DNA of 64,000 bases, taken from the NCBI GenBank assembly GCA_027067555.1, contig JAMOVU010000191.1, forward strand, positions 6,750-70,749. Reading direction: 5' to 3'. Origin of the DNA: Candidatus Aminicenantes bacterium (lineage in GTDB: Bacteria; Acidobacteriota; Aminicenantia; JAMOAD01). The notes beneath the pieces were generated by a model, which worked only from the letters and a program-made list of their open reading frames with translations, was not told the DNA's origin and searched no databases. Below, in pieces: positions 1-64,000 of this stretch (its first letter is position 1; every line of letters starts with the position of its first letter). The position numbers and the translations under genes were made by a program.

Positions 1-984
1 AAAGAGGTAAAAGTAAGTGTGATCAGAGACAGAGCTTTCAGTGTTTCCTCTCAGAGAATCTCTCAAACAATTTCAAGCGCTATTTCTGAAAGGCCTGTTA
101 CCCGGTTCAGATGGGGAAATAAAGAGGTTGATGTAATCTTTCAATTAAAAAAAGATAAAAACTTCACTTTAAGCAAACTAAAAAATATAACAGTGGAATC
201 CCAGTCAGGCTCATTACCTGTCTATGCTGTTGCAAGGTTCAGAATAGGAAAGGGAGCCCTTTCAATTGTAAAAGAAAACAAAAAGGCAATATTTACTGTT
301 GAAGCGAATACGGACATTCAAGGTATGTACAAAGTGAGAGATCTTGTAAAAAAAGCTATGGCAAATATAAAATTTCCTCCGGGATATAGCTGGAATATGG
401 GAGAGGATTGGAGAAGATTCAGAGAGGCACAGCAGAGCACAAATATGTCTCTTTTTTTAGGGATTTTTCTTATTTATGTTGTTATGGCATCACTTTTTGA
501 ATCATTCTCACAGCCATTTATTATTTTAATAACAGTGCCTCTTGCTCTCTTCGGAGTTGCAATAACCTTTCATCTGACAGGAGTTACCTTTGATAATGCA
601 TCCTCTTTAGGGCTTTTAATATTAATGGGAATAGTCGTAAACAATGGAATTATCCTAATTGATCACACCAATATTCTGCGAAAAAAGGGGAAAGCCCTTA
701 AAGAAGCGGTCGTTCAGGCGGGAAGGGACAGATTAAGGCCAATTCTAATGACAGCTCTTACGACAATTTTCGGACTTTTACCAATGAGTATGCCTCTGAT
801 TTTCCCCGGAGTTTTCGGACCTCCCGAGGGAAGAGCTTCAATGTGGGCGGGAATATCCCTTGTTGTTTTAGGGGGGCTTACAACCTCCACCTTCCTCACT
901 CTCACATTCCTACCATCTTTTTACTATATTTTTGAAACATGGAAGGCGAAGATATTTAAAAAAGCTGAGCAGCAGAACAGCTGA
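1..984 (+). CDS. RND efflux transporter permease (AcrB/CzcA family), C-terminal fragment; the N-terminus lies upstream of the window
   Basis: The ORF at 19..984 reads into the window start. The C-terminal transmembrane bundle of RND pumps is recognisable (FLGIFLIYVVMASLFESF...GLLILMGIVVNNGIILID, LRPILMTALTTIFGLLPM). Confidence 0.8.
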   Translation, partial: KEVKVSVIRDRAFSVSSQRISQTISSAISERPVTRFRWGNKEVDVIFQLKKDKNFTLSKLKNITVESQSGSLPVYAVARFRIGKGALSIVKENKKAIFTVEANTDIQGMYKVRDLVKKAMANIKFPPGYSWNMGEDWRRFREAQQSTNMSLFLGIFLIYVVMASLFESFSQPFIILITVPLALFGVAITFHLTGVTFDNASSLGLLILMGIVVNNGIILIDHTNILRKKGKALKEAVVQAGRDRLRPILMTALTTIFGLLPMSMPLIFPGVFGPPEGRASMWAGISLVVLGGLTTSTFLTLTFLPSFYYIFETWKAKIFKKAEQQNS

Positions 985-1085
985 ACAGCAGAGCAGCAGG
1001 AATTAAAATGAAAAATGAAGGAGTATTATGATACGAGTCGAGCAACCTCAAGAGATAAAAAAATGATAAATGAAATTGAATATAA

Positions 1086-1366
1086 AAATCATAATTTTTG
1101 TAGGGGCGGATTCCATATCCGTCCGTTTGGATTTTATATTTATATTTTCGGGCAGAAATTGATTCTGCCCCTACGGTGTTTTCAATTGGATTGTGATGTG
1201 TTGGTTTGTTTGTATGTATCTATGATTTTTCAAACCATTCGTAGGGGCGGATTCCATATCCGTCCGTTTCGGTTTTATATTTATATTTTCGGGCAGAAAT
1301 TGATTCTGCCCCTACTACGGTGTTTTTAAATGAATTGTGATGTATTGGTTTGTTTATATTAATGTA
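1086..1366. repeat. Two tandem copies of a ~145-bp REP/REPIN-like unit (GTAGGGGCGGATTC ... GATTCTGCCCCTAC inverted termini, internal hairpin GGGCAGAAATTGATTCTGCCC, conserved tail)
   Basis: The same unit recurs at 4858, 5303-5590, 10930-11165 and 14384-14489. The termini carry the GTAG/CTAC typical of REPs. The ORF at 1015..1329 is a translation artefact of this repeat. Confidence 0.85.
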
Positions 1367-1377
1367 TTTTTTTCGTT

Positions 1378-1403
1378 GTAGGGGAAATTCATGAATTACG
1401 CCA
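1378..1403. promoter_or_regulatory. Degenerate REP half-site (GTAGGGG) fused to a perfect 12-bp palindrome AATTCATGAATT, immediately 3' of the hsdR stop. It is the left member of imperfect direct repeats flanking the island.
   Basis: tAgGGGaAATTCaTGAATTaCgC here versus tAaGGGcAATTCgTGAATTgCaC at 14348..14373, about 19 of 24 identical in direct orientation. Confidence 0.4.
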
Positions 1404-1411
1404 ACGCTTGT

Positions 1412-4400
1412 TTATGCAGCCGTAAGTTTTTCAGCTATTTGCTCTGCCTGCTCAAGCACTGTTTCAGTCGCAAGTTTTTGCATATCAGGAGGATAGCCAT
1501 ACTTCCTGAGTGTTCTTTTCACTATTACCCTTAATTTTGCCTTTGCACTTTCCCTGATTGTCCAGTCTATGGAAGCATTCTCTTTAACCTTCTGAAACAA
1601 AACCACAGCCAATTCGCGTAATTTTTCCTTTCCCATTAATTCAACAGCACTCTTATTATTTGCCACTGCAGAATAAAATGCATACTCCTCTTCACTCAAG
1701 CCCATTTCCTCAGGCTCTTTATCGGCTTTTTGTATTTCTTTTGCTACATCAATAAGCTCTTCAATGAATTGAGCAGCGGTAATTATTTTATTGTGATATC
1801 TTTTGATAGCATTTTCCAGCATTTCCATTAAAGAACGACTCTGAACTATATTTTTTCTTGCTCTGCTCTTTATCTCATCATTTAATATTTTTTTCAGAAC
1901 CTCCATTGCGATATTCTTATGTTTCATATTTTTTACTTCAAGTAAAAACTCTTCGGACAAAATCTCAATATTGGGCTTTTTTATCCCGGCAGCATCAAAT
2001 ATATCCACAACCTCATCCGATACCAAAGCTTTGTCTATTACCTGTTTTATTGTTGTCTCCAAATCAACCCTTCCCTCTTTGCCCAGAAAAGATTTTGAAT
2101 CAAATTTCACAAGGCGTGATTTCACAGCCTGAAAAAAAGCCACTTCATCCTTAACCAATAGTGCTTCCTCATGAGGTATTGCAATCGCAAATGCCTTTGA
2201 TAATGCGGTCACCTCATCTATATATCTTTTTTTGCCATTCTCCAGTCCCAGAATATGTTCTTCGGCTTCCAATATTATATTCAGCTTTCTTGATGTATCG
2301 GCTTCAAAGTACTCCCTATAATTAAAGCCGAAAAACATCTGCCTTACAATCTCCAGCTTTTCGCTCATTACCATCACTGCTTCTTCCTGAGCAATGGCAG
2401 GTTTTCCTCTTCCACCGCCATCAGCATAAAAAGATAGTGCCTCTTTCAAATCCGAAGCTATTCCCAAATAATCCACAATAAGCCCGGCCGGTTTGTCCTT
2501 GTAAACTCTATTTACCCTTGCTATAGCCTGCATCAGGGTGTGGCCCCTCATCGGTTTGTCTATATACATTGTATGCAAAGATGGCACATCAAACCCTGTA
2601 AGCCACATGTCCCTTACAATCACAAGTTTTAATTCATTCTCCGGATCTTTCATTCTGTCAGCAAGTCTTCTCCTTTGCTCTTTTGTCGTATGATATTTTG
2701 CCATCTTAGGGCCATCCGAAGATGCTGCTGTCATCACAACTTTTATAAATCCTTTGTCCAAATCATCACTATGCCACTCGGGCCTGATTTTAATTATTTC
2801 CTCATACAAATCCACAGCTATCCTTCGGGACATTGCCACAATCATGCCTTTACCATCCATCACTGACAATCTTTCCTCAAAATGCAAAACTATATCCTCA
2901 GCTATTCTTTTTATCCTATCCTTACTTCCTATCAATGCTTCCAATCTGGTCCACTTTACCTTTGCTCTCTCCGTATCAGCAAGCTCCATCCTTGCAAGAT
3001 CCTCGTCCAATTCTTTTATTAATTTTTTCCCTTCCTCCGATATTCCCACCTTTGCGAGCCTGCTCTCATAATAGATAGGCACAGTCATTTTATCCTCTAC
3101 GGATTTTGAAATATCATATACATCTATATAATTCCCAAAAACAGCCGGTGTGTTCTTATCATCTTTTTCAATCGGAGTTCCGGTAAATCCTATATATGTA
3201 GCATTTGGCAGGGCATCTCTCATATACTTTGCAAAACCATACTTGATTTCACCTGTTTCCCTATCCACTTTGCCTTTGAAACCATACTGTGTTCTGTGTG
3301 CCTCATCAGCTATTACAACAATATTACTTCTATCTGATAATTTTTCATAAACATTCCCTTCCTCAGGATGAAATTTCTGAATTGTTGTGAAAACTATACC
3401 CCCTGAAGCAACTTTCAAAAGGTCTTTCAATTCTTTCCTTGTCTGCGCCTGTCTGGGCTCCTGCCTCAAAAGTTCTTTTGAAGAAACAAAGGTTTCAAAC
3501 AATTGATCATCCAGATCATTTCTATCGGTAATTACAACAATAGTCGGATTATTCAATAATTGAATAATCTTTGCAGTGTAAAAAACCATGGAGAGAGATT
3601 TTCCGCTCCCCTGAGTATGCCAGATAACACCTGCCTTTTTGTCTCCCACCGGTTGTTCAAAGGTGCTCCTTAATCCGTAAATTTCAGGATCTATTTTTAC
3701 AAAATCATATCCCCCTCTATTGATTGCACTTGCCCTTAAAGTTTCTCTTACGGCTTTGTTGACAGCATAGTACTGGTGATAAGCGGCAATCTTTTTATCC
3801 AATTTTATTGTAATTTGCTTTGTTTTTTCATCCTCTCTGGAAGATCTGTTAAATACAATAAAATACCTCAAAAAATCAATCAATGTGGTTTTATTTAACA
3901 AACCTTTAATTAGTATCTCCATTTGATTTACAAGAGGGGAGGATTCTGCAATACCATCGGAAGATTTCCATGCCATAAATCTGTCCCATCCGGCGGACAG
4001 ACTTCCAACTTTTGCATCAAGTCCATCCGATATGATAATCATTTCATTAAAAACAAATAATGAAGGAATAGTTGCTTTGTATGTTTGAATCTGCCTGAAA
4101 GCAGACATTAATGTAGCATTTTCATCCGCAGGATTTTTCAGTTCAAATACACCAATGGGGATTCCATTTATGAATAAAACTATATCAGGCCTTTTATTTA
4201 CACCATTTTCTATCACAGTGAATTGATTTACAGCAATAAATTCATTATTTTCGGGTTTTTCAAAATCAACAAGCCATACAATATCCCCCCTTTCTTCTCC
4301 ATCCTTTCTATAAACAACCTTTACCCCTTCTGTTAACAAGCGGTGAAAATTCTCATTGTTAACCAGAAGATCGGGGGAATTAGCCCTTTGCAATTGCCTT

Positions 4401-4627
4401 AATACATCATTTATGGTGTTTTCGGGTATATCAGAATTTATTCTACGAATAGATCGAATCAATACATCATAGAGTAAGACAGTATCATAAGTATTGCGTT
4501 TTTTTACAATAGTGTTTGAGACATCCGAGTCAGGAGCAATATCAGGACCGAAAACATAATCCCATCCGAGAGATTTAAGGAGTTTTATTGCAAAATTTTC
4601 GATATCGTTTTCAATTATTTTTGACAT
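1412..4627 (-). CDS. hsdR: Type I restriction enzyme R subunit (HsdR), 1071 aa
   Basis: Typical HsdR N-terminus MSKIIENDIENFAIKLLKSLGWDY, Walker A TQGSGKSLSMVF, DEAH box VIADEAHRTQ, SF2 motifs, and a C-terminal helical domain. Confidence 0.95.
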   Translation of the reverse strand: MSKIIENDIENFAIKLLKSLGWDYVFGPDIAPDSDVSNTIVKKRNTYDTVLLYDVLIRSIRRINSDIPENTINDVLRQLQRANSPDLLVNNENFHRLLTEGVKVVYRKDGEERGDIVWLVDFEKPENNEFIAVNQFTVIENGVNKRPDIVLFINGIPIGVFELKNPADENATLMSAFRQIQTYKATIPSLFVFNEMIIISDGLDAKVGSLSAGWDRFMAWKSSDGIAESSPLVNQMEILIKGLLNKTTLIDFLRYFIVFNRSSREDEKTKQITIKLDKKIAAYHQYYAVNKAVRETLRASAINRGGYDFVKIDPEIYGLRSTFEQPVGDKKAGVIWHTQGSGKSLSMVFYTAKIIQLLNNPTIVVITDRNDLDDQLFETFVSSKELLRQEPRQAQTRKELKDLLKVASGGIVFTTIQKFHPEEGNVYEKLSDRSNIVVIADEAHRTQYGFKGKVDRETGEIKYGFAKYMRDALPNATYIGFTGTPIEKDDKNTPAVFGNYIDVYDISKSVEDKMTVPIYYESRLAKVGISEEGKKLIKELDEDLARMELADTERAKVKWTRLEALIGSKDRIKRIAEDIVLHFEERLSVMDGKGMIVAMSRRIAVDLYEEIIKIRPEWHSDDLDKGFIKVVMTAASSDGPKMAKYHTTKEQRRRLADRMKDPENELKLVIVRDMWLTGFDVPSLHTMYIDKPMRGHTLMQAIARVNRVYKDKPAGLIVDYLGIASDLKEALSFYADGGGRGKPAIAQEEAVMVMSEKLEIVRQMFFGFNYREYFEADTSRKLNIILEAEEHILGLENGKKRYIDEVTALSKAFAIAIPHEEALLVKDEVAFFQAVKSRLVKFDSKSFLGKEGRVDLETTIKQVIDKALVSDEVVDIFDAAGIKKPNIEILSEEFLLEVKNMKHKNIAMEVLKKILNDEIKSRARKNIVQSRSLMEMLENAIKRYHNKIITAAQFIEELIDVAKEIQKADKEPEEMGLSEEEYAFYSAVANNKSAVELMGKEKLRELAVVLFQKVKENASIDWTIRESAKAKLRVIVKRTLRKYGYPPDMQKLATETVLEQAEQIAEKLTAA

Positions 4628-5306
4628 AGTATTTGTCTTCCTCCCATTTTAAAGGGTTGCTAATAATGTATTCTGCGATTTTCAAATAATCCTTTTCATC
4701 CCTAATAATATGTTCATAATAATTGCGCTGCCAGATTCTTTTTTTAAATGGAGGTAAAAGGTTTTGTTTTACCATTTTTATATATTCAACCGTGGTATAT
4801 CGTTTAAATGTTTGCACGATTTTGGGCAATGATACCTTCTCGATTATTTTACCTTTCGGAGGGATGGATTCCATATCCAACCGTTTTGTTTTTATATTTA
4901 TATTCCGGGCAGAAATTGATTCTGCCCCTACGGATAATTCGATAATTTCTACAATGGCATGAAAATGGTTGGGCATTATTATATATTCATGCAATCTTGC
5001 ATTTGGAAAAATTTTCGGTATTTTCAACCAAATTTTTTCTATCATCTTTCCCGCATCATTCAAAATTATTTTATTTTCAACAATTTTACCAAACAATTCA
5101 ATCCTGCCTTGTGTACATATTGTAATATAATATAAACCCGATTGCGAATAATCATAATTTTTTAATCGGATGGAATGGCGGCGGGGGAGAGGGCGATTGT
5201 GTTTTCTGGTCATGGGAATACCTCGTTTTTGATTATTCTTTGTTTTTCCAATTTTTGCATGGGTAATTTCTGAATTACCTGTATAAAACATTTTGATTTT
5301 TTCCAT
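4611..5306 (-). CDS. REP-associated tyrosine transposase (RAYT) / IS200-family Y1 HuH transposase. It carries an in-frame REPIN insertion. The true start is probably the internal Met (MTRKHN...).
   Basis: HuH motif NHFHAIVEI, SLPKIVQTFKRYTT, and the catalytic Tyr region WQRNYYEHIIRDEKDYLKIAEYIISNP. Between EI and IPPK there is a 26-aa segment (IELSVGAESISARNINIKTKRLDMES) encoded by a REPIN copy. Confidence 0.8.
   Translation of the reverse strand: MEKIKMFYTGNSEITHAKIGKTKNNQKRGIPMTRKHNRPLPRRHSIRLKNYDYSQSGLYYITICTQGRIELFGKIVENKIILNDAGKMIEKIWLKIPKIFPNARLHEYIIMPNHFHAIVEIIELSVGAESISARNINIKTKRLDMESIPPKGKIIEKVSLPKIVQTFKRYTTVEYIKMVKQNLLPPFKKRIWQRNYYEHIIRDEKDYLKIAEYIISNPLKWEEDKYYVKNN
4858..4930. repeat. 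REPIN copy inserted inside the RAYT coding sequence (in-frame, ~26 codons)
   Basis: gGAGGGatGGATTCCATATCC...GGGCAGAAATTGATTCTGCCCCTAC matches the island repeat. The left arm is degenerate. Confidence 0.75.
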
Positions 5307-5590
5307 GATTTTTCAAACCATTCGTAGGGGCGGATTCCATATCCGACCGTTTGGGTTCCATGTTCACATTTTCGGGCAGAAATGGATTCTGCCCCTACGG
5401 TGTTTTTAAATGGATTGTGATGGGATGGTTTGTTTGTATGTAACCATGATTTTTCAAACCATTCGTAGGGGCGGATTCCATATCCGCCCATTTGGGTTTT
5501 ATATTTATATTTTAGGGCAGAAATGGATTCTGCCCCTACGGGGTTTTTAAATAAATTGTGATGTGTTGGTTTGTTTGTTTTGTTGTTATG
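5303..5590. repeat. Two tandem REPIN-like units (leader, REPIN, tail) between the RAYT and the helicase gene
   Basis: GTAGGGGCGGATTCCATATCCG...GGGCAGAAATGGATTCTGCCCCTACGG occurs twice with the conserved tail GTTTTTAAAT.GATTGTGATG.GWTGGTTTGTTTGT. The ORF at 5210..5734 is a translation artefact (VGAESISA.K...GYGIRPYEWFEKSW occurs twice). Confidence 0.85.
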
Positions 5591-5730
5591 ACAGGGTAAT
5601 TTCTTATAATTGGGTGGTTTGGGAATTGCCCTTATGGATTGGGCATTTATTATTCTTAAAAGATAAATTTTATCAATTATATTGAAATTAAAACCGTCAT
5701 TATAATATACAAACATAAAATCAAAAACTT

Positions 5731-7932
5731 TCACAAATTCCCCTTTATCTTCTCAATTTCGTATTTTAAAAAAAGATGCGGTCTTTTATTTATCAAGCTA
5801 ATAACTTCTTTTATTAATTTTTCATCATTACTTATTTCTTCTAAATTAATTTCATTTTTTATTTTTTCTATTGCTGATTTTGGAATGCCATATTCTAATA
5901 ATACAGATAATTTTTCAGGAACAAAATCATTTTCTAATAATGTTGCATAATAAGCATAGTCTCCTGCTTCCAAATTTTTCTTTTCACAAACAAATTTTTG
6001 AATATTATTGACGACATTTAACCATTTGGGAACCTTAAATTGAAACCAATGTCTGAAAATATTAAAAACATCTCTTATAGCTTCATTAAACAACTCATTG
6101 TCATTATATTTTGAGAAATAATTTTTTTCTTTATAGTATGTATAATTTGATTTTATTAAAAAAAGAATATCCTTATTAACAGTATAATCAAAAGTTACTT
6201 TTATTAGACGTTTTTTAGTCATGGGTCTAGTAGTTTCTCCTGATCTAAGTAAATTATCCCATGATAATTCTATCAAATAGCTTAGCTGTTGATAGTTTGG
6301 TATCCCATTCCAAGTTATTAAATTTTGTTTTCTCTTAATATCTTTATATAACTGTTCCAAAATCCTTTTCTGTCCCCAAACAGAAACACCGTTTTTCCTG
6401 AATAACTCTCTTTCGTCGTCAGTTAACTCACTCAATTTTTTATATTGCTCAGTATTTTTTACGATATCTTTTACATCATTTTTATGTAATGTTATTAATA
6501 CTTCATCTTCAATAGGTTTTTGCTGATAAAAAGGTATATCGATAATTAATTTTTCTTTTTTAGGTGGCGGGTTAAAATTATATATTTTCCCAATATAGTG
6601 GATCATAAAACGTCCAGCTCTGCCTTTAATATTAGAGTAATCAAAAAAATCAATAGATTTTCTATTCCCTTTGGTGTTATCAAAAAAAACGATATTTTTG
6701 GCGCTTGTATTTACACCTTCAATTAAAGTAGTAGTACAGAATAAATATTTTAGTCTTCCTTCATTAAAATAATCTACAATTGAAGAATTAATATGTTTAA
6801 TTAGTGCACCATCATTTATGCCAATACTATATTCTAAAATTTCTATTAGATTCCAATTAGTATGTACATTTTCTTTTATCCATTCAATTAATGGCAACTC
6901 ATGATCTATCTTCTTTTCTACTTCATTATTTTTTAAATAATTACAAAACTTCCATGCCAAATCTCTTACTTTTTTAGGAGAAGAACAATAAATAATAAAT
7001 TGTTCTTTTTCAGTATTCAATAACTCAAATAACACATGTTCTTTATATTGTTTCTTTTCCCCACGACTACCAAACTTTTTTTTATGTTCCAAATAGACAT
7101 CTATTATTTTTGATTCAACTAATTTGTAATCAGTTTTGTAAAATACAGCATTGTATTTTTGTGCAAAACCTTCAGAAATCCCATCTATATTTGGACCTAA
7201 TAAATAAAATTTTGGATTGTACTTTTTTAGTAATTTGTAAAATGCATTATTTAAAATATAGGCTCGCTCATCATCTCGTTTTTGGCTTAATTTATAGAAC
7301 TCATCTATAATAAGAAAATCTATTGGTGGTAAATTGGGATATTCCATTACTCGTTCCGCAGTTAATAAAAACAAATTACCTTTATCAGTAGCAGGTTCTT
7401 GTGTTGTTTTGACAATAATTTTATATCTTTCCTTGTATCTTTTTAGTTTTTTTCTAGTCTCATCCAACAAAGCTAAAGTTGGTTGTATTACCACTATATT
7501 CTTATATTTTCCGCTTGCAACAATCTCTTCGATTAATAAACTTTTGCCAAAGCTTGTAGGAGCACTAACTATTAAATTTTTATCACTTTCCAAAATATAT
7601 TTGAGTATTTTTTGCTCTTCATGAAGATAGATATTCTCTAAATTTTCTGATAAATGAAACTCCTTTCTTATTTTTCCATCTATTGTAGATGGTTCACCTC
7701 TTTCTTTTTTTAAATATGGATAAAAACCTGCCATTTCTACTATGTCAAACCAAATATCCTTAGTATGTTCAGGGATTTTTTTGAAGTTCTCTAAAATATA
7801 AATGAGTAATCTGTGACCTAAGTTTTCATTATTTCGTAATTCATTAGCACAAATTTTGGCATAGCTAAAACTTTCATCAACAGATATCGAATCTTTGCTC
7901 TCTATATTTTTTATTATCGCTTCTATATTCAT
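5731..7932 (-). CDS. SF2 (DExH-type) helicase, 733 aa. HamB-like partner of the upstream nuclease-like protein (candidate Hachiman effector).
   Basis: Motif I-like LIVSAPTSFGKSLL, motif II FLIIDEFYKL, motif V-like FCTTTLIEGVN and motif VI IKGRAGRF. There are long N- and C-terminal extensions. The start overlaps the stop of the 338-aa ORF at 7932/7933. Confidence 0.6.
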   Translation of the reverse strand: MNIEAIIKNIESKDSISVDESFSYAKICANELRNNENLGHRLLIYILENFKKIPEHTKDIWFDIVEMAGFYPYLKKERGEPSTIDGKIRKEFHLSENLENIYLHEEQKILKYILESDKNLIVSAPTSFGKSLLIEEIVASGKYKNIVVIQPTLALLDETRKKLKRYKERYKIIVKTTQEPATDKGNLFLLTAERVMEYPNLPPIDFLIIDEFYKLSQKRDDERAYILNNAFYKLLKKYNPKFYLLGPNIDGISEGFAQKYNAVFYKTDYKLVESKIIDVYLEHKKKFGSRGEKKQYKEHVLFELLNTEKEQFIIYCSSPKKVRDLAWKFCNYLKNNEVEKKIDHELPLIEWIKENVHTNWNLIEILEYSIGINDGALIKHINSSIVDYFNEGRLKYLFCTTTLIEGVNTSAKNIVFFDNTKGNRKSIDFFDYSNIKGRAGRFMIHYIGKIYNFNPPPKKEKLIIDIPFYQQKPIEDEVLITLHKNDVKDIVKNTEQYKKLSELTDDERELFRKNGVSVWGQKRILEQLYKDIKRKQNLITWNGIPNYQQLSYLIELSWDNLLRSGETTRPMTKKRLIKVTFDYTVNKDILFLIKSNYTYYKEKNYFSKYNDNELFNEAIRDVFNIFRHWFQFKVPKWLNVVNNIQKFVCEKKNLEAGDYAYYATLLENDFVPEKLSVLLEYGIPKSAIEKIKNEINLEEISNDEKLIKEVISLINKRPHLFLKYEIEKIKGNL

Positions 7933-8949
7933 TTATATCCCTTGAATCTTTGAAAGTTTCCTATGCAATTCTTTCACTAATTCGCTTTTATTAGGAACGG
8001 GGAAAAGCATTACAATAACATTTAAATCAGAATGAATAGGTTCTCCTGAATTTTTATATTTCTTTTGTAACTCTTTAAACTTATTATAGAATATTTCTTT
8101 AAGATACCTTATTTCTCTTTCATATTCTCTAATAAATTCTTCATTTTCATCATTTGTATGGTTTGAAAAGACTTCAGATGTATATGTACACAACAGAGGT
8201 ATTGTTACAGATGAAAACAAATCTTGTAATTTACCATTTTGATTTGCAACTCTGTCCAATTCATCAAACCAATATTCTTTTTGTCTTAAAAATTCTTCAT
8301 ACTGATCTTTTGTATTTAAGTCGATATACTCTTCAAGTTTCAAAAAAGCGTTTTTTTTCTTCCCAATTAGCATAAACTCTCTTTTTAAGAAATCTTTTGT
8401 AAAATGTTCTTCAATATCATTTAATAACGCTTCTACCCCTTTTTTACCGTCTTTATATAACTTAGATTCACCAAGATAAATTGAACTACAGTCAGATTTC
8501 CTTAAATTAGGTCCAATATGAATTGCATCAAAACCATGCACTGTTATACCATCAGAATCCTTAAAGTATATTTTTGATACCAAAGGAACTGTATTAATAA
8601 AATCTCGCAAGATAAGATGTAATATCAATTCACCAAACTCACCTCGTTTTAGATATTTTTCCTGAATATCATCTTCGTACTCACCATTATTTTCTAAATA
8701 TGTTTTTTTTGATTGTTTAAAAACCTCTATTTTATATAGAGATTGAGCCGCCTCTTTTAATATTTTTCTTGTATAAGTCTGTTTTATACCCTCATGAAAT
8801 CCAAAAACAAAATCCACTAAAACATCCATCAATATATTTAATAAATCATCAAGTCTATATTTACCAAAATCGAAACCAACAAAATACGCTCTAAGATCTG
8901 CTTCTGATATATGCTCGGTAATAACTTCTTCAGAACCAAAAACACTCAT
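7933..8949 (-). CDS. PD-(D/E)xK nuclease-like protein, 338 aa (HamA/DUF1837-like candidate)
   Basis: GEFGELILHLIL (helix Glu) ... HGFDAIHIG ... 17 aa ... IYLGESKLY gives the D...ExK geometry. The ORF is wedged between hsdS (4-nt overlap at 8946..8949) and the helicase, so translational coupling is likely. Confidence 0.5.
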   Translation of the reverse strand: MSVFGSEEVITEHISEADLRAYFVGFDFGKYRLDDLLNILMDVLVDFVFGFHEGIKQTYTRKILKEAAQSLYKIEVFKQSKKTYLENNGEYEDDIQEKYLKRGEFGELILHLILRDFINTVPLVSKIYFKDSDGITVHGFDAIHIGPNLRKSDCSSIYLGESKLYKDGKKGVEALLNDIEEHFTKDFLKREFMLIGKKKNAFLKLEEYIDLNTKDQYEEFLRQKEYWFDELDRVANQNGKLQDLFSSVTIPLLCTYTSEVFSNHTNDENEEFIREYEREIRYLKEIFYNKFKELQKKYKNSGEPIHSDLNVIVMLFPVPNKSELVKELHRKLSKIQGI

Positions 8950-10124
8950 ACCTTCACCCTCACCTCCCCACTCATTAATTTTGGCAATAATGTGTCGCGT
9001 AGTTTTTCTAATGTGTGGATTTGTTGTTCGTTGCTTCTGATTTTGTCTAAAAATTTTTTTACTACTGTATGAAAATACAAGGACTTCTTTTCATTAAATG
9101 AAAAGGAGAGTTCAAAAATATCTCGTGCTTTGACTCTTTGATGACTTCCACTGGTTCCGCTTGCTGCGCCAATTAACTCATTAGTTACTTGAATAGATTT
9201 TAACAAATAATAAATAAAGCTAAAGTATTCTTTCTTCTTTGGAAAAACAACTATAAATTCTGTTGAACAAACAGAGTACTCTTTATTTTCAATTTTACCC
9301 CATATTGCCCAAACTCTTGGAAGTCTTGGATTTAATTTTGAGATCAATATTGAATGCTCAAAAACTTTATATTTATTACTTTTTATTTCCATTCCCAATT
9401 CCTTTATTGGTTTTTTCCCTGCGTCAAAAGCTGGAATACTAAAATGCAAGAATTCTATCTCCGGATCTTTGTTAGGCACAATATTTACTTTTTTATGTTC
9501 TGCAATCTCAAATAGCTGCTTCTCCTCCCAATCCTCCTCCGCCTCTTCTATAAACCATTTTCTAAATAGAGTTTCTGCCATGGCTTCTAATGTTTTGTTT
9601 TGGCGGTGGAGGAGATCTATTTTGTCATCAAGGGAGGAGAGGACAGAGGCAATGGCGCGTTGTTCGTCAATTGATTCTGGGATTATCCATTCTGTTTTTT
9701 TCATAAAATTCCATTCGGCTCTTGGCATTCTAGTTCCTGATGCTCCTTTTGTTGCTAAGTCTATAAATTCGTAAGTTGCAAATAAGTAAAACAAAAAATT
9801 TTTATCCGTATTTTCTTTGGGTGCAACTACCCAAATATCAGTAGAACAAATCCCTTTAAACTTAGGATTGTACAATTTCCTAAAATATGGTCTTAATTTA
9901 CCAAATAAAAACTCTTCTTCAGTGAAAATATATTTATTACTTTTAATATCATCCGAAAAACCAATAGTTTTTAATCTTAAAGAAGATTCCTCTATGTGTT
10001 CTAAACCTATATACGGTAATTTTTCATTACCAACTTTCCACGCTCTCTTTAATACCTGTGCTATTTCTTCTAATTTTACTTTTTTCCAACCTTTTAGCAT
10101 TCTTTCATCCATTCTCTGCACCAC
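8946..10124 (-). CDS. hsdS: Type I restriction-modification specificity subunit (HsdS), 392 aa, with two target-recognition domains
   Basis: Conserved central and C-terminal coiled-coil repeats LDDKIDLLHRQNKTLEAMAETLFRKWF and LDKIRSNEQQIHTLEKLRDTLLPKLMSGEVRV. Confidence 0.9.
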   Translation of the reverse strand: MVQRMDERMLKGWKKVKLEEIAQVLKRAWKVGNEKLPYIGLEHIEESSLRLKTIGFSDDIKSNKYIFTEEEFLFGKLRPYFRKLYNPKFKGICSTDIWVVAPKENTDKNFLFYLFATYEFIDLATKGASGTRMPRAEWNFMKKTEWIIPESIDEQRAIASVLSSLDDKIDLLHRQNKTLEAMAETLFRKWFIEEAEEDWEEKQLFEIAEHKKVNIVPNKDPEIEFLHFSIPAFDAGKKPIKELGMEIKSNKYKVFEHSILISKLNPRLPRVWAIWGKIENKEYSVCSTEFIVVFPKKKEYFSFIYYLLKSIQVTNELIGAASGTSGSHQRVKARDIFELSFSFNEKKSLYFHTVVKKFLDKIRSNEQQIHTLEKLRDTLLPKLMSGEVRVKV

Positions 10125-10917
10125 TTTTTATTTCCTCAACATAAGATTTTAGCCATTCGTATTTTTGTTTGACTTTCTCATCTGTACTATTTATATTTTT
10201 TTCAACTATCTCTTCTACTTCCCCTATTATTCGTTCGTAATTACTTTTACTTTCTCTGTTCCATACTATAGAAAATCTTTTATTTTCATTTATTATATTT
10301 TCTCCAATTTTACGTAACACTTTCCTATTCAATAAATCAAGAAAATAGATCCCATCCTTATCTTTTTTGATTCCATTAATAAGAAAACCATCATTTTGTT
10401 TTTCAAGAAAAGGAGATCCTTTTATGTTTTTGTTTTTAATGTATTCAACTAATTTTTCGTCAACTACAATCCTCGGATAAATAGCAATTTCGGATTCAAG
10501 TTTGTAAGCTTCTACCAAGCCAGGACCAATCAAAACATTTTCTTCTTTTTTCGGAAAATACATTTTACCTACTGTTATTGCTCCTCTGAAACAAAATCCC
10601 TTTTCCCAAAATCTATCCTGCAAATATCTGACAATCAAAAAAAGATGAGGTAAATTACGCGGCTCTTTTTTCATTATAAACGCGAAACTATCCGAAAAAT
10701 AAAAACTTCTTATATCCAAATTTCCATCTTTTGATGTTTCTTTGCTTGTAGATTTCGTAATCTTTGAATTGATTTTAATTACCTTAATTATATCTTCTAA
10801 TAACTTTTTATTTTCCCCATTTTCTATCTCTTTTAATAAATTTTTAACCCCCAAAACATCCAAATAGCATATAAAACAATCTTCTAAATTATATTCGCTC
10901 ATTTTAATTTCTCCCAT
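10105..10917 (-). CDS. Hypothetical protein of 270 aa with a class III nucleotidyl-cyclase-like palm-domain signature (possible signalling nucleotide cyclase; uncertain)
   Basis: ICYLDVLGVKNL resembles FADIVGFT. FYFSDSFAFI resembles IGDAYMAVF. FRGAITVGKMYF resembles RIGIHTGPVV. GPGLVEAYKLESE resembles GDTVNLAARLES, but the transition-state Asn/Arg are absent. The ORF overlaps the hsdS start by 20 nt. Confidence 0.35.
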   Translation of the reverse strand: MGEIKMSEYNLEDCFICYLDVLGVKNLLKEIENGENKKLLEDIIKVIKINSKITKSTSKETSKDGNLDIRSFYFSDSFAFIMKKEPRNLPHLFLIVRYLQDRFWEKGFCFRGAITVGKMYFPKKEENVLIGPGLVEAYKLESEIAIYPRIVVDEKLVEYIKNKNIKGSPFLEKQNDGFLINGIKKDKDGIYFLDLLNRKVLRKIGENIINENKRFSIVWNRESKSNYERIIGEVEEIVEKNINSTDEKVKQKYEWLKSYVEEIKSGAENG

Positions 10918-10929
10918 GTTTTGGTTTTT

Positions 10930-11165
10930 TGTTTATTTTATTTTTATATTTTCGGGCAGAAATTGATTCTGCCCCTACGGGGTTTTTAAATAAATTGTGA
11001 TGGGATGGTTTGTTTGTATGTAACCATGATTTTTTAAACCATTCGTAGGGACGGATTCCATATCCGCCCGTTTGGGTTTCATGTTCATATTTTCGGGCAG
11101 AAATAGATTCTGCCCCTACGGTATTTTCAATTGGATTGTGATGGGATGGTTTGTTTGTATCATTA
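10930..11165. repeat. About 1.5 REPIN-like units (a right-half partial copy followed by a full copy) between the cyclase-like gene and the AlbA_2 gene
   Basis: TTTTCGGGCAGAAATTGATTCTGCCCCTACGG, then the tail, then GTAGGGACGGATTCCATATCCGCCCG...CTGCCCCTACGG. The ORF at 10904..11179 is a repeat artefact. Confidence 0.85.
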
Positions 11166-11175
11166 ATTGTTTTAA

Positions 11176-12771
11176 TCATTTTTTATTTTTAACCATTTTT
11201 TCTTCTTTAATCAAAACATAAAATGCCAAACCGCGTTTAGTTAACTTGAATTTTTGTTTCGGACTGTTCAAATTATCTTTAATTGTATGCTCTATTAACT
11301 TAAAGTTATGTAGTTTTTTCAATATTTTATTTAACCCTCCGGAAATAGATTTTTGCCCCAATTCCAAAGAAATTTCTTTACGTGATTTAGGAGAATTCAA
11401 TAATATAAACAATATGCGCAAGAAAAGAGACTCTTGCTCTATCTCTTGCCTCAACTCTTGCCTCAACTCTTGCCTCAACTCTTGCTTTTCATTCTCAAGC
11501 CCGGCTTTTAGCCATCGGATAATTTCCTCGGAAAAAATTATAGATGAAGGGAATAGTTGTCCGTAATCATCTCTGGTTTTTTGTTTTTGGTCCGTAATCG
11601 TTCGTGATTGGGCATAATCGGTTTTTATGAATGTTACTCTGAATGAAAATCCGGGCTCGCTCCATTCCATCTTTATTTCCGGATATTTTTTTAATTCTTT
11701 GGAAATCAGTTTAAGCCCGTTTCCCCATTGCTCTATGATACCGAGCTTTTTAAAAACAGGTGCCAATACCTTATTTCTTATATCTGATTGACCTGATTCC
11801 ATATCATCAAAATCAATGGTAGGCATAAGCTTCCCGGGGCTTGTGATCTCTATTTTATCGTCAAATATGGCAATTTTAATATCTTTGCCTTTTAAAGAAT
11901 AATCTCTGTGAATCACTGCATTTCGTATGAGTTCACGGATTGCTACTACAGGATACTCCCACCTGTCTTTTCTGTAAACTCCCTCATATGAGGAGCCCTG
12001 AGAGATGTGCCTCAAAACAAATTTATAAGCCTCTTCCGCCTGAAAGCTCAACGGAGTTTCTATTGTTTTTTGATCTATGAATTCTCCGGGAATTTTTCCC
12101 TTGAATCTTGCACACTCTATTTTTGCATAAGGAAAAAGTCTTTTCCTGATTTCATCATTTGAAAGTAATACAAGGGCATTTGTGGGAAAATCCCTGTTCT
12201 GATCTGTGATAATCAAGTTCAGTTTTCTTAAAATTGTTTTGGTAAGCTTCTCTCCGGTGATTTCCTCAAATTGATTTCTAAATTGAGAGATGGTTAATTC
12301 ATTCGCTTCTTTTAAATGCACAAGAATAGAATCAAAGGAAATGTTTTGTTTCTGTCTTTCTAACTCTTCAATCATATCTTTGTCCGCAAGGCGGTTTGTT
12401 GAGCCGACTCGGATATAAGTTCCTTTCCATTTTCCCTTGTTTTTCAAATAATAGGGAGGATTGCTTCCTTTGTAAATTCTAACTTTTATAATATGTTTAC
12501 CTTGATAATTTACAAAAGAAATATCGGGCAGTACTATCGGATAGCAATTATCATGAATGATGTTGCTTATTTTTTCTTCCATTGAAATCAACTTTTCCTC
12601 GGAAATTCCTATGATTTTTCTTGGTTCATTTTTTATTCCTATGAAAATCTCACCTCCCGCATCATTAGCAAAAGCAACAACAGTTTTACATAAATCATTT
12701 TTTAAAGGAAGTGTTTCTTTAAATTCAAGCTTTCTTCCTTCTGGCTGTTTTAATAATTCTTCAATTTTCAT
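11176..12771 (-). CDS. AlbA_2 (Schlafen-like) plus HATPase_c_4 ATP-binding protein with a C-terminal wHTH. This is the family often annotated as a RecG-like transcriptional regulator in Type I R-M loci. 531 aa.
   Basis: [11 protein letters not shown]...[19 protein letters not shown] (AlbA_2), [14 protein letters not shown] (HATPase_c_4), and a C-terminal HTH-like segment. It contains (ELRQ)x3 encoded by a 15-bp tandem repeat at about 11440-11490. Confidence 0.75.
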
Positions 12772-14344
12772 TATCTTTTTCCGAATCAGATAAATCTATC
12801 TTTTCAAGATTTTCAAGAATCAATTTGTTTAATCTCTCTTCTTCCTTTAATTGTTCAAGAAATTCTGCCTTTAATTTTGAAAACCTTTCTTCAAAGTCAA
12901 AATCATCATCTTCTTCCGGAAGTCCGACATAACGACCCGGAGTGAGCACATAATCAAGCTCTCTTACCTCTTCTATTTTTACGGATTTGCAAAATCCCTT
13001 TACATCCTCATAGCTTTCATCTCCCCTCTGCCAATTGTGATAAGTATCAGCAATCTTTCTTATATCCTCCTCCGTTAATACACGGGTCCTTCTGTTTATA
13101 AGAGTACCCATATCTCTTGCATCTATGAAGAGAATCTCCCCTTTCCTATTTTTTTTGTTTCTGTTTAAAAACCATAAAGAGGCAGGTATCTGAGTGTTTA
13201 AAAATAGTTTTGTCGGAAGATTGACAATGCATTCGACAAGATCATTTTCAATAATATTCTTTCTTATCTCATATTCTCCTTTGCTTTTTGTGGTTAATGC
13301 TCCTTTTGCAAGAACAAAGCCAGCTCTTCCATTCGGATTCAGGTGATAGATAAAGTGTTGTATCCATGCGTAATTCGCATTTCCCACAGGGGGGACTCCG
13401 TATTTCCATCTGCCATCACTTCTGAGCAATTCTCCGCTCCAATCACTGTCATTGAAAGGAGGATTTGCTATTACAAAATCAGCTTTCAGATCTTTGTGAG
13501 CATCATTCAAAAAAGAGCCCTCAGGATTCCATTTTACCTGAGTTGAGTCAATCTGTCTTATCGCAAGGTTCATTTTACAGAGACGCCATGTAGTCTGATT
13601 ACTCTCCTGTCCGTATATTGATATGTCATCCACTTTTCCCTGATGCTCTTTTACAAATTTTTCGGATTGAACAAACATTCCGCCGGAACCGCAGCATGGG
13701 TCAAACACTCTTCCTCTGTAAGGTTCAAGCATCTCAACAAGTAGTTCAACAACACTTCGAGGAGTGTAAAATTGCCCCCCTTTTCTTCCCTCGGCAAGAG
13801 CAAATTGCCCTAAAAAATACTCGAAAACATGCCCCAAAATATCTGCACTTCTCTTTGTAGCCTCTCCCAGTGCAATATTACCTATCAAATCAATCAAACC
13901 GCCTAAAGACAGAGGATCCAGATTCCCCTTTGCATACACCTTTGGCAAAACACCTTTTAATGATGGATTTTCCTTTTCTATTATATCCATTGCATTATCC
14001 AATATCTTTCCTATTTCCGGATTTTTTGCATTATTAAGAAGGTATGACCATCTTGCTTCGGGTGGGACATAAAAAATATTTTTAGCCCTGTATTCATCTA
14101 TATCTTCGGGATCCGCCCCTTCTTCCACTTTGCTTTTTAGTTTTTCATACAGGTCTTCAAAAGCGTCTGAGATATACCGCAAAAATATTAAACCCAATAC
14201 CACATGTTTGTATTCAGCAGCATCAATATTTTTTCTTAGTTTATCCGCAGCTTTCCACAACTGTTTTTCAAGATTTTCCTCTTTTTCTTTTTTATTCATA
14301 TTGCCCTCTTTTTTTATTTTATCTTTTTTATTTGTGATTGGCAA
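12761..14344 (-). CDS. hsdM: Type I R-M N6-adenine DNA methyltransferase subunit (HsdM). The ORF begins at a TTG; the ATG ([15 protein letters not shown]) 15 codons in is the likelier start.
   Basis: HsdM N-domain [38 protein letters not shown] motif [11 protein letters not shown], and catalytic VIANPPFN. Confidence 0.93.
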
Positions 14345-14353
14345 GAATTAAGG

Positions 14354-14369
14354 GCAATTCGTGAATTGC
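14354..14369. promoter_or_regulatory. Perfect 16-bp palindrome GCAATTC-GT-GAATTGC sitting 10 nt 5' of the annotated TTG start of hsdM, and about 50 nt 5' of the likelier ATG. It is a candidate operator and the right member of the island-flanking repeats.
   Basis: The 7-bp inverted repeat was read directly from the sequence. It lies between an AT-rich -10-like TATTAT and the hsdM start. Its core AATTCRTGAATT is shared with the site at 1386..1397. Confidence 0.4.
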
Positions 14370-14383
14370 ACGCATAATAATTT

Positions 14384-14489
14384 TTGATGTTTTCCATGAT
14401 TTTTTAAACCCTTTGTAGGGGCGGATTCTGTATCCGACCGTTTGGATTTTATGTTCATATTTTCGGGCAGAAATGGATTCTGCCCCTAC
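14384..14489. repeat. Single REPIN-like unit at the right edge of the island
   Basis: Leader CCATGATTTTTTAAACCCTTT, then GTAGGGGCGGATTCTGTATCCGACCG...GGGCAGAAATGGATTCTGCCCCTAC. Confidence 0.85.
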
Positions 14490-14974
14490 ATTGTTTTATC
14501 GAACTCTTTTTTTAATTTTTCAAAGGTTTTTTCTATACCTTCAAACATAACCTTTGTTTCTCCGAATAAGGGCATAAAATTGGCATCCCCTTCCCATCGG
14601 GGAACTATGTGAAGATGAAAGTGATCGGGAACACCGGCACCTGCAGGTCTTCCAAGATTCATTCCAATGTTAAAACCCTGAGGATGATAAACATTTTCAA
14701 GAATCTCAAGGGCTTTTAACATTAAGGTGTTCATCTCATCTATTGTTTCTTTCTTTGCCTTTAAAGGAGAGTCAAGATGCTCATAGGGAGCAATTAAAAG
14801 ATGACCATTATTGTAAGGATAAAGGTTTAAAATTATAAAAGAGTGTTTGCCTTTGAAAAGAATGTATCTTTCTTCGGGTTTTTTATGTTTTGAAGCTTCA
14901 CATAAAAAACATTCCTCGTTATCAAGCCCCTCTTTTATATACTTCTCTCTCCAGGGGGTTACAAGATATTTCAT
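14486..14974 (-). CDS. HIT-superfamily protein (GalT/Ap4A-phosphorylase-like branch), 162 aa
   Basis: The histidine triad HFHLHIVPR is near the C-terminus, and there is an N-terminal CxxC. Confidence 0.7.
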   Translation of the reverse strand: MKYLVTPWREKYIKEGLDNEECFLCEASKHKKPEERYILFKGKHSFIILNLYPYNNGHLLIAPYEHLDSPLKAKKETIDEMNTLMLKALEILENVYHPQGFNIGMNLGRPAGAGVPDHFHLHIVPRWEGDANFMPLFGETKVMFEGIEKTFEKLKKEFDKTM

Positions 14975-14980
14975 TGTATC

Positions 14981-15220
14981 TCACTTATTTAAGGCTCTTA
15001 GAATGACATCCGAGGTTTTGTAGTTTACTCTGACAAAGTACTTTCCGTTTGCTTTGAATATTTTCGGGGTAAAAACTCCTAAACCTCTCAGCTCTATTCT
15101 ATTGCCTTCTCTTAAAAAATTCGTAAAAATACTGAAAAAGAGGTCAACATATTTTTTGGTATCATCATAGGTGTATCCGAGTTCTCTTCTAATCTGATCA
15201 ATAAGAGACTTTTTAGTCAT
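14981..15220 (-). CDS. HU/IHF-family DNA-binding protein, 79 aa
   Basis: MTKKSLIDQIRRELG...RIELRGLGVF has the same length and pattern as the HU/IHF fold. Confidence 0.65.
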   Translation of the reverse strand: MTKKSLIDQIRRELGYTYDDTKKYVDLFFSIFTNFLREGNRIELRGLGVFTPKIFKANGKYFVRVNYKTSDVILRALNK

Positions 15221-16943
15221 TCTTTTTGTTCATAATCTCTTTTTTGATAAGATCCCCTATTGTTGTCTTTTGATCAGTGGTTCCCACTTTTCTTAATTGC
15301 TCCATTTCCTTCTTCATCTTCTCTCTTAAAGCCTTTTTATAGCTTAGTATGATTTTTCTGTTTTCCCTATCTATAATCTTGATATAAGCTTCCTTTTCTT
15401 CGCCTACGGAAAGAACTTCTGAAATATCTTCTATTTTTTTTGTTGAAATCTCTCCCTTTCTGATAATGCCCTCAAGACCACCGTCAAGCTCTACTACAAC
15501 AAAGTTTTCCAGAATTTTTTTAACCTTGGTGTTAATAAGGTCACCCTCTTTATACCTGGAGAAAAATTCCGCCCATTTATCACCTTCAAGCTGTTTCACC
15601 CCTAATAAAATTCTTCCGCTATCTTCTTCTATAGAAAGTATAAGAGCTTTTATGACATCTCCTTCTTTGACAACTTCCGAAGGATGCTCAACATAGCCCC
15701 ATCCAAGATCACCCTTTCTTATAAAGCCATCAACATCAGGCATTATATTGACTATAATTCCGCTATCAGCAAGTTTTTTAACTTTTACTTCAACAATATC
15801 ACCTTCTTTGTATGTTGAAAGGAATTTCTCCCATGGAGAAGGCTCAAGCTGTTTTATTCCTATGTAAATTAATCTTTTCTCAGGTATTATATCCAAAACT
15901 TTTCCAATAACCCTATCCTCTATTTCAAAGACAAAATCAAGGGATTTTATCTTTTTGCCCCAGTAAACATCTTCTCCTCTTAACCTTGCATTAACCCCCT
16001 CTTCAAGCTCAACAAGAGCATAGCCCTGTTTAAAACCTATGACTCTTCCCTTTATCTTTGTTCCAATTTTGTACTTTTTGGGAGCGGTAATCCAGGGATC
16101 TTCCTGAAAAGCCTTATAACTTAAAATTATTCTCTCTCTGCTTTTATCCACCTCTAAAACTTTGAACTTATAAGTCTTTCCTATTTTTAATTTTTTTCTT
16201 ATATCGGGAAGATAGCCCCAGGATATCTCACTTTTGGGAACAAAGGCTGTAAGAGATGATTTAAGCTCAACCAGAGCTCCTGCCTTTTTTATTTTTGTGA
16301 CAGTAGCTTCCACCTCATCTCCCACTTTTAAAGAGGAAAAAAGTTTGTCTTTTTCTCTTTTTAAATCCTCCAGAAGAAGAGCTTTTCTTGAGACAACTCC
16401 GCTTTTATTTTTTTCATCAATTCTTATTATTTTAAATCTGAATTCTTTTCCCAAAATCTCATCGGGATTTGAAACAGGTCTTATATCTGCTTGGGAATCA
16501 GGTAAAAAGAGTTCCACCCCCGCATCCACGATATAACCTCTCTTAATTTTTCTTACAACAGGAGCCAGAAGAGGCTCATTATTCTTAAAGTATCTCTCAA
16601 CTTTCTCCCAACCTAAAATTTCATCAGCTTCTTTTTTTGAAAGTACGATTTCCCTTGATGAAATCTTTTTTACCACTGCTTTTATAAAACTTCCCTCTGA
16701 AAAGGGAATTTCTCCTTTATAATTAACGCACTCTTCTATTGGAATGAAGCCTTCCTGCTTATAACCGATATCCACTATTACATCGCTTTGACCAATTTTA
16801 ATAACTTTACCTTCAACCATTTCATTTTTTTTCAGCTGTTTTAATTCATACTGTTCAATCAAATCTTCCATTTTCTCCATCTTCTTCTCCTCATCCTTAA
16901 TTTTGTCTTCTTTTAATTCTCCCATTTGTATCCTTCCCTCCAC
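15213..16943 (-). CDS. rpsA: 30S ribosomal protein S1 (multiple S1 domains)
   Basis: Repeated S1 motifs GxVxxIxxxGxxVDIG...GFIP. The arrangement is ispH-rpsA adjacent and overlapping. Confidence 0.9.
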   Translation of the reverse strand: MEGRIQMGELKEDKIKDEEKKMEKMEDLIEQYELKQLKKNEMVEGKVIKIGQSDVIVDIGYKQEGFIPIEECVNYKGEIPFSEGSFIKAVVKKISSREIVLSKKEADEILGWEKVERYFKNNEPLLAPVVRKIKRGYIVDAGVELFLPDSQADIRPVSNPDEILGKEFRFKIIRIDEKNKSGVVSRKALLLEDLKREKDKLFSSLKVGDEVEATVTKIKKAGALVELKSSLTAFVPKSEISWGYLPDIRKKLKIGKTYKFKVLEVDKSRERIILSYKAFQEDPWITAPKKYKIGTKIKGRVIGFKQGYALVELEEGVNARLRGEDVYWGKKIKSLDFVFEIEDRVIGKVLDIIPEKRLIYIGIKQLEPSPWEKFLSTYKEGDIVEVKVKKLADSGIIVNIMPDVDGFIRKGDLGWGYVEHPSEVVKEGDVIKALILSIEEDSGRILLGVKQLEGDKWAEFFSRYKEGDLINTKVKKILENFVVVELDGGLEGIIRKGEISTKKIEDISEVLSVGEEKEAYIKIIDRENRKIILSYKKALREKMKKEMEQLRKVGTTDQKTTIGDLIKKEIMNKKND

Positions 16944-17797
16944 ACGGTTTCCACATTATCATGGTGTTTTTCTATTTTGCTCACGAGGGCCTTGATTTCA
17001 TAATCCGGAGTTGATGCCCCGGCGCTTATTCCTAATATATTAACACCCTCTAAAAGCTCAGGACTAAAATCTTTCGCTCTTTCTATATGGTATGTTTTTG
17101 GCTGGTATTTTTTAGCTCTTTCATAAAGAGTCCTTGTATTAGAACTATGTTTTCCTCCTAAAATAATCATCATATCAGATTCTTTTGCCAATTTTATTGT
17201 GTCCTTTTGTCTCATTACCGTAGTATAACAGATTGTATCATAAATAAGAGGGTTTGTTGAGTGTTTTTTAATAAAATCTACTATATTTTCAAATTTTTCG
17301 GGATTAAATGTAGTTTGCGCAATAACACCCAAGCTTTTTTTCAGAATATCATCTGAAAGCTCGTCTATGCTACTTATCACTTTTGCATCGGGGCCACCAT
17401 AACCCACCTCTCCTTTTACCTCAGGGTGTTCGGGTTTTCCTATTATTATTGGTAATCTCTTCTCTTCATATATTCTTTTGACAAGTAACTGGGCTTTTTT
17501 TACCAAGGGACAGGTTGTATCCACAATTTTCGCATTCTTTTTTTTCAAGAGCTCCTCTTCCTGAGGAGAGATTCCATGGGTTCTTATAACCACAGTAGTT
17601 CCCGGCTCAATTTTCTCCAGGGAATCAATGCTAAAAACTCCTCTTTTTTTCAAATCTTCCACAACAACTTTATTATGTATAAGTTCTCCGTAAACATAAA
17701 GAGGAGTATTCCCCTTTTCTACCTCTTCTTCAATTATTTTTAAAGCTCTCTTTACTCCGAAGCAAAACCCGGCTTCGGAAGCTACAATAATCTTCAT
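16913..17797 (-). CDS. ispH: 4-hydroxy-3-methylbut-2-enyl diphosphate reductase (IspH/LytB)
   Basis: MKIIVASEAGFCFGVKRAL and the conserved Cys/His pattern of LytB. Confidence 0.9.
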   Translation of the reverse strand: MKIIVASEAGFCFGVKRALKIIEEEVEKGNTPLYVYGELIHNKVVVEDLKKRGVFSIDSLEKIEPGTTVVIRTHGISPQEEELLKKKNAKIVDTTCPLVKKAQLLVKRIYEEKRLPIIIGKPEHPEVKGEVGYGGPDAKVISSIDELSDDILKKSLGVIAQTTFNPEKFENIVDFIKKHSTNPLIYDTICYTTVMRQKDTIKLAKESDMMIILGGKHSSNTRTLYERAKKYQPKTYHIERAKDFSPELLEGVNILGISAGASTPDYEIKALVSKIEKHHDNVETVWREGYKWEN

Positions 17798-17852
17798 TTT
17801 CGGTAGTATAATTGTCTATTTCTTTTTTGTCAAGGTTTTGAAATATATTAGC

Positions 17853-18701
17853 TTAAAACAAAATATTCAGTGTTTTAAAAATAATGGAAGAGGCAATATA
17901 AGAATATTGAGGTAGGTTTTTTATAGGTAAAAATTCAGTAAAATCTATCCCCACAATCTTCTTTTCAGTTTTTTTTATAATTTTTAAAATTTTTTCATAC
18001 TCTTCCAATGTACCCCCTTCTATTTCCGGAGTTCCCACTGCAGGAATTATGGAAGGATCAAAAAAATCAAAGTCAACGGAAATATATATCTTCTCATCTG
18101 TTTGACTCAATCTTTTTGCAAATTTTTTTTCATCAAAATTTTTCAAATCAAAAATTTCAATGCCATCTTTTTTAGAAAATTCAAAATCTTCGATTGAGCC
18201 AGCTCTCATCCCCACCCCGGTGATATCAAAGCCCTCTTCATATATTCTTCTCATAACACAGGCATGGGAAAATTTGGTCCCCTCATAAGAATCTCTCATA
18301 TCATAGTGAGCATCAAAAAAAACAATTGAAAAATTACCCTTTATTTTCTTGATTGCTCTGACAATCGGAAGTGTAATAGTATGCTCCCCTCCTATTGAAA
18401 TGAAATATTTACTTTCCTTATATTCTTCTTTAACTCTTTTTTCAATTTTTCCAAGCGAAATTTCTTCACTATCTTCCTTTTTGAATTCCACCGGTTTTAA
18501 AGTGTAAAAATCTTCATCTCTGTAAATCTTACCTGTTTCAGGGTCAAAAAGTTCAAGAGAGTATGAGTTTTTAATTATTTCTTCCGGGGCTCTGGATGTC
18601 CCCTTTAGAAAAGATGTTGTTTTTTCATACGGAATGGGAAGAAAGAGATATTTTGCTTTTTCATAGGAAAGGTTTTCACTATCAAGAAAAGTATCAACCA
18701 T
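17853..18701 (-). CDS. Arginase/agmatinase-family ureohydrolase (probable agmatinase)
   Basis: GGEHTITLPIV, FDAHYDMRD and SVDFDFFDPS, which are the Mn-binding motifs. Confidence 0.8.
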   Translation of the reverse strand: MVDTFLDSENLSYEKAKYLFLPIPYEKTTSFLKGTSRAPEEIIKNSYSLELFDPETGKIYRDEDFYTLKPVEFKKEDSEEISLGKIEKRVKEEYKESKYFISIGGEHTITLPIVRAIKKIKGNFSIVFFDAHYDMRDSYEGTKFSHACVMRRIYEEGFDITGVGMRAGSIEDFEFSKKDGIEIFDLKNFDEKKFAKRLSQTDEKIYISVDFDFFDPSIIPAVGTPEIEGGTLEEYEKILKIIKKTEKKIVGIDFTEFLPIKNLPQYSYIASSIIFKTLNILF

Positions 18702-19863
18702 TTATAGCTTCCGCTATTTTTGAAATTCCTTCTCTTATATCTTCCTCTGACGCTGCATAGGAAATTCTAATAAAACCCTCTGTTCCGAAAGCCTCCCCGG
18801 GAACTACCACCACATGAAATTTTTCAATAAGATGCTCGGAGAATTCATAAGTGTTTTTAAACTTTCCTTTGATAGCATCTTTTACATAGGGAAAAAGGTA
18901 AAAAGCTCCTTCCGGTTTTGTTATTTTTATTTTGGGAATCTTTTTTAAAAGAGAATAAGCAAGATCTCTTCTTCTCTCATACTCTCTTACCATTTTTTCA
19001 ATCTCATCCTTCTCATCAGTTAAAGCTACAAGAGCTGCATATTGAGAGGGGGTTGCAGGGTTTGATGTAGAATGACTTTGAAGTATTTTCATATAATTTA
19101 TTATTTCTTCAGGACCAAAGGTAAATCCCACTCTCCATCCTGTCATTGCAAAAGTTTTTGAAAAAGAACCCGAAATCAAAACTCTGTCTTTTGCCTCTGG
19201 GAAAATTTTTAAAGGAGACGGATATTCAGAATTATCATAAATTATTCTTCTATAACACTCATCCACAAGAAGATAAAAGTCGTATTCAATTGCAGCTTTC
19301 AATAGTTTCTCAAGCTCTTCCTCCTTCATTATTATTCCCGTAGGGTTTGAAGGGGAAGAAAGGATAAAAAGTTTTATACCTTTTTTTATTTCAGGTAAAT
19401 AATCTTCAAATTTATAGTAAAAATTCTTACCATTCCAGGAGTCAATAAAAACAGGTGTAGCCCCTGTGAATTTTACTATTTCAGGATATGATACCCAGTA
19501 GGGTTTTGGGATTAAAACTCTATCTTTTTCTGACAGAAGTACATTAGCTATGAGAAAAATTGAAAACTTACTGCCCGGATGAATCATTATCTCATTAAGA
19601 TTAAATCTGTATCCCTGTTCCCTTTCGTAAACTTTGATGAGAGCTTCCCTGAGCTCCTTGATTCCGGACGCCATTGTATATTTTGTTTTATTTCCCCTGA
19701 TAGCTTTTATTCCAGCCTCTTTTATGTATTCGGGAGTGGGAAAATCAGGTTCACCCACACTTAAGGAAATTACTCTTTTTCCTTGATCTTTTAACTCCTT
19801 TGCCTTTACAACAAGTGCTAAGGTTGAACTTATTTTTAATTTTTTAATTTTTTCATTCAGCAT
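18694..19863 (-). CDS. PLP-dependent aminotransferase class I (aspartate aminotransferase-like)
   Basis: The Lys motif SFSKTFAMTGWRVGF and NPTG. Confidence 0.85.
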   Translation of the reverse strand: MLNEKIKKLKISSTLALVVKAKELKDQGKRVISLSVGEPDFPTPEYIKEAGIKAIRGNKTKYTMASGIKELREALIKVYEREQGYRFNLNEIMIHPGSKFSIFLIANVLLSEKDRVLIPKPYWVSYPEIVKFTGATPVFIDSWNGKNFYYKFEDYLPEIKKGIKLFILSSPSNPTGIIMKEEELEKLLKAAIEYDFYLLVDECYRRIIYDNSEYPSPLKIFPEAKDRVLISGSFSKTFAMTGWRVGFTFGPEEIINYMKILQSHSTSNPATPSQYAALVALTDEKDEIEKMVREYERRRDLAYSLLKKIPKIKITKPEGAFYLFPYVKDAIKGKFKNTYEFSEHLIEKFHVVVVPGEAFGTEGFIRISYAASEEDIREGISKIAEAING

Positions 19864-19926
19864 TAACTATTATATATAAATAGAAAGGGCATTTCAATCA
19901 ATTTTTAAAAAATAACAAACAATCCT

Positions 19927-20907
19927 TTACAGAAAGCCTTTCTCTTTCATCCAATCATCATTAAATATTGTGCTTACATATTTAAAGGCAGTATCAGGAA
20001 AAATTGTAACTATTCTCGCAGGTTTATCCAATTTTTCCAGAAGCTTAATAACTCCCCAATAAGCGGCTCCGCTGGATCCTCCTCCTAAAATCGCCTCTTC
20101 TCTTACTAATTTTCTCGTATAAAGAAAGGCCTCTTTATCGCTTATTTTATACATATCATCTATAACCGAAAAATCAACACACTTTATTAAAAATTCATCT
20201 CCAAGACCTTCCAGAAGATATGGAGAAGCTTTTGTGATTTTGCCATAATGAAAATAATCGTAAAAAATGGAACCTACGGGATCTATCGCTATCACTTTAA
20301 TGTTCGGATCCTTTTCCTTTAAATATCTACCTACTCCGCAAATAGTTCCCCCGGTCCCAATTCCAGCAACAAAATAATCTATTTTCCCTTCCATCTGCTC
20401 CCAGATTTCAGGACCTGTGGTCATATAATGAGCCTCATTATTGTCTCTATTGTTGTGCTGATCCGGAAAATAAGAGTTGGGGGTTTTTTCAACTATGGAA
20501 GGGGTAATATTATTATAGCTATTCGGGTCTTCAGGGGGAAGGGTACTATCCACTTTGATAAGGTCAACACCAAGAGCTTCAAGAAGATTGACTTTTTCCT
20601 TGCTTGTTCGATCCCTTATAACAATCTTTAGTTTATATCCTTTTTGAATTGCAACCAATGCAAGCCCTAAAGCAGTATTTCCTGAAGAATTTTCAATTAT
20701 TATTGAATCTTCCTTTATCTTCCCCTCTCTTTCAGCTTTTTCTATCATATATTTTGCAATTCTATCCTTAATACTTCCCATGGGATTGTAAAATTCAAGT
20801 TTTGCATAAACCTCTGCATTAACCTTATTTTTTAATTTATTAAGTTTTACAAGGGGTGTGTTTCCCACAACATCAAGGATATTCTCATATACATTTTTTT
20901 TCATCAT
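19927..20907 (-). CDS. Cysteine synthase / CBS-family PLP enzyme (fold-type II)
   Basis: GSIKDR in the PLP-Lys region and the [15 protein letters not shown] glycine loop. Confidence 0.8.
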
Positions 20908-21932
20908 TTATCTCCGATTATATTTTTGATATTTTCTTCATAAGGTGGAAGTATAACACCTTTTTCAGTAATAATCCCGGAAACATATCTTGAAGGGGTA
21001 ACATCAAAAGCAGGGTTTTTTATTTTAACTTCTTCGGGAGCAATCCTCTTTCCATTGATAACCAAAACTTCATTTCTATTTCTTTCCTCAATGGGAATCT
21101 CTTCTCCACTTCTAAGTGAAAGATCAAATGTGGAGTAGGGAGCTGCTACATAAAAGGGGATACCATGCTCCTTTGCCAAAACAGCTACGGAGTAAGTCCC
21201 TATTTTATTGGCAAAATCTCCATTTGCGACTATTCGGTCAGCACCAACAACCACCTTTTTTATCTCTCCCTTTTTCATAAAAAAGCCTGCCATATTATCA
21301 GAAATCAAATATGTCTCTATCCCATCCTTTAAAAGTTCCCATGTAGTAAGTCTTGCTCCTTGAAGAAAAGGCCTTGTTTCATCGGCAAATACTCTGATTT
21401 TCTTCCCTGAGAAATGAGCTGCTCTTATAACACCCAAAGCTGTTCCATACCCGCCAGTTGCCAGAGCTCCCGCATTACAATGGGTTAGTATTGTATCTCC
21501 ATTATCAATGAGAGAATTTCCGAATTCTCCCATCTTTTTATTCATCTCAACATCTTCTCTTTCTATCTCAAGAGCCTCTTCTATCAGAGCTTTTGATTTT
21601 TCCCCATAGCTTTTTCCTTGAGAAGACTCATATTTTATTTTCATCCTATCTATAGCCCAAAAAAGATTTTTTGCAGTGGGCCTTGTTTTGGAAAGTCTTT
21701 CACATATATTTAGAAAAGCATTTTTATCATCCTTTCCTAAGTTCTTGTACCCCAGAGCTATCCCCATTGCAGCAGCAATACCGATAGCCGGAGCTCCTCT
21801 TATTATCATCTTTTCAATTGCTTCAGCCACTTCCTCAAAGGTTTTTAATTCATGGTAAATTTCCTCCACAGGAAGTTTTCTCTGATCAACCATAATTATC
21901 CTGTCATCTTTCCACTCTATTGTCGGTAGCAT
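20904..21932 (-). CDS. mtnA: S-methyl-5-thioribose-1-phosphate isomerase (eIF-2B alpha/beta/delta family)
   Basis: [21 protein letters not shown] and the family core [12 protein letters not shown]. Confidence 0.85.
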
Positions 21933-22707
21933 AATACCTCCTTAAAATTTTTTCATACTTTTCAGCAAGCTTTTTATCCATACTCTTTAAAATAAATTTT
22001 ATTGAATAAAGAATATCTCTTTTGTATATTTCTCCTATACCAAATTCAAGGCTTAGGATAGCCTCTGTCAGTGCTTTTTCTCTCCTTTTGGAATTGAGGT
22101 AAAGAGAGAATAGATAATAATGCAAAAGGGGAGAGGAAAAATCTTTGTTTGTGAGCTTTTCAATAATTTTTATTCCAGAAATATATTTTTTTTCATTGAT
22201 TCTTTTTTCTCTAAAAAGAAGTATCAAAGATTGTGAATAAATCTCAGCAGCAGAAATTTTCAGATTATATTTTTTTGTTTTCAGAAGATTTGCCGAGAGC
22301 TCTTTTGAGATTTCATAATAGCCCTTTTTTAAAAAATAGATTGATTTCAATAGTAAAAATTCCTCTCTAAAAAGTACAGGTGGATAGGAAACCTTCTCAA
22401 TTTCATTGATAGCCTTTTCATCCTCCCCGATTTCAAGATAAGATAGAGCTTTGTAGTATTTTTTCAAAAAGGGAGAAAGCTCTTCTTTATCCGCTTCCTC
22501 AATAACAGTTTTAAAGTATGCAATTGATTCTTTTGTATATCCCCCTGTTTTAAGGGCTTTGGCTTTATTAAAAAGGCTGTTAATCCTTGTTTGAGGAGAG
22601 ACGCAGGAGAAGAAAAATATTGAAAATAATATTAAAAGAAAAAGCTTATGATAATTTTTCAAATATAATCTCCCTGAAATTCTTTTTATCATAAATTTCC
22701 TCTGCAA
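21904..22707 (-). CDS. Hypothetical lipoprotein (signal peptide with an FFSC lipobox), helical/TPR-like
   Basis: [15 protein letters not shown] lipobox. No catalytic motifs were seen. Confidence 0.5.
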
Positions 22708-23197
22708 AAGCTTTAACCATCAGATTTATTGTATTAAAAAGATTATCTTTTATTTTTGATGTTTTTATCTTCTTAATTCCTTCCAAAATCTTTTTTCTTT
22801 TGTTTTTATATATTTTTGAAATCCGGTAAAGGTTTCCTTTCTTTAGCTCGTCTTGCAATATAAAACACAAAAAGGGTTCTTTCAATTCTATCAAAGGATA
22901 AAGTATTTTAAATTCTTCTCTTAATGTTTTCAAATCCTTTTCTCTTATCTCCTTTTGATAAAGTTTACTTAAAACTTTATTCTCCTCGAAAAAATATAAA
23001 ATAAAATCATCCGGCTTTGAACTTACGATTGTGCTCAGTCTGGGAATTATTATCTTTGTATTTTCATTTATCCGCTCATTTCTTTTTAATGCTGTGTAAA
23101 TAAGGGAAAAAAGAATATAAGCTGCTTCCTCTTGATTCTTTAATAAATGTGGTTTTACCAAATCATAAAATTTCTTAATTAGTGCACTAAAATTCAT
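22646..23197 (-). CDS. Hypothetical protein, 183 aa
   Basis: An ORF with coding-like composition and no recognisable motifs. Confidence 0.4.
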   Translation of the reverse strand: MNFSALIKKFYDLVKPHLLKNQEEAAYILFSLIYTALKRNERINENTKIIIPRLSTIVSSKPDDFILYFFEENKVLSKLYQKEIREKDLKTLREEFKILYPLIELKEPFLCFILQDELKKGNLYRISKIYKNKRKKILEGIKKIKTSKIKDNLFNTINLMVKAFAEEIYDKKNFREIIFEKLS

Positions 23198-23327
23198 CTT
23201 TTCTCCGATAAGATTTAATTATTTTACTCTAATCAATTTGTTTTATCAACAGAAAATTTTCTCCTCTAACTTTATTTTGGGAGAAAAAAATCGGCAAGAA
23301 AAGATTAAATTTTATAGTGGTTTCTAT

Positions 23328-24431
23328 TTAAGCTTCCTCTGATTCTGGCTCATCCTTTGTTATTACAAAGGACAGAGCAATTAATGTTACCCCTACCAGA
23401 ATTATTGTTACTGAAATATTTGAAATTTTTGAAAAAAGCCCGGAAAAAATTTTATTTAAAAGAAGTATTATTCTTTCTGAAAAAATTGCTTCTATTTGAG
23501 AAACCTCAGAATCATAATTAAGATTTATTGCACTTATTGGAATTATCCCTATGGTTTTTACTATTCCTGATACAAAAGAGTGAAGAGCAAGACTTCCAAC
23601 TCCAGTTATTACAGTAGCTCCTCCACCCCATCTCAATATCCCCTGAATTGAAGAATCAGCAACAACAGCCCCTAAAAAAATAAAAAAGAATGGAATAAGG
23701 AAAACAACATAGGAGTAAGTATTTAAAGTTCTTAAAATTTTTATGTTTCTAATGGTTTCCGATGGATTATTTCGATAATTTGAAAAAGCTCCATGATTTT
23801 TTAGGATGTCAGTTTCATCGGGCATCTCTTTAACAGAGGCTTCAAGGTTTTTCTTTATCAATTCTTTTATCTTTTCTTCACTTAAAGAGGTTGGATTACA
23901 GGTAGGCGGATTTTCTCTGAAATTTTCTATCTTTACAAGCCACTCCTCTTCTTCTGTTTTGGAACATGGAGGAAGATTTTTAATTAATTTTGCAAGATAA
24001 TCGGAGAGATAATCTCCAGTAATAGCTGCCTTCAAAGGCCTGAGATTAAGTTTTATAGAGCGTATTTCAGTTTCACCTGAGAGGACTTTCCCCAAAAGAT
24101 ACATTGAATCTGAAAGATCCTCCTCAAACCATTTTGTAAAACCGGCTTTTTCCATTACCTCCTTTGTGGGGATTCCAACTTTTGCCATTGCTGTAAGCCA
24201 CTTTCTTGATTCCTCATCTATTTCCGGATCATCGGGATTTTCCTTTGCTTTCTCTATTAAATCATTAACAAGCTCGGGAATTTCAGTGACAATCATCTGA
24301 GGTAAATCTTTATAAAATTGAGAAGAGAGAGCTCCCTTTGCAATTCCAACACCCCATATTATACCAAATAGAATAGGCATTCCTAAAAATAAAAGAATCA
24401 GTGCTCCAAAAATTTTTCTAAGGACATTCAT
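23328..24431 (-). CDS. Hypothetical membrane protein, 367 aa
   Basis: N- and C-terminal transmembrane helices (ILLFLGMPILFGIIWGVGIA...; C-terminal ITLIALSFVIT). Confidence 0.5.
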   Translation of the reverse strand: MNVLRKIFGALILLFLGMPILFGIIWGVGIAKGALSSQFYKDLPQMIVTEIPELVNDLIEKAKENPDDPEIDEESRKWLTAMAKVGIPTKEVMEKAGFTKWFEEDLSDSMYLLGKVLSGETEIRSIKLNLRPLKAAITGDYLSDYLAKLIKNLPPCSKTEEEEWLVKIENFRENPPTCNPTSLSEEKIKELIKKNLEASVKEMPDETDILKNHGAFSNYRNNPSETIRNIKILRTLNTYSYVVFLIPFFFIFLGAVVADSSIQGILRWGGGATVITGVGSLALHSFVSGIVKTIGIIPISAINLNYDSEVSQIEAIFSERIILLLNKIFSGLFSKISNISVTIILVGVTLIALSFVITKDEPESEEA

Positions 24432-24487
24432 TTAAAACCCTCCGTCTTTAATACTTATTATAACGGAATTTTCGTATTTTTGTTCCC

Positions 24488-24985
24488 TTAAAACCTTCTT
24501 CTTTTGCTAATACTTACAAATCTCATTATTCTGTAAGTTATATACCGCTGTTTTTCTTTTGGGAATTTTTTTACTTCTTCTGTTGCTTTTTCAAGGAAGA
24601 TAATATCAATCTTTGCCTGATTTTCGTGAATTTCCTTAACAAGAGCTTTTGTTTTTGCTATATCTCCACTGTTTATACTCTGGAAGAGCTCTCTTTTCAA
24701 GTTGATTTGTTTTACGATCAAAGGCCTTAATGTCACAAAAATATTCTTGAAAAAAGCCCTTAATTCTCTTCTCTCTTCTGCGGTAAGTTTTATATCCTTA
24801 TAGGAATAACGGGGATGATGAAATGAATTTCTGATATTTTCCGGTGCTTTTGTCTCAGGTGGGGGAAGGGGAGAAATTTGATTTGCATGAGTTGCTCTTT
24901 CATAGATTAAGTATCCTATAATTCCTATATTAAGAGCAAAGGAAAAAACCAAAAGAAAAATTATTAATCTATTCTGTTCGCTCAT
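24488..24985 (-). CDS. Periplasmic Spy/CpxP-like protein (LTxxQ-type), downstream of the ECF sigma / anti-sigma pair
   Basis: A signal/TM anchor, then LTAEERRELRAFFKNI and KALVKEIHENQ. The context is sigma, anti-sigma, then periplasmic protein. Confidence 0.5.
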   Translation of the reverse strand: MSEQNRLIIFLLVFSFALNIGIIGYLIYERATHANQISPLPPPETKAPENIRNSFHHPRYSYKDIKLTAEERRELRAFFKNIFVTLRPLIVKQINLKRELFQSINSGDIAKTKALVKEIHENQAKIDIIFLEKATEEVKKFPKEKQRYITYRIMRFVSISKRRRF

Positions 24986-25394
24986 TTAAAACCTCCTCGG
25001 CTGATATACTTTGAATATACGGTTCAATGTAAAAAGTATTCTCTTTTATAAGAGATAGGGTTTTGTCTTCCTCTTTTTTATTCAAACCCATTCCCAGAAG
25101 AACACCTATTATTAAACCTAAGGCAAAAACAATAGGATAAAGAAACTTTGTTATTTGATGGAAAAGGGAGTCTCTTTTTTGCTTTTCTATTAACTCCATT
25201 GTTTTAAAATCAAGCTCTGGCGGAACTTTTACTTTTTCCTCTTCAATATTATTTACAAAAGAAGAGAGAATTTCAAACTCTCTTTTGCATGAGGTACATT
25301 TTTTCAAATGTTCCTCAAACTCTTTTTTCAAATTATCTTCAATTTCCCCGCTTATATATATTAAAAAAAGCTCTTTTGCTTCAGAGCACCTCAT
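24969..25394 (-). CDS. Anti-sigma factor, zf-HC2 type, with a C-terminal transmembrane helix
   Basis: MRCSEAKELF...EEHLKKCTSCKREFE (H-x3-C-x2-C) and a TM helix LYPIVFALGLIIGVLLGMGL. Confidence 0.75.
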   Translation of the reverse strand: MRCSEAKELFLIYISGEIEDNLKKEFEEHLKKCTSCKREFEILSSFVNNIEEEKVKVPPELDFKTMELIEKQKRDSLFHQITKFLYPIVFALGLIIGVLLGMGLNKKEEDKTLSLIKENTFYIEPYIQSISAEEVLNERTE

Positions 25395-25962
25395 TTTTTT
25401 CTACCTCCTTTGCTTTATAATTTTTATTTCTATTATTCCTTTCTTCAATTAACCTGTAAATTTTTATTATATTTTTACCTGCCCTGCTCAAAAGAGACTC
25501 CACTGCCTTAACAGAAATATCGAGCTCACTGGAAATATCCTTTAAACTGTATCCCTCAAACTTTTGAAGTATTAGAACCATCCTTTGAGAGGGGGGAAGC
25601 TTTTTTAAAATCAAATTCACAAGCTCTTTATCACTCAATTTTTTCAAAATCAAATCTTCATAAATCAGTTCTGCTATTTTTTCTATACTTACACTTGCTT
25701 TCTCTTTTCTTAAAAAACTGAAAGTAGCATTAAGGCAAATCCTACGAAGGTATGGCCAGAAAGGTCTTGATGGGTCAATTTTTTTCTTATTTTTAAAAAC
25801 ATTTAAAAAAACTTCCTGAAATATATCCTCAGCTTTTTCTCTGTTTTTTACTATATTGTAAATAAGAGAATAAACCCTATTCTTATACTCCCCGTAAATT
25901 TTGTAAAAAGCAGACTTATCCCCTTTCTGAAAAGCAATTAGAATCTCTCTCTCATTCTCCAT
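25381..25962 (-). CDS. RNA polymerase ECF-type sigma-70 factor
   Basis: Region 2 (DIFQEVFLNVF) and region 4 HTH (LSQRMVLILQKFEGYSLKDISSELDISVKAVESLLSRA). Confidence 0.85.
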   Translation of the reverse strand: MENEREILIAFQKGDKSAFYKIYGEYKNRVYSLIYNIVKNREKAEDIFQEVFLNVFKNKKKIDPSRPFWPYLRRICLNATFSFLRKEKASVSIEKIAELIYEDLILKKLSDKELVNLILKKLPPSQRMVLILQKFEGYSLKDISSELDISVKAVESLLSRAGKNIIKIYRLIEERNNRNKNYKAKEVEKNEVL

Positions 25963-25997
25963 AAATATACTACGCTAAAAAAGAGGAAAAACCTTTC

Positions 25998-26339
25998 CTA
26001 TCCCGGAGGCCATCCGAACTTTCTCCCTCCAAGCAGATGAAGATGGATATGAAAAACCTCTTGGCCTGCATTTTTACCATTGTTAAAAACGAGTCTGAAA
26101 CCATCCTTTGTAAGTCCTTTTTCCTCTGCTATTTTTTTTGCTGTAAAAATTAATTCTCCAACCAAAGAGATATTCTCTTCTTTAATTTCCGCTATGTAGG
26201 GAATGTGTTTTTTAGGGATTATTAAGATATGAACCGGTGCCTGAGGGTTAATGTCTTCAAAAGCAACTATCCTTTCATTTTCAAAAACTATTTTAGAGGG
26301 TATTTCCTTTGCGGCAATCTTGCAGAAAATACAATCCAT
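25998..26339 (-). CDS. HIT-family nucleotide hydrolase (Hint-like)
   Basis: MDCIFCKI... and HIHLHLLGG. Confidence 0.85.
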   Translation of the reverse strand: MDCIFCKIAAKEIPSKIVFENERIVAFEDINPQAPVHILIIPKKHIPYIAEIKEENISLVGELIFTAKKIAEEKGLTKDGFRLVFNNGKNAGQEVFHIHLHLLGGRKFGWPPG

Positions 26340-26349
26340 TTATCCCTCC

Positions 26350-27606
26350 TTACTCTGTTTTATTTATATTTCCGCCTACTTTTTTTAATTTTTCCGCAAG
26401 TTTTTCATATCCCCTTTCAAGATGATAGATATCGTGAATTATGGTTTTCCCATTGGCAATTAAAGCTGCTATTACAAGGGAAGCGGAAGCTCTCAAGTCT
26501 GTAGCTAATACCTCAGCTCCCGAAAGTTCTGTTTTCCCCATTACACTTACTTCTCCGTTTCCGAGTTTCTTTATATTAGCACCCAATCTTAAAAGTTCGT
26601 CAACATGGTGAAACCTACCGGGAAAGATTGTATCTCTTATTATGGACCTACCCTCTGCTTGCGTAAGAAGAACCATAAATTGAGCCTGCATATCTGTGGG
26701 GAAGCCGGGAAATGGCTGGGTTTCTATATCAACAGGATTTATTTTTTCGCTTCTCCTTACCATATAATAATCACTCCCTTCTTTCGGGAAAACCCCTGCC
26801 TCATTTAATTTTAATATAATGCTCCTTACATGCTCTGGAATTACATTTGAGATACGAAGATTTTTTGCTATTAGAGAACCAATTATTAAATAAGTACCTG
26901 TTTCTATTCTATCAGGTATTATCGAATACTCTACAGGATGAAGTTTTTTTACACCCTTTACTTTTATTATGTCCGTACCGGCACCTTCTATCTTTGCTCC
27001 CATTTTAATCAAGAGGTTTGCGAGATCTGTAACCTCAGGTTCTTTTGCCGCATTTTCTATAACTGTTTCTCCCTCTGCCAAAACAGCTGCCATAAGAATG
27101 TTTTCAGTGCCAGTAACACTTACCTTTTCAAAATTCAATCTTGTCCCCTTAAGTCTTCTTTTCACTTTTGCAATTATTGTCCCATGCTCCACCCTTATTT
27201 CAGCCCCCATTCTTCTTAAATTCTCTATGTGAAGATCCACAGGCCTTGCGCCTATTTTACATCCTCCCGGGTAAGCAACTCTCACTTCTCCATACCTGGT
27301 TAGAAGCGGTCCTAATACAAGAATGGAAGCCCTCATCTTTTTTACATATTCATAAGGGGCCTCAAGAGAGGATAACTTTTTATTATTAAGGCGAATTAAA
27401 TTATTTTTTTCATCTATGGTAATCTCCCCTCCCAATCCTTTAATAAGGAGGGTCATTGATTTTATATCCTCTACAATAGGTATGTTTTTAAGGAGGATTT
27501 CATCCGTTAAAAGGGAGGCAGCCATAGCCGGAAGTGCAGAATTTTTTGCTCCGGAAATTCTGATTTCTCCCTCTAACTCATTCTGTCCTATTACCTCTAA
27601 TTTCAT
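26350..27606 (-). CDS. murA: UDP-N-acetylglucosamine 1-carboxyvinyltransferase
   Basis: [20 protein letters not shown], and EPSP-synthase-fold length. Confidence 0.9.
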
Positions 27607-27677
27607 AAAGAATGATAATCTAAATTAACAATTCTGTAAATAGACTGATTAACAAGGAGGTGTTTTTCAAGTAAAAA

Positions 27678-28733
27678 CTAAGGATTGTTCTTGTTCTTCA
27701 GATAGTCCAAATCTGCTTTTACCATCATCTTTACAAGTTCATGGAAACTTACCTGTGGCTCCCAACCAAGTTTGTTTTTTGCCTTTGTATAATCTCCCCA
27801 GAGAAAACGAACATCCAGAGGTCTGTAATAACGGGGGTTTATTTCCACTAAAACCTTCCCGGAAGCTTTGTCTATTCCTTTCTCATCAACACCTTCTCCT
27901 TTCCATTCAAGCTCTATTCCAACCTCTTTAAAGGCAAGTTCAACAAATTCCCTTACTGAATGGGATTCTCCCGAAGCAATTACAAAATCTTCCGGCTCCT
28001 CCTGCTGAAGCATCATCCACATAGCTCTTACATAATCGCCTGCAAAGCCCCAATCTCTTTTAGCATCAAGGTTTCCCAAATAGAGCTTTTCCTCCAAACC
28101 GAGCTTTATCGCAGCCACTCCCAAAGTTATTTTCCTTGTGACAAAATTTTCCCCTCTTCTCGGGCTTTCATGATTAAAAAGAATTCCATTGCAAGCGAAA
28201 ACCCCATAAGATTCTCTGTAGTTTACAGTTATCCAGTAAGCATAAAGTTTTGCAACTGCATAAGGGCTTGAAGGATGAAAAGGAGTTGTCTCCTTTTGAG
28301 GAAACTCCGTAGTATTTCCGAAAAGTTCGCTTGTTGAAGCCTGATAAAATTTTGTCTTATCCTGTAAGTTAAGCTCCACTATTGTATCAAGAATCCTGAG
28401 TGTACCCACAGCATCTGAATTTGCTGTGTACTCCGGAGCTTCAAAAGATATTCTTACATGACTCTGGGCTGCTAAATTGTATATCTCATCAGGCTGAACT
28501 TTAGCTATGATTTTATATATCGAAGAACTATCTGTCATATCTCCGTAATGTAGAAAAATCTTTTGTCCGTTTTCCCTTGCTCTCCTGACTATTGGATCTA
28601 TTCTGAACCTATTAATAAGGGAACTTGTCCTTCGAACTATTCCGTGAACTTCATATCCCTTTTCAAGCAAAAACTCTGCAAGATAGGAACCATCCTGTCC
28701 TGTTATTCCAGTTATTAAAGCTTTTTTGTTCAT
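27678..28733 (-). CDS. gmd: GDP-mannose 4,6-dehydratase
   Basis: [34 protein letters not shown] and the [10 protein letters not shown] catalytic Y/K. Confidence 0.9.
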
Positions 28734-28745
28734 CTTTTCCTCCTT

Positions 28746-30146
28746 TTACTCAAGACCAGCGAGGGTCTCCAATATTGCTTCTTTATCCGGTAAAGAAGCA
28801 TTTGAAAATTTTGTGGTAGCTCCTGTAAAAATCAAAAGCTCAGAGCCTATTGTACCGTTTCTATGCTTGGCAATTATAATTTCAGCTATTCCTCCCAGAC
28901 GGGTTTCATTCGGAAAATAAATTTCAGGTCTGTAAACAAACATGACAAGGTCAGCATCCTGCTCTATTGCTCCCGATTCTCTCAAATCAGACAAACGGGG
29001 TCTTCTTGCACCGGGTCTTTGCTCCACAGCTCTTGAAAGCTGAGAGATTGCAATGATTGGTATATTTAACTCTTTTGCAAGCTCCTTTAATCCTCTTGAG
29101 ATTAAACTAACTTCACTTACCCTTGATTCTATGTATTTACCGGCTTTCATAAGCTGAATATAATCCACTATAATCAAATCGCACTTATGAATATCATAAA
29201 GCCTTTTTGCCCTTGCATTAAGCTCCATAATGGAAATTCCACCAGTCTCATCTATAAAGATATTCATGTTTGAAATATTATTGGCAGAATCATATATTCT
29301 CTCTCTTTCTTCGGCTGTTAGAATACCATCCCTTATCTTATTGGAGAAAATTCCCGAATCAAGAGAAACAAGCCTTTTGTATAGTTCTTCTTTACTCATC
29401 TCAAGGGAAAAAATTCCGACGCACCCACCTCTTTTTGCCACATTGTAAGCAACATTCAGGGCAAAAGCTGTTTTCCCCATGCCCGGTCTTCCTGCTACAA
29501 TAATTAGATTCTGCTTTTGAAAACCTCCGGTTCTCTTATCAATATCAATAAAACCAGTTGAAAGCCCAGGATTATAACCTTTCCTCTTTTTCTCAAGTTC
29601 TTCCAAAAAAACATTGTGTATCTGTTCAACTTTCACAAAACCTTTGGAAACACCTCCTTCGGCAAGTTCTAAGAGTTTAACCTGGGCCATATCAAGTATT
29701 TCTTCCGAAGGAGTAACTTCCTCCGTTACTGAAGATATGAGATTGTTTGCCAGATAAAAGAGTTCTCTTTTTAGAGTCTTCTCTTTGAGAATCTTAACAT
29801 AATGCTCTATTGTCTCAAGATGAGGGACACCATCGGGAAGCTCTGACACATAACTTAAGCCTCCGGCAGCATCTATAAGATCTCTGTCTCTTAAATATTC
29901 CACAAGGGCTACTAAATCACACCTATCATGCTCCTGAAAAACCTCCTTAATTGCTTTGTAAATTATCTGATGGGTTTTTAAGTAGAAATCTTTTTTCTCA
30001 AGGTTTAAAAAATCTTCATAAAAGAGTTGATTATTCTTAAGTACAGCTCCTAAAACAGATTTTTCAGTATTTACGCTTGCAGGAAGCTCAGGGACTAAAT
30101 TCTTTTTCTTTCTCTTCTTTCCCGAATCCTCTTGAGACGAGGCCAT
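28746..30146 (-). CDS. dnaB: Replicative DNA helicase DnaB
   Basis: N-domain SVLGAVL, Walker A GRPGMGKTAFALN, and H4 ISQLSR. Confidence 0.9.
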   Translation of the reverse strand: MASSQEDSGKKRKKKNLVPELPASVNTEKSVLGAVLKNNQLFYEDFLNLEKKDFYLKTHQIIYKAIKEVFQEHDRCDLVALVEYLRDRDLIDAAGGLSYVSELPDGVPHLETIEHYVKILKEKTLKRELFYLANNLISSVTEEVTPSEEILDMAQVKLLELAEGGVSKGFVKVEQIHNVFLEELEKKRKGYNPGLSTGFIDIDKRTGGFQKQNLIIVAGRPGMGKTAFALNVAYNVAKRGGCVGIFSLEMSKEELYKRLVSLDSGIFSNKIRDGILTAEERERIYDSANNISNMNIFIDETGGISIMELNARAKRLYDIHKCDLIIVDYIQLMKAGKYIESRVSEVSLISRGLKELAKELNIPIIAISQLSRAVEQRPGARRPRLSDLRESGAIEQDADLVMFVYRPEIYFPNETRLGGIAEIIIAKHRNGTIGSELLIFTGATTKFSNASLPDKEAILETLAGLE

Positions 30147-30149
30147 CTT

Positions 30150-30596
30150 TTATTCTTCTTTTTCCACATTAATTTTTAAGAGAGCTTTTACTGAAGGGTG
30201 GATTCTAACCTCAACTTCATACTCTCCTAATTTTTTAATGTGTTCATGCAAAAGAATATTCTTTTTATCCACTTCTATCCCTTCTGCTTTAAGGGCATCC
30301 TCTATATCAGCTGATGTAACTGATCCAAAAAGAGTATCCTCTTCACCCGCTTTTTTCTTTATTGTTATAGAAAGAGATTCGATTCTGTTTTTCAATTCCT
30401 CTACTGTTTTAATTTCTCTTTCCCTCTCTTTCTCGAGTTTTTTCTTTTTCTCCTCAATCATTTTAATATTGCTGTCCGTTACTTTTATAGCAACCCCCTT
30501 GGGGATAAGATAGTTTCTTGCGAAACCATCTTTTACCTTTACAATCTCTCCTTTTTTCCCTACATTCTCTATATCTTCCAAAAGTATAATTCTCAT
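30150..30596 (-). CDS. rplI: 50S ribosomal protein L9
   Basis: MRIILLEDIENVGKKGEIVKVKDGFARNYLIPKG. Confidence 0.9.
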   Translation of the reverse strand: MRIILLEDIENVGKKGEIVKVKDGFARNYLIPKGVAIKVTDSNIKMIEEKKKKLEKEREREIKTVEELKNRIESLSITIKKKAGEEDTLFGSVTSADIEDALKAEGIEVDKKNILLHEHIKKLGEYEVEVRIHPSVKALLKINVEKEE

Positions 30597-30606
30597 TCTT
30601 TCCCTC

Positions 30607-30858
30607 CTATTTCACGATAAATGGTAGTAAAGCCATATGTCTTGCTCTTTTAATTGCTATTGTTAGCCTTTTCTGATGATAGTGACATGTACCGGTAAGT
30701 CGCCTTGACATTATCTTTCCATTTTCGTGGATATAATTTTTTAGAAGATTTGGATCTTTGTAATCGATATACCACATATTATGCTTGCAAAACCAACAAA
30801 ATTTCTTCTTTTGGAAATAATTGGGTCTGTTTCCTTTTTTATTTTGATTATTTGCCAT
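30607..30858 (-). CDS. rpsR: 30S ribosomal protein S18
   Basis: [29 protein letters not shown]. Confidence 0.9.
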
Positions 30859-30869
30859 TTTTCTCCTCC

Positions 30870-31229
30870 TTAAAGATCTGATGCTGATGGTTTTTCAGGT
30901 TTTTTAGCTCTTTTCTTTTCTAATTTTTCAGGTTTTTTCAGCTCTCTGTCAAGTTTAATAATAAGCCATCTTAAAATAGCCTCTGTGTGTCTTATTCTGG
31001 TTTCAAGCTCCAATGGAATGTTTGGCGGAGCTGTGAAATTAAGAAGAACATAGTAACCTTCGGTGAACTTTTGAATTTCATAGGCAAGGGTTCTTTTTCC
31101 CCAATCTTCTTCTCTCGTGATTTCTCCGCCACCTTCAACAATGATGTTTTTGATAATATCAACTGTTTTTTTCCTTTCCTCTTCTGAGAGGTTGGGTTTG
31201 AGAATAAACATTAACTCATAATTTTTCAT
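30870..31229 (-). CDS. rpsF: 30S ribosomal protein S6
   Basis: [18 protein letters not shown]. No ssb lies between rpsF and rpsR (11-nt gap). Confidence 0.88.
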
Positions 31230-31248
31230 TTAATCCTCCTTATGGTTT

Positions 31249-31839
31249 TTAGCCTACCGATTCATCGGCAAGCAAGGGTTTTCTTTTATTAAATTTTGTC
31301 ATAGTTTTTTCAATACCAAGACTTAAAAGACTAATTATAATTTCTGGTATTGTATCAATCGTCTTTTTAATTATTTCAAATTCCTTTTCAGGGAATGCAG
31401 ACAGCACAAAATCCGCAAGATTATAGTATTTTTCTCCATTATTTATTCCTACGCGCAAGCGAGGGAATTTTTCTGTCCTTAGCTCTTCTATTATTGAAAT
31501 CATCCCTTTATGTGTGCCTGCGCCCCCTTCTTTTCGCAATCTGAGAGTTCCCAGAGGAAGGTCTATATCATCATATACTATTAAAATCTCCTCTGGTGTT
31601 GCTTTTTTTTCATTCACCCACTTTTTTACGGATTTCCCCGATAAATTCATAAAGGTCATTGGTTTGATTAGGTAGTGCCTCTTGCCTTTAAAATTAAATT
31701 CTCCATAAACACTGCTGTTTTTACTTTTTCCTACTTTAACATTGAAATTTTCTGCTAATCTATCTATACTCATAAATCCCACATTATGCCTCGTCCTGCA
31801 ATACTCTTCGCCCGGATTTCCAAGACCAAAGATAAGCAC
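31249..31839 (-). CDS. pth: Peptidyl-tRNA hydrolase
   Basis: MLIFGLGNPGEEYCRTRHNVGF. Confidence 0.9.
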   Translation of the reverse strand: MLIFGLGNPGEEYCRTRHNVGFMSIDRLAENFNVKVGKSKNSSVYGEFNFKGKRHYLIKPMTFMNLSGKSVKKWVNEKKATPEEILIVYDDIDLPLGTLRLRKEGGAGTHKGMISIIEELRTEKFPRLRVGINNGEKYYNLADFVLSAFPEKEFEIIKKTIDTIPEIIISLLSLGIEKTMTKFNKRKPLLADESVG

Positions 31840-31845
31840 AGTTTT

Positions 31846-32499
31846 TTATTCTTCCTCAGGTTCACTTTTACCTTTTTCTTCCACTTCAGGTTCTGCTTTT
31901 TCTTCTCCCTCAACTTCTTCTTCGACTTCTTCTTCTTCCTCTTCAACTCCAGTTGTGACTGTTGCAATAACAACAGATTCATCTGTAAGTAGGGTGTATT
32001 TCTCATCAAGATCAAGATCCGAAACTTTAAGAGACTGACCTGCATGGAGTTCGCTGACATCAACCACTATCTCTTCTATGATATCCTTTGGTAAACACAT
32101 AAGTTCAATTTCTCTTGTGATAAAATCAAGAAAACCTCCTTCCTGTTTAACTCCTATAGGAGTACCTTTCAAGTGAACAGGAACAGTGATTTCAACCGGT
32201 CTGTTAAGATCAACTCTTTTGAAATCAACATGTATGATATCTCTTCCAAGATAATCATATTGAAGCTCATAAATCATGGCATCTTCTGTTTTCTTTCCGT
32301 ACTTGAGTTTCAGCGTTGTGTTTATTCCCATTTTGGCTTTTAGAATGGCTTTAACATCATCAAGGCTAACAGTAAGAGCTACGCTTTCTTTGTTTTCTCC
32401 ATAAATAACAGCTGGCAATTTGCCTTCAGCTCTAAGCTTTTTAGCTAACTCTTTTCCCTTTTTTTCTCTTAATTCAGCTTTAATTTCCAAGTGTTCCAT
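31846..32499 (-). CDS. rplY: 50S ribosomal protein L25 / general stress protein Ctc, with an acidic E-rich C-terminal tail
   Basis: LKAELREKKGKELAKKLRAEGKLPAVIYG. The tail is (E/V/K)-rich low complexity, and the ORFs on both strands at 31742..32063 are artefacts of it. Confidence 0.85.
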   Translation of the reverse strand: MEHLEIKAELREKKGKELAKKLRAEGKLPAVIYGENKESVALTVSLDDVKAILKAKMGINTTLKLKYGKKTEDAMIYELQYDYLGRDIIHVDFKRVDLNRPVEITVPVHLKGTPIGVKQEGGFLDFITREIELMCLPKDIIEEIVVDVSELHAGQSLKVSDLDLDEKYTLLTDESVVIATVTTGVEEEEEEVEEEVEGEEKAEPEVEEKGKSEPEEE

Positions 32500-32511
32500 T
32501 TTTTCACTCCT

Positions 32512-33450
32512 TTATAAAAATAGTCTGCTAACTGAGGTTTCCTCATGTATGCTTCTTATAGCTTCTCCCAAAAGGGGAGCTGTTGATAAAACCTCTATTT
32601 TTTTACATTTTTTTGTTTCTTCGGACAAAGGTATTGTATCTGTAACTATTAATTTTTCAAGGTTTGAATTTCTTATTCTTTCAAGAGCAGGACCTGAAAG
32701 AACTGCATGTGTGGCGGCAGCATAAACCTTTGTAGCTCCTTTTTTAATTAATGCCTCAACAGTATTGGTTAAAGTTCCGGCTGTATCAACGATATCATCA
32801 ACAATAACCGCAATTTTGTCCTTTACTTTCCCTATTATATGTCTTAACTCAGCTTTGTTAGGCTCATACCTTCTTTTATCCACTATTGCAAGGTATGCAT
32901 TTAACTCCTCCGCAAACATTCTTGCTCTTTCCACCCCTCCGGCATCCGGGGAAACAACCACAATATTTTCTTCCGGCATTATCTTTTTAAAATGCTCCAC
33001 AAGAATCGGAAGAGCCATAAGATTATCAACAGGGATATTAAAGAAGCCCTGAATTTGAGGGGCATGAAGGTCTATTGTAAGAACTCTGTTAAACCCACTT
33101 GCTGTAATAATATCTGCTACCAATCTGCTGGAAATGGGAACCCTTGGTCTGTCTTTTCTGTCCTGCCTTGCATATCCATAATACGGAATAACAGCTGTTA
33201 TTCTTCCTGCAGAAGCTCTCCTTGCAGCATCTCCCATTATGAGAAGCTCCATAATGTGAAAGTTTACATCATTGGAAAGTGATTGAAAGATGAAGATATC
33301 AGCCCCCCTAATATTTTCAAGCATCTGATATCTTATCTCTCCGTCTGAAAAGGTTTTCAAGATTTGGTTTCCCAATGGTAGTTCAAGGTACTCTGCAAGT
33401 TTCTCCGCCAATTCAGGGTTGGATGAACCTGCAAAAATTTTAATCTTTTC
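32512..33450 (-). CDS. prs: Ribose-phosphate pyrophosphokinase. The ORF as reported extends 5' across tRNA-Gln; the true start is probably near KIKIFAGSSNPELAEKL.
   Basis: FSDGEIRYQMLENIRGADIF, DLHAPQIQGFF and the PRPP-binding VVSPDAGGVERAR...IVDDIVDTAGT. Confidence 0.85.
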   Translation of the reverse strand, partial: EKIKIFAGSSNPELAEKLAEYLELPLGNQILKTFSDGEIRYQMLENIRGADIFIFQSLSNDVNFHIMELLIMGDAARRASAGRITAVIPYYGYARQDRKDRPRVPISSRLVADIITASGFNRVLTIDLHAPQIQGFFNIPVDNLMALPILVEHFKKIMPEENIVVVSPDAGGVERARMFAEELNAYLAIVDKRRYEPNKAELRHIIGKVKDKIAVIVDDIVDTAGTLTNTVEALIKKGATKVYAAATHAVLSGPALERIRNSNLEKLIVTDTIPLSEETKKCKKIEVLSTAPLLGEAIRSIHEETSVSRLFL

Positions 33451-33463
33451 AAAAAGCACTTTA

Positions 33464-34366
33464 CTACTCTCCTCTATTTTTTGTACTGGGGCGGGAGGAT
33501 TCGAACCCCCGAATGTCAGGACCAAAACCTGATGCCTTACCGCTTGGCGACGCCCCAAAATTAGAGAAATAATTTTCTCTATTTATGGCCTCAAATAAAT
33601 ATAAACCTTCTTTCTGCGGAATATTTGATCTTTTTTTAAATCCTGCAAAAAAACTTGCTCCGCTTCCACTCATTAATACAAAATCGCTTAAATTAAGCAT
33701 CTCTTTTTTTACCTCTTTTAATTCAGGGTAGAGTTTTAAAGCTACCTCTTCCAATCTATTAATAAATCTATTAAAATTTCCTCCTAAAAAATGAGCATAT
33801 ATTTTACTTTTATCTCCATATTCTGTCAAGTTTTCGTAAGCAGCCTTTGTGGAAACATTAATTTTCGGAATTTTAAGGAGAAAATATTTATGAGGAGTGG
33901 GTGAAACAGGAATAACAATTTCTCCTCTACCCATTACTAAAGCGGATCCGCCAAACAGAAAAAATGGAACATCGGAGCCTATTTTGCAAGCGATTCTCCA
34001 TAGTTTTTCAAAAGGTATTTTCAAATCTAAAAAATTATTCAATAATAAAAGCACAGCTGCTGCATTAGAGCTCCCCCCTCCAAGCCCGCTACCGGGAGGG
34101 ATTTTTTTTTCAATAAAAATTCGGATTCCTTCTCTAATTCCAAGAGCATTAACAGCTCTAACCACAGTATTTTTATTATCTATCTTTATATTTTTATCTG
34201 AAAACTCTATCTTAACTTTTCCTCTCTTTCTCTCAATTACAATTTTATCTGCAATTGAAATTGTTTGAAATAATGAAAAAATCTCATGATAGCCATCTTC
34301 TCTCTTTCCTGTTATTTCAAGAAAAAGATTTAATTTTCCATAGGAATTGGCCTCAATTTTCTCCAT
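33464..34366 (-). CDS. ispE: 4-diphosphocytidyl-2-C-methyl-D-erythritol kinase. The last ~30 codons of the ORF run through tRNA-Gln, so the C-terminus is likely mis-extended.
   Basis: KLNLFLEITGKREDGYHEI and the GHMP-kinase loop PPGSGLGGGSSNAAAVL. Confidence 0.8.
   Translation of the reverse strand: MEKIEANSYGKLNLFLEITGKREDGYHEIFSLFQTISIADKIVIERKRGKVKIEFSDKNIKIDNKNTVVRAVNALGIREGIRIFIEKKIPPGSGLGGGSSNAAAVLLLLNNFLDLKIPFEKLWRIACKIGSDVPFFLFGGSALVMGRGEIVIPVSPTPHKYFLLKIPKINVSTKAAYENLTEYGDKSKIYAHFLGGNFNRFINRLEEVALKLYPELKEVKKEMLNLSDFVLMSGSGASFFAGFKKRSNIPQKEGLYLFEAINRENYFSNFGASPSGKASGFGPDIRGFESSRPSTKNRGE
33486..33557 (-). tRNA. tRNA-Gln (anticodon TTG), 72 nt, CCA not encoded
   Basis: Reverse complement is UGGGGCG-UC-GCCAAGCGGUAAGGC-AUCAGG-UUUUGGU-CCUGAC-AUUC-GGGGG-UUCGAAU-CCUCC-CGCCCCA-G. 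The cloverleaf was checked by hand. Confidence 0.85.
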
Positions 34367-36692
34367 TAAAACACTCCTTTATGTTAAAGACTTCTTTATA
34401 ATTATCCAGCTTTGGTTGTTTGTATGATTTCGGTTGATTAACTTTAAATTTTAAAAGCTTTATCTTTAACAAAAAATCTCCTTTTTTTACCTCTATTTTT
34501 TTTGGAAACCCTTGATTATAAGAATCTATCTTTATATATTTATTTTCATATTCCAGATTATAATCATAATTTATTCCAAGATAGTAAAGAAACTCTTTTT
34601 CAGTGGTTTTTAAGCCTATTAAGAAATTCATTATTTCTTTAAATGTTCCTATATAAAATAATTTTTTTCTCTTATTTAATAAAACATAATTATCGTCACT
34701 TTTATAAAGCTCTGCAAATTCTGTCATAGGAAATCGGTAAAGCTTTAAAATAAATTTTTTATCCCTTTCATAATAAAGCTTTATTCTAAAAGGTGAGATT
34801 TTTTTGTTAACATAAATTTTTGCGGAATAAAGAGCTTGGAAAGAGTTTACTTTTTTTACAAAAGTTTTAAGTTTTCTAAGCTTAGAAAAAACATAAGCTT
34901 GTCTTTTTATAATTTTTTTATACGGACAAGAGGTCTTGCTTAAAACACTTTCATAAGTGATTTTTGCTTTTCTAAAATTCTGGATTTTAAAGTATAAATC
35001 CGCAAGATGAATCTTGATTTCCACATCCTCTGAAAGCACTTCCAATGCCTTTTTAAAGTATTTTTCTGCCTTTTTAAAATCTCCTTTTTTGTAGAAAAAA
35101 TATCCGACTGTATCCTGTATGGCTGGTGATTCTGATTTTTTCAAAATTTCAATATACTCTTTAATACCCTTTATTTTTGCATTCTTAGTGAGAGCATAGT
35201 AGACATAATAATTTATGTAATTTTTGTTTTCCGGTTCTTCCTCAATAGCTCTTTTAAAAAAAGCAAGTGCTTTTGTGGTTTTGTTTTTCTCTTCATAGTA
35301 TCTTCCATAAAGAAAAAATCTATAACTGTTTTTCAGGATTTTTTGGGGGAGGGAGGAAATTAATTTTTTCATGCATTCTGTTTTATTGAACTCAAGAAGA
35401 GTTTTAAAAACAAATGGAATTAATGTTCTTTTCTGAATTATGAAGTTTTTTAATTTATTTAAATTACAATCTGTTTTTATTATGAAAAGAAGTTTGAACT
35501 TTTCAGAGTGATTTTTAAGAGAATTTATTATTTCCTGATTTTCTACCAAGAGAGCTGCTTTAAAAATTTTAAATTTTAAGCTATCTGAAAACTTTGAAAA
35601 ATTCTTCTTTTCATTTAAAAGCTCTTTTAACTTTTCTTTATTCTGAGTTTCGAGAAAGTATGACAAATCAACATCAAAAGAAAAAATTTTGAGAAAGTCG
35701 GGATTTATAAAAGAGGGAAGCTCTCTTCGATGCAAATAAAAATGGGAAGCTCTATAACAACCAAACACAAAATAATATCTTGCCAAGAGGTAATGAGTAA
35801 AAGGCAGATCTTCGCTTTTACTTAAACTCTCCTTTAAAAGAGGTAAAAGTTTTCTAAATTTCTTACTATAAAAAAGGGAAAAGAGGTAAAATCTCTTAAT
35901 TCCCATTGATTTTTCAATTAATTTATTATTTTCAATAAATTTTGCAATTTTTTCATACTCTCCCATTTTAAACCATAGGCGTAGACCCTCTTCTATTAGA
36001 TCAAGCTTTCCCAAAGGTATTGTACTTTCTATGATTGGAATATAAAGATTCTCATCTTTTAAAAGTTCTCCCTTTTTCTTGTTAATAGCATTATCCAAAA
36101 TGTATTTTGCAACTCTTTCCTTAATTTCATTGCTATTTATCTTTTTAAAATTTGATAGCAACCAATCATAGTCTTTTAACTTTAATTTCAGGAGAGTGAT
36201 TTCATCAAAGATGGCCTTAATTTTTGTATTTAGGGAATAAGCTTTGGATAATATTTTAATGGCTCTTTCATATTTTCCCGAATACTTTAATGCTTCGCCA
36301 TAAAAATAAGTTGAAAGAAAATCATCGGGGACTTTTTCCAGATAAAGAGAAAAATACTTTTTAGCATTTTCAAGATCCTCTCCTCTCCCCTCTTTCATAA
36401 ATTTAAAAAAGTAAACCTTCCCCATATCTTTTAATAATCGCTTGTTGCTTCCATTTATTTTTTCTGCTTTTTTAAAATAATTTATGGCTTTTTCATAATC
36501 GATTGTTTCAAGCTCTCCTAATTTAACATAGTAAAAAAAATCCTTGTTTTCTGTTTTTAAAAGAACTTCCCTTGCTTTTTCCACCTCTCCAATGTTTTCC
36601 AGAAAAGTTGCCCAACCATAATTAAAATAAAGATTCAAGTTTTTTACAGGATTTAGAAGTAGCAAAAGATTAAAAAAAAGTACAATTCTCAT
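34353..36692 (-). CDS. Large TPR-repeat protein, 779 aa, with an N-terminal hydrophobic signal
   Basis: Repeated A/Y/F-spaced TPR-like units (AIKILSKAYSLN, ALAFFKRAIEEEP, AEKYFKKALEVLS). Confidence 0.55.
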   Translation of the reverse strand: MRIVLFFNLLLLLNPVKNLNLYFNYGWATFLENIGEVEKAREVLLKTENKDFFYYVKLGELETIDYEKAINYFKKAEKINGSNKRLLKDMGKVYFFKFMKEGRGEDLENAKKYFSLYLEKVPDDFLSTYFYGEALKYSGKYERAIKILSKAYSLNTKIKAIFDEITLLKLKLKDYDWLLSNFKKINSNEIKERVAKYILDNAINKKKGELLKDENLYIPIIESTIPLGKLDLIEEGLRLWFKMGEYEKIAKFIENNKLIEKSMGIKRFYLFSLFYSKKFRKLLPLLKESLSKSEDLPFTHYLLARYYFVFGCYRASHFYLHRRELPSFINPDFLKIFSFDVDLSYFLETQNKEKLKELLNEKKNFSKFSDSLKFKIFKAALLVENQEIINSLKNHSEKFKLLFIIKTDCNLNKLKNFIIQKRTLIPFVFKTLLEFNKTECMKKLISSLPQKILKNSYRFFLYGRYYEEKNKTTKALAFFKRAIEEEPENKNYINYYVYYALTKNAKIKGIKEYIEILKKSESPAIQDTVGYFFYKKGDFKKAEKYFKKALEVLSEDVEIKIHLADLYFKIQNFRKAKITYESVLSKTSCPYKKIIKRQAYVFSKLRKLKTFVKKVNSFQALYSAKIYVNKKISPFRIKLYYERDKKFILKLYRFPMTEFAELYKSDDNYVLLNKRKKLFYIGTFKEIMNFLIGLKTTEKEFLYYLGINYDYNLEYENKYIKIDSYNQGFPKKIEVKKGDFLLKIKLLKFKVNQPKSYKQPKLDNYKEVFNIKECFNGEN

Positions 36693-36738
36693 AATGGGAT
36701 TTTATCATAAATATGAAGGTTATTCACACCAATGCTTT

Positions 36739-37761
36739 TTATTTTTGTATTTTAGAAAGAATCAGGTCTACCTTTTTTAGAATGTCGATTGGCTTAATTT
36801 TAGTCATACAAATTGGGTTGGAACATTTTCTCTTAAAACAACCGGAACATTTCAGTTTATAGAAAACAACTTCCGAAATCGGGTTTACAGGACCGTTTCT
36901 TGAAGGAAGAGTGGGACCAAAAAAACTTACTGTTGGAGTTTTTACAGCTTCCGCAATATGAAGGGGAAGAGTATCTCCGCTAACTAAAAGCAAGGAACTT
37001 TTAATTAAAGGAAATAATTCTTTAATGGTAAAGGGAGGAGCAAGAAGAGCACCGGATTCCAAAGCCACTTTTGCAGCATCTTTTTTCTCAAAATCATTTC
37101 CCCACAATACAAGGGGAATAAAATTTCTATCAATAATACCTTTTGCTATATCTATCCACTTTTTCACACCAAGCCTTTTAGTTTCCCATCCTCCTCCCAC
37201 ATTGAGAATAATTACTTTTTTAGTATTTATGTTTTTTAACTTCTCTTTAACACCATTTTCTAATTTTTTTGTGAAATTGAAAGATGGAAAAGAGATGGTA
37301 GTTGTTTTTATATTAATGGAGGAGAGAAGATGTATATTTTTACTTATAATATGCTCTGTTTCTTCAAAATAAGGGACCGTTTCTTTGTAAAAAAAACGAG
37401 ATGTTTTTTCTCTTAGATTTTTGTTTGAAAATCCAATTTTTCTTTTTGAATTAATTAAAGAGGTTACCACAGCGGATTTCATGGTCCCCTGAAAATCAAA
37501 AAGAATATCAGCTTTTATGCTCTTCAGTTTTCTGATTTTTGAGATATTTTTTACTATTTTCTTACCTCTTCTTAAATCTTTTGTGTCAATTGTGTAGATT
37601 TTGTCAATTCCATCCACCATTTCAAGAATTTCCTTTCCATTCTTTTCCACTATCCAGGTAATTTCTGATGAGGGGAATTTTTCCCTTAATAATTTAAAAG
37701 CGGGAAGAGTGTGGATTATATCTCCCAGAGAGCTGAGCTTCACAATTACTATTTTATCCAT
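36739..37761 (-). CDS. Glycosyltransferase family 9 (ADP-heptose:LPS heptosyltransferase, WaaC/WaaF-like)
   Basis: MDKIVIVKLSSLGDIIHTLPAF and the C-terminal GDTLPLHIA. Confidence 0.8.
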   Translation of the reverse strand: MDKIVIVKLSSLGDIIHTLPAFKLLREKFPSSEITWIVEKNGKEILEMVDGIDKIYTIDTKDLRRGKKIVKNISKIRKLKSIKADILFDFQGTMKSAVVTSLINSKRKIGFSNKNLREKTSRFFYKETVPYFEETEHIISKNIHLLSSINIKTTTISFPSFNFTKKLENGVKEKLKNINTKKVIILNVGGGWETKRLGVKKWIDIAKGIIDRNFIPLVLWGNDFEKKDAAKVALESGALLAPPFTIKELFPLIKSSLLLVSGDTLPLHIAEAVKTPTVSFFGPTLPSRNGPVNPISEVVFYKLKCSGCFKRKCSNPICMTKIKPIDILKKVDLILSKIQK

Positions 37762-38242
37762 AAAGCTCCTCTATCTTTTTTATTATATCAGTAGTAGAAT
37801 GTTCCTTTTTCTCTCCTACAATAATAGTTCTAATTCCAAGAGAAGCGGAAAATTTACTTTCAGCTACAGTTTCCACCGTATAATCGGGTCCTTTCACATG
37901 AAAGTGCGGTTTTAATTCCTTGAGTATATTTTTTACTGTGTCCTCCTCAAAAATCACAACATAATCCACAATATTAATGGAAGCAACTAAAAGACTTCGC
38001 TCCTTTTCATTCATTATTGGTCTATTTTCCCCTTTGAGTTTTTTTACAGAAGAATCACTGTTTATTGCAACTATCAAAATATCTCCGAGCTCTTTTGCTT
38101 TTTTGAGATAGACAATGTGCCCATAATGAAGAAGATCAAAAGCTCCATTGGCAAGAACTATCGTTTTTTCCTCTTTTTTAAGATTTTTAACTATATCTTT
38201 TAAAGAGCTCAGAGATTTTATCTTTGTACTTGTTAATTCCAT
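37754..38242 (-). CDS. D-glycero-beta-D-manno-heptose 1-phosphate adenylyltransferase (HldE domain II as a separate gene)
   Basis: Cytidylyltransferase HxGH motif ANGAFDLLHYGHIVYL. Confidence 0.85.
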   Translation of the reverse strand: MELTSTKIKSLSSLKDIVKNLKKEEKTIVLANGAFDLLHYGHIVYLKKAKELGDILIVAINSDSSVKKLKGENRPIMNEKERSLLVASINIVDYVVIFEEDTVKNILKELKPHFHVKGPDYTVETVAESKFSASLGIRTIIVGEKKEHSTTDIIKKIEELYG

Positions 38243-39197
38243 TAATAAGTTCCTCCGGCGTTATTGTTGAGGCACCTGCTTTCATTACAGTTAAAGCCCC
38301 GGCGACATTGGAAAGGATTGCAGATTTGAAAAAACTTTTTGAGATTATCCAGGAAGATGCGAAAACAGAAATCACTGTATCTCCTGCTCCTGTAACATCA
38401 ACAATATTTTTATCTCCAAAAATAGGAATTTTATATTCATTTGAATTTTTTTCCATAAGATACATTCCTTCGGAACCCAAAGTTATTAGAATAGCTTCAG
38501 CTTGTGTAATCCTCAGAAGTTTTCTTCCTACTTTTTGCAGGTTGTTATTTTTTATTTTCAAATTGGCAGATTCATAAGCTTCTGTTATGTTCGGGGTAGC
38601 TGATGTAATACTTCTGAATTTAGAAAGCTCAAATCTTGAATCCACAAAAATAGGAGGTAGATTACTTTTATCCTTCTTTAGTTTATTTAAGGTTTTATAG
38701 GAACTAATCCCATACCCATAATCTGAAAAAACAATAACATCATAGTTTCTATATATAGAATCCAGAATCTCAAAGAATTTTTTTGGAAGATTTTCAATTC
38801 TTTTACCTCTATCTATTCTAAAAACCTGCTGCTTCCTGGTATTTGTTTCTCCGGCAAGAACCCTTGTTTTTAAAGGAGTTTTAAACTTTTTTGTTTTAAG
38901 TATCATTGAATCTGAAATTCCACTATCTACCAAAAGGCTTTTTATCCTTTCGCCTTCTTCATCCTCTCCCACCACTGATAGTGTATCAATTTGAGCCCCT
39001 AAGTCCTTAAAATTTCTTACTGTGTTTCCTCCCCCGCCAAGTTTGTATTCAACAAAATCCTCTTCCAGCACAAGAATAGGAGCCTCTCTTGAAACCCTTG
39101 ATGTTGTTGCATAGACATACTTATCCACTACAAAATCGCCGACTACTAAAACCCTGATACTTTTAAAGTTCTTTACTATCTTTTTTAAATTTTCCAT
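38187..39197 (-). CDS. D-glycero-beta-D-manno-heptose-7-phosphate kinase (HldE domain I, PfkB family, as a separate gene)
   Basis: VLVVGDFVVDKY and the PfkB anion hole DVTGAGDTVISVFA. Confidence 0.85.
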   Translation of the reverse strand: MENLKKIVKNFKSIRVLVVGDFVVDKYVYATTSRVSREAPILVLEEDFVEYKLGGGGNTVRNFKDLGAQIDTLSVVGEDEEGERIKSLLVDSGISDSMILKTKKFKTPLKTRVLAGETNTRKQQVFRIDRGKRIENLPKKFFEILDSIYRNYDVIVFSDYGYGISSYKTLNKLKKDKSNLPPIFVDSRFELSKFRSITSATPNITEAYESANLKIKNNNLQKVGRKLLRITQAEAILITLGSEGMYLMEKNSNEYKIPIFGDKNIVDVTGAGDTVISVFASSWIISKSFFKSAILSNVAGALTVMKAGASTITPEELINGINKYKDKISELFKRYS

Positions 39198-39200
39198 ATA

Positions 39201-40040
39201 TCAAATATCATCTATCTTAGCAAGACAGCTTTTTTTAAGTTTTAGAATTTTCTTCCACCTTTTTTTTGATTCTTCAACCTTTTTTCTGTAATTTTCACTT
39301 TCAAAATACTCCAAAATTCTTTTTCTTATCGGGAAAATCTGAGAATCACACTTCCACATGTATGTTTTGCTGAAAAGTCCGTACCTGATGCAATCTCTAT
39401 AAACAGCCCAAGCCAAGTTTACAAAACCCAATTCTTCTATGAATTTCTCATAAAGAGCCCTAAATTCCCCTTCTTTTTCCGGGTGCAAAAATTTAAAATA
39501 ATCTTTATACATCATAGCATTATGGAAGAACTGAGGTTTTGCCTGAATCCCATCTACCTCAAGCTCTCTCGCGAGTACTCTAAAAAGAATATAGAGTTCT
39601 CTTTTTATTCCCAGGCCCGGATATTTTTGTCCCGGTAATTTTTTTCTTTTTTCAGTAAACCTTGCTTTCGGGTTCTGAAGTGTCAGCCACTCTATTGTAA
39701 GGAATTTTAACCTTTGTTCCCCGAAAAATGCTTTCATTTCGTCCGTGGGAGCAAAATTTTCTATCTTTATTTTCAAATCAACTATAAGATGATCCTTATT
39801 CTTAAATTTATCATAAATAGTAAGCCTCTGAAGAGCCATATCAAGAGGCTCTATTTCTATTTTCAGCTCTTTAAAACCTAATTTACTTGCTTTTTTCACG
39901 AGACCAAGCCTTTCTATAAAGAGAAACATTTCCTTTAAGGTATATCTGTTTAAAAATAGGGAAGAACCCTCTGAGTACTGAAGCTGGTTAAAAATATCCT
40001 TTTCGCTTATCTCCAAGATATCATAGTCTTTATCTTTCAT
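39201..40040 (-). CDS. Hypothetical protein, 279 aa, adjacent to the heptose/LPS genes
   Basis: An ORF with no recognisable catalytic motifs. Confidence 0.4.
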   Translation of the reverse strand: MKDKDYDILEISEKDIFNQLQYSEGSSLFLNRYTLKEMFLFIERLGLVKKASKLGFKELKIEIEPLDMALQRLTIYDKFKNKDHLIVDLKIKIENFAPTDEMKAFFGEQRLKFLTIEWLTLQNPKARFTEKRKKLPGQKYPGLGIKRELYILFRVLARELEVDGIQAKPQFFHNAMMYKDYFKFLHPEKEGEFRALYEKFIEELGFVNLAWAVYRDCIRYGLFSKTYMWKCDSQIFPIRKRILEYFESENYRKKVEESKKRWKKILKLKKSCLAKIDDI

Positions 40041-40157
40041 CTTTTAGTTTACCTTTTTAATGTTAATTAGTCAATTCTACGGTTTTCTTTTATTCTTTGT
40101 TTATAGATCTCCTTCCTTGATTTTTTCCTGTTTTTCATATATAAATATAGGGATTGC

Positions 40158-40250
<93 letters not shown>

Positions 40251-40259
40251 CTTAAACCG

Positions 40260-42908
40260 ATGACACAGAGCAAAGATAATTTAACCCCTGTAATGAAACA
40301 GTATCTTGAGATTAAGGGGGAGTATGAAGATACAATCCTTCTTTACAGAATGGGGGATTTTTACGAACTCTTTTTTGAAGATGCTATTGAAGGGGCGAAG
40401 ATTCTCAATATAGCATTAACTTCAAGAGACAAAAACAAGGAAAACCCGATTCCAATGTGTGGTTTTCCATATCATGCTGCTGATACATACATAAAAAAAC
40501 TCTTGGAGGCTGGCAAGAGAGTTGCTGTATGTGAGCAGGTTGAGGATCCTAAAAAGGCTAAAAAAATAGTAAAAAGAGAGGTTGTCAAAGTCCTTACACC
40601 GGGAACCGCTCTCGAATATGAGGATAATAAAGATAATAATTTTATAGCAAGTATTTTTCTTGATGGAAATAATTGGGGGCTCTTTCTTTTGGATATTTCC
40701 ACAGGAGAAGCTTTTGCCACTGAAGAGGAAAATGATTTTGAGCTAAACAGACTTGTGGAAGAAATAAATAAGTATGCTCCATCTGAGCTTATTCATCAGC
40801 AATCGAATGATTCCACAGTATATAATATTTTGGATAGAATTTTTACAAAAAACATAATTTTAAATGAAATTGAAGATTGGCACTTTAATTATGAAACAGG
40901 AGTCAAAGCAATAAAAGAGAATTATAAAGTTAATACTCTTGAAGGATTTGGCCTTGATGGCAAAAAAATGAGCGTTTCAGCGGCCGGTGGACTTTTCAGG
41001 TATGTTAGCAAAGTAAGAAAAGGAAATTTACCGGAATTTAAGACAGTAAGATTTTATTCCAAGAGTGATTTTATGATAGTTGATTCCATATCAATGAGAA
41101 CTTTGGAAATTTTCAAAGAATCACGGAGTCAAAAAAAAGAGGGTTCTCTTTTCTGGGTGCTCGATCAAACCGAAACTTCAATGGGAAGCAGAACTTTAAA
41201 GAATTGGATAATGCACCCTTTAATGGATGTAAATGAGATAAGAAATAGACAGGATGCAATTGAGGAACTTATTGGTAAAACAATTGAAAGAAATGAGCTC
41301 AGGAAGAAAATAGGAAATATTTTTGACCTTGACAGGTTATCTTCTAAAATCTCTTCGGAAAACGCAAACCCGAAAGACTTAATAGCGCTTTTATCATCTG
41401 TTGAAAAATTGCCTGATATTAAATTTTATCTGAAAGATTCAACATCCTCCCTATTAAAAGAGATTTACGAAAATATAGATACTTTGCAGGATATTAAAGA
41501 ACTTATAAAATCTTCCATTAATGAAAATCCGCCTTATACTTTAACAGATGGAGGAATAATAAAAGATGGATATTCTCAGGAATTGGATGAATTAAGGAAA
41601 ATTTCTCTTTCCGGAAAAGAATATATTGCATCTCTTGAAATCAAGGAAAAGGAAAGAACAGAGATTAGCTCTTTGAGAATAGGCTATAATAAAGTTTTTG
41701 GTTTTTACATTGAGATTTCGAAAGCTGCTTTAAAGGGAAAAATTCTTCCTCCTGATTATATAAGAAAACAGACTCTTGTTAATTCTGAAAGATATATTTC
41801 CGAAGAACTAAAAAAATATGAAGAAATGGTAATAGGAGCAGAGGAAAAAATAAAAAATCTTGAGTACGAGCTTTTTGTGGAAATTAGAAAAAAGATTAAG
41901 GAAAATGTAAAGAGAATTTTAAAAACCTCTGAGGCAATTTCAATTCTTGATGTCCTCTTGTCTTTATCAGAGGTTGCAATAAGAAATGGTTATCATCGAC
42001 CTGTAGTTTATGAGGGTGATACAATTGAGATTGTTCAGGGAAGACATCCGGTTGTTGAAAGGCTAAGTACTAAAACTTTCGTTCCCAATGATACATATTT
42101 GAATACAACTACTGATCAAATAATAATACTTACAGGTCCCAATATGGGAGGAAAATCCACTTATTTGCGGCAGGTTGCACTTATAACCCTTTTGGCTCAG
42201 ATAGGCTCATTTATTCCGGCAAGCTCAGGCAAAATAGGCGTTGTGGACAGGATTTTCACAAGAATAGGGGCTTCGGATTATTTAGGGGGAGGACAATCGA
42301 CATTTATGGTTGAAATGGTTGAGACTGCAAATATATTAAACAATGCAACAAGTAAAAGTCTTGTTCTTTTGGATGAAATAGGAAGAGGTACTTCCACTTA
42401 TGATGGGATGGCAATAGCATGGGCTGTTCTTGAATATCTTCACAGTAATGGAAAAATCAGGCCAAAAACTCTTTTTGCCACTCATTATCATCAACTTACA
42501 ATGATAGAGGAGTATCTTAAAAGGGTAAAAAATTATCACATAACAGTGAAGAAAACAAAAAAGGGAATGGTCTTTCTATATAAGGTTTACCAAGGACCGA
42601 GCGATGAGAGTTTCGGGATAGATGTTGCGAAACTTGCAGGAATTCCTGATAATGTTGTTAAAAGAGCAAAAGATATACTTTTTTCAATAGAAAGAAAGGA
42701 TGGTATTATTGAAAGGAAAAAGATAGAGGAGAAGTTCGGGGGGAAGACTATTTTTGATTTTGAGGTAAAAAAGGAGAGGGAAAAGGGAGATGAAAGGTTT
42801 GAGGAATTAAAAGAATTCATAGGAAAAATAAATATAAATGAAATTTCTCCTTTACAAGCATTAAATTTACTTAATGAGATAAAGGAAAAGGTTGAAAGAA
42901 AAGAGTAA
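40260..42908 (+). CDS. mutS: DNA mismatch repair protein MutS
   Basis: N-terminus TPVMKQYLEIKGEYEDTILLYRMGDFYELFFEDA, Walker A GPNMGGKSTYLRQ, and DEIGRGTSTYDG. Confidence 0.95.
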   Translation: MTQSKDNLTPVMKQYLEIKGEYEDTILLYRMGDFYELFFEDAIEGAKILNIALTSRDKNKENPIPMCGFPYHAADTYIKKLLEAGKRVAVCEQVEDPKKAKKIVKREVVKVLTPGTALEYEDNKDNNFIASIFLDGNNWGLFLLDISTGEAFATEEENDFELNRLVEEINKYAPSELIHQQSNDSTVYNILDRIFTKNIILNEIEDWHFNYETGVKAIKENYKVNTLEGFGLDGKKMSVSAAGGLFRYVSKVRKGNLPEFKTVRFYSKSDFMIVDSISMRTLEIFKESRSQKKEGSLFWVLDQTETSMGSRTLKNWIMHPLMDVNEIRNRQDAIEELIGKTIERNELRKKIGNIFDLDRLSSKISSENANPKDLIALLSSVEKLPDIKFYLKDSTSSLLKEIYENIDTLQDIKELIKSSINENPPYTLTDGGIIKDGYSQELDELRKISLSGKEYIASLEIKEKERTEISSLRIGYNKVFGFYIEISKAALKGKILPPDYIRKQTLVNSERYISEELKKYEEMVIGAEEKIKNLEYELFVEIRKKIKENVKRILKTSEAISILDVLLSLSEVAIRNGYHRPVVYEGDTIEIVQGRHPVVERLSTKTFVPNDTYLNTTTDQIIILTGPNMGGKSTYLRQVALITLLAQIGSFIPASSGKIGVVDRIFTRIGASDYLGGGQSTFMVEMVETANILNNATSKSLVLLDEIGRGTSTYDGMAIAWAVLEYLHSNGKIRPKTLFATHYHQLTMIEEYLKRVKNYHITVKKTKKGMVFLYKVYQGPSDESFGIDVAKLAGIPDNVVKRAKDILFSIERKDGIIERKKIEEKFGGKTIFDFEVKKEREKGDERFEELKEFIGKININEISPLQALNLLNEIKEKVERKE

Positions 42909-42910
42909 AA

Positions 42911-42988
42911 TGGCAGCGCTACGGGGATTCGAACCCCGGTTTGATGGCTGAGAACCACCCGTCCTAGGCCTGGCTAGACGATAGCGCC
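42911..42988 (-). tRNA. tRNA-Glu (anticodon CTC), 78 nt including CCA
   Basis: Reverse complement is GGCGCUA-UC-GUCU-AGCCAGGCCUA-GGAC-G-GGUGG-UUCUCAG-CCAUC-AAAC-CGGGG-UUCGAAU-CCCCG-UAGCGCU-G-CCA. The D-arm is E. coli tRNA-Glu-like. Confidence 0.8.
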
Positions 42989-43037
42989 GCTTGAAAGGTG
43001 ATATTATAAAATAAAATAGCCTCTGATTCAAGCGGTC

Positions 43038-45209
43038 TTAGAGGATTGATTTCTCTAATATATAGACAATACTTGAATACCAATCGTATTTAATCTGTTT
43101 ATATATAGTCCTATCAAGCACCCAGTAAGACTGATTAATCCTTTTTGAGTACACGGGGATTCCGTTTTTATTATATTTTGTTGCCATTAAGTATTTATAT
43201 TGAAAGAAAGGGAAGAGTCTTAATCCCTTTTTCTTCCAAAAAACTATATATTCATCAGATGAGGAGGATATTAAAAGATTTGTTGTATAGTCTGTTTTAA
43301 GACTTCTTTCCCAGATAATATTTAGGTTATTGTCAAATTTTATTATTATTAATTCTCTTTTTTTATCAATTGAATATAAAGAGGAAACAAAGGAAAAGAT
43401 AAAACCATCGGTGGTTTTAATTATTTTAGGGTTTGCTTTTATTATGTTTTCATGTTTAAACTTTCTCTTTTTTATTATATCTCCATTTTCATTAAAAATG
43501 GTAAAAGTGATAAAGGATTCTTTTTTTTCATTGGTACTTTTTTCTATTGAAGTAATAAGTATTTTTTTATTATTTAAAACAATGGAAGGAGCGGGAGAAA
43601 CTATATAATTTTTTTCTCCAATGTCTTTAATCCAGATTATGTTACCATTTGAATCTGTTTTTAAAATTTTAGTTTTTATTGGAATTTTTTCTCCCAAGAC
43701 AACACAGATATGGATATAATTGTTTTCATCATCTACAAAAGTTTTTACTATGGAAGAGGTAAGGCCTCCTATACTGAAATCTCTTTCCAAAAGTAATTCT
43801 CCATTCTGTTTTAATTTTGCAAAATAACTCTTTGTTATTCTCATGTTTGTAATATGACTTCCACTTATAAGAATTTCTTTATTTTTGTCGATAACCAAGG
43901 AGGAAACAGTAATGTTTGAGAATTTTTTGCTTTTGAGAAAGATTTTTCTTTTGATTAGCTTGTTATTTTTTTCGCTGTTTATTATTTTGGAAAGAGACAT
44001 TCTATCCCATGGAAACAGCCCGTATCCGAATGAGTATATTATTATATTATTGCTTCTGCTTTTTGTTGTTATATAAAGTTCGCCATTCGGAGAATCTTCT
44101 CCGATTGAGGCGGACATGGGAATTGTGAAATTATTAAGAAATTTCATCTTTTCATAACTAAAGTATTTTAGTTTTTTATTTTCTTTTTTAGGTAAAATAT
44201 TAACAATTAAGGATAGAATTATATAAAGGGATAAGAGGGAATAAATAGTAATTTTTTTTCTCTTTTTTCTCTTTTTTCTCTTTTTTCCTTTTATAAGCAC
44301 ATGTTCCAGATCTTTTTTTTGGATTTTTTCTAAGTCTTTTTTTAATTCTGAAATATTTTCATATCTTTTTTCCTTTTTCTTATTGGTTGCTTTTTTTATT
44401 ATTTTGTTAAGTTCTTTTTCAATTATTGGGTCTGTTAATTCCACTTCTTTTGTCTCTCCAAACATAATTTCTTCAACCACACTTGTTAGAGTATTGCTCT
44501 TTATCATCTTTTCTTCTGAAAACATTTCATAAAGAATGACACCGAGAGAAAAGATATCTGTTCGTTCATCAAGGCCTTTACCTTCAAGTGCTTCTGGAGA
44601 CATATAATTGAGAGTCCCTCTGATTTTAATACTTTCTCCTTCTGAGATGGTAGTGGTAATTGTTAATGAACCTGTAATGTCTGAAATATCATTTTTTATG
44701 AATTTTGATACACCGAAATCAATGATTTTAACCTTCTTATCTTTAGTAATCAGTATATTTGAGGGTTTTAAATCTCTATGAATTATTCCTTTAGAATGTA
44801 TAGCCTCCAATCCATTGCATATTTGGATTGCTATATCTATTTTGTCCTTGAATGTTAGCTCTCCCTTGTTTATCTTTTCTCCTAAAGATTCCCCCTCTAT
44901 GTATTGCATGACCATAAAGCTTGTTTTATCTTTTACTATAAAGTCGTAAAGGGTACAGACATTTTCGTGTTCTATTTGAGCTAATTTTACAGCTTCTTTT
45001 TCAATTTTTTTAACACTGGTTGCAAGAGGATTCTTTATTATTTTTATTGCTACATTTTTTTTTAATTTTCTATCGTATGCTTTGTAAATAACACCCATTC
45101 CCCCTTCACCGAGTTCTTTAATGATTTTGTATCTTTCTGAGATAGCCTTAAAGGCAATTAAATTATCAAAGCTAAAGGATTCCGTTTCGTTTATTCTATT
45201 TTTCTCCAT
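43038..45209 (-). CDS. Ser/Thr protein kinase (Hanks-type N-terminal domain), then a basic KRKK stretch, a TM helix, and a large extracytoplasmic beta-rich domain
   Basis: GEGGMGVIYKA, HRDLKPSNILI, DFGVSK and a TM helix ITIYSLLSLYIILSLIVNIL. The KGKKRKKRKKRKK stretch is encoded by an 11-bp tandem repeat at about 44232-44290. Confidence 0.85.
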   Translation of the reverse strand: MEKNRINETESFSFDNLIAFKAISERYKIIKELGEGGMGVIYKAYDRKLKKNVAIKIIKNPLATSVKKIEKEAVKLAQIEHENVCTLYDFIVKDKTSFMVMQYIEGESLGEKINKGELTFKDKIDIAIQICNGLEAIHSKGIIHRDLKPSNILITKDKKVKIIDFGVSKFIKNDISDITGSLTITTTISEGESIKIRGTLNYMSPEALEGKGLDERTDIFSLGVILYEMFSEEKMIKSNTLTSVVEEIMFGETKEVELTDPIIEKELNKIIKKATNKKKEKRYENISELKKDLEKIQKKDLEHVLIKGKKRKKRKKRKKITIYSLLSLYIILSLIVNILPKKENKKLKYFSYEKMKFLNNFTIPMSASIGEDSPNGELYITTKSRSNNIIIYSFGYGLFPWDRMSLSKIINSEKNNKLIKRKIFLKSKKFSNITVSSLVIDKNKEILISGSHITNMRITKSYFAKLKQNGELLLERDFSIGGLTSSIVKTFVDDENNYIHICVVLGEKIPIKTKILKTDSNGNIIWIKDIGEKNYIVSPAPSIVLNNKKILITSIEKSTNEKKESFITFTIFNENGDIIKKRKFKHENIIKANPKIIKTTDGFIFSFVSSLYSIDKKRELIIIKFDNNLNIIWERSLKTDYTTNLLISSSSDEYIVFWKKKGLRLFPFFQYKYLMATKYNKNGIPVYSKRINQSYWVLDRTIYKQIKYDWYSSIVYILEKSIL

Positions 45210-45306
45210 GGTTTAAAGGATTAAAAATATTAGAACATCTGAAAAAAATAGTCAATATCTTCTATTTTTCTAAAACTTTTACAAAGAGGAGAGAGTTAAT
45301 GCTTTT

Positions 45307-46236
45307 CTATAGAAAAAAGACAAGCTCAACTTGAGTGCCGGTATTTTTTTCGGATAAAATTACTAATTTATCAGCAAATCTTTTCATATTTGGAATCCCC
45401 ATACCAGCCCCGAATCCCATTTCTCTTATGTAATCAGGAGCCGTGGAAAAGCCTTCTTTCATTGCTTGATCAAGGTTTTCAATACCCACTCCATTATCAA
45501 TTACCCTCACTATTATTTTATCTTTTTTCAAAAAACATAAAATTTCCCCTTCTCCTTTACTGTGGATAACCACATTGGTTTCAGCTTCATAAACTGCTAT
45601 TCCCACTTTTCGAGCTATATCCTGATTTATACCTTTTTTAATCAGAAAATTTTTTAGTATCGCTGCTCCCTCACCTGCTTTACTTATGTCGGATGTGTCT
45701 ATTCTGTGTCTGAATTCAGCATCCTCTCTGTATAACTTTTCTCCTGTAATTAGAGAAAGTTCTTTATTGAGAATTGAATCTCTCTTTTTATCGTGAAGGT
45801 ATAATAAGTTAAATTTATCTAAAATTTTATGAAGGATGTCCACCTTTGTTAGAATCCCGCAGAGAGTGCCATTTTTGTCAACTACCGGAAATCTTCCGAA
45901 TTTGAATTTATCAAATTTTTGAACAATGGTGGGCAGTGTTTCATCCTTATTGAGAGAGACTACATTTTTTGTCATAATGTTTTCTATATCTTCTTCTATT
46001 TTTCCCATTTCAAGAGCTTTAATTATATCTTCAATACTGATTATGCCAATTAGTAGGTTTTTATCATCTACAATTGGAATACCCGAAATCTTTTTTATTT
46101 TCATAAGTTCTTTTGCTTGAGATATCTTTTTATCCGCAGTGAGTGTACTTACATGTTTCGTCATTATTTCTTCTGCTGTAAGATCTTCGAAGATAAAAGC
46201 GTATTTACTTAATCTGCACTCCTGGTTATTACTCAT
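45307..46236 (-). CDS. CBS-pair domain protein with a C-terminal GHKL (HATPase_c, RsbW-like) ATP-binding domain
   Basis: Two CBS motifs (IMTKHVSTL..., IMTKNVVSL...) and the GHKL boxes VIDNGVGIEN ... GFGAGMGIPNM. Confidence 0.7.
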   Translation of the reverse strand: MSNNQECRLSKYAFIFEDLTAEEIMTKHVSTLTADKKISQAKELMKIKKISGIPIVDDKNLLIGIISIEDIIKALEMGKIEEDIENIMTKNVVSLNKDETLPTIVQKFDKFKFGRFPVVDKNGTLCGILTKVDILHKILDKFNLLYLHDKKRDSILNKELSLITGEKLYREDAEFRHRIDTSDISKAGEGAAILKNFLIKKGINQDIARKVGIAVYEAETNVVIHSKGEGEILCFLKKDKIIVRVIDNGVGIENLDQAMKEGFSTAPDYIREMGFGAGMGIPNMKRFADKLVILSEKNTGTQVELVFFL

Positions 46237-46576
46237 CTATTCCTCGTAAGCCGGCTGTATATAGTTTTCCGCATGCTGAATACATGTAATTATTTGTTTT
46301 TATTATAATTAGATTACTCCCTTTAGCCATATTAATTGTTTCCGGTGGAATTTCTTTCCCCCTTACGAAAATTAATCCCATAAGATCTGTTACTATGGCG
46401 GTTCTCACTGCCTGTGCAGATGTGTTACCGGTAAGAATTAACATCCCTGGTTTTGAAAGAGCTAAAACATCGCTCATCATATCGGCAGCTCCTATTAAAT
46501 TTACCTCTTCATTGAGCTTATCTTTACCTATGATTAATTCACCTTTAAGTATTGTAAGAATCTCTTTAACTTTCAT
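46229..46576 (-). CDS. DRTGG-domain protein, 115 aa
   Basis: Length and pattern (LIGAADMMSDVLA...LILTGNTSAQAVRTA) match the DRTGG fold. It is co-oriented with and overlaps the CBS-GHKL gene. Confidence 0.55.
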   Translation of the reverse strand: MKVKEILTILKGELIIGKDKLNEEVNLIGAADMMSDVLALSKPGMLILTGNTSAQAVRTAIVTDLMGLIFVRGKEIPPETINMAKGSNLIIIKTNNYMYSACGKLYTAGLRGIDE

Positions 46577-46688
46577 TATACCCTCTTTGTGTAATTAATA
46601 AAATAATATAATTCTTTTTTCTTAAATTGTCAAGATTTTAACAATTTAATAAAAACGAAACCCGCTTCTGTTTTTTAGCGTCTTTTTT

Positions 46689-47528
46689 TTAAATTTCTTC
46701 TCTTTTTTCCAAGATTTCTTTTAACTTATCTTCGCCCAAGTACTCTTTTATATATTTGTCCCCTATGCTTTCAAGCTTACCTCTTATAAATTCAACAAGT
46801 TCATCTATGTTAAATTCCTCTTTTTTCTTGAAAAGATTTCTTTTCCAATGAAGAAGATATCCTGAAATGCACATTGGTTGGTATCTTTTGTAAAAATCTT
46901 TTTTAAAGAGATTTTTCAGAGATTTGGGATTTTCCACATCAAGACTGTTCCAATCTATTTTAAAGCCTAACTTTAAAAGTAGGTTTCTTCTTTCCTCTCT
47001 TGTGTTTGATTCGTAAAGAGGAGAGAAGTAGTTAACTTTATACTTTTTTGAATAATCTTTGATTAATTGTAGGTATTCGGGAAAATTGTCTGCGGTAACA
47101 ATGATTTTTTCGCCGTCAGGAGCTTGTTCCCAATTGGCTCCGTCTGTATAATCATAGATTCCGTTTTCAAGAGCATAGAGTATACTCATCACTGCCATTG
47201 AAGCTCTGCAAGGGATACACCAGGATGTTTCATTCCCAAATCTTTTTGAATTTTTCCAAAAGCCTTTTACCGCCATTTCCTTGAAAAGAGCTTTCATATT
47301 GATAAGGTTGTAAACTACCTTATCTTCTCCTAATAGTCTTTTTAAATTTTCAACATTTGGTTTGCTAAAGTTCATCCCAAAGTGAAGATAGCCTTTGTAA
47401 AATGTTAAAAGGTGAACTTTATTATATTTTTTCCCGAGCTCATAAGCTAAGTAAAGGGAATCTATCCCTCCCGAAAATTGAATTACAACCTCATTTTTTT
47501 TCATCTGTTTCTCCTTATTTTTTATCAC
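46689..47528 (-). CDS. PP-loop ATP pyrophosphatase-family protein (QueC/ExsB-like)
   Basis: The SGGxDS P-loop VVIQFSGGIDSLYLA and a C-terminal Cys cluster CIPCRASM. Confidence 0.55.
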   Translation of the reverse strand: MIKNKEKQMKKNEVVIQFSGGIDSLYLAYELGKKYNKVHLLTFYKGYLHFGMNFSKPNVENLKRLLGEDKVVYNLINMKALFKEMAVKGFWKNSKRFGNETSWCIPCRASMAVMSILYALENGIYDYTDGANWEQAPDGEKIIVTADNFPEYLQLIKDYSKKYKVNYFSPLYESNTREERRNLLLKLGFKIDWNSLDVENPKSLKNLFKKDFYKRYQPMCISGYLLHWKRNLFKKKEEFNIDELVEFIRGKLESIGDKYIKEYLGEDKLKEILEKREEI

Positions 47529-47568
47529 CTATTTTATCTTATTTTTACCTGATGTGTAAAACAATTTC

Positions 47569-50500
47569 CTAATTGGTAGAGAGATCTTTTAATATTAGCG
47601 GAAGTGTTCTTTTCAGCTTTTCTATTGAAGTAAAGGAAAAAGATATCCTTAAATCTTCAAGAGATTCCCCTTTGTATTTTCTTAAAGTTTCTATAATCCT
47701 TTTTTCTGAAATTTTTGAAAGAGGGGAAAACTCTATCGTCAGTTTTTCATATTTGTAATCCATTTTGATTATTCTTAATCTCAGAGAATAAATTCTTAAC
47801 ATAACAACAAAAATAAGATTTTTTATTTCTAATGGAAGATTTCCGAATCTATCAAATAGCTCCTCTTCCAATTCCTTTAATTCGGAAAGGTTTTTAATTG
47901 AAGAAAATCGTTTGTAGAGGGCTAATCTCTGGGATGATTGAGGGATGTATGCTTCCGGTATTATATAAGTTAGAGGTAAATTTATTTCCGGAGAAACTTC
48001 ATATTCTTCCTCTCCTTTCATCTCTTTTATAGTTTTATTTAGAAGCCAGAGATAGTATTCAAATCCCACTGCTCTAAGATGCCCATGCTGCTCTTTTCCC
48101 AAAAGATTTCCCGCTCCTCTTATCTCAAGGTCCATTGCAGCTAATCTGAAACCAGAGCCTAATTCCTGAAATTCTCTTATGGCTTTGAGTCTTTTTTTAG
48201 CTTTTTCATTTAAAAGATGTTTTGAATTTATAAGAAAATAAGCATAGGCTTTTCTATTTCCCCTTCCGATTCTTCCTCTTAATTGATAGAGCTGGGAGAG
48301 CCCGAAATTCTGAGCATCAATCACAATTAGAGTGTTAACATTTTCTATATCAATTCCATTTTCAATGATGGTTGTGGAGATTAAAATTTTTGTCTTCTTA
48401 TTAATAAAATTGAGCATCCTTTCTTCTATGGTTCTATTTGGTAGCTTTGAATGGATTATTGTGTTTTCAATTGAAGGTATTAATCTTTTTATCAGATTTC
48501 CGAAACTTTCTATTCTTTCTATGTTGTTGTAAATTATGTAAACCTGACCATCTCTTGCAATTTCAAATTTTATAGCTTCCTTTATTATTTCCTCATTGTA
48601 TTCCTCTACAATTGTAGCAATTTCCATTCTTCCAGGGGGAGGAGTTTCTATAATACTAAGATCTTTAACCCCTGAGAGAGCCATATTCAGGGTTCTCGGG
48701 ATGGGAGTGGCGCTTAAACTTAAAACATGGATGTTTTCCTTCATTTTTAGAATTTTATCTTTGTGTTTTACTCCGAATCTCTGCTCTTCATCTATTATCA
48801 AAAGAGCTAAATTTTTAAATTTAATTTTGTCTGATAAGAGAGCATGGGTTCCTACTATTATATCTATTTCTCCTTTTTCTATTTTTTCATAGATTTTTTT
48901 CTTTTTTGCAGGGGTAGTCATTCTTGATAATTCCTCTATTTTATAAGGAAAGCCTGAAAATCTTTTTTTAAAATTTCTAAAATGCTGCTCAGCTAAAATA
49001 GTTGTGGGGCATAAAAGTGCTACCTGTTTTTTGTTCGAAACTGCTCTGAAAGCTGCTCGCATTGCTATTTCGGTTTTTCCGAATCCTACATCTCCACAGA
49101 GAAGTCTATCCATGGGTTGTTCCTGTTTTAAATCATAGGATATCTCTTCCCAGCTTCTCTTCTGATCTTCTGTTTCCTCAAATTCAAAATTTGAGATAAA
49201 AAGAGCTTCCTTTTCCTCGTCCGGATAAAGAGGGGAGGCTTTTAGTGATTTCCTCTTTGCGTATAATTTTAGAAGATCTCTTGCTATTTTAAATATTCCA
49301 GATTTAACTTTTTCGCGTGTTCTTGTCCAATTCTTACTCCCAAGCTTATCCAGAACCGGTATATAACCTTCGGGACCTGAGTATCTATAAACAAGATTAA
49401 AATCTTCAATAGCAACATAGACTTTATCTCCTCCGGAATATTCAAGTACAAGAAATTCCGAATAATTATCTTTTATCTTAAGTTTTTTTATTCCTTTAAA
49501 AAGGGCTATTCCGTATTTTGTATGGACAACAAAATCGCCCTCTTTGAAACCGAGTTGAAAATGAAAAGAAGCAGCTTTCTTTTCTATTTTTCTCTCTTTG
49601 GCTTTTTTAAAAAAATGGACGAAATTTATATTTACTCCTTCTGAAAGGACAAAGGAAAATCCATCCTCTATTTCATCTTTTACAAAGTAAATTTTTGTAA
49701 AGTTTTTTTCATCAATCTCTTTAATAATTTTTTCCTTTATTTTTTCATCTTTTGTAAAAATCAGAAAGATTTCATTTTTACTTTTTTCAACCGTTTCAGA
49801 AAAAGAATTTTCATTAAAATTTAGTTTTCTATAGGGAAAATAGAAAGCATTTTTTTCGGGGATGTGTGAAAATTCCAAAGAATTAAATGTCTTGGCAAAA
49901 GGTATGTTTTTCTTAAAAAATAGGTTTAATGGAGGTGAAAGAAAGAAGGAGATATTTTTTTCCCGATGTTTTTGCCAGTCTTCTTTTAATTGTTTTATAT
50001 AATCTTCATAATTTTCAATATCCTTTATAAATATTTTTTCTTGTTCTATTAATAAGGAATCTTCATTATTAAGAAAGACTCTGAATATTTCTTCTCCCTG
50101 GAAGTAAAGCCCCTCACTCCAGTATTTGAATAATCTTTTTAATATATTACTTGTTAGAGAGTTATCCCATTTCTTTTTAAGAATAGGTTTTAAGTCCTCT
50201 TTTTCTTTTTTTGTTAAAAATTCTGCTATCGTAAGTATTTGAGCTTTTTCTATTTTTTTAATTGTTCTTTGTGTTGAAGGGTCAAAGTGCCTTATGGAAA
50301 AAATTTCATCACCATCAAAATCTATTCTTATAGGAAAAGATTCTCCGAGAGGGAAAATATCTATAATGTGACCTCTTACAGAGAAATCTCCTTGATAAAT
50401 TGTAAGATCTCTTTCAGAATAAGAAAATTGTCGTAATTTTTTTATCAAAAATTCTTGAGAAATCTCCTCTCCTGTTTCTATTTTCAAACTATATTCTTTT

Positions 50501-50913
50501 ATTGCTGAGAGTGGAGGAAGAGGGAATAAAAGGGAGTTCGGATCTGTAATAATAACTTTTTTTCTGTCCTTTTTTAAAATAGAAATAAAAGCTCTTATTC
50601 TTTCGTAAGAAATGAATAGTGGAGTATCTTTTATTAGATAAGGGGAGTTATAGGAAGAAGGGAGCAGTAAAACATCGGTTTCTTTATTGTAAAGATTTAA
50701 GAAAGATGAGATTTGTTTTTTCAAAATGAATATATCCTTATCTGAAATTATCAAAAAATCATTGCTGGATTTTGAAATAAAAGATGAAATTAAGTGTGAG
50801 AAACCACTATCGAAGGGCCTTATTATTTTTGCTTGTTTTTTTTCATTGAAACTCTTAATTAATTCTTTAAATTTGTTATATCCAAATAAAAACTTTACTA
50901 CATTGGATTCCAT
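47569..50913 (-). CDS. mfd: Transcription-repair coupling factor Mfd
   Basis: UvrB-homology N-terminus, Walker A LLCGDVGFGKTEIAMRAAFRAV, DEEQRFGV, and the C-terminal TRCF domain. Confidence 0.92.
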   Translation of the reverse strand: MESNVVKFLFGYNKFKELIKSFNEKKQAKIIRPFDSGFSHLISSFISKSSNDFLIISDKDIFILKKQISSFLNLYNKETDVLLLPSSYNSPYLIKDTPLFISYERIRAFISILKKDRKKVIITDPNSLLFPLPPLSAIKEYSLKIETGEEISQEFLIKKLRQFSYSERDLTIYQGDFSVRGHIIDIFPLGESFPIRIDFDGDEIFSIRHFDPSTQRTIKKIEKAQILTIAEFLTKKEKEDLKPILKKKWDNSLTSNILKRLFKYWSEGLYFQGEEIFRVFLNNEDSLLIEQEKIFIKDIENYEDYIKQLKEDWQKHREKNISFFLSPPLNLFFKKNIPFAKTFNSLEFSHIPEKNAFYFPYRKLNFNENSFSETVEKSKNEIFLIFTKDEKIKEKIIKEIDEKNFTKIYFVKDEIEDGFSFVLSEGVNINFVHFFKKAKERKIEKKAASFHFQLGFKEGDFVVHTKYGIALFKGIKKLKIKDNYSEFLVLEYSGGDKVYVAIEDFNLVYRYSGPEGYIPVLDKLGSKNWTRTREKVKSGIFKIARDLLKLYAKRKSLKASPLYPDEEKEALFISNFEFEETEDQKRSWEEISYDLKQEQPMDRLLCGDVGFGKTEIAMRAAFRAVSNKKQVALLCPTTILAEQHFRNFKKRFSGFPYKIEELSRMTTPAKKKKIYEKIEKGEIDIIVGTHALLSDKIKFKNLALLIIDEEQRFGVKHKDKILKMKENIHVLSLSATPIPRTLNMALSGVKDLSIIETPPPGRMEIATIVEEYNEEIIKEAIKFEIARDGQVYIIYNNIERIESFGNLIKRLIPSIENTIIHSKLPNRTIEERMLNFINKKTKILISTTIIENGIDIENVNTLIVIDAQNFGLSQLYQLRGRIGRGNRKAYAYFLINSKHLLNEKAKKRLKAIREFQELGSGFRLAAMDLEIRGAGNLLGKEQHGHLRAVGFEYYLWLLNKTIKEMKGEEEYEVSPEINLPLTYIIPEAYIPQSSQRLALYKRFSSIKNLSELKELEEELFDRFGNLPLEIKNLIFVVMLRIYSLRLRIIKMDYKYEKLTIEFSPLSKISEKRIIETLRKYKGESLEDLRISFSFTSIEKLKRTLPLILKDLSTN

Positions 50914-51563
50914 TATCTAAAAAAAATAACAGTATAGTGGGACAAAAGTTCTTTTTTCCAGTATTTTTCAAGTTTTGTTGCTCTTTCGAGTTTTATCTTT
51001 TTTTCAATGATTGCGGCTGCTTCCGTAAGAGGTTTAATGGGTAAGTTTAATTTTTTTTGATTGGGTAGATATACTTTTTTGTAATAATTTTCTATTTCAT
51101 CAAATCTTACTATTACCTTTGACATTAAAACTTTCTCTTTCATTTTATTAAAAAAAAGATAATCTTTTATAAATTTACTAAGATCCTCTAAATTCATATT
51201 GTATACTTTTAATTGTTTTTTCAGGTTTTCAATACCTCCATAATCCTCTATTAATTTTTCTTTAAATGAATTTATATTAAGATCCTCTGAGGTCTCATAA
51301 TCTCTTTTAAATTCATAGATAACAGCCTTTATGAGGATTATTTTATTTAAAATGTCTTCATCAGTCAAACTTTTATCTCTGAAAAAGAAATCCCGTGCAA
51401 GGGAAAGATCAAAAACTGTTATATATTCATTCTCAAATTTCACAAGTGGTAGATCAATAGTTATGGAATTTAAAGTTGAAACTAACGCAAGACTAAAAAA
51501 TATTACCCACCGCAAAATATACATGGAATTTCCTCCTAACTTTTTTTTCAAGATTCCAGCCAA
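50913..51563 (-). CDS. Hypothetical secreted protein, 216 aa (SurA-N-like chaperone?)
   Basis: Signal/TM segment ILRWVIFFSLALVSTLNS. It lies between bamA and mfd. Confidence 0.4.
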   Translation of the reverse strand: MAGILKKKLGGNSMYILRWVIFFSLALVSTLNSITIDLPLVKFENEYITVFDLSLARDFFFRDKSLTDEDILNKIILIKAVIYEFKRDYETSEDLNINSFKEKLIEDYGGIENLKKQLKVYNMNLEDLSKFIKDYLFFNKMKEKVLMSKVIVRFDEIENYYKKVYLPNQKKLNLPIKPLTEAAAIIEKKIKLERATKLEKYWKKELLSHYTVIFFR

Positions 51564-53958
51564 AATCTATTCTTAATGGGCCCAGTGGAGTTCTGTATCT
51601 TAAGCCTATCCCAACAGCATCATCAAAACTTTTTTTCCAGATATCCGAGGTTTCCCTCACTATATTTCCCTTATCATAGAAAAAGGCTACTCTTAGGTCT
51701 TCAATGGGAAGAGGTGATGGAAGTATTATTTCAAAATTATTTAAAAGTTCAGCTTTTCCTCCCAATGGAGCTCCTGTTTCTGGATCAAGGGGGCCGAGTT
51801 CATCTATAGCATTTCCTCTAAAAGAGGAGCTTCCTCCTGCAAAATATCTTTCTACAATGGGTATATTCCCCCATCCTGCTCCCCACCTTATATTATCAAA
51901 AATTACGATATCATTTTTTAATAACCAGAACTTTTGATATTTTCCGGAAATTTTGAGGTATTTTGAAGTTGTTCCTAAAAATGGAAAGGCATAGGTAAGA
52001 TTCATAGAATAAAAATTACCATGAGTGGGATTAAAGGGGTCATCTCTTTTATCTCTTGTATATGAAAAAGCTATGTTAGTTGTTGAAAAAGGTGCATTTT
52101 CCCTGTCAACCTCAGAAGGGGAAATATTTAATGATAGCAATTTTGTATTGACAATTGAGAAGTTCATAGAAAAAAATGATTTTGTTTCTATTTTTTTTAT
52201 AAGATTTACCGTTAAGCCTCTCCTTCTATAAGAATAACTTCTTAAAGACTCCTCTTCAAACCAGGAACTAAAAAATGATTTTAACATAAAAGAAGTTTTC
52301 CACGGGGTATCAAAACTCAGAATAATTCTCTTTTCATTTTTACCATATTTCATTACAAAAGAGTAAGAATTTGCTTTTCCAAAAAGATTGTATTTTTGGT
52401 ATTCAAGCATAAGTTTTAAGCCAACTCTTTCACCCCACCCAAGGCCATAACTCAGATAATCACTTTTTTCCGGGGCTGTTTTTATGATTATTACCTTTTT
52501 ATTTTTTGAAATATTCAGAGTTTTTATTTCTATCCTTTTAAATACGCCAAGACTTTCGAGAGTGTTAAGAGAAAGTTGAAGCTTTTTTTTATCAAGATAG
52601 TCTCCTTTTTTCAGCTTAATACTATTCCAGAAAAGGGAATTATTTATATTTTTCTCTCCGATCCATAATATATCATGTACGGTAAATCTCTCTCCCTCTT
52701 TTACAATAAAAGTTAATGATATGAAATTCCCTTTTTTTTCTATTTTAGTGTCTATTTTTATATTATCAAACCCTCTCTTATAGTATTCAGTGAGAAGGGA
52801 AGTTTTCCATCTTTGAATTTCACTGTTGTTAAATGGTAATGATTCTTTTATCCCAATTTTTTCTTTCAAGTATAATATATTAAAAAAGTGGATCCCCTTG
52901 AATTTTATATTTTTAATGATAGTTTGGGGGCCTTCATTTATTATGATTTTAAGGTTTAATCTACTGTTAATAGGTGTAGCATTGTAAAATACTTTTGTTC
53001 TTTTAAATCCATTATTCCAGTAGAAAATTTGAAGTTCGTAGATGATGTCTTTTAAGACAGAGGCATCAAAGTAACCGTAATAGAAAAATTCTTTAATATA
53101 TTTTGAGATTATTTTTTTTAATTCTTTGTTTGAAAAATGTATATTCCCTTTAAAACTAATCTTTCCCAATCTAAATCTTTTCCCTTTTTTAACTATGTAT
53201 GAGATTCTTAAATAATCTTTTTTTTCTCTTTTTCTTATCTCCACATTTGGAAAAAAATATCCCTTTTTTCTCAGCTCAAACAAAATTTTATTTTTCCCTT
53301 CTTCTATTGCCCATGGTGGGAAAACGACATTCTCCCATAAGGGATAAAAAATAGATTTTTTTATCCTAATTCCAATAACATTTAATATTATTTTTTTTCC
53401 TTTTTTTGATTCAAATATAATGTTTACTTTATTTTTACTTGGCCTTTTTACTTTTGAATTTACAGAACACATGAAGTATCCTCTTTTTTTCAGATAGTTG
53501 GATATTATCCTTTCTGACTCTTTTAAGTCTGAGATTCTAAAAATCTTCGATCTTTTGATTTTAATCTTTTTTGAAATACCCAAAATATCACTTTTTGTTA
53601 ATCCTTTAAATGTAATATCCTCTGTAATAATTCTTCCTTCTATTTTATAAAATATTTTTAAAACATTTTTATTTTTTACTTTTACAAGAATAAACTTATC
53701 TTTATTTACAAGATAACCGTTTTCCTCTATTATTTTTGTTGTGTTTTTTATTATTTCTTCAATTTTTCTCTTTGAAAAAGGCTTTTCTTCCAATTCTTCT
53801 CTCAGTTTTTTATATAAAGATTGTTTTAAATTTTTGTCTATTTTAAAATGAGAAAAAGAAAGATGGATTTGATCTATTGTAATTAGGTTTTTAAAATTAA
53901 TTTGAATTTTGCATCCATTTCTTTCTTTTATAGCAGAAATTTTAATATCACTAAACAA
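51493..53958 (-). CDS. bamA: Outer-membrane protein assembly factor BamA (POTRA repeats plus an Omp85 beta-barrel). The mature part is separated from its signal-peptide ORF (53951..54199) by an apparent 1-nt frameshift.
   Basis: POTRA-like repeats, a C-terminal barrel ending ...YFAVGNIF with the terminal aromatic residue. The upstream 82-aa ORF supplies MKAFLRKFLSTILLFFSFSFLYS. Confidence 0.8.
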   Translation of the reverse strand: MFSDIKISAIKERNGCKIQINFKNLITIDQIHLSFSHFKIDKNLKQSLYKKLREELEEKPFSKRKIEEIIKNTTKIIEENGYLVNKDKFILVKVKNKNVLKIFYKIEGRIITEDITFKGLTKSDILGISKKIKIKRSKIFRISDLKESERIISNYLKKRGYFMCSVNSKVKRPSKNKVNIIFESKKGKKIILNVIGIRIKKSIFYPLWENVVFPPWAIEEGKNKILFELRKKGYFFPNVEIRKREKKDYLRISYIVKKGKRFRLGKISFKGNIHFSNKELKKIISKYIKEFFYYGYFDASVLKDIIYELQIFYWNNGFKRTKVFYNATPINSRLNLKIIINEGPQTIIKNIKFKGIHFFNILYLKEKIGIKESLPFNNSEIQRWKTSLLTEYYKRGFDNIKIDTKIEKKGNFISLTFIVKEGERFTVHDILWIGEKNINNSLFWNSIKLKKGDYLDKKKLQLSLNTLESLGVFKRIEIKTLNISKNKKVIIIKTAPEKSDYLSYGLGWGERVGLKLMLEYQKYNLFGKANSYSFVMKYGKNEKRIILSFDTPWKTSFMLKSFFSSWFEEESLRSYSYRRRGLTVNLIKKIETKSFFSMNFSIVNTKLLSLNISPSEVDRENAPFSTTNIAFSYTRDKRDDPFNPTHGNFYSMNLTYAFPFLGTTSKYLKISGKYQKFWLLKNDIVIFDNIRWGAGWGNIPIVERYFAGGSSSFRGNAIDELGPLDPETGAPLGGKAELLNNFEIILPSPLPIEDLRVAFFYDKGNIVRETSDIWKKSFDDAVGIGLRYRTPLGPLRIDFGWNLEKKVRRKFHVYFAVGNIF

Positions 53959-54195
53959 ACCCAGAGATAGAAGATTTTTTAAATCCCGATCTATTTTTTT
54001 TATAGAAAAGATTTCTCCTTCTTTTGTTGAAAGAATTTTTTTTATATCTGCTTTTCCGATTTCCCCCTTTTTTGAGATTAATTTCTAATGTGGTTATTTT
54101 TTTATTCAGACAGAGTTCCCAAGGTACCGAAGAGTAAAGAAAGGAAAAAGAAAAAAATAATAAAATTGTGCTCAAAAATTTTCTTAAAAATGCCT

Positions 54196-57100
54196 TCATT
54201 TTCTCCTTCTAACTATTCTGAATTCTAAACTGTAATAACCATTTTCATCTCTATAAGCAATAAGAGATATATTCCTTGATAATGAATATTCGCCATATAC
54301 CATGTAATTATTTTGATTAGTTAAGTCAAAAGTGTAAATTACAAATAGATTTTTTGCTATTTTATTTCCCACAGCAATTCGGGGTGAGGGTTCAGAAGAT
54401 GAAGCATTCATAAAAGGATATACCCGAATAATATCCGGTCTGAACTTTTTTGGGGTAAGAGAGTTAATTATTCCGGTGAATGATGAGGCTATTAGAGTGG
54501 AGGAACTTTGCATATTTGCTATTTCACTTGAATAGCTTCTTCTGTAAGATTCTCCCATTGCTATTAATGTAAGGACCTCCTGGGGTGGAAGTGGTGGAGA
54601 TGATGTCAGTTCAGGGATTGGATGGTCGTAATATCCTTTTATTGAAAAGTTAACTCTATAATCCTTTATGTAGCTTTCACTGATTATGTTTAATCTGGGA
54701 TTTATATAGTATGGATTATCAAATATAAGGTCCCCTTTTATAATGTTAAATTTTTGGTCCGAGAAATACATAAAACCTTTCTTTACTTTTATGTTTCCTA
54801 TTATCACGGGATTTAAGTAATTTCCTCTGATATGAAAATCGTATTTAATCTCGCCTTCAAATAAACTATTTCTTACCCAGGAATTTCCATTTGATACAAA
54901 ATTCACATCAAAATTAAATATTTTCATAAAGTCATTCTGCTCTCCAATTGGTTCCGGGGAGGATGAAAAACTTATGCCTTCTTCAAATTCTCTCTGCCAC
55001 TCCATTTCATTTACAAATATAAGACCGCTGACTTTTATACTATCTCCCTCTTTTTTTAGATTTATATTTGTATCCGCTATTCCTTTAACTCTTTCCATTG
55101 GCATTAATTTTAAGGAATTACCCTGGAAATTAATGTTTAGATCTTTTATTTCCGCTCCTTTAAGTCTTATTATCCCCCCTCCGGATATCTCACCTCCACC
55201 GAGGATTCCCTTAAATTTAGAAATTGTTATATTGTTAGATCTAATAATTGCTAAAATATCAAAATTATTTATACTTTGGGAATAATCCGGAATTACCAGT
55301 GTATCTCCTTTTGCAGTAATAAAACCATTAAAAACAGGGGTTTCATAATTTCCTGAAATATTTAAGGAAAGTTTCAATTCTCCCACATTATATTTCCAAG
55401 GGAGAATATAGTTTATGTCTTTTGTATTTAAGAGGAGGTCCAATAGCAGATTTTCATTTTTCCAGTTAATCTCACCTTTTATTTTGGTTAAAAGTTTATT
55501 GTCTTCTGAATGTATTTTTAAATTTAATCGGATGGAGTTTTCAAAAGGTATGCTTATGCCTTTAAATATTAATGGTATTTCTGTGGGCGACAACCCCTTA
55601 AATCTGTCTATTTTTCCTGATATCAGAAGAGGATCTTTGGAAAATTTACCTTTTCCTTTTATTTTGATATCTGTTTCTCCTGAGAATTTTTTAATATAAG
55701 AACTTACTTTTATCCCTTTTCCTGAGATATCAATGTTAAAAGAATCATATTTTTTATTAATATAACTGAGAGTAAAAGAACCCTTTACTTCTCCTCCGTT
55801 ATAAGTGGCATCAATGTTTTTTAAGGAAAATTCACCTGAGTTATTATTCTGTTTACTTTCAATTTTAGCCAAAAAGTTTTTAAACCTCATTTCTCCGTAA
55901 GTAAATAAATCTCCTTTTACACTTCCATTTACCTCAAATTTTTCTTTATCAAAAAGTTTAATTTTAAATTTTCCTTCCCCACGCCCTCCAATAGGAAGCT
56001 CAAGTTCCAGAATTTTATTAATTCCTTTTATATCCGCTTCTTTTACAGAAAGATTAATTTCGGATAAATCTTTGTTGGCTTTTATATCTCCATAACCTGA
56101 GTATTTAGTCCCTGAGAAATTAAAAATGCCCTTTGTAATTTTATTTTTTGTCTTTAATTTTGCTTTAAGTTTTCCTATGTAAACTCCTTGAGAAAGAAAA
56201 TCTTTGAAATTAAGGGAAAGATCCAATTCTGGATTCAAAAAATTTCCTTTTCCTTTTAAGGTGATAATTCCATCTGCTTCGGGTTTCCAGGGGGAGAAAT
56301 CTATTTCAGTAAAGAAGAAAATTGGATTTAAGTACCTTTTTAGGCTTTTAAAATTTCCTGAAAAATTAATATCTTCATATCTTTCCTTTTTAAAATCTAT
56401 AACAGAATTGTAGGAAAACGAATCCTCTTCACTGAAAATTTTTTCAGCTTTTACGGATAAAAGTTCTTTATCTAAATTGTAATAAAAATTAATGTCTCCT
56501 TTTAGTTTGAGAGGATTTCTCCCGGAAAAATTGTCATTGCAGATAGCTTTTCCAGTTAAGTTATTTGTTTTAAAATTCATTCTTATATTTGCATCACATA
56601 AAGATTCAAAAGGTAATGAATACTCATATAAGTTTAAGAAATCATTAAAATACATCTTATTGATTTTTAAGTTCATTATATCTTTATTGATAATTCCATT
56701 CACGGAGGTATCTTTCATTTTTATTTTAAATTTTATGTTTTGTGAGATTTCTATCTTGGCTGAAATCTCTTTTATCTTTAGATTTCCTATATTACCGTTT
56801 TTCCCGAAAGCCGTTATAATTGTTTTGGCTTTCCCTTTTGAATCACTGAAGATTTTTATTTCTCCGCTTCCCATTCCTTCAAATATAAAAGGAAGTAAAA
56901 AATCTTTTTCAATTTGAGTTAGCTCTCCCTGAGGAAGAAGAGTAAATGAGTATTTAGTTTTTTCTCCCAGGTAAATTCTTCCTCTTCCTGTAAAATAGAG
57001 ATTACCGGAATATAATTTTATCTTTCTAAAGTTTAATTTCCCGCTATCACTTATAGAAAAGCTTAATTCTCCAAACCCGGAAATTTTATAGAGGTCATTT

Positions 57101-57534
57101 ATAGTCAATTTTAACTCTTTTGAGGATAATTTCATTATCATAGTTTTCTCAATTTTTTTAAATTCTCCGTCCACTTTATTTGCTTCTATTTTAACCCCTT
57201 CCATTAAAAGTTTCAGACTTCCATCTGTGAACTTTCCACGGAAATCTGCTGATGGGAAATTTATTTTGCCTCCCCCTTTTATCTTTTTTGTTTTTACAAG
57301 ATTCAGTGTTATTTCCGGTTTGTTTAAATTTAAGTAAAGAGTGGGTTTAAATGGAAAAAATCTAAAATCCTCGAGTTTAATTTCTGAAGCGAGAGCTTTG
57401 AAGGAAAAGTTTTTTCCTTTTTTCTTTATATGAAATAAATTTATCTTAAGGGGGATATAACTATATTTGATATCTTTTACTTCCCCTAAATAATTGCTAA
57501 CTTTCTTTGAGAATATTTTTTGCCATCCTACCAA
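54196..57534 (-). CDS. Translocation and assembly module TamB-like protein (DUF490/AsmA-like), 1112 aa
   Basis: An N-terminal TM anchor, long repetitive beta-rich taco-like sequence, a conserved C-terminal DUF490-like segment, and a position upstream of bamA. Confidence 0.7.
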   Translation of the reverse strand: MVGWQKIFSKKVSNYLGEVKDIKYSYIPLKINLFHIKKKGKNFSFKALASEIKLEDFRFFPFKPTLYLNLNKPEITLNLVKTKKIKGGGKINFPSADFRGKFTDGSLKLLMEGVKIEANKVDGEFKKIEKTMIMKLSSKELKLTINDLYKISGFGELSFSISDSGKLNFRKIKLYSGNLYFTGRGRIYLGEKTKYSFTLLPQGELTQIEKDFLLPFIFEGMGSGEIKIFSDSKGKAKTIITAFGKNGNIGNLKIKEISAKIEISQNIKFKIKMKDTSVNGIINKDIMNLKINKMYFNDFLNLYEYSLPFESLCDANIRMNFKTNNLTGKAICNDNFSGRNPLKLKGDINFYYNLDKELLSVKAEKIFSEEDSFSYNSVIDFKKERYEDINFSGNFKSLKRYLNPIFFFTEIDFSPWKPEADGIITLKGKGNFLNPELDLSLNFKDFLSQGVYIGKLKAKLKTKNKITKGIFNFSGTKYSGYGDIKANKDLSEINLSVKEADIKGINKILELELPIGGRGEGKFKIKLFDKEKFEVNGSVKGDLFTYGEMRFKNFLAKIESKQNNNSGEFSLKNIDATYNGGEVKGSFTLSYINKKYDSFNIDISGKGIKVSSYIKKFSGETDIKIKGKGKFSKDPLLISGKIDRFKGLSPTEIPLIFKGISIPFENSIRLNLKIHSEDNKLLTKIKGEINWKNENLLLDLLLNTKDINYILPWKYNVGELKLSLNISGNYETPVFNGFITAKGDTLVIPDYSQSINNFDILAIIRSNNITISKFKGILGGGEISGGGIIRLKGAEIKDLNINFQGNSLKLMPMERVKGIADTNINLKKEGDSIKVSGLIFVNEMEWQREFEEGISFSSSPEPIGEQNDFMKIFNFDVNFVSNGNSWVRNSLFEGEIKYDFHIRGNYLNPVIIGNIKVKKGFMYFSDQKFNIIKGDLIFDNPYYINPRLNIISESYIKDYRVNFSIKGYYDHPIPELTSSPPLPPQEVLTLIAMGESYRRSYSSEIANMQSSSTLIASSFTGIINSLTPKKFRPDIIRVYPFMNASSSEPSPRIAVGNKIAKNLFVIYTFDLTNQNNYMVYGEYSLSRNISLIAYRDENGYYSLEFRIVRRRK

Positions 57535-57596
57535 AAAAAGAAAAATTATAAGAAATATGGCAAAAAAAAAGCGCTAATTTTTAAAATTCTTTTCAT

Positions 57597-58244
57597 TTAT
57601 TTTTTTACTGATTCCCAGTCTTTTAAAAATCTTTCTATTCCTATGTCTGTGAGAGGGTGTTTCATTAATTTTTCTAAAACAGTGTAAGGAATTGTGGCAA
57701 TATCTGCTCCCATTAAAGCAGCTTCTACAAAATGTAAGGGGTGTCTGACGGAAGCAACAATTATCTGAGTTTCTATAAGATAATTATCAAAAATGTTTAC
57801 AATTTGATTTACCATTTCCATTCCTGTTGTACTTATATCATCCAATCTTCCTACAAAGGGACTTACAAAGGTTGCTCCGGCTTTTGCAGCAAGTAGAGCC
57901 TGTGAAGGGGAGAAAATAAGTGTTACATTTGTCTTAATATTCATGCTATTAAGTTCTTTCACTGCTTTTAAACCTTCAAAAGTAGCCGGAATTTTAATAA
58001 CTATGTTCTCATCTATTTTGGCTAAATCCTCAGCTTCCTTAATCATTCCTTTGCTGTCAAGGGATACAACTTCAGCGGAAACAGGGCCTTTTACTATATT
58101 GCAAATTTCTTTTAATGCAGCTTTATAATCGCTAAAACCTTCCTTTGCAATAAGTGTAGGGTTTGTGGTTACTCCATCAACAACCCCGTATTCAACACCT
58201 TTTTTTATGTGTTCAATTTTTGCGGTATCAAGAAAAATTTTCAT
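57597..58244 (-). CDS. Transaldolase / fructose-6-phosphate aldolase family
   Basis: [36 protein letters not shown] and the Schiff-base Lys region. Confidence 0.88.
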
Positions 58245-58726
58245 CTTTCCTCCTTTCTAAAACTTATTACCAATCTTTTATCAAAAATAGCATCAAACTG
58301 CAAAAACTCAGAGAATATTTTATCAATCAGAGTGTAAAAGTCAAGTTTTTCCCTTTCGGGGTAAAAGGGATAATTTATTACTCTCTTCCCATCATTGTGA
58401 ATTGTGAGTAAATGGGGTTTATCAAAGAAGTTTTCCTCTTTTAAGATGATAGGATTAAAAATATAAAAATTCTCTTCTACTACAATGGAAAAAAGAAGCT
58501 CTTTCTTTTTATAAAAGAAACCTATTTTAATCAATGTTTTTGTTTTTCCCCTTAGATTTAGAGAAGCAGGGTGGAGTGTATAATTGGAAATTTTTTCTAA
58601 GAAGTAGTCAGGAATATAAGGGGTACAATTTTTTAGAGGGATAGCTTCTTTTTCCCCTTTTTGGACTCTTAAACCTTTTATCTCAAAACAATTTTTTAAT
58701 TCTTTGCAACAGATAAAGTATTTCAA
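58241..58726 (-). CDS. Hypothetical protein, 161 aa
   Basis: An ORF that overlaps the tal start. Confidence 0.4.
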
Positions 58727-58727
58727 C

Positions 58728-59717
58728 TTAAAACCTGATCTTTATTATTTTTGATTTTTTGCTTTTGTTTCCTGTTTTGTCAACGGCAATAATGTAAAAG
58801 TAGTAAGTTCTTACCTTTTTGTCTTTCTTTTTAAAGATAAATTTATTTTCTTTTATGGGCTTATCATTAGGGATATTTCGGAATATTGTGCCATTGGTAC
58901 TTGTAAAAATTAGATACCCTTCTATATCTTTTTCCGGAGGTTTGTTCCATTGAATTATAAGGAACCCTTCTGGTGATACCAGGTATCTTATGTTCTCTGG
59001 AGGGGAAGGAGGTCTTTTATCTTTAAAAAGGAATACTATGGGCTTTGAGAGCTCTGTTTCTACAAGGTCTCTTTCTCTTATAATTCCCGAAAGATAGTAT
59101 ACTGTCTTTTCTTCAGCTCTTAAATTATCATTAAATTCTGTAGTCTCCCCATCAAGTTTTTTGTAGAATTTTTTTGTATCATTTTTGTAAATATAGAAAC
59201 CTTCAAAATCTTCTTCACTCTCCCATTTGAAATTAATCTTGTTATCTTTGATTTCTTTTGAGATTATTTTTGGAGGTGATTTTGATTCTAATATGGTGAA
59301 TTTTATTTCATCACTTTTTGATTCAAGCTTTTTATTATAAGAATAAACTTTTAAGATAAGCTCTCCAGTTGAAGGTGGTGTAAACTCCGCAAAAAACTTC
59401 CCATCCTCTATTTTCACATTTTCTTTTTCGTAAAAGACAGTTTTTTTTATTGTGCTACTCGTGGTTTCTTCCTCTTTTTGTTTTATTATGTACCCTTTTA
59501 TTAGAATTTTGGAAAGGAAATTAAGAGGGGTTCCATTCTTAAGTTTGTTGGGGTATGAGATTTTTATAAGGATCTTGTTTCCTCTTTGAGAGACTTTTAT
59601 TTCAGTGGGTTTCGGAGGGATTGGTAAAGGCTTAATTATAAGTGGCCCTCTTTCTCCGCAAAAACTAAAGAAGAGAATAAAAACGAATAAAAATGAAACT
59701 CTTTTTTCTCTTATCAC
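58728..59717 (-). CDS. Hypothetical secreted protein with FN3-like repeats, 329 aa
   Basis: Signal peptide [13 protein letters not shown] and beta-rich FN3-like segments. Confidence 0.45.
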
Positions 59718-61096
59718 AATATATACTTTGAAAGATCCTGGTCTTCTACTATGCCGGTTAATCTTTCGTCTATGTACTTTTTGTCTATCACAATTTTTTT
59801 ACCCCGTAACTCCGGTGCATTGAAAGAAATCTCCTCCATTACCTTTTCTATAATTGTGTGAAGTCTTCTTGCCCCTATGTTTTCAGTCTCCTGATTAACC
59901 TTTTCAGCAAGTTTAGCTATTTCATGAATTGCTTCATCCTTAAACTCAACCTCTACATCCTCTGTTTTCATTAGTGCTATATACTGTTTTGTAAGAGCGT
60001 TTTTTGGCTCTGTTAAAATTCTTACGAATTCCTCTTCTCCCAATGGATGAAGTTCAACTCTTATGGGGAATCTTCCTTGAAGCTCCGGTATAAGATCAGA
60101 GGGTTTTGAAACATGAAAGGCACCTGCTCCTATGAATAGAATGTGATCTGTTTTTACGATTCCATATTTTGTATAAACGGATGTTCCTTCTATTAAGGGT
60201 AAAAGATCTCTTTGAACTCCTTCTCTGCTAACATCCGGGCCTCTTCCTCCTTCTCTCCCCGCTATCTTATCTATTTCATCAAGAAAAATAATTCCGGTTT
60301 GTTCTACCAGCTCAAGAGCTATTTTTATAACTTCATCCATGTCGATCATACTTTTTTCTTCTTCTTCAAGAAGATACTTTTTAGCCTCCGCAACAGTCAT
60401 AGTCTTTTTCTTTGTCTTTTTTGGGAACATATCCGGAAAGATTCCCTGAATTGAAATACCAATTTCTTCAAGGCCTGTATTGGAAAATATCTCCAGAGGT
60501 TTTATGCTCTTTTCACTTACTTCTATTTCGACTTTTCTTTGATCCAGATCTCCGTTTCTTAATTTTTCTCTCCATTTTTCTCGTGTCTTTTTCCATCTTT
60601 CAACCTTTTTCTCAAATTCTTCATTTCCTTCTTCTGCGATGAATTTTGGTTGAGGTAAGAGAATATCCAGTAACTTTTCTTCTGCCTTTTGCTCTGCTTT
60701 TTTCTTAATTTCCTTTATCTTTTGGGATTTTACCATATCTACGGAAATCTCTGTTAAATCTCTTATCATTGTTTCAACATCTCTTCCCACATATCCTACT
60801 TCAGTGAATTTTGATGCCTCTATTTTAAGAAAAGGAGAGGATGTTAGTTTGGCAAGTCTTCTTGCGATCTCAGTTTTACCCACCCCGGTGGGTCCTATCA
60901 TTAAAATATTTTTAGGTGCGATATCATCTGCTATCTCTTTTGGAAGGAGTTTTCTTCTATATCTATTCCTGAGAGCAATTGCTACAGCTTTTTTAGCATC
61001 TGCCTGACCCACAATATATTTATCAAGCTCTTCAACAATTTCCTTCGGGGTTAACTCCTGTCTTTTATAAAAGTCATCCAAATTTCCATTTTTCAT
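59714..61096 (-). CDS. hslU: ATP-dependent protease ATPase subunit HslU
   Basis: [21 protein letters not shown] and the I-domain. Confidence 0.92.
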
Positions 61097-61641
61097 TATA
61101 AAACCTCTATTATTATATTCTCATTAGTATAAATACAGATTTCTGATGCAATCTTTAAAGATTTTTTAACTATTTCCTCTGCATCCAAATCAGTATTTCT
61201 TAAAAGAGCTCTTGCGGCTGCGAGCGCATAGGGACCTCCTGAACCTATTGCAATCACATTATCTTCAGGCTCTATAAGATCCCCTGTTCCTGAAATAAGG
61301 AAAATAGTCTCTTTATCTGCTACTAAAAGAAGAGCTTCAAGTCTTCTTAAATATTTGTCCATTCTCCAATCTTTCGAGAGTTCAACTGCCGCTCTTCTTA
61401 GATTTCCTCTGTATTCATCAAGTTTTGCTTCAAATTTTGAGAAGAGTGTAAAGGCATCCGAAGTTGCTCCGGCAAAGCCAGCGAGAACCTTCTCTTTATA
61501 AAGCCTTCTTACTTTTTGTGCATTACTTTTGATAATTGTATTGCCAAGAGTGACCTGTCCATCTCCTCCTATTACTGTTTTTCCATCTTTTTTTAATGCA
61601 AGAATTGTAGTACTTCTTATTGCTTTATTTTCGCTTTCCAT
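61096..61641 (-). CDS. hslV: ATP-dependent protease subunit HslV
   Basis: [24 protein letters not shown], which includes the N-terminal Thr nucleophile after Met removal. Confidence 0.92.
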
Positions 61642-61734
61642 TTATTCTCTCCTTTGAGCTATAATTTACCTCTTTTAGTATTTTTAGTCAAGGTAAAAAT
61701 TATTCTTTCCTTATTTTTTGTTTGTTATGCTTTT

Positions 61735-64000
61735 TTAAATTATACGGTTAAGTTTCTTTTTTTTCAAAAATGAATTGAATTTTTTGAGCTCTGTTTTTTC
61801 AAAGGATTCTATCTTTTGTATGGTGTTTTCATATTCAGGGACTAACTCTTCCCTGTAAGTTTTTAGTACTGCTTTTGACGGAGCGGAAAAAGATCTCTGA
61901 ACCGCTGTGTAAATATTCATGAGATTTTCAAGAATTTTATTACCTTCCATCCAGTAATTTTTTGAATATCTTGCTATGCTTTTTTTCAATTCTATTGTTC
62001 TTTTGAGAAAATTATCAATTTCTTTAATGCTTTCCCGGTCTGGAGTTTCCGATTGATTTAATAAAGTTTTCTTTAAATTTTGAAGCTGAAATTCAATATT
62101 ATCAAGTTTTCTAAGTTTTAAATTTAGATTTGAAATTTGCTCTCTTAATTTAAGAGTAAAGTTGAGCTGTTTTTTTAGTCCTTCCGGATCGTATTTTACA
62201 GTTGGGTCAATTTTTACGAAAATTATTTTTTTCTCCTTTATCCCGCCTGCGCTTATTTCTATTTCATACTTCCCGGGTAAGACCTGTGGCCCAACAGTAC
62301 CACCAAACCATCCTCTAACTGCTTTCCCTCCTACTTTTCTCGGAGTTGCCGGATCATATCTAAGGTCCCAAACAATATAATTAATTCCTTTTTTAAGAGT
62401 TATTTTTTCTTTTCTAATTAATTTCCCTTTCTCATCATAAACTTTGAGATATGAAGGTTTCTTCGCTTCTTTTTTTAGGTAGTAATATATTTTTGCTCCG
62501 TATGGAGGATTCTCTCCCACATAGATGCTATCTCCCATAAATTCTCTTATACTGTATGTTTTAAAAAGGATGGGCTCTTTTATGGAAAAAATTTGAAAAT
62601 TACTTTTTGCTATTTTTTTAATTTCCTCCAGGGGAGAAATATTATCAAGTATCCAGATTCCTCTCCCATGAGTAGCTAATATTAAGTCTTTATTGTGGAT
62701 TTTTATATCATAAATAGGAACATTAGGTAGATTGGACATATTTAATCTTTCCCAATTCTTACCTCCATCCCATGAAACAAAAAGGCCGAGTTCAGTTCCT
62801 GCAAAAAGAAGATTTTTATTTATGGGATCTTCTTTTATCACATGGACATATGCTCTTTTAGGGAGGTTGGAAGATATCTTTTTCCATGTTTTCCCAAAAT
62901 CCTCTGTTTTAAAAATATAAGGGGAAAAATCATTGAACATATGTCTGTCAAAGGAGACATAAGCGCTACTTTTTGAGAAATTTGATGGTTCCACATAAGA
63001 AACATAAGTTTCTTTTTTTAGTTTTTTTATGTTTTTTATAACATTTATCCAATTTTTTCCACCGTCTTTTGTGAAATGAAGATTACCATCATCCGTACCA
63101 GCCCAGAGAATCTTTTCATCAATGGGAGATTCTGAAAGAGCTGTTATTGTACTGTAATATTCAGCCGTTGTATTTTCATTATAAAGGGGTTCGCCACCTC
63201 CCTTTTCTCTGTCTTTTAGATCTGAGGTGAGATCCGGGCTAATTATTTCCCAGTTTAAACCAAAATCTTCGGATTTAAAAACAACATTTCCGGCAAAATA
63301 TACTCTGTCTTCATTAAAGTGAGATTTTATAATAGGAGAATTCCAATTAAATCTATACTTAAGGTGGTAGACAGGTCCTCCATCATTTCTTTTGGGATAA
63401 GGAGTGTTTGCTATTTCTTCGCCAGTGTTAAGATTTACAAGGGATATTCCACCAGCTTGAAACTCTGAAAGGTATAATCCTCTTTTATTTTTATTGGCTA
63501 CAACATAAAAACCATCTCCCCCACCTATTTTAAACCAAAAATCATTTAATATTCCATAATAATATTTTGTTTGGGATGGTCCGCACCAGCTTCCATTATC
63601 CTGAAGGCCTCCGCAAACATAGTAAAAAGGTTCTCTTTCATCTATACTTACATGGTAAAATTGAGATATTGTAAGATTATTTATAAAATTCCATGTTTTT
63701 CCTCGATCATAAGAGATTGCAAGACCTCCGTCGTTCCCTACTATTAAATGACCGGAATCTTTAGGATCTATCCATAATGTATGGAAATCAACATGAATTT
63801 TTCGGGCAATTCTCTTAAATGATTTTCCCCCATCCTCTGAAAGCCAAAGTCTTGATGAAACAGCGTATATCCTATTTTCATCATTCGGGTCAATCCTTAA
63901 TTCGGTGTAATAAAAACCTCTGTTTACTATTTCAAAGTTTTTATTTATTGGTTTAAAGGTAATTCCTCTGTCTTCTGATTTGAAAAGCACATAACCTTTT
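61735..64000 (-). CDS. BNR/sortilin (VPS10)-like repeat protein. The N-terminus runs off the window end.
   Basis: Multiple BNR motifs (SEDGGKSF, SYDRGKTW, TKDGGKNW, TEDFGKTW, SWDGGKNW). Confidence 0.7.
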   Translation of the reverse strand, partial: KGYVLFKSEDRGITFKPINKNFEIVNRGFYYTELRIDPNDENRIYAVSSRLWLSEDGGKSFKRIARKIHVDFHTLWIDPKDSGHLIVGNDGGLAISYDRGKTWNFINNLTISQFYHVSIDEREPFYYVCGGLQDNGSWCGPSQTKYYYGILNDFWFKIGGGDGFYVVANKNKRGLYLSEFQAGGISLVNLNTGEEIANTPYPKRNDGGPVYHLKYRFNWNSPIIKSHFNEDRVYFAGNVVFKSEDFGLNWEIISPDLTSDLKDREKGGGEPLYNENTTAEYYSTITALSESPIDEKILWAGTDDGNLHFTKDGGKNWINVIKNIKKLKKETYVSYVEPSNFSKSSAYVSFDRHMFNDFSPYIFKTEDFGKTWKKISSNLPKRAYVHVIKEDPINKNLLFAGTELGLFVSWDGGKNWERLNMSNLPNVPIYDIKIHNKDLILATHGRGIWILDNISPLEEIKKIAKSNFQIFSIKEPILFKTYSIREFMGDSIYVGENPPYGAKIYYYLKKEAKKPSYLKVYDEKGKLIRKEKITLKKGINYIVWDLRYDPATPRKVGGKAVRGWFGGTVGPQVLPGKYEIEISAGGIKEKKIIFVKIDPTVKYDPEGLKKQLNFTLKLREQISNLNLKLRKLDNIEFQLQNLKKTLLNQSETPDRESIKEIDNFLKRTIELKKSIARYSKNYWMEGNKILENLMNIYTAVQRSFSAPSKAVLKTYREELVPEYENTIQKIESFEKTELKKFNSFLKKKKLNRII

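Follow-up and report, generated by a model that had tools for sequence, protein, structure and literature searches.

Diverged class III cyclase homologues inserted in restriction operons: a tentative candidate for a restriction-linked immune enzyme

To our knowledge, PrrC is the only well-understood accessory gene embedded in a restriction locus, and the class III cyclases that we know from immunity are solely the signal generators of Pycsar, always accompanied by a receptor-effector gene. PrrC of EcoprrI is a latent anticodon nuclease in a type I locus; the restriction enzyme keeps it silent, a phage anti-restriction factor sets it free, and nucleotides tune it (PMC1484252; PMC12707154). P4 carries a gop-beta-cII system that protects from lambda and P1 and in which Gop, if beta is missing, is toxic (PMC9122126). 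It has also been reported that guilt-by-embedding has predictive value for defence genes; a cyclase is not mentioned in the main text of that preprint (bioRxiv 10.1101/2024.01.29.577857), and our literature searches turned up no account of hsd operons that carry a cyclase-fold gene. Here we describe such a gene, called T, together with its family.

In the window, by which we mean the whole 64,000-nucleotide stretch of Candidatus Aminicenantes DNA that was analysed, the gene order is hsdM - AlbA_2 - T - hsdS - HamAB - RAYT - hsdR (Table 1), and T is embedded in a type I hsd locus as prrC is. What the earlier note had called a Hachiman-like pair proved to be a full Hachiman system (PADLOC, HamA E 1.5e-103 and HamB E 2e-234), which of the 66 T loci compared is found near T in the window alone. 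The AlbA_2/HATPase_c_4 gene is near T in only three of the 66 (the window, L002 and L009). After that gene, approximately 260 nt of REP-like repeats precede the 5' end of T; a 91-aa ORF at 10904-11179 is made up of such repeats. Beta and cII genes are absent from the window, and scanning of the island genes with Pfam and PADLOC gave no cNMP-binding, TIR or membrane effector, in agreement with what had been noticed from the letters.

The 270-aa ORF first reported for T is present, with one correction: the true start is likely the ATG at 10902 rather than that at 10917, giving a protein of 265 aa, because a GGAG is located about 8 nt upstream, a database protein 100% identical to T (P0001) is 265 aa long and an independent gene call gives the same length. 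Translational coupling between T and hsdS had been claimed through the start codon of T. The overlap exists, but it is the stop codon at the 3' end of T that overlaps the hsdS start (of the two start candidates in Table 1, the ATG lies within ATGGATGA), and therefore T is upstream and the translation of hsdS is coupled to T. Overlap of the stop with the start of the downstream gene is frequent among the T-related loci.

Table 1. Positions of T, its conserved elements and the surrounding genes in the window.
Feature	Position	Strand	Basis
T, cyclase-fold ORF, 270 codons from the first ATG	10105..10917	-	ORF list
Overlap of T stop and hsdS start	10105..10124	-	T stop TGA 10105-10107; hsdS start ATG 10112 or GTG 10124
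REP-like repeat doublet, separating T from the AlbA_2 gene	10946..11119	-	
Cyclase homology domain (CHD) core, residues ~10-220	10258..10890	-	
D20 codon, equivalent of the first metal-binding Asp (FxDIxGFT motif)	10858..10860	-	D in 253/257; hhalign register
D76 codon, equivalent of the second metal-binding Asp (GD, beta2-beta3 hairpin)	10690..10692	-	D in 256/257
R111 codon, equivalent of the phosphate-binding Arg (RxGIHxG)	10585..10587	-	R in 257/257; hhalign register
GPGLVEAYKLESE, residues 131-143, counterpart of GDxVNxAxR(L/M)ES	10489..10527	-	V135 for Asn, K139 for Arg
Family-specific C-terminal helix pair, residues 227-264, with K252 and W255	10126..10239	-	Secondary structure
hsdS, type I specificity subunit	8946..10124	-	Pfam Methylase_S, E 1.7e-19
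hsdM, type I methyltransferase subunit	12761..14344	-	Called gene has HsdM_N and N6_Mtase; groups with the hsdM genes from other loci
hsdR, type I restriction subunit	1412..4627	-	Translation; clusters with hsdR from 12 other loci
AlbA_2 (Schlafen-type) and HATPase_c_4 protein, co-embedded	11176..12771	-	Pfam E 5e-27 and 1e-24
Hachiman, co-embedded downstream of hsdS	5731..8949	-	HamA 7933-8949, HamB 5731-7932

That the T family consists of diverged class III nucleotidyl cyclase homologues, stand-alone proteins of about 260 residues, is strongly supported. The palm-type fold suggested for T was borne out by structure prediction, in which the protein takes the form of a cyclase homology domain (the beta-alpha-beta-beta-alpha-beta palm with the class III elaborations) followed by two C-terminal helices. 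Of the PDB structures compared, the closest fold matches were class III cyclases, three Pycsar cyclases among them. An identity as a GGDEF, Cas10 palm or mCpol (Panoptes OptS) protein was considered and rejected, as T has neither the GGDEF-type hairpin motif nor its closest structural match there. Alignment with cyclases in hhalign placed the motifs in canonical register, with weak statistics (E 0.003-0.02); the cyclase profile combined a consensus sequence, validated against PDB sequences at E 3e-75, with four real cyclase domains from PDB, and the T-related loci searched contained no canonical cyclase gene that could have served for it. Neither T alone nor the family profile matched any PDB sequence, and none of the family models of Pfam, NCBIfam and PADLOC covers the T family. 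PF00211 was the most frequent weak Pfam match, detected in three of 76 members (best E 0.018, none above the gathering threshold) and not in the T protein of the window.

In comparison with class III cyclases (PF00211; for example, CyaB of P. aeruginosa, 3r5g, and Rv1900c, 1ybt, and Rv1625c, 7yzi, of M. tuberculosis), T shares the CHD fold, whereas the family adds the two C-terminal helices with the virtually invariant K252 (codon 10162-10164; K in 252 of 257 members) and W255 (W in 248), lacks sensor and membrane domains and has restriction operons as its genomic setting. The four cyclase-like segments pointed out in the earlier note are all present in the order given there, namely ICYLDVLGV (residues 16-24), FYFSDSFAFI (72-81), FRGAITVGKMYF (110-121) and GPGLVEAYKLESE (131-143). 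Judged by conservation, they are not chance matches, because the key residues are kept across 257 single-domain relatives: D20, D76 and R111 as counted in Table 1, and S75 in 254, G112 in 257, G131 in 254, A137 in 240 and E141 in 252. T has counterparts of both metal-binding Asp residues and of the phosphate-binding Arg of class III cyclases at the aligned positions.

The transition-state Asn and Arg, in turn, are missing from T, as had been recognised, with V135 and K139 in their positions. Family-wide, position 135 is I, V or L in 217 of the 257 members and N in 28, the canonical Arg position is variable (K, E, R, Q and others), and the two canonical residues are kept together in four members (GPAMNEAYRLES). 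The position of the base-specifying Lys (72, four before the second Asp) is likewise not conserved, being F in T and R, T, S, F or K across the family. Because the Asn/Arg pair is absent from most members, T included, cyclase chemistry may be slow or absent.

Further indications of how the site may work come from four complete tandem fusions of the T family, in each of which one half is intact and the other degenerate; a search for further fusions gave only the two known already. In the degenerate halves, E or H stands in place of D20 in three cases (P0133_N, P0136_N, P0141_C) and N in place of D76 also in three (P0121_N, P0133_N, P0136_N). D20 is lost together with G23 in three proteins, and D76 together with G23 in P0121, and K252 has given way to A, Y or Q in three of the four. 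Both halves retain YPR147-149 in three fusions and DxDG186-189 in all four. The pattern of D20, D76, R111 and K252 argues for a site that needs to function once per dimer, at least in ligand binding, since these residues are 98-100% conserved at approximately 20-30% pairwise identity and are replaced in one half of the fusions only. Where K252 lies with respect to the two Asp residues is suggested solely by three of the four degenerate halves having lost it. A structural model of a tandem fusion was of moderate confidence (pLDDT 76, pTM 0.69), with a shallow alignment for the N-terminal half and a method (AlphaFold) that may favour arrangements known from cyclases. T of the window is a single-domain protein and would need homodimerisation, in contrast to the two-CHD pseudo-heterodimers of mammalian AC9 (6r3q), soluble AC (4clf) and the cyclase-like ATP-binding protein of P. 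aeruginosa (6yii). Mammalian cyclases have a complementary Asn/Arg set in their C2 domains; no such set is visible in the degenerate halves of the T fusions.

The T family is very large, with at least 12,000 sequence clusters (17,553 at E <= 1e-3) in bacteria, archaea and plasmids, and tblastn against 50,697 phage records gave no homologue in phage genomes. Genomic context was compared in 66 loci (the window and 65 relatives) obtained via three peptide patterns, with the 38 closest sequences as the query, and they are a biased sample of the family. In 21 of these, hsdM, hsdS or hsdR was within four genes of T, directly adjacent in 19, as raw counts from crudely called ORFs. For a random gene, hsd genes would be expected nearby in a small fraction of a percent of cases, which is our estimate from the one type I system or two that a genome usually has, not a computed value. 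The insertions in restriction operons are co-directional and occur above all between hsdM and hsdS. Other contexts were SNF2-DUF4391-T-N6_N4 methylase in three loci, SLFN helicase-T-x-SIR2 in four, large methylase-T-SNF2/HKD, a DpdE-like helicase and a large methylase upstream of T, mad3/mad8-like genes, and PifA. About half of the loci have no recognisable defence neighbour, many of the neighbours there being housekeeping or metabolic genes. Many T copies are solitary, and those on plasmids, all annotated as 'hypothetical protein', are found among unrelated cargo such as metal-resistance and conjugation genes. Neighbour clustering with pooled Pfam and PADLOC matches revealed no recurrent partner gene outside the beta-cII and SLFN-helicase/SIR2 groups. 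T is a mobile accessory gene that has repeatedly been inserted in restriction-type operons and has no conserved nucleotide-receptor partner.

Three of the loci (L022, L029, L035) bring T close to the P4 system. In them T occupies the exact position of gop, co-directional with a Beta_protein gene that it overlaps by 4-11 nt; next to the latter comes a cII (sce7726-family) gene, convergent with it, so that the orientation is that of P4 gop-beta-cII. Homology of T to Gop was rejected (Gop is 133 aa long, hhalign probability 0.09%), and the T proteins of these loci had no PADLOC gop match; the analogy would be one of position only, in three related triads. The likeness to PrrC is also an analogy, in that both are lone accessory genes placed within an hsd operon and expressed together with the restriction subunits. 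PrrC consists of ABC-ATPase-like and ribonuclease domains, whereas T is a cyclase-fold domain with no sequence or fold relationship to it, and unlike prrC, many members of the T family occur without any restriction system.

The reading that we prefer, tentatively and at a little under an even chance, is that T is a self-contained defence effector, a latent NTP-converting enzyme of cyclase fold from an unnamed family, embedded in restriction operons. It is the embedding, together with the place of the toxin gene gop taken by T in the gop-beta-cII-like triads, that points to this role. T would act as a head-to-tail dimer as cyclases do, with NTP-Mg bound at the interface, and it probably differs in substrate or reaction from the standard adenylyl and guanylyl cyclases, because the usual Asn/Arg pair and the base-specifying Lys are absent. 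Expression of T would be tied to the methyltransferase genes, and the protein might be held in check by the restriction complex, or report on it, in the manner of PrrC; its activity, when released, would damage either the phage or the cell that the phage infects. As T has no partner receptor gene, it is a candidate for a new restriction-linked immune enzyme and not for a standard cyclic-nucleotide alarm system.

T might instead be a genuine signalling cyclase, of the Pycsar or cNMP type, which upon infection makes a cyclic (oligo)nucleotide that activates a receptor. Such a receptor would be encoded at another locus, or it would be an unusual one nearby, such as Hachiman, the restriction complex itself or the AlbA_2/HATPase_c_4 protein. 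We regard this as unlikely, even if the Pycsar cyclases among the closest folds, the near-invariant metal Asp pair and phosphate Arg, the minority of members with the canonical Asn or both Asn and Arg and the recurrence of AlbA_2/HATPase_c_4 in three loci speak for it. Pycsar pairs PycC with a cNMP-activated effector, whereas T and its relatives have no adjacent gene for a cNMP-binding effector: no cNMP-binding, TIR or TM effector family recurs beside T in the 66 loci, none of the Pfam families was matched by more than three of 133 unlabelled neighbours, and the 150 best representatives include no effector-domain fusions (extensions are present, without a Pfam match). Solitary copies also argue against a signal that needs a receptor, as does the poor conservation of Asn and Arg. 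PycC models do not recognise the family, the PADLOC model matching one of 76 members (E 0.0024), and the T protein of the window had only a stray PycTM match (E 0.004). Of the earlier proposal of a divergent signalling cyclase or a remodelled palm protein, the cyclase fold and the metal-binding Asp residues have held, and the Pycsar-like two-gene pairing is not supported.

Equally doubtful to us is that T would be an inactive pseudo-cyclase, a sensor that binds NTP or dNTP and, by direct contact between proteins, regulates the restriction complex or some other partner, comparable to the class III cyclase-like protein 6yii, which binds ATP, or to PrrC with its nucleotide-sensing N-domain. The metal Asp residues, the phosphate Arg and K252 are too well conserved, and too consistently replaced in one fusion half only, to fit scaffolding better than catalysis, and many T copies have no restriction partner to regulate. 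That T is not immune at all, being mobile-element cargo or a housekeeping enzyme that chanced upon a permissive site between hsdM and hsdS, or else a selfish module, for addiction or for regulation, that controls how the specificity subunit is expressed, would suit the loci with metabolic and no defence neighbours, the plasmid copies and the missing phage homologues, but is very improbable given hsd linkage in 21 of 66 loci against our estimate for a random gene, the presence of T in several other restriction-like or defence operons and in the place that the toxin gene has in a validated defence system, and a patchy bacterial and archaeal spread typical of defence genes.

Returning to T as a self-contained defence effector, the idea may be taken further to the whole family as a new single-protein immune enzyme on the class III fold, either a dimeric effector, latent and NTP-converting, or a generator of signals that has no effector, in both cases physically or functionally coupled to restriction-type complexes. 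It would fire and abort the infection once a phage knocks out restriction or upsets the nucleotide pools. In this full form the proposal is speculative and on balance improbable. If it were true, T would be the cyclase-fold counterpart of PrrC and Gop and the first link of class III cyclase chemistry with type I restriction. If T is active, its product would act without a dedicated receptor or T itself would be the effector, and either would be a new defence use of the fold. The few accessory genes embedded in restriction loci would gain in T a further case open to testing, with the conserved D20, D76, R111 and K252 and the half-dead natural tandem fusions as ready-made mutants and controls.

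The cyclase-fold gene inside the type I hsd operon (T below; residue numbers follow the reading frame of 270 codons counted from the first ATG) belongs to a family that is very large and unannotated. Among 1.84 billion cluster representatives searched by profile, 17,553 match at E <= 1e-3; of these, 12,060 reach E <= 1e-10 and 3,788 reach E <= 1e-30. The 119 relatives in a protein collection were all unnamed and had no Pfam domain. Neither the protein nor the family profile matched any Pfam, NCBIfam or PADLOC model or PDB sequence, the family is absent from the PADLOC v2 candidate models, and no description of it was found in our literature search. Nearly all of the 150 best representatives are 220-330 aa long, and the extensions of the few longer ones have no Pfam match. 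A 600-aa protein from an uncultured Cytophagales, in which a 310-residue N-terminal extension without Pfam match precedes the T domain, may be a genuine fusion or the product of an ORF called too far upstream.

The four cyclase-like segments proposed in the earlier note are real, as the residues inside them are conserved (in 240-257 of 257 members that have a single domain, aligned to the family profile): D20 (253), G23 (251), S75 (254), D76 (256), R111 (257), G112 (257), G131 (254), A137 (240) and E141 (252). Also kept are P148 (255), R149 (257), D188 (252), K252 (252) and W255 (248). Alignment of the family by hhalign to a small cyclase profile, made of a self-written consensus (matching real cyclases at E 3e-75) and four real domains from a PDB search (C1 and C2 of both AC8 and AC9), was statistically weak (E 0.003-0.018), yet the motifs fell in canonical register: D20 aligns with the first metal Asp, D76 with that of the GD hairpin, R111 with the Arg in RxGIHxG, G131...A137..E141-S142 with GDxVNxAxRxES and R149 with the basic residue that precedes beta5. 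In the same register V135 and K139 stand where the transition-state Asn and Arg would be, so that their reported lack in T holds; 217 of the 257 members have I, V or L at position 135, and position 139 varies. Nor do the 257 members conserve, at position 72, the Lys that in cyclases precedes the second Asp by four residues and specifies adenine. The substitutions show that the putative function of the family is independent of the Asn/Arg pair. Common descent from canonical cyclases is nevertheless supported, since 28 members keep the canonical Asn and four of these read GPAMNEAYRLES, and the four database proteins carrying this almost canonical Asn/Arg helix motif (P0153, P0167, P0250 and P0255) would be the best candidates in the family for true cyclase activity. 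That T is a real gene is strongly supported, as are its class III cyclase fold and, from sequence conservation, a predicted metal and phosphate site with a new invariant Lys and the loss of the canonical pair. Of the weak Pfam matches, PF00211 came up most often, in 3 of 76 family members (best E 0.018). Although class III cyclases are the nearest of the known systems by fold and metal site, T falls short of the Pfam threshold and lacks the Asn/Arg pair, two of their defining sequence features, and we file the family as a divergent sister family outside PF00211.

Complete natural fusions of two T domains in tandem are found in four representatives; in a half-by-half alignment one half of each is intact and keeps D20, G23, D76, R111 and K252. 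The degenerate half reads N23, N76, C111 and A252 in P0121 (N-terminal half, D20 kept), E20, D23, N76 and H111 in P0133 (N-terminal, K252 kept), E20, N23, N76 and Y252 in P0136 (N-terminal, R111 kept) and H20, D23 and Q252 in P0141 (C-terminal, D76 and R111 kept). G23 is thus lost in all four, D20, D76 and K252 in three each and R111 in two, while YPR147-149 is present in both halves of three fusions and DxDG186-189 in both halves of all four. In pseudo-heterodimeric cyclases only one of two interface sites remains functional, and the T fusions resemble them in having one half intact and the other degraded. Because K252, in the family-specific C-terminal helices, is lost in three of the four degenerate halves, we infer that it belongs to the same active site as the other lost residues. 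Two sequences underlie the N half in the AlphaFold model of a tandem fusion, and arrangements learned from cyclases may be favoured by AlphaFold. Tandem T gene pairs (L017, L018, L025, L033 and L036 among the scanned loci) retain the key residues in both copies, unlike the fused proteins.

Features of the minus-strand defence island in gene order, followed by repeats, repeat-derived ORFs and features of related loci
Feature	Locus	Coordinates	Strand
hsdM	window	12761-14344	-
AlbA_2 + HATPase_c_4 gene	window	11176-12771	-
Repeats, ~260 nt, between AlbA_2/HATPase_c_4 gene and T	window		-
T	window	10105-10917	-
hsdS	window	8946-10124	-
HamA	window	7933-8949	-
HamB	window	5731-7932	-
Further repeats, between HamB and Y1 transposase gene	window		-
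IS200-like Y1 transposase (RAYT-like) gene	window	4611-5306	-
hsdR	window	1412-4627	-
Hachiman system	window	5731-8949	-
REP-like copies	window	1142-1174, 1283-1315, 5366-5398, 5507-5539, 10946-10978, 11087-11119, 14457-14489	-
Repeat-derived ORFs	window	10904-11179, 5210-5734	-
Repeat-derived ORF	window	1015-1329	+
AlbA_2 + HATPase_c_4 gene	L002	5152-6777
AlbA_2 + HATPase_c_4 gene	L009	1273-2907
T-Beta_protein-cII triad	L022	7944-10670
T-Beta_protein-cII triad	L029	7965-10590
T-Beta_protein-cII triad	L035	7977-10662
Helicase-T-unknown-SIR2 cluster	L061-L064	about 6007-13180
600-aa extended T protein	L026	7074-8876

The true T product is most likely 265 aa, because three things point to the second ATG (10902) as its start: a GGAG lying about 8 nt before it, an identical database protein of that length and a gene call made independently. 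The stop (TGA, 10105-10107) overlaps the start of hsdS (ATG 10112 within ATGGATGA, or GTG 10124); the earlier note had the coupling the wrong way round, as T lies upstream and is coupled to hsdS at its own 3' end. What had been called a Hachiman-like pair is a complete Hachiman system, since the PADLOC models for it recognise HamA at E 1.5e-103 and HamB at E 2e-234. It is inserted between hsdS and hsdR of one type I locus, with a 4-nt overlap of HamA and the end of hsdS, and the operon embeds at least three cargoes (AlbA_2/HATPase_c_4, T and Hachiman). The AlbA_2 (Schlafen-type) and HATPase_c_4 gene is immediately or nearly upstream of T in 3 of the 14 closest loci, which could mean that both genes favour one slot or that they are paired in function. 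A 33-nt palindromic REP-like element, GTAGGGGCAGAATCNATTTCTGCCCGAAAATAT, occurs seven times in the window (none expected by chance), mostly as doublets 141 nt apart and always inside the island, beside the RAYT-like gene; the doublets divide the hsd locus into the modules hsdM-AlbA_2, T-hsdS-HamA-HamB and RAYT-hsdR. Three ORFs translated from the repeats, with common peptides such as GAESISARKY, are probably not genes, and the 91-aa one (10904-11179) is nonetheless listed by the public gene call.

Relatives were located by scanning one genome per species with sequence patterns, which gave 67 loci from many bacterial phyla and methanogenic archaea, in which ORFs were called mechanically, neighbours clustered and hsd genes labelled via iterated profile search. 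In this sample, biased by the search patterns, hsdM, hsdS or hsdR was within four genes of T in 21 of 66 loci (raw counts, window included) and directly adjacent in 19, usually in the order hsdM-T-hsdS. Also recurrent near T are Fic or RhuM/Fic genes, which commonly share the hsdM-hsdS slot. Other recurrent settings of T are SNF2 helicase-DUF4391-T-N6_N4 methylase (L009, L012, L013), a place between a large methylase and an SNF2/HKD protein (L004), a place downstream of a DpdE-like helicase and a large methylase (L052), and the company of a mad3/mad8-like protein (L010) or of PifA (L056). Many of these loci have an overlap between the stop of T and the start of the gene after it, which is hsdS, hsdM, an N6_N4 methylase or beta. 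Among the 133 remaining neighbours, many of them housekeeping, no Pfam family was matched by more than three. Four related Gastranaerophilales-type genomes have a Schlafen group 3 helicase, T, a 469-aa protein without Pfam or PADLOC match and a 1006-aa SIR2_2 protein, a cluster that may be a distinct multi-gene defence system including T.

A recurrent cNMP-binding or other receptor-effector partner beside T was not found in the 66 loci, and repeated co-directional insertion in restriction-type operons with this partner absent is strongly supported. The Pycsar-like reading in the earlier note did not survive, since both the effector partner and a match to the PycC model were tested and absent. 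We tentatively favour T as a restriction-embedded, self-contained, NTP-converting defence enzyme, ranked first because position within immune operons predicts novel defence genes (bioRxiv 10.1101/2024.01.29.577857) and because of the precedent of PrrC, encoded in an hsd locus, a latent effector freed when a phage blocks restriction (PMC1484252; PMC12707154); the likeness to PrrC is in genomic logic only. Such an enzyme would act as a dimer with the NTP site at the interface, would carry enzymatic activity and would defend as a self-contained effector. With the cyclase fold for it and the lack of a recurrent receptor partner in the 66 loci against it, a signalling cyclase whose receptor is unlinked or unconventional is unlikely. 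A non-catalytic nucleotide-binding regulator seems similarly improbable, given the intact half kept in every fusion. T copies on plasmids are solitary 'hypothetical proteins', and homologues were not detectable in the phage genomes searched; in view of the recurrent restriction-type context, that T is non-defence cargo is quite improbable.

The self-contained defence enzyme is also touched by three related loci in which T, a Beta_protein family member (Pfam E 8e-22) overlapping T by 4-11 nt and a convergent P4 cII homologue (PADLOC cll E 5e-15, BLASTP 2e-9) share the layout of gop-beta-cII of satellite P4, with T in the Gop slot. In E. coli the P4 module gives protection from lambda and P1, and Gop in the absence of beta is toxic (PMC9122126). 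Homology of T to Gop was ruled out by an hhalign probability of 0.09% and an absent PADLOC gop match, the likeness being in position only, and therefore T replaces the toxic component in these loci. By analogy of position in these three loci, this hints that T may be an effector and not merely a sensor.
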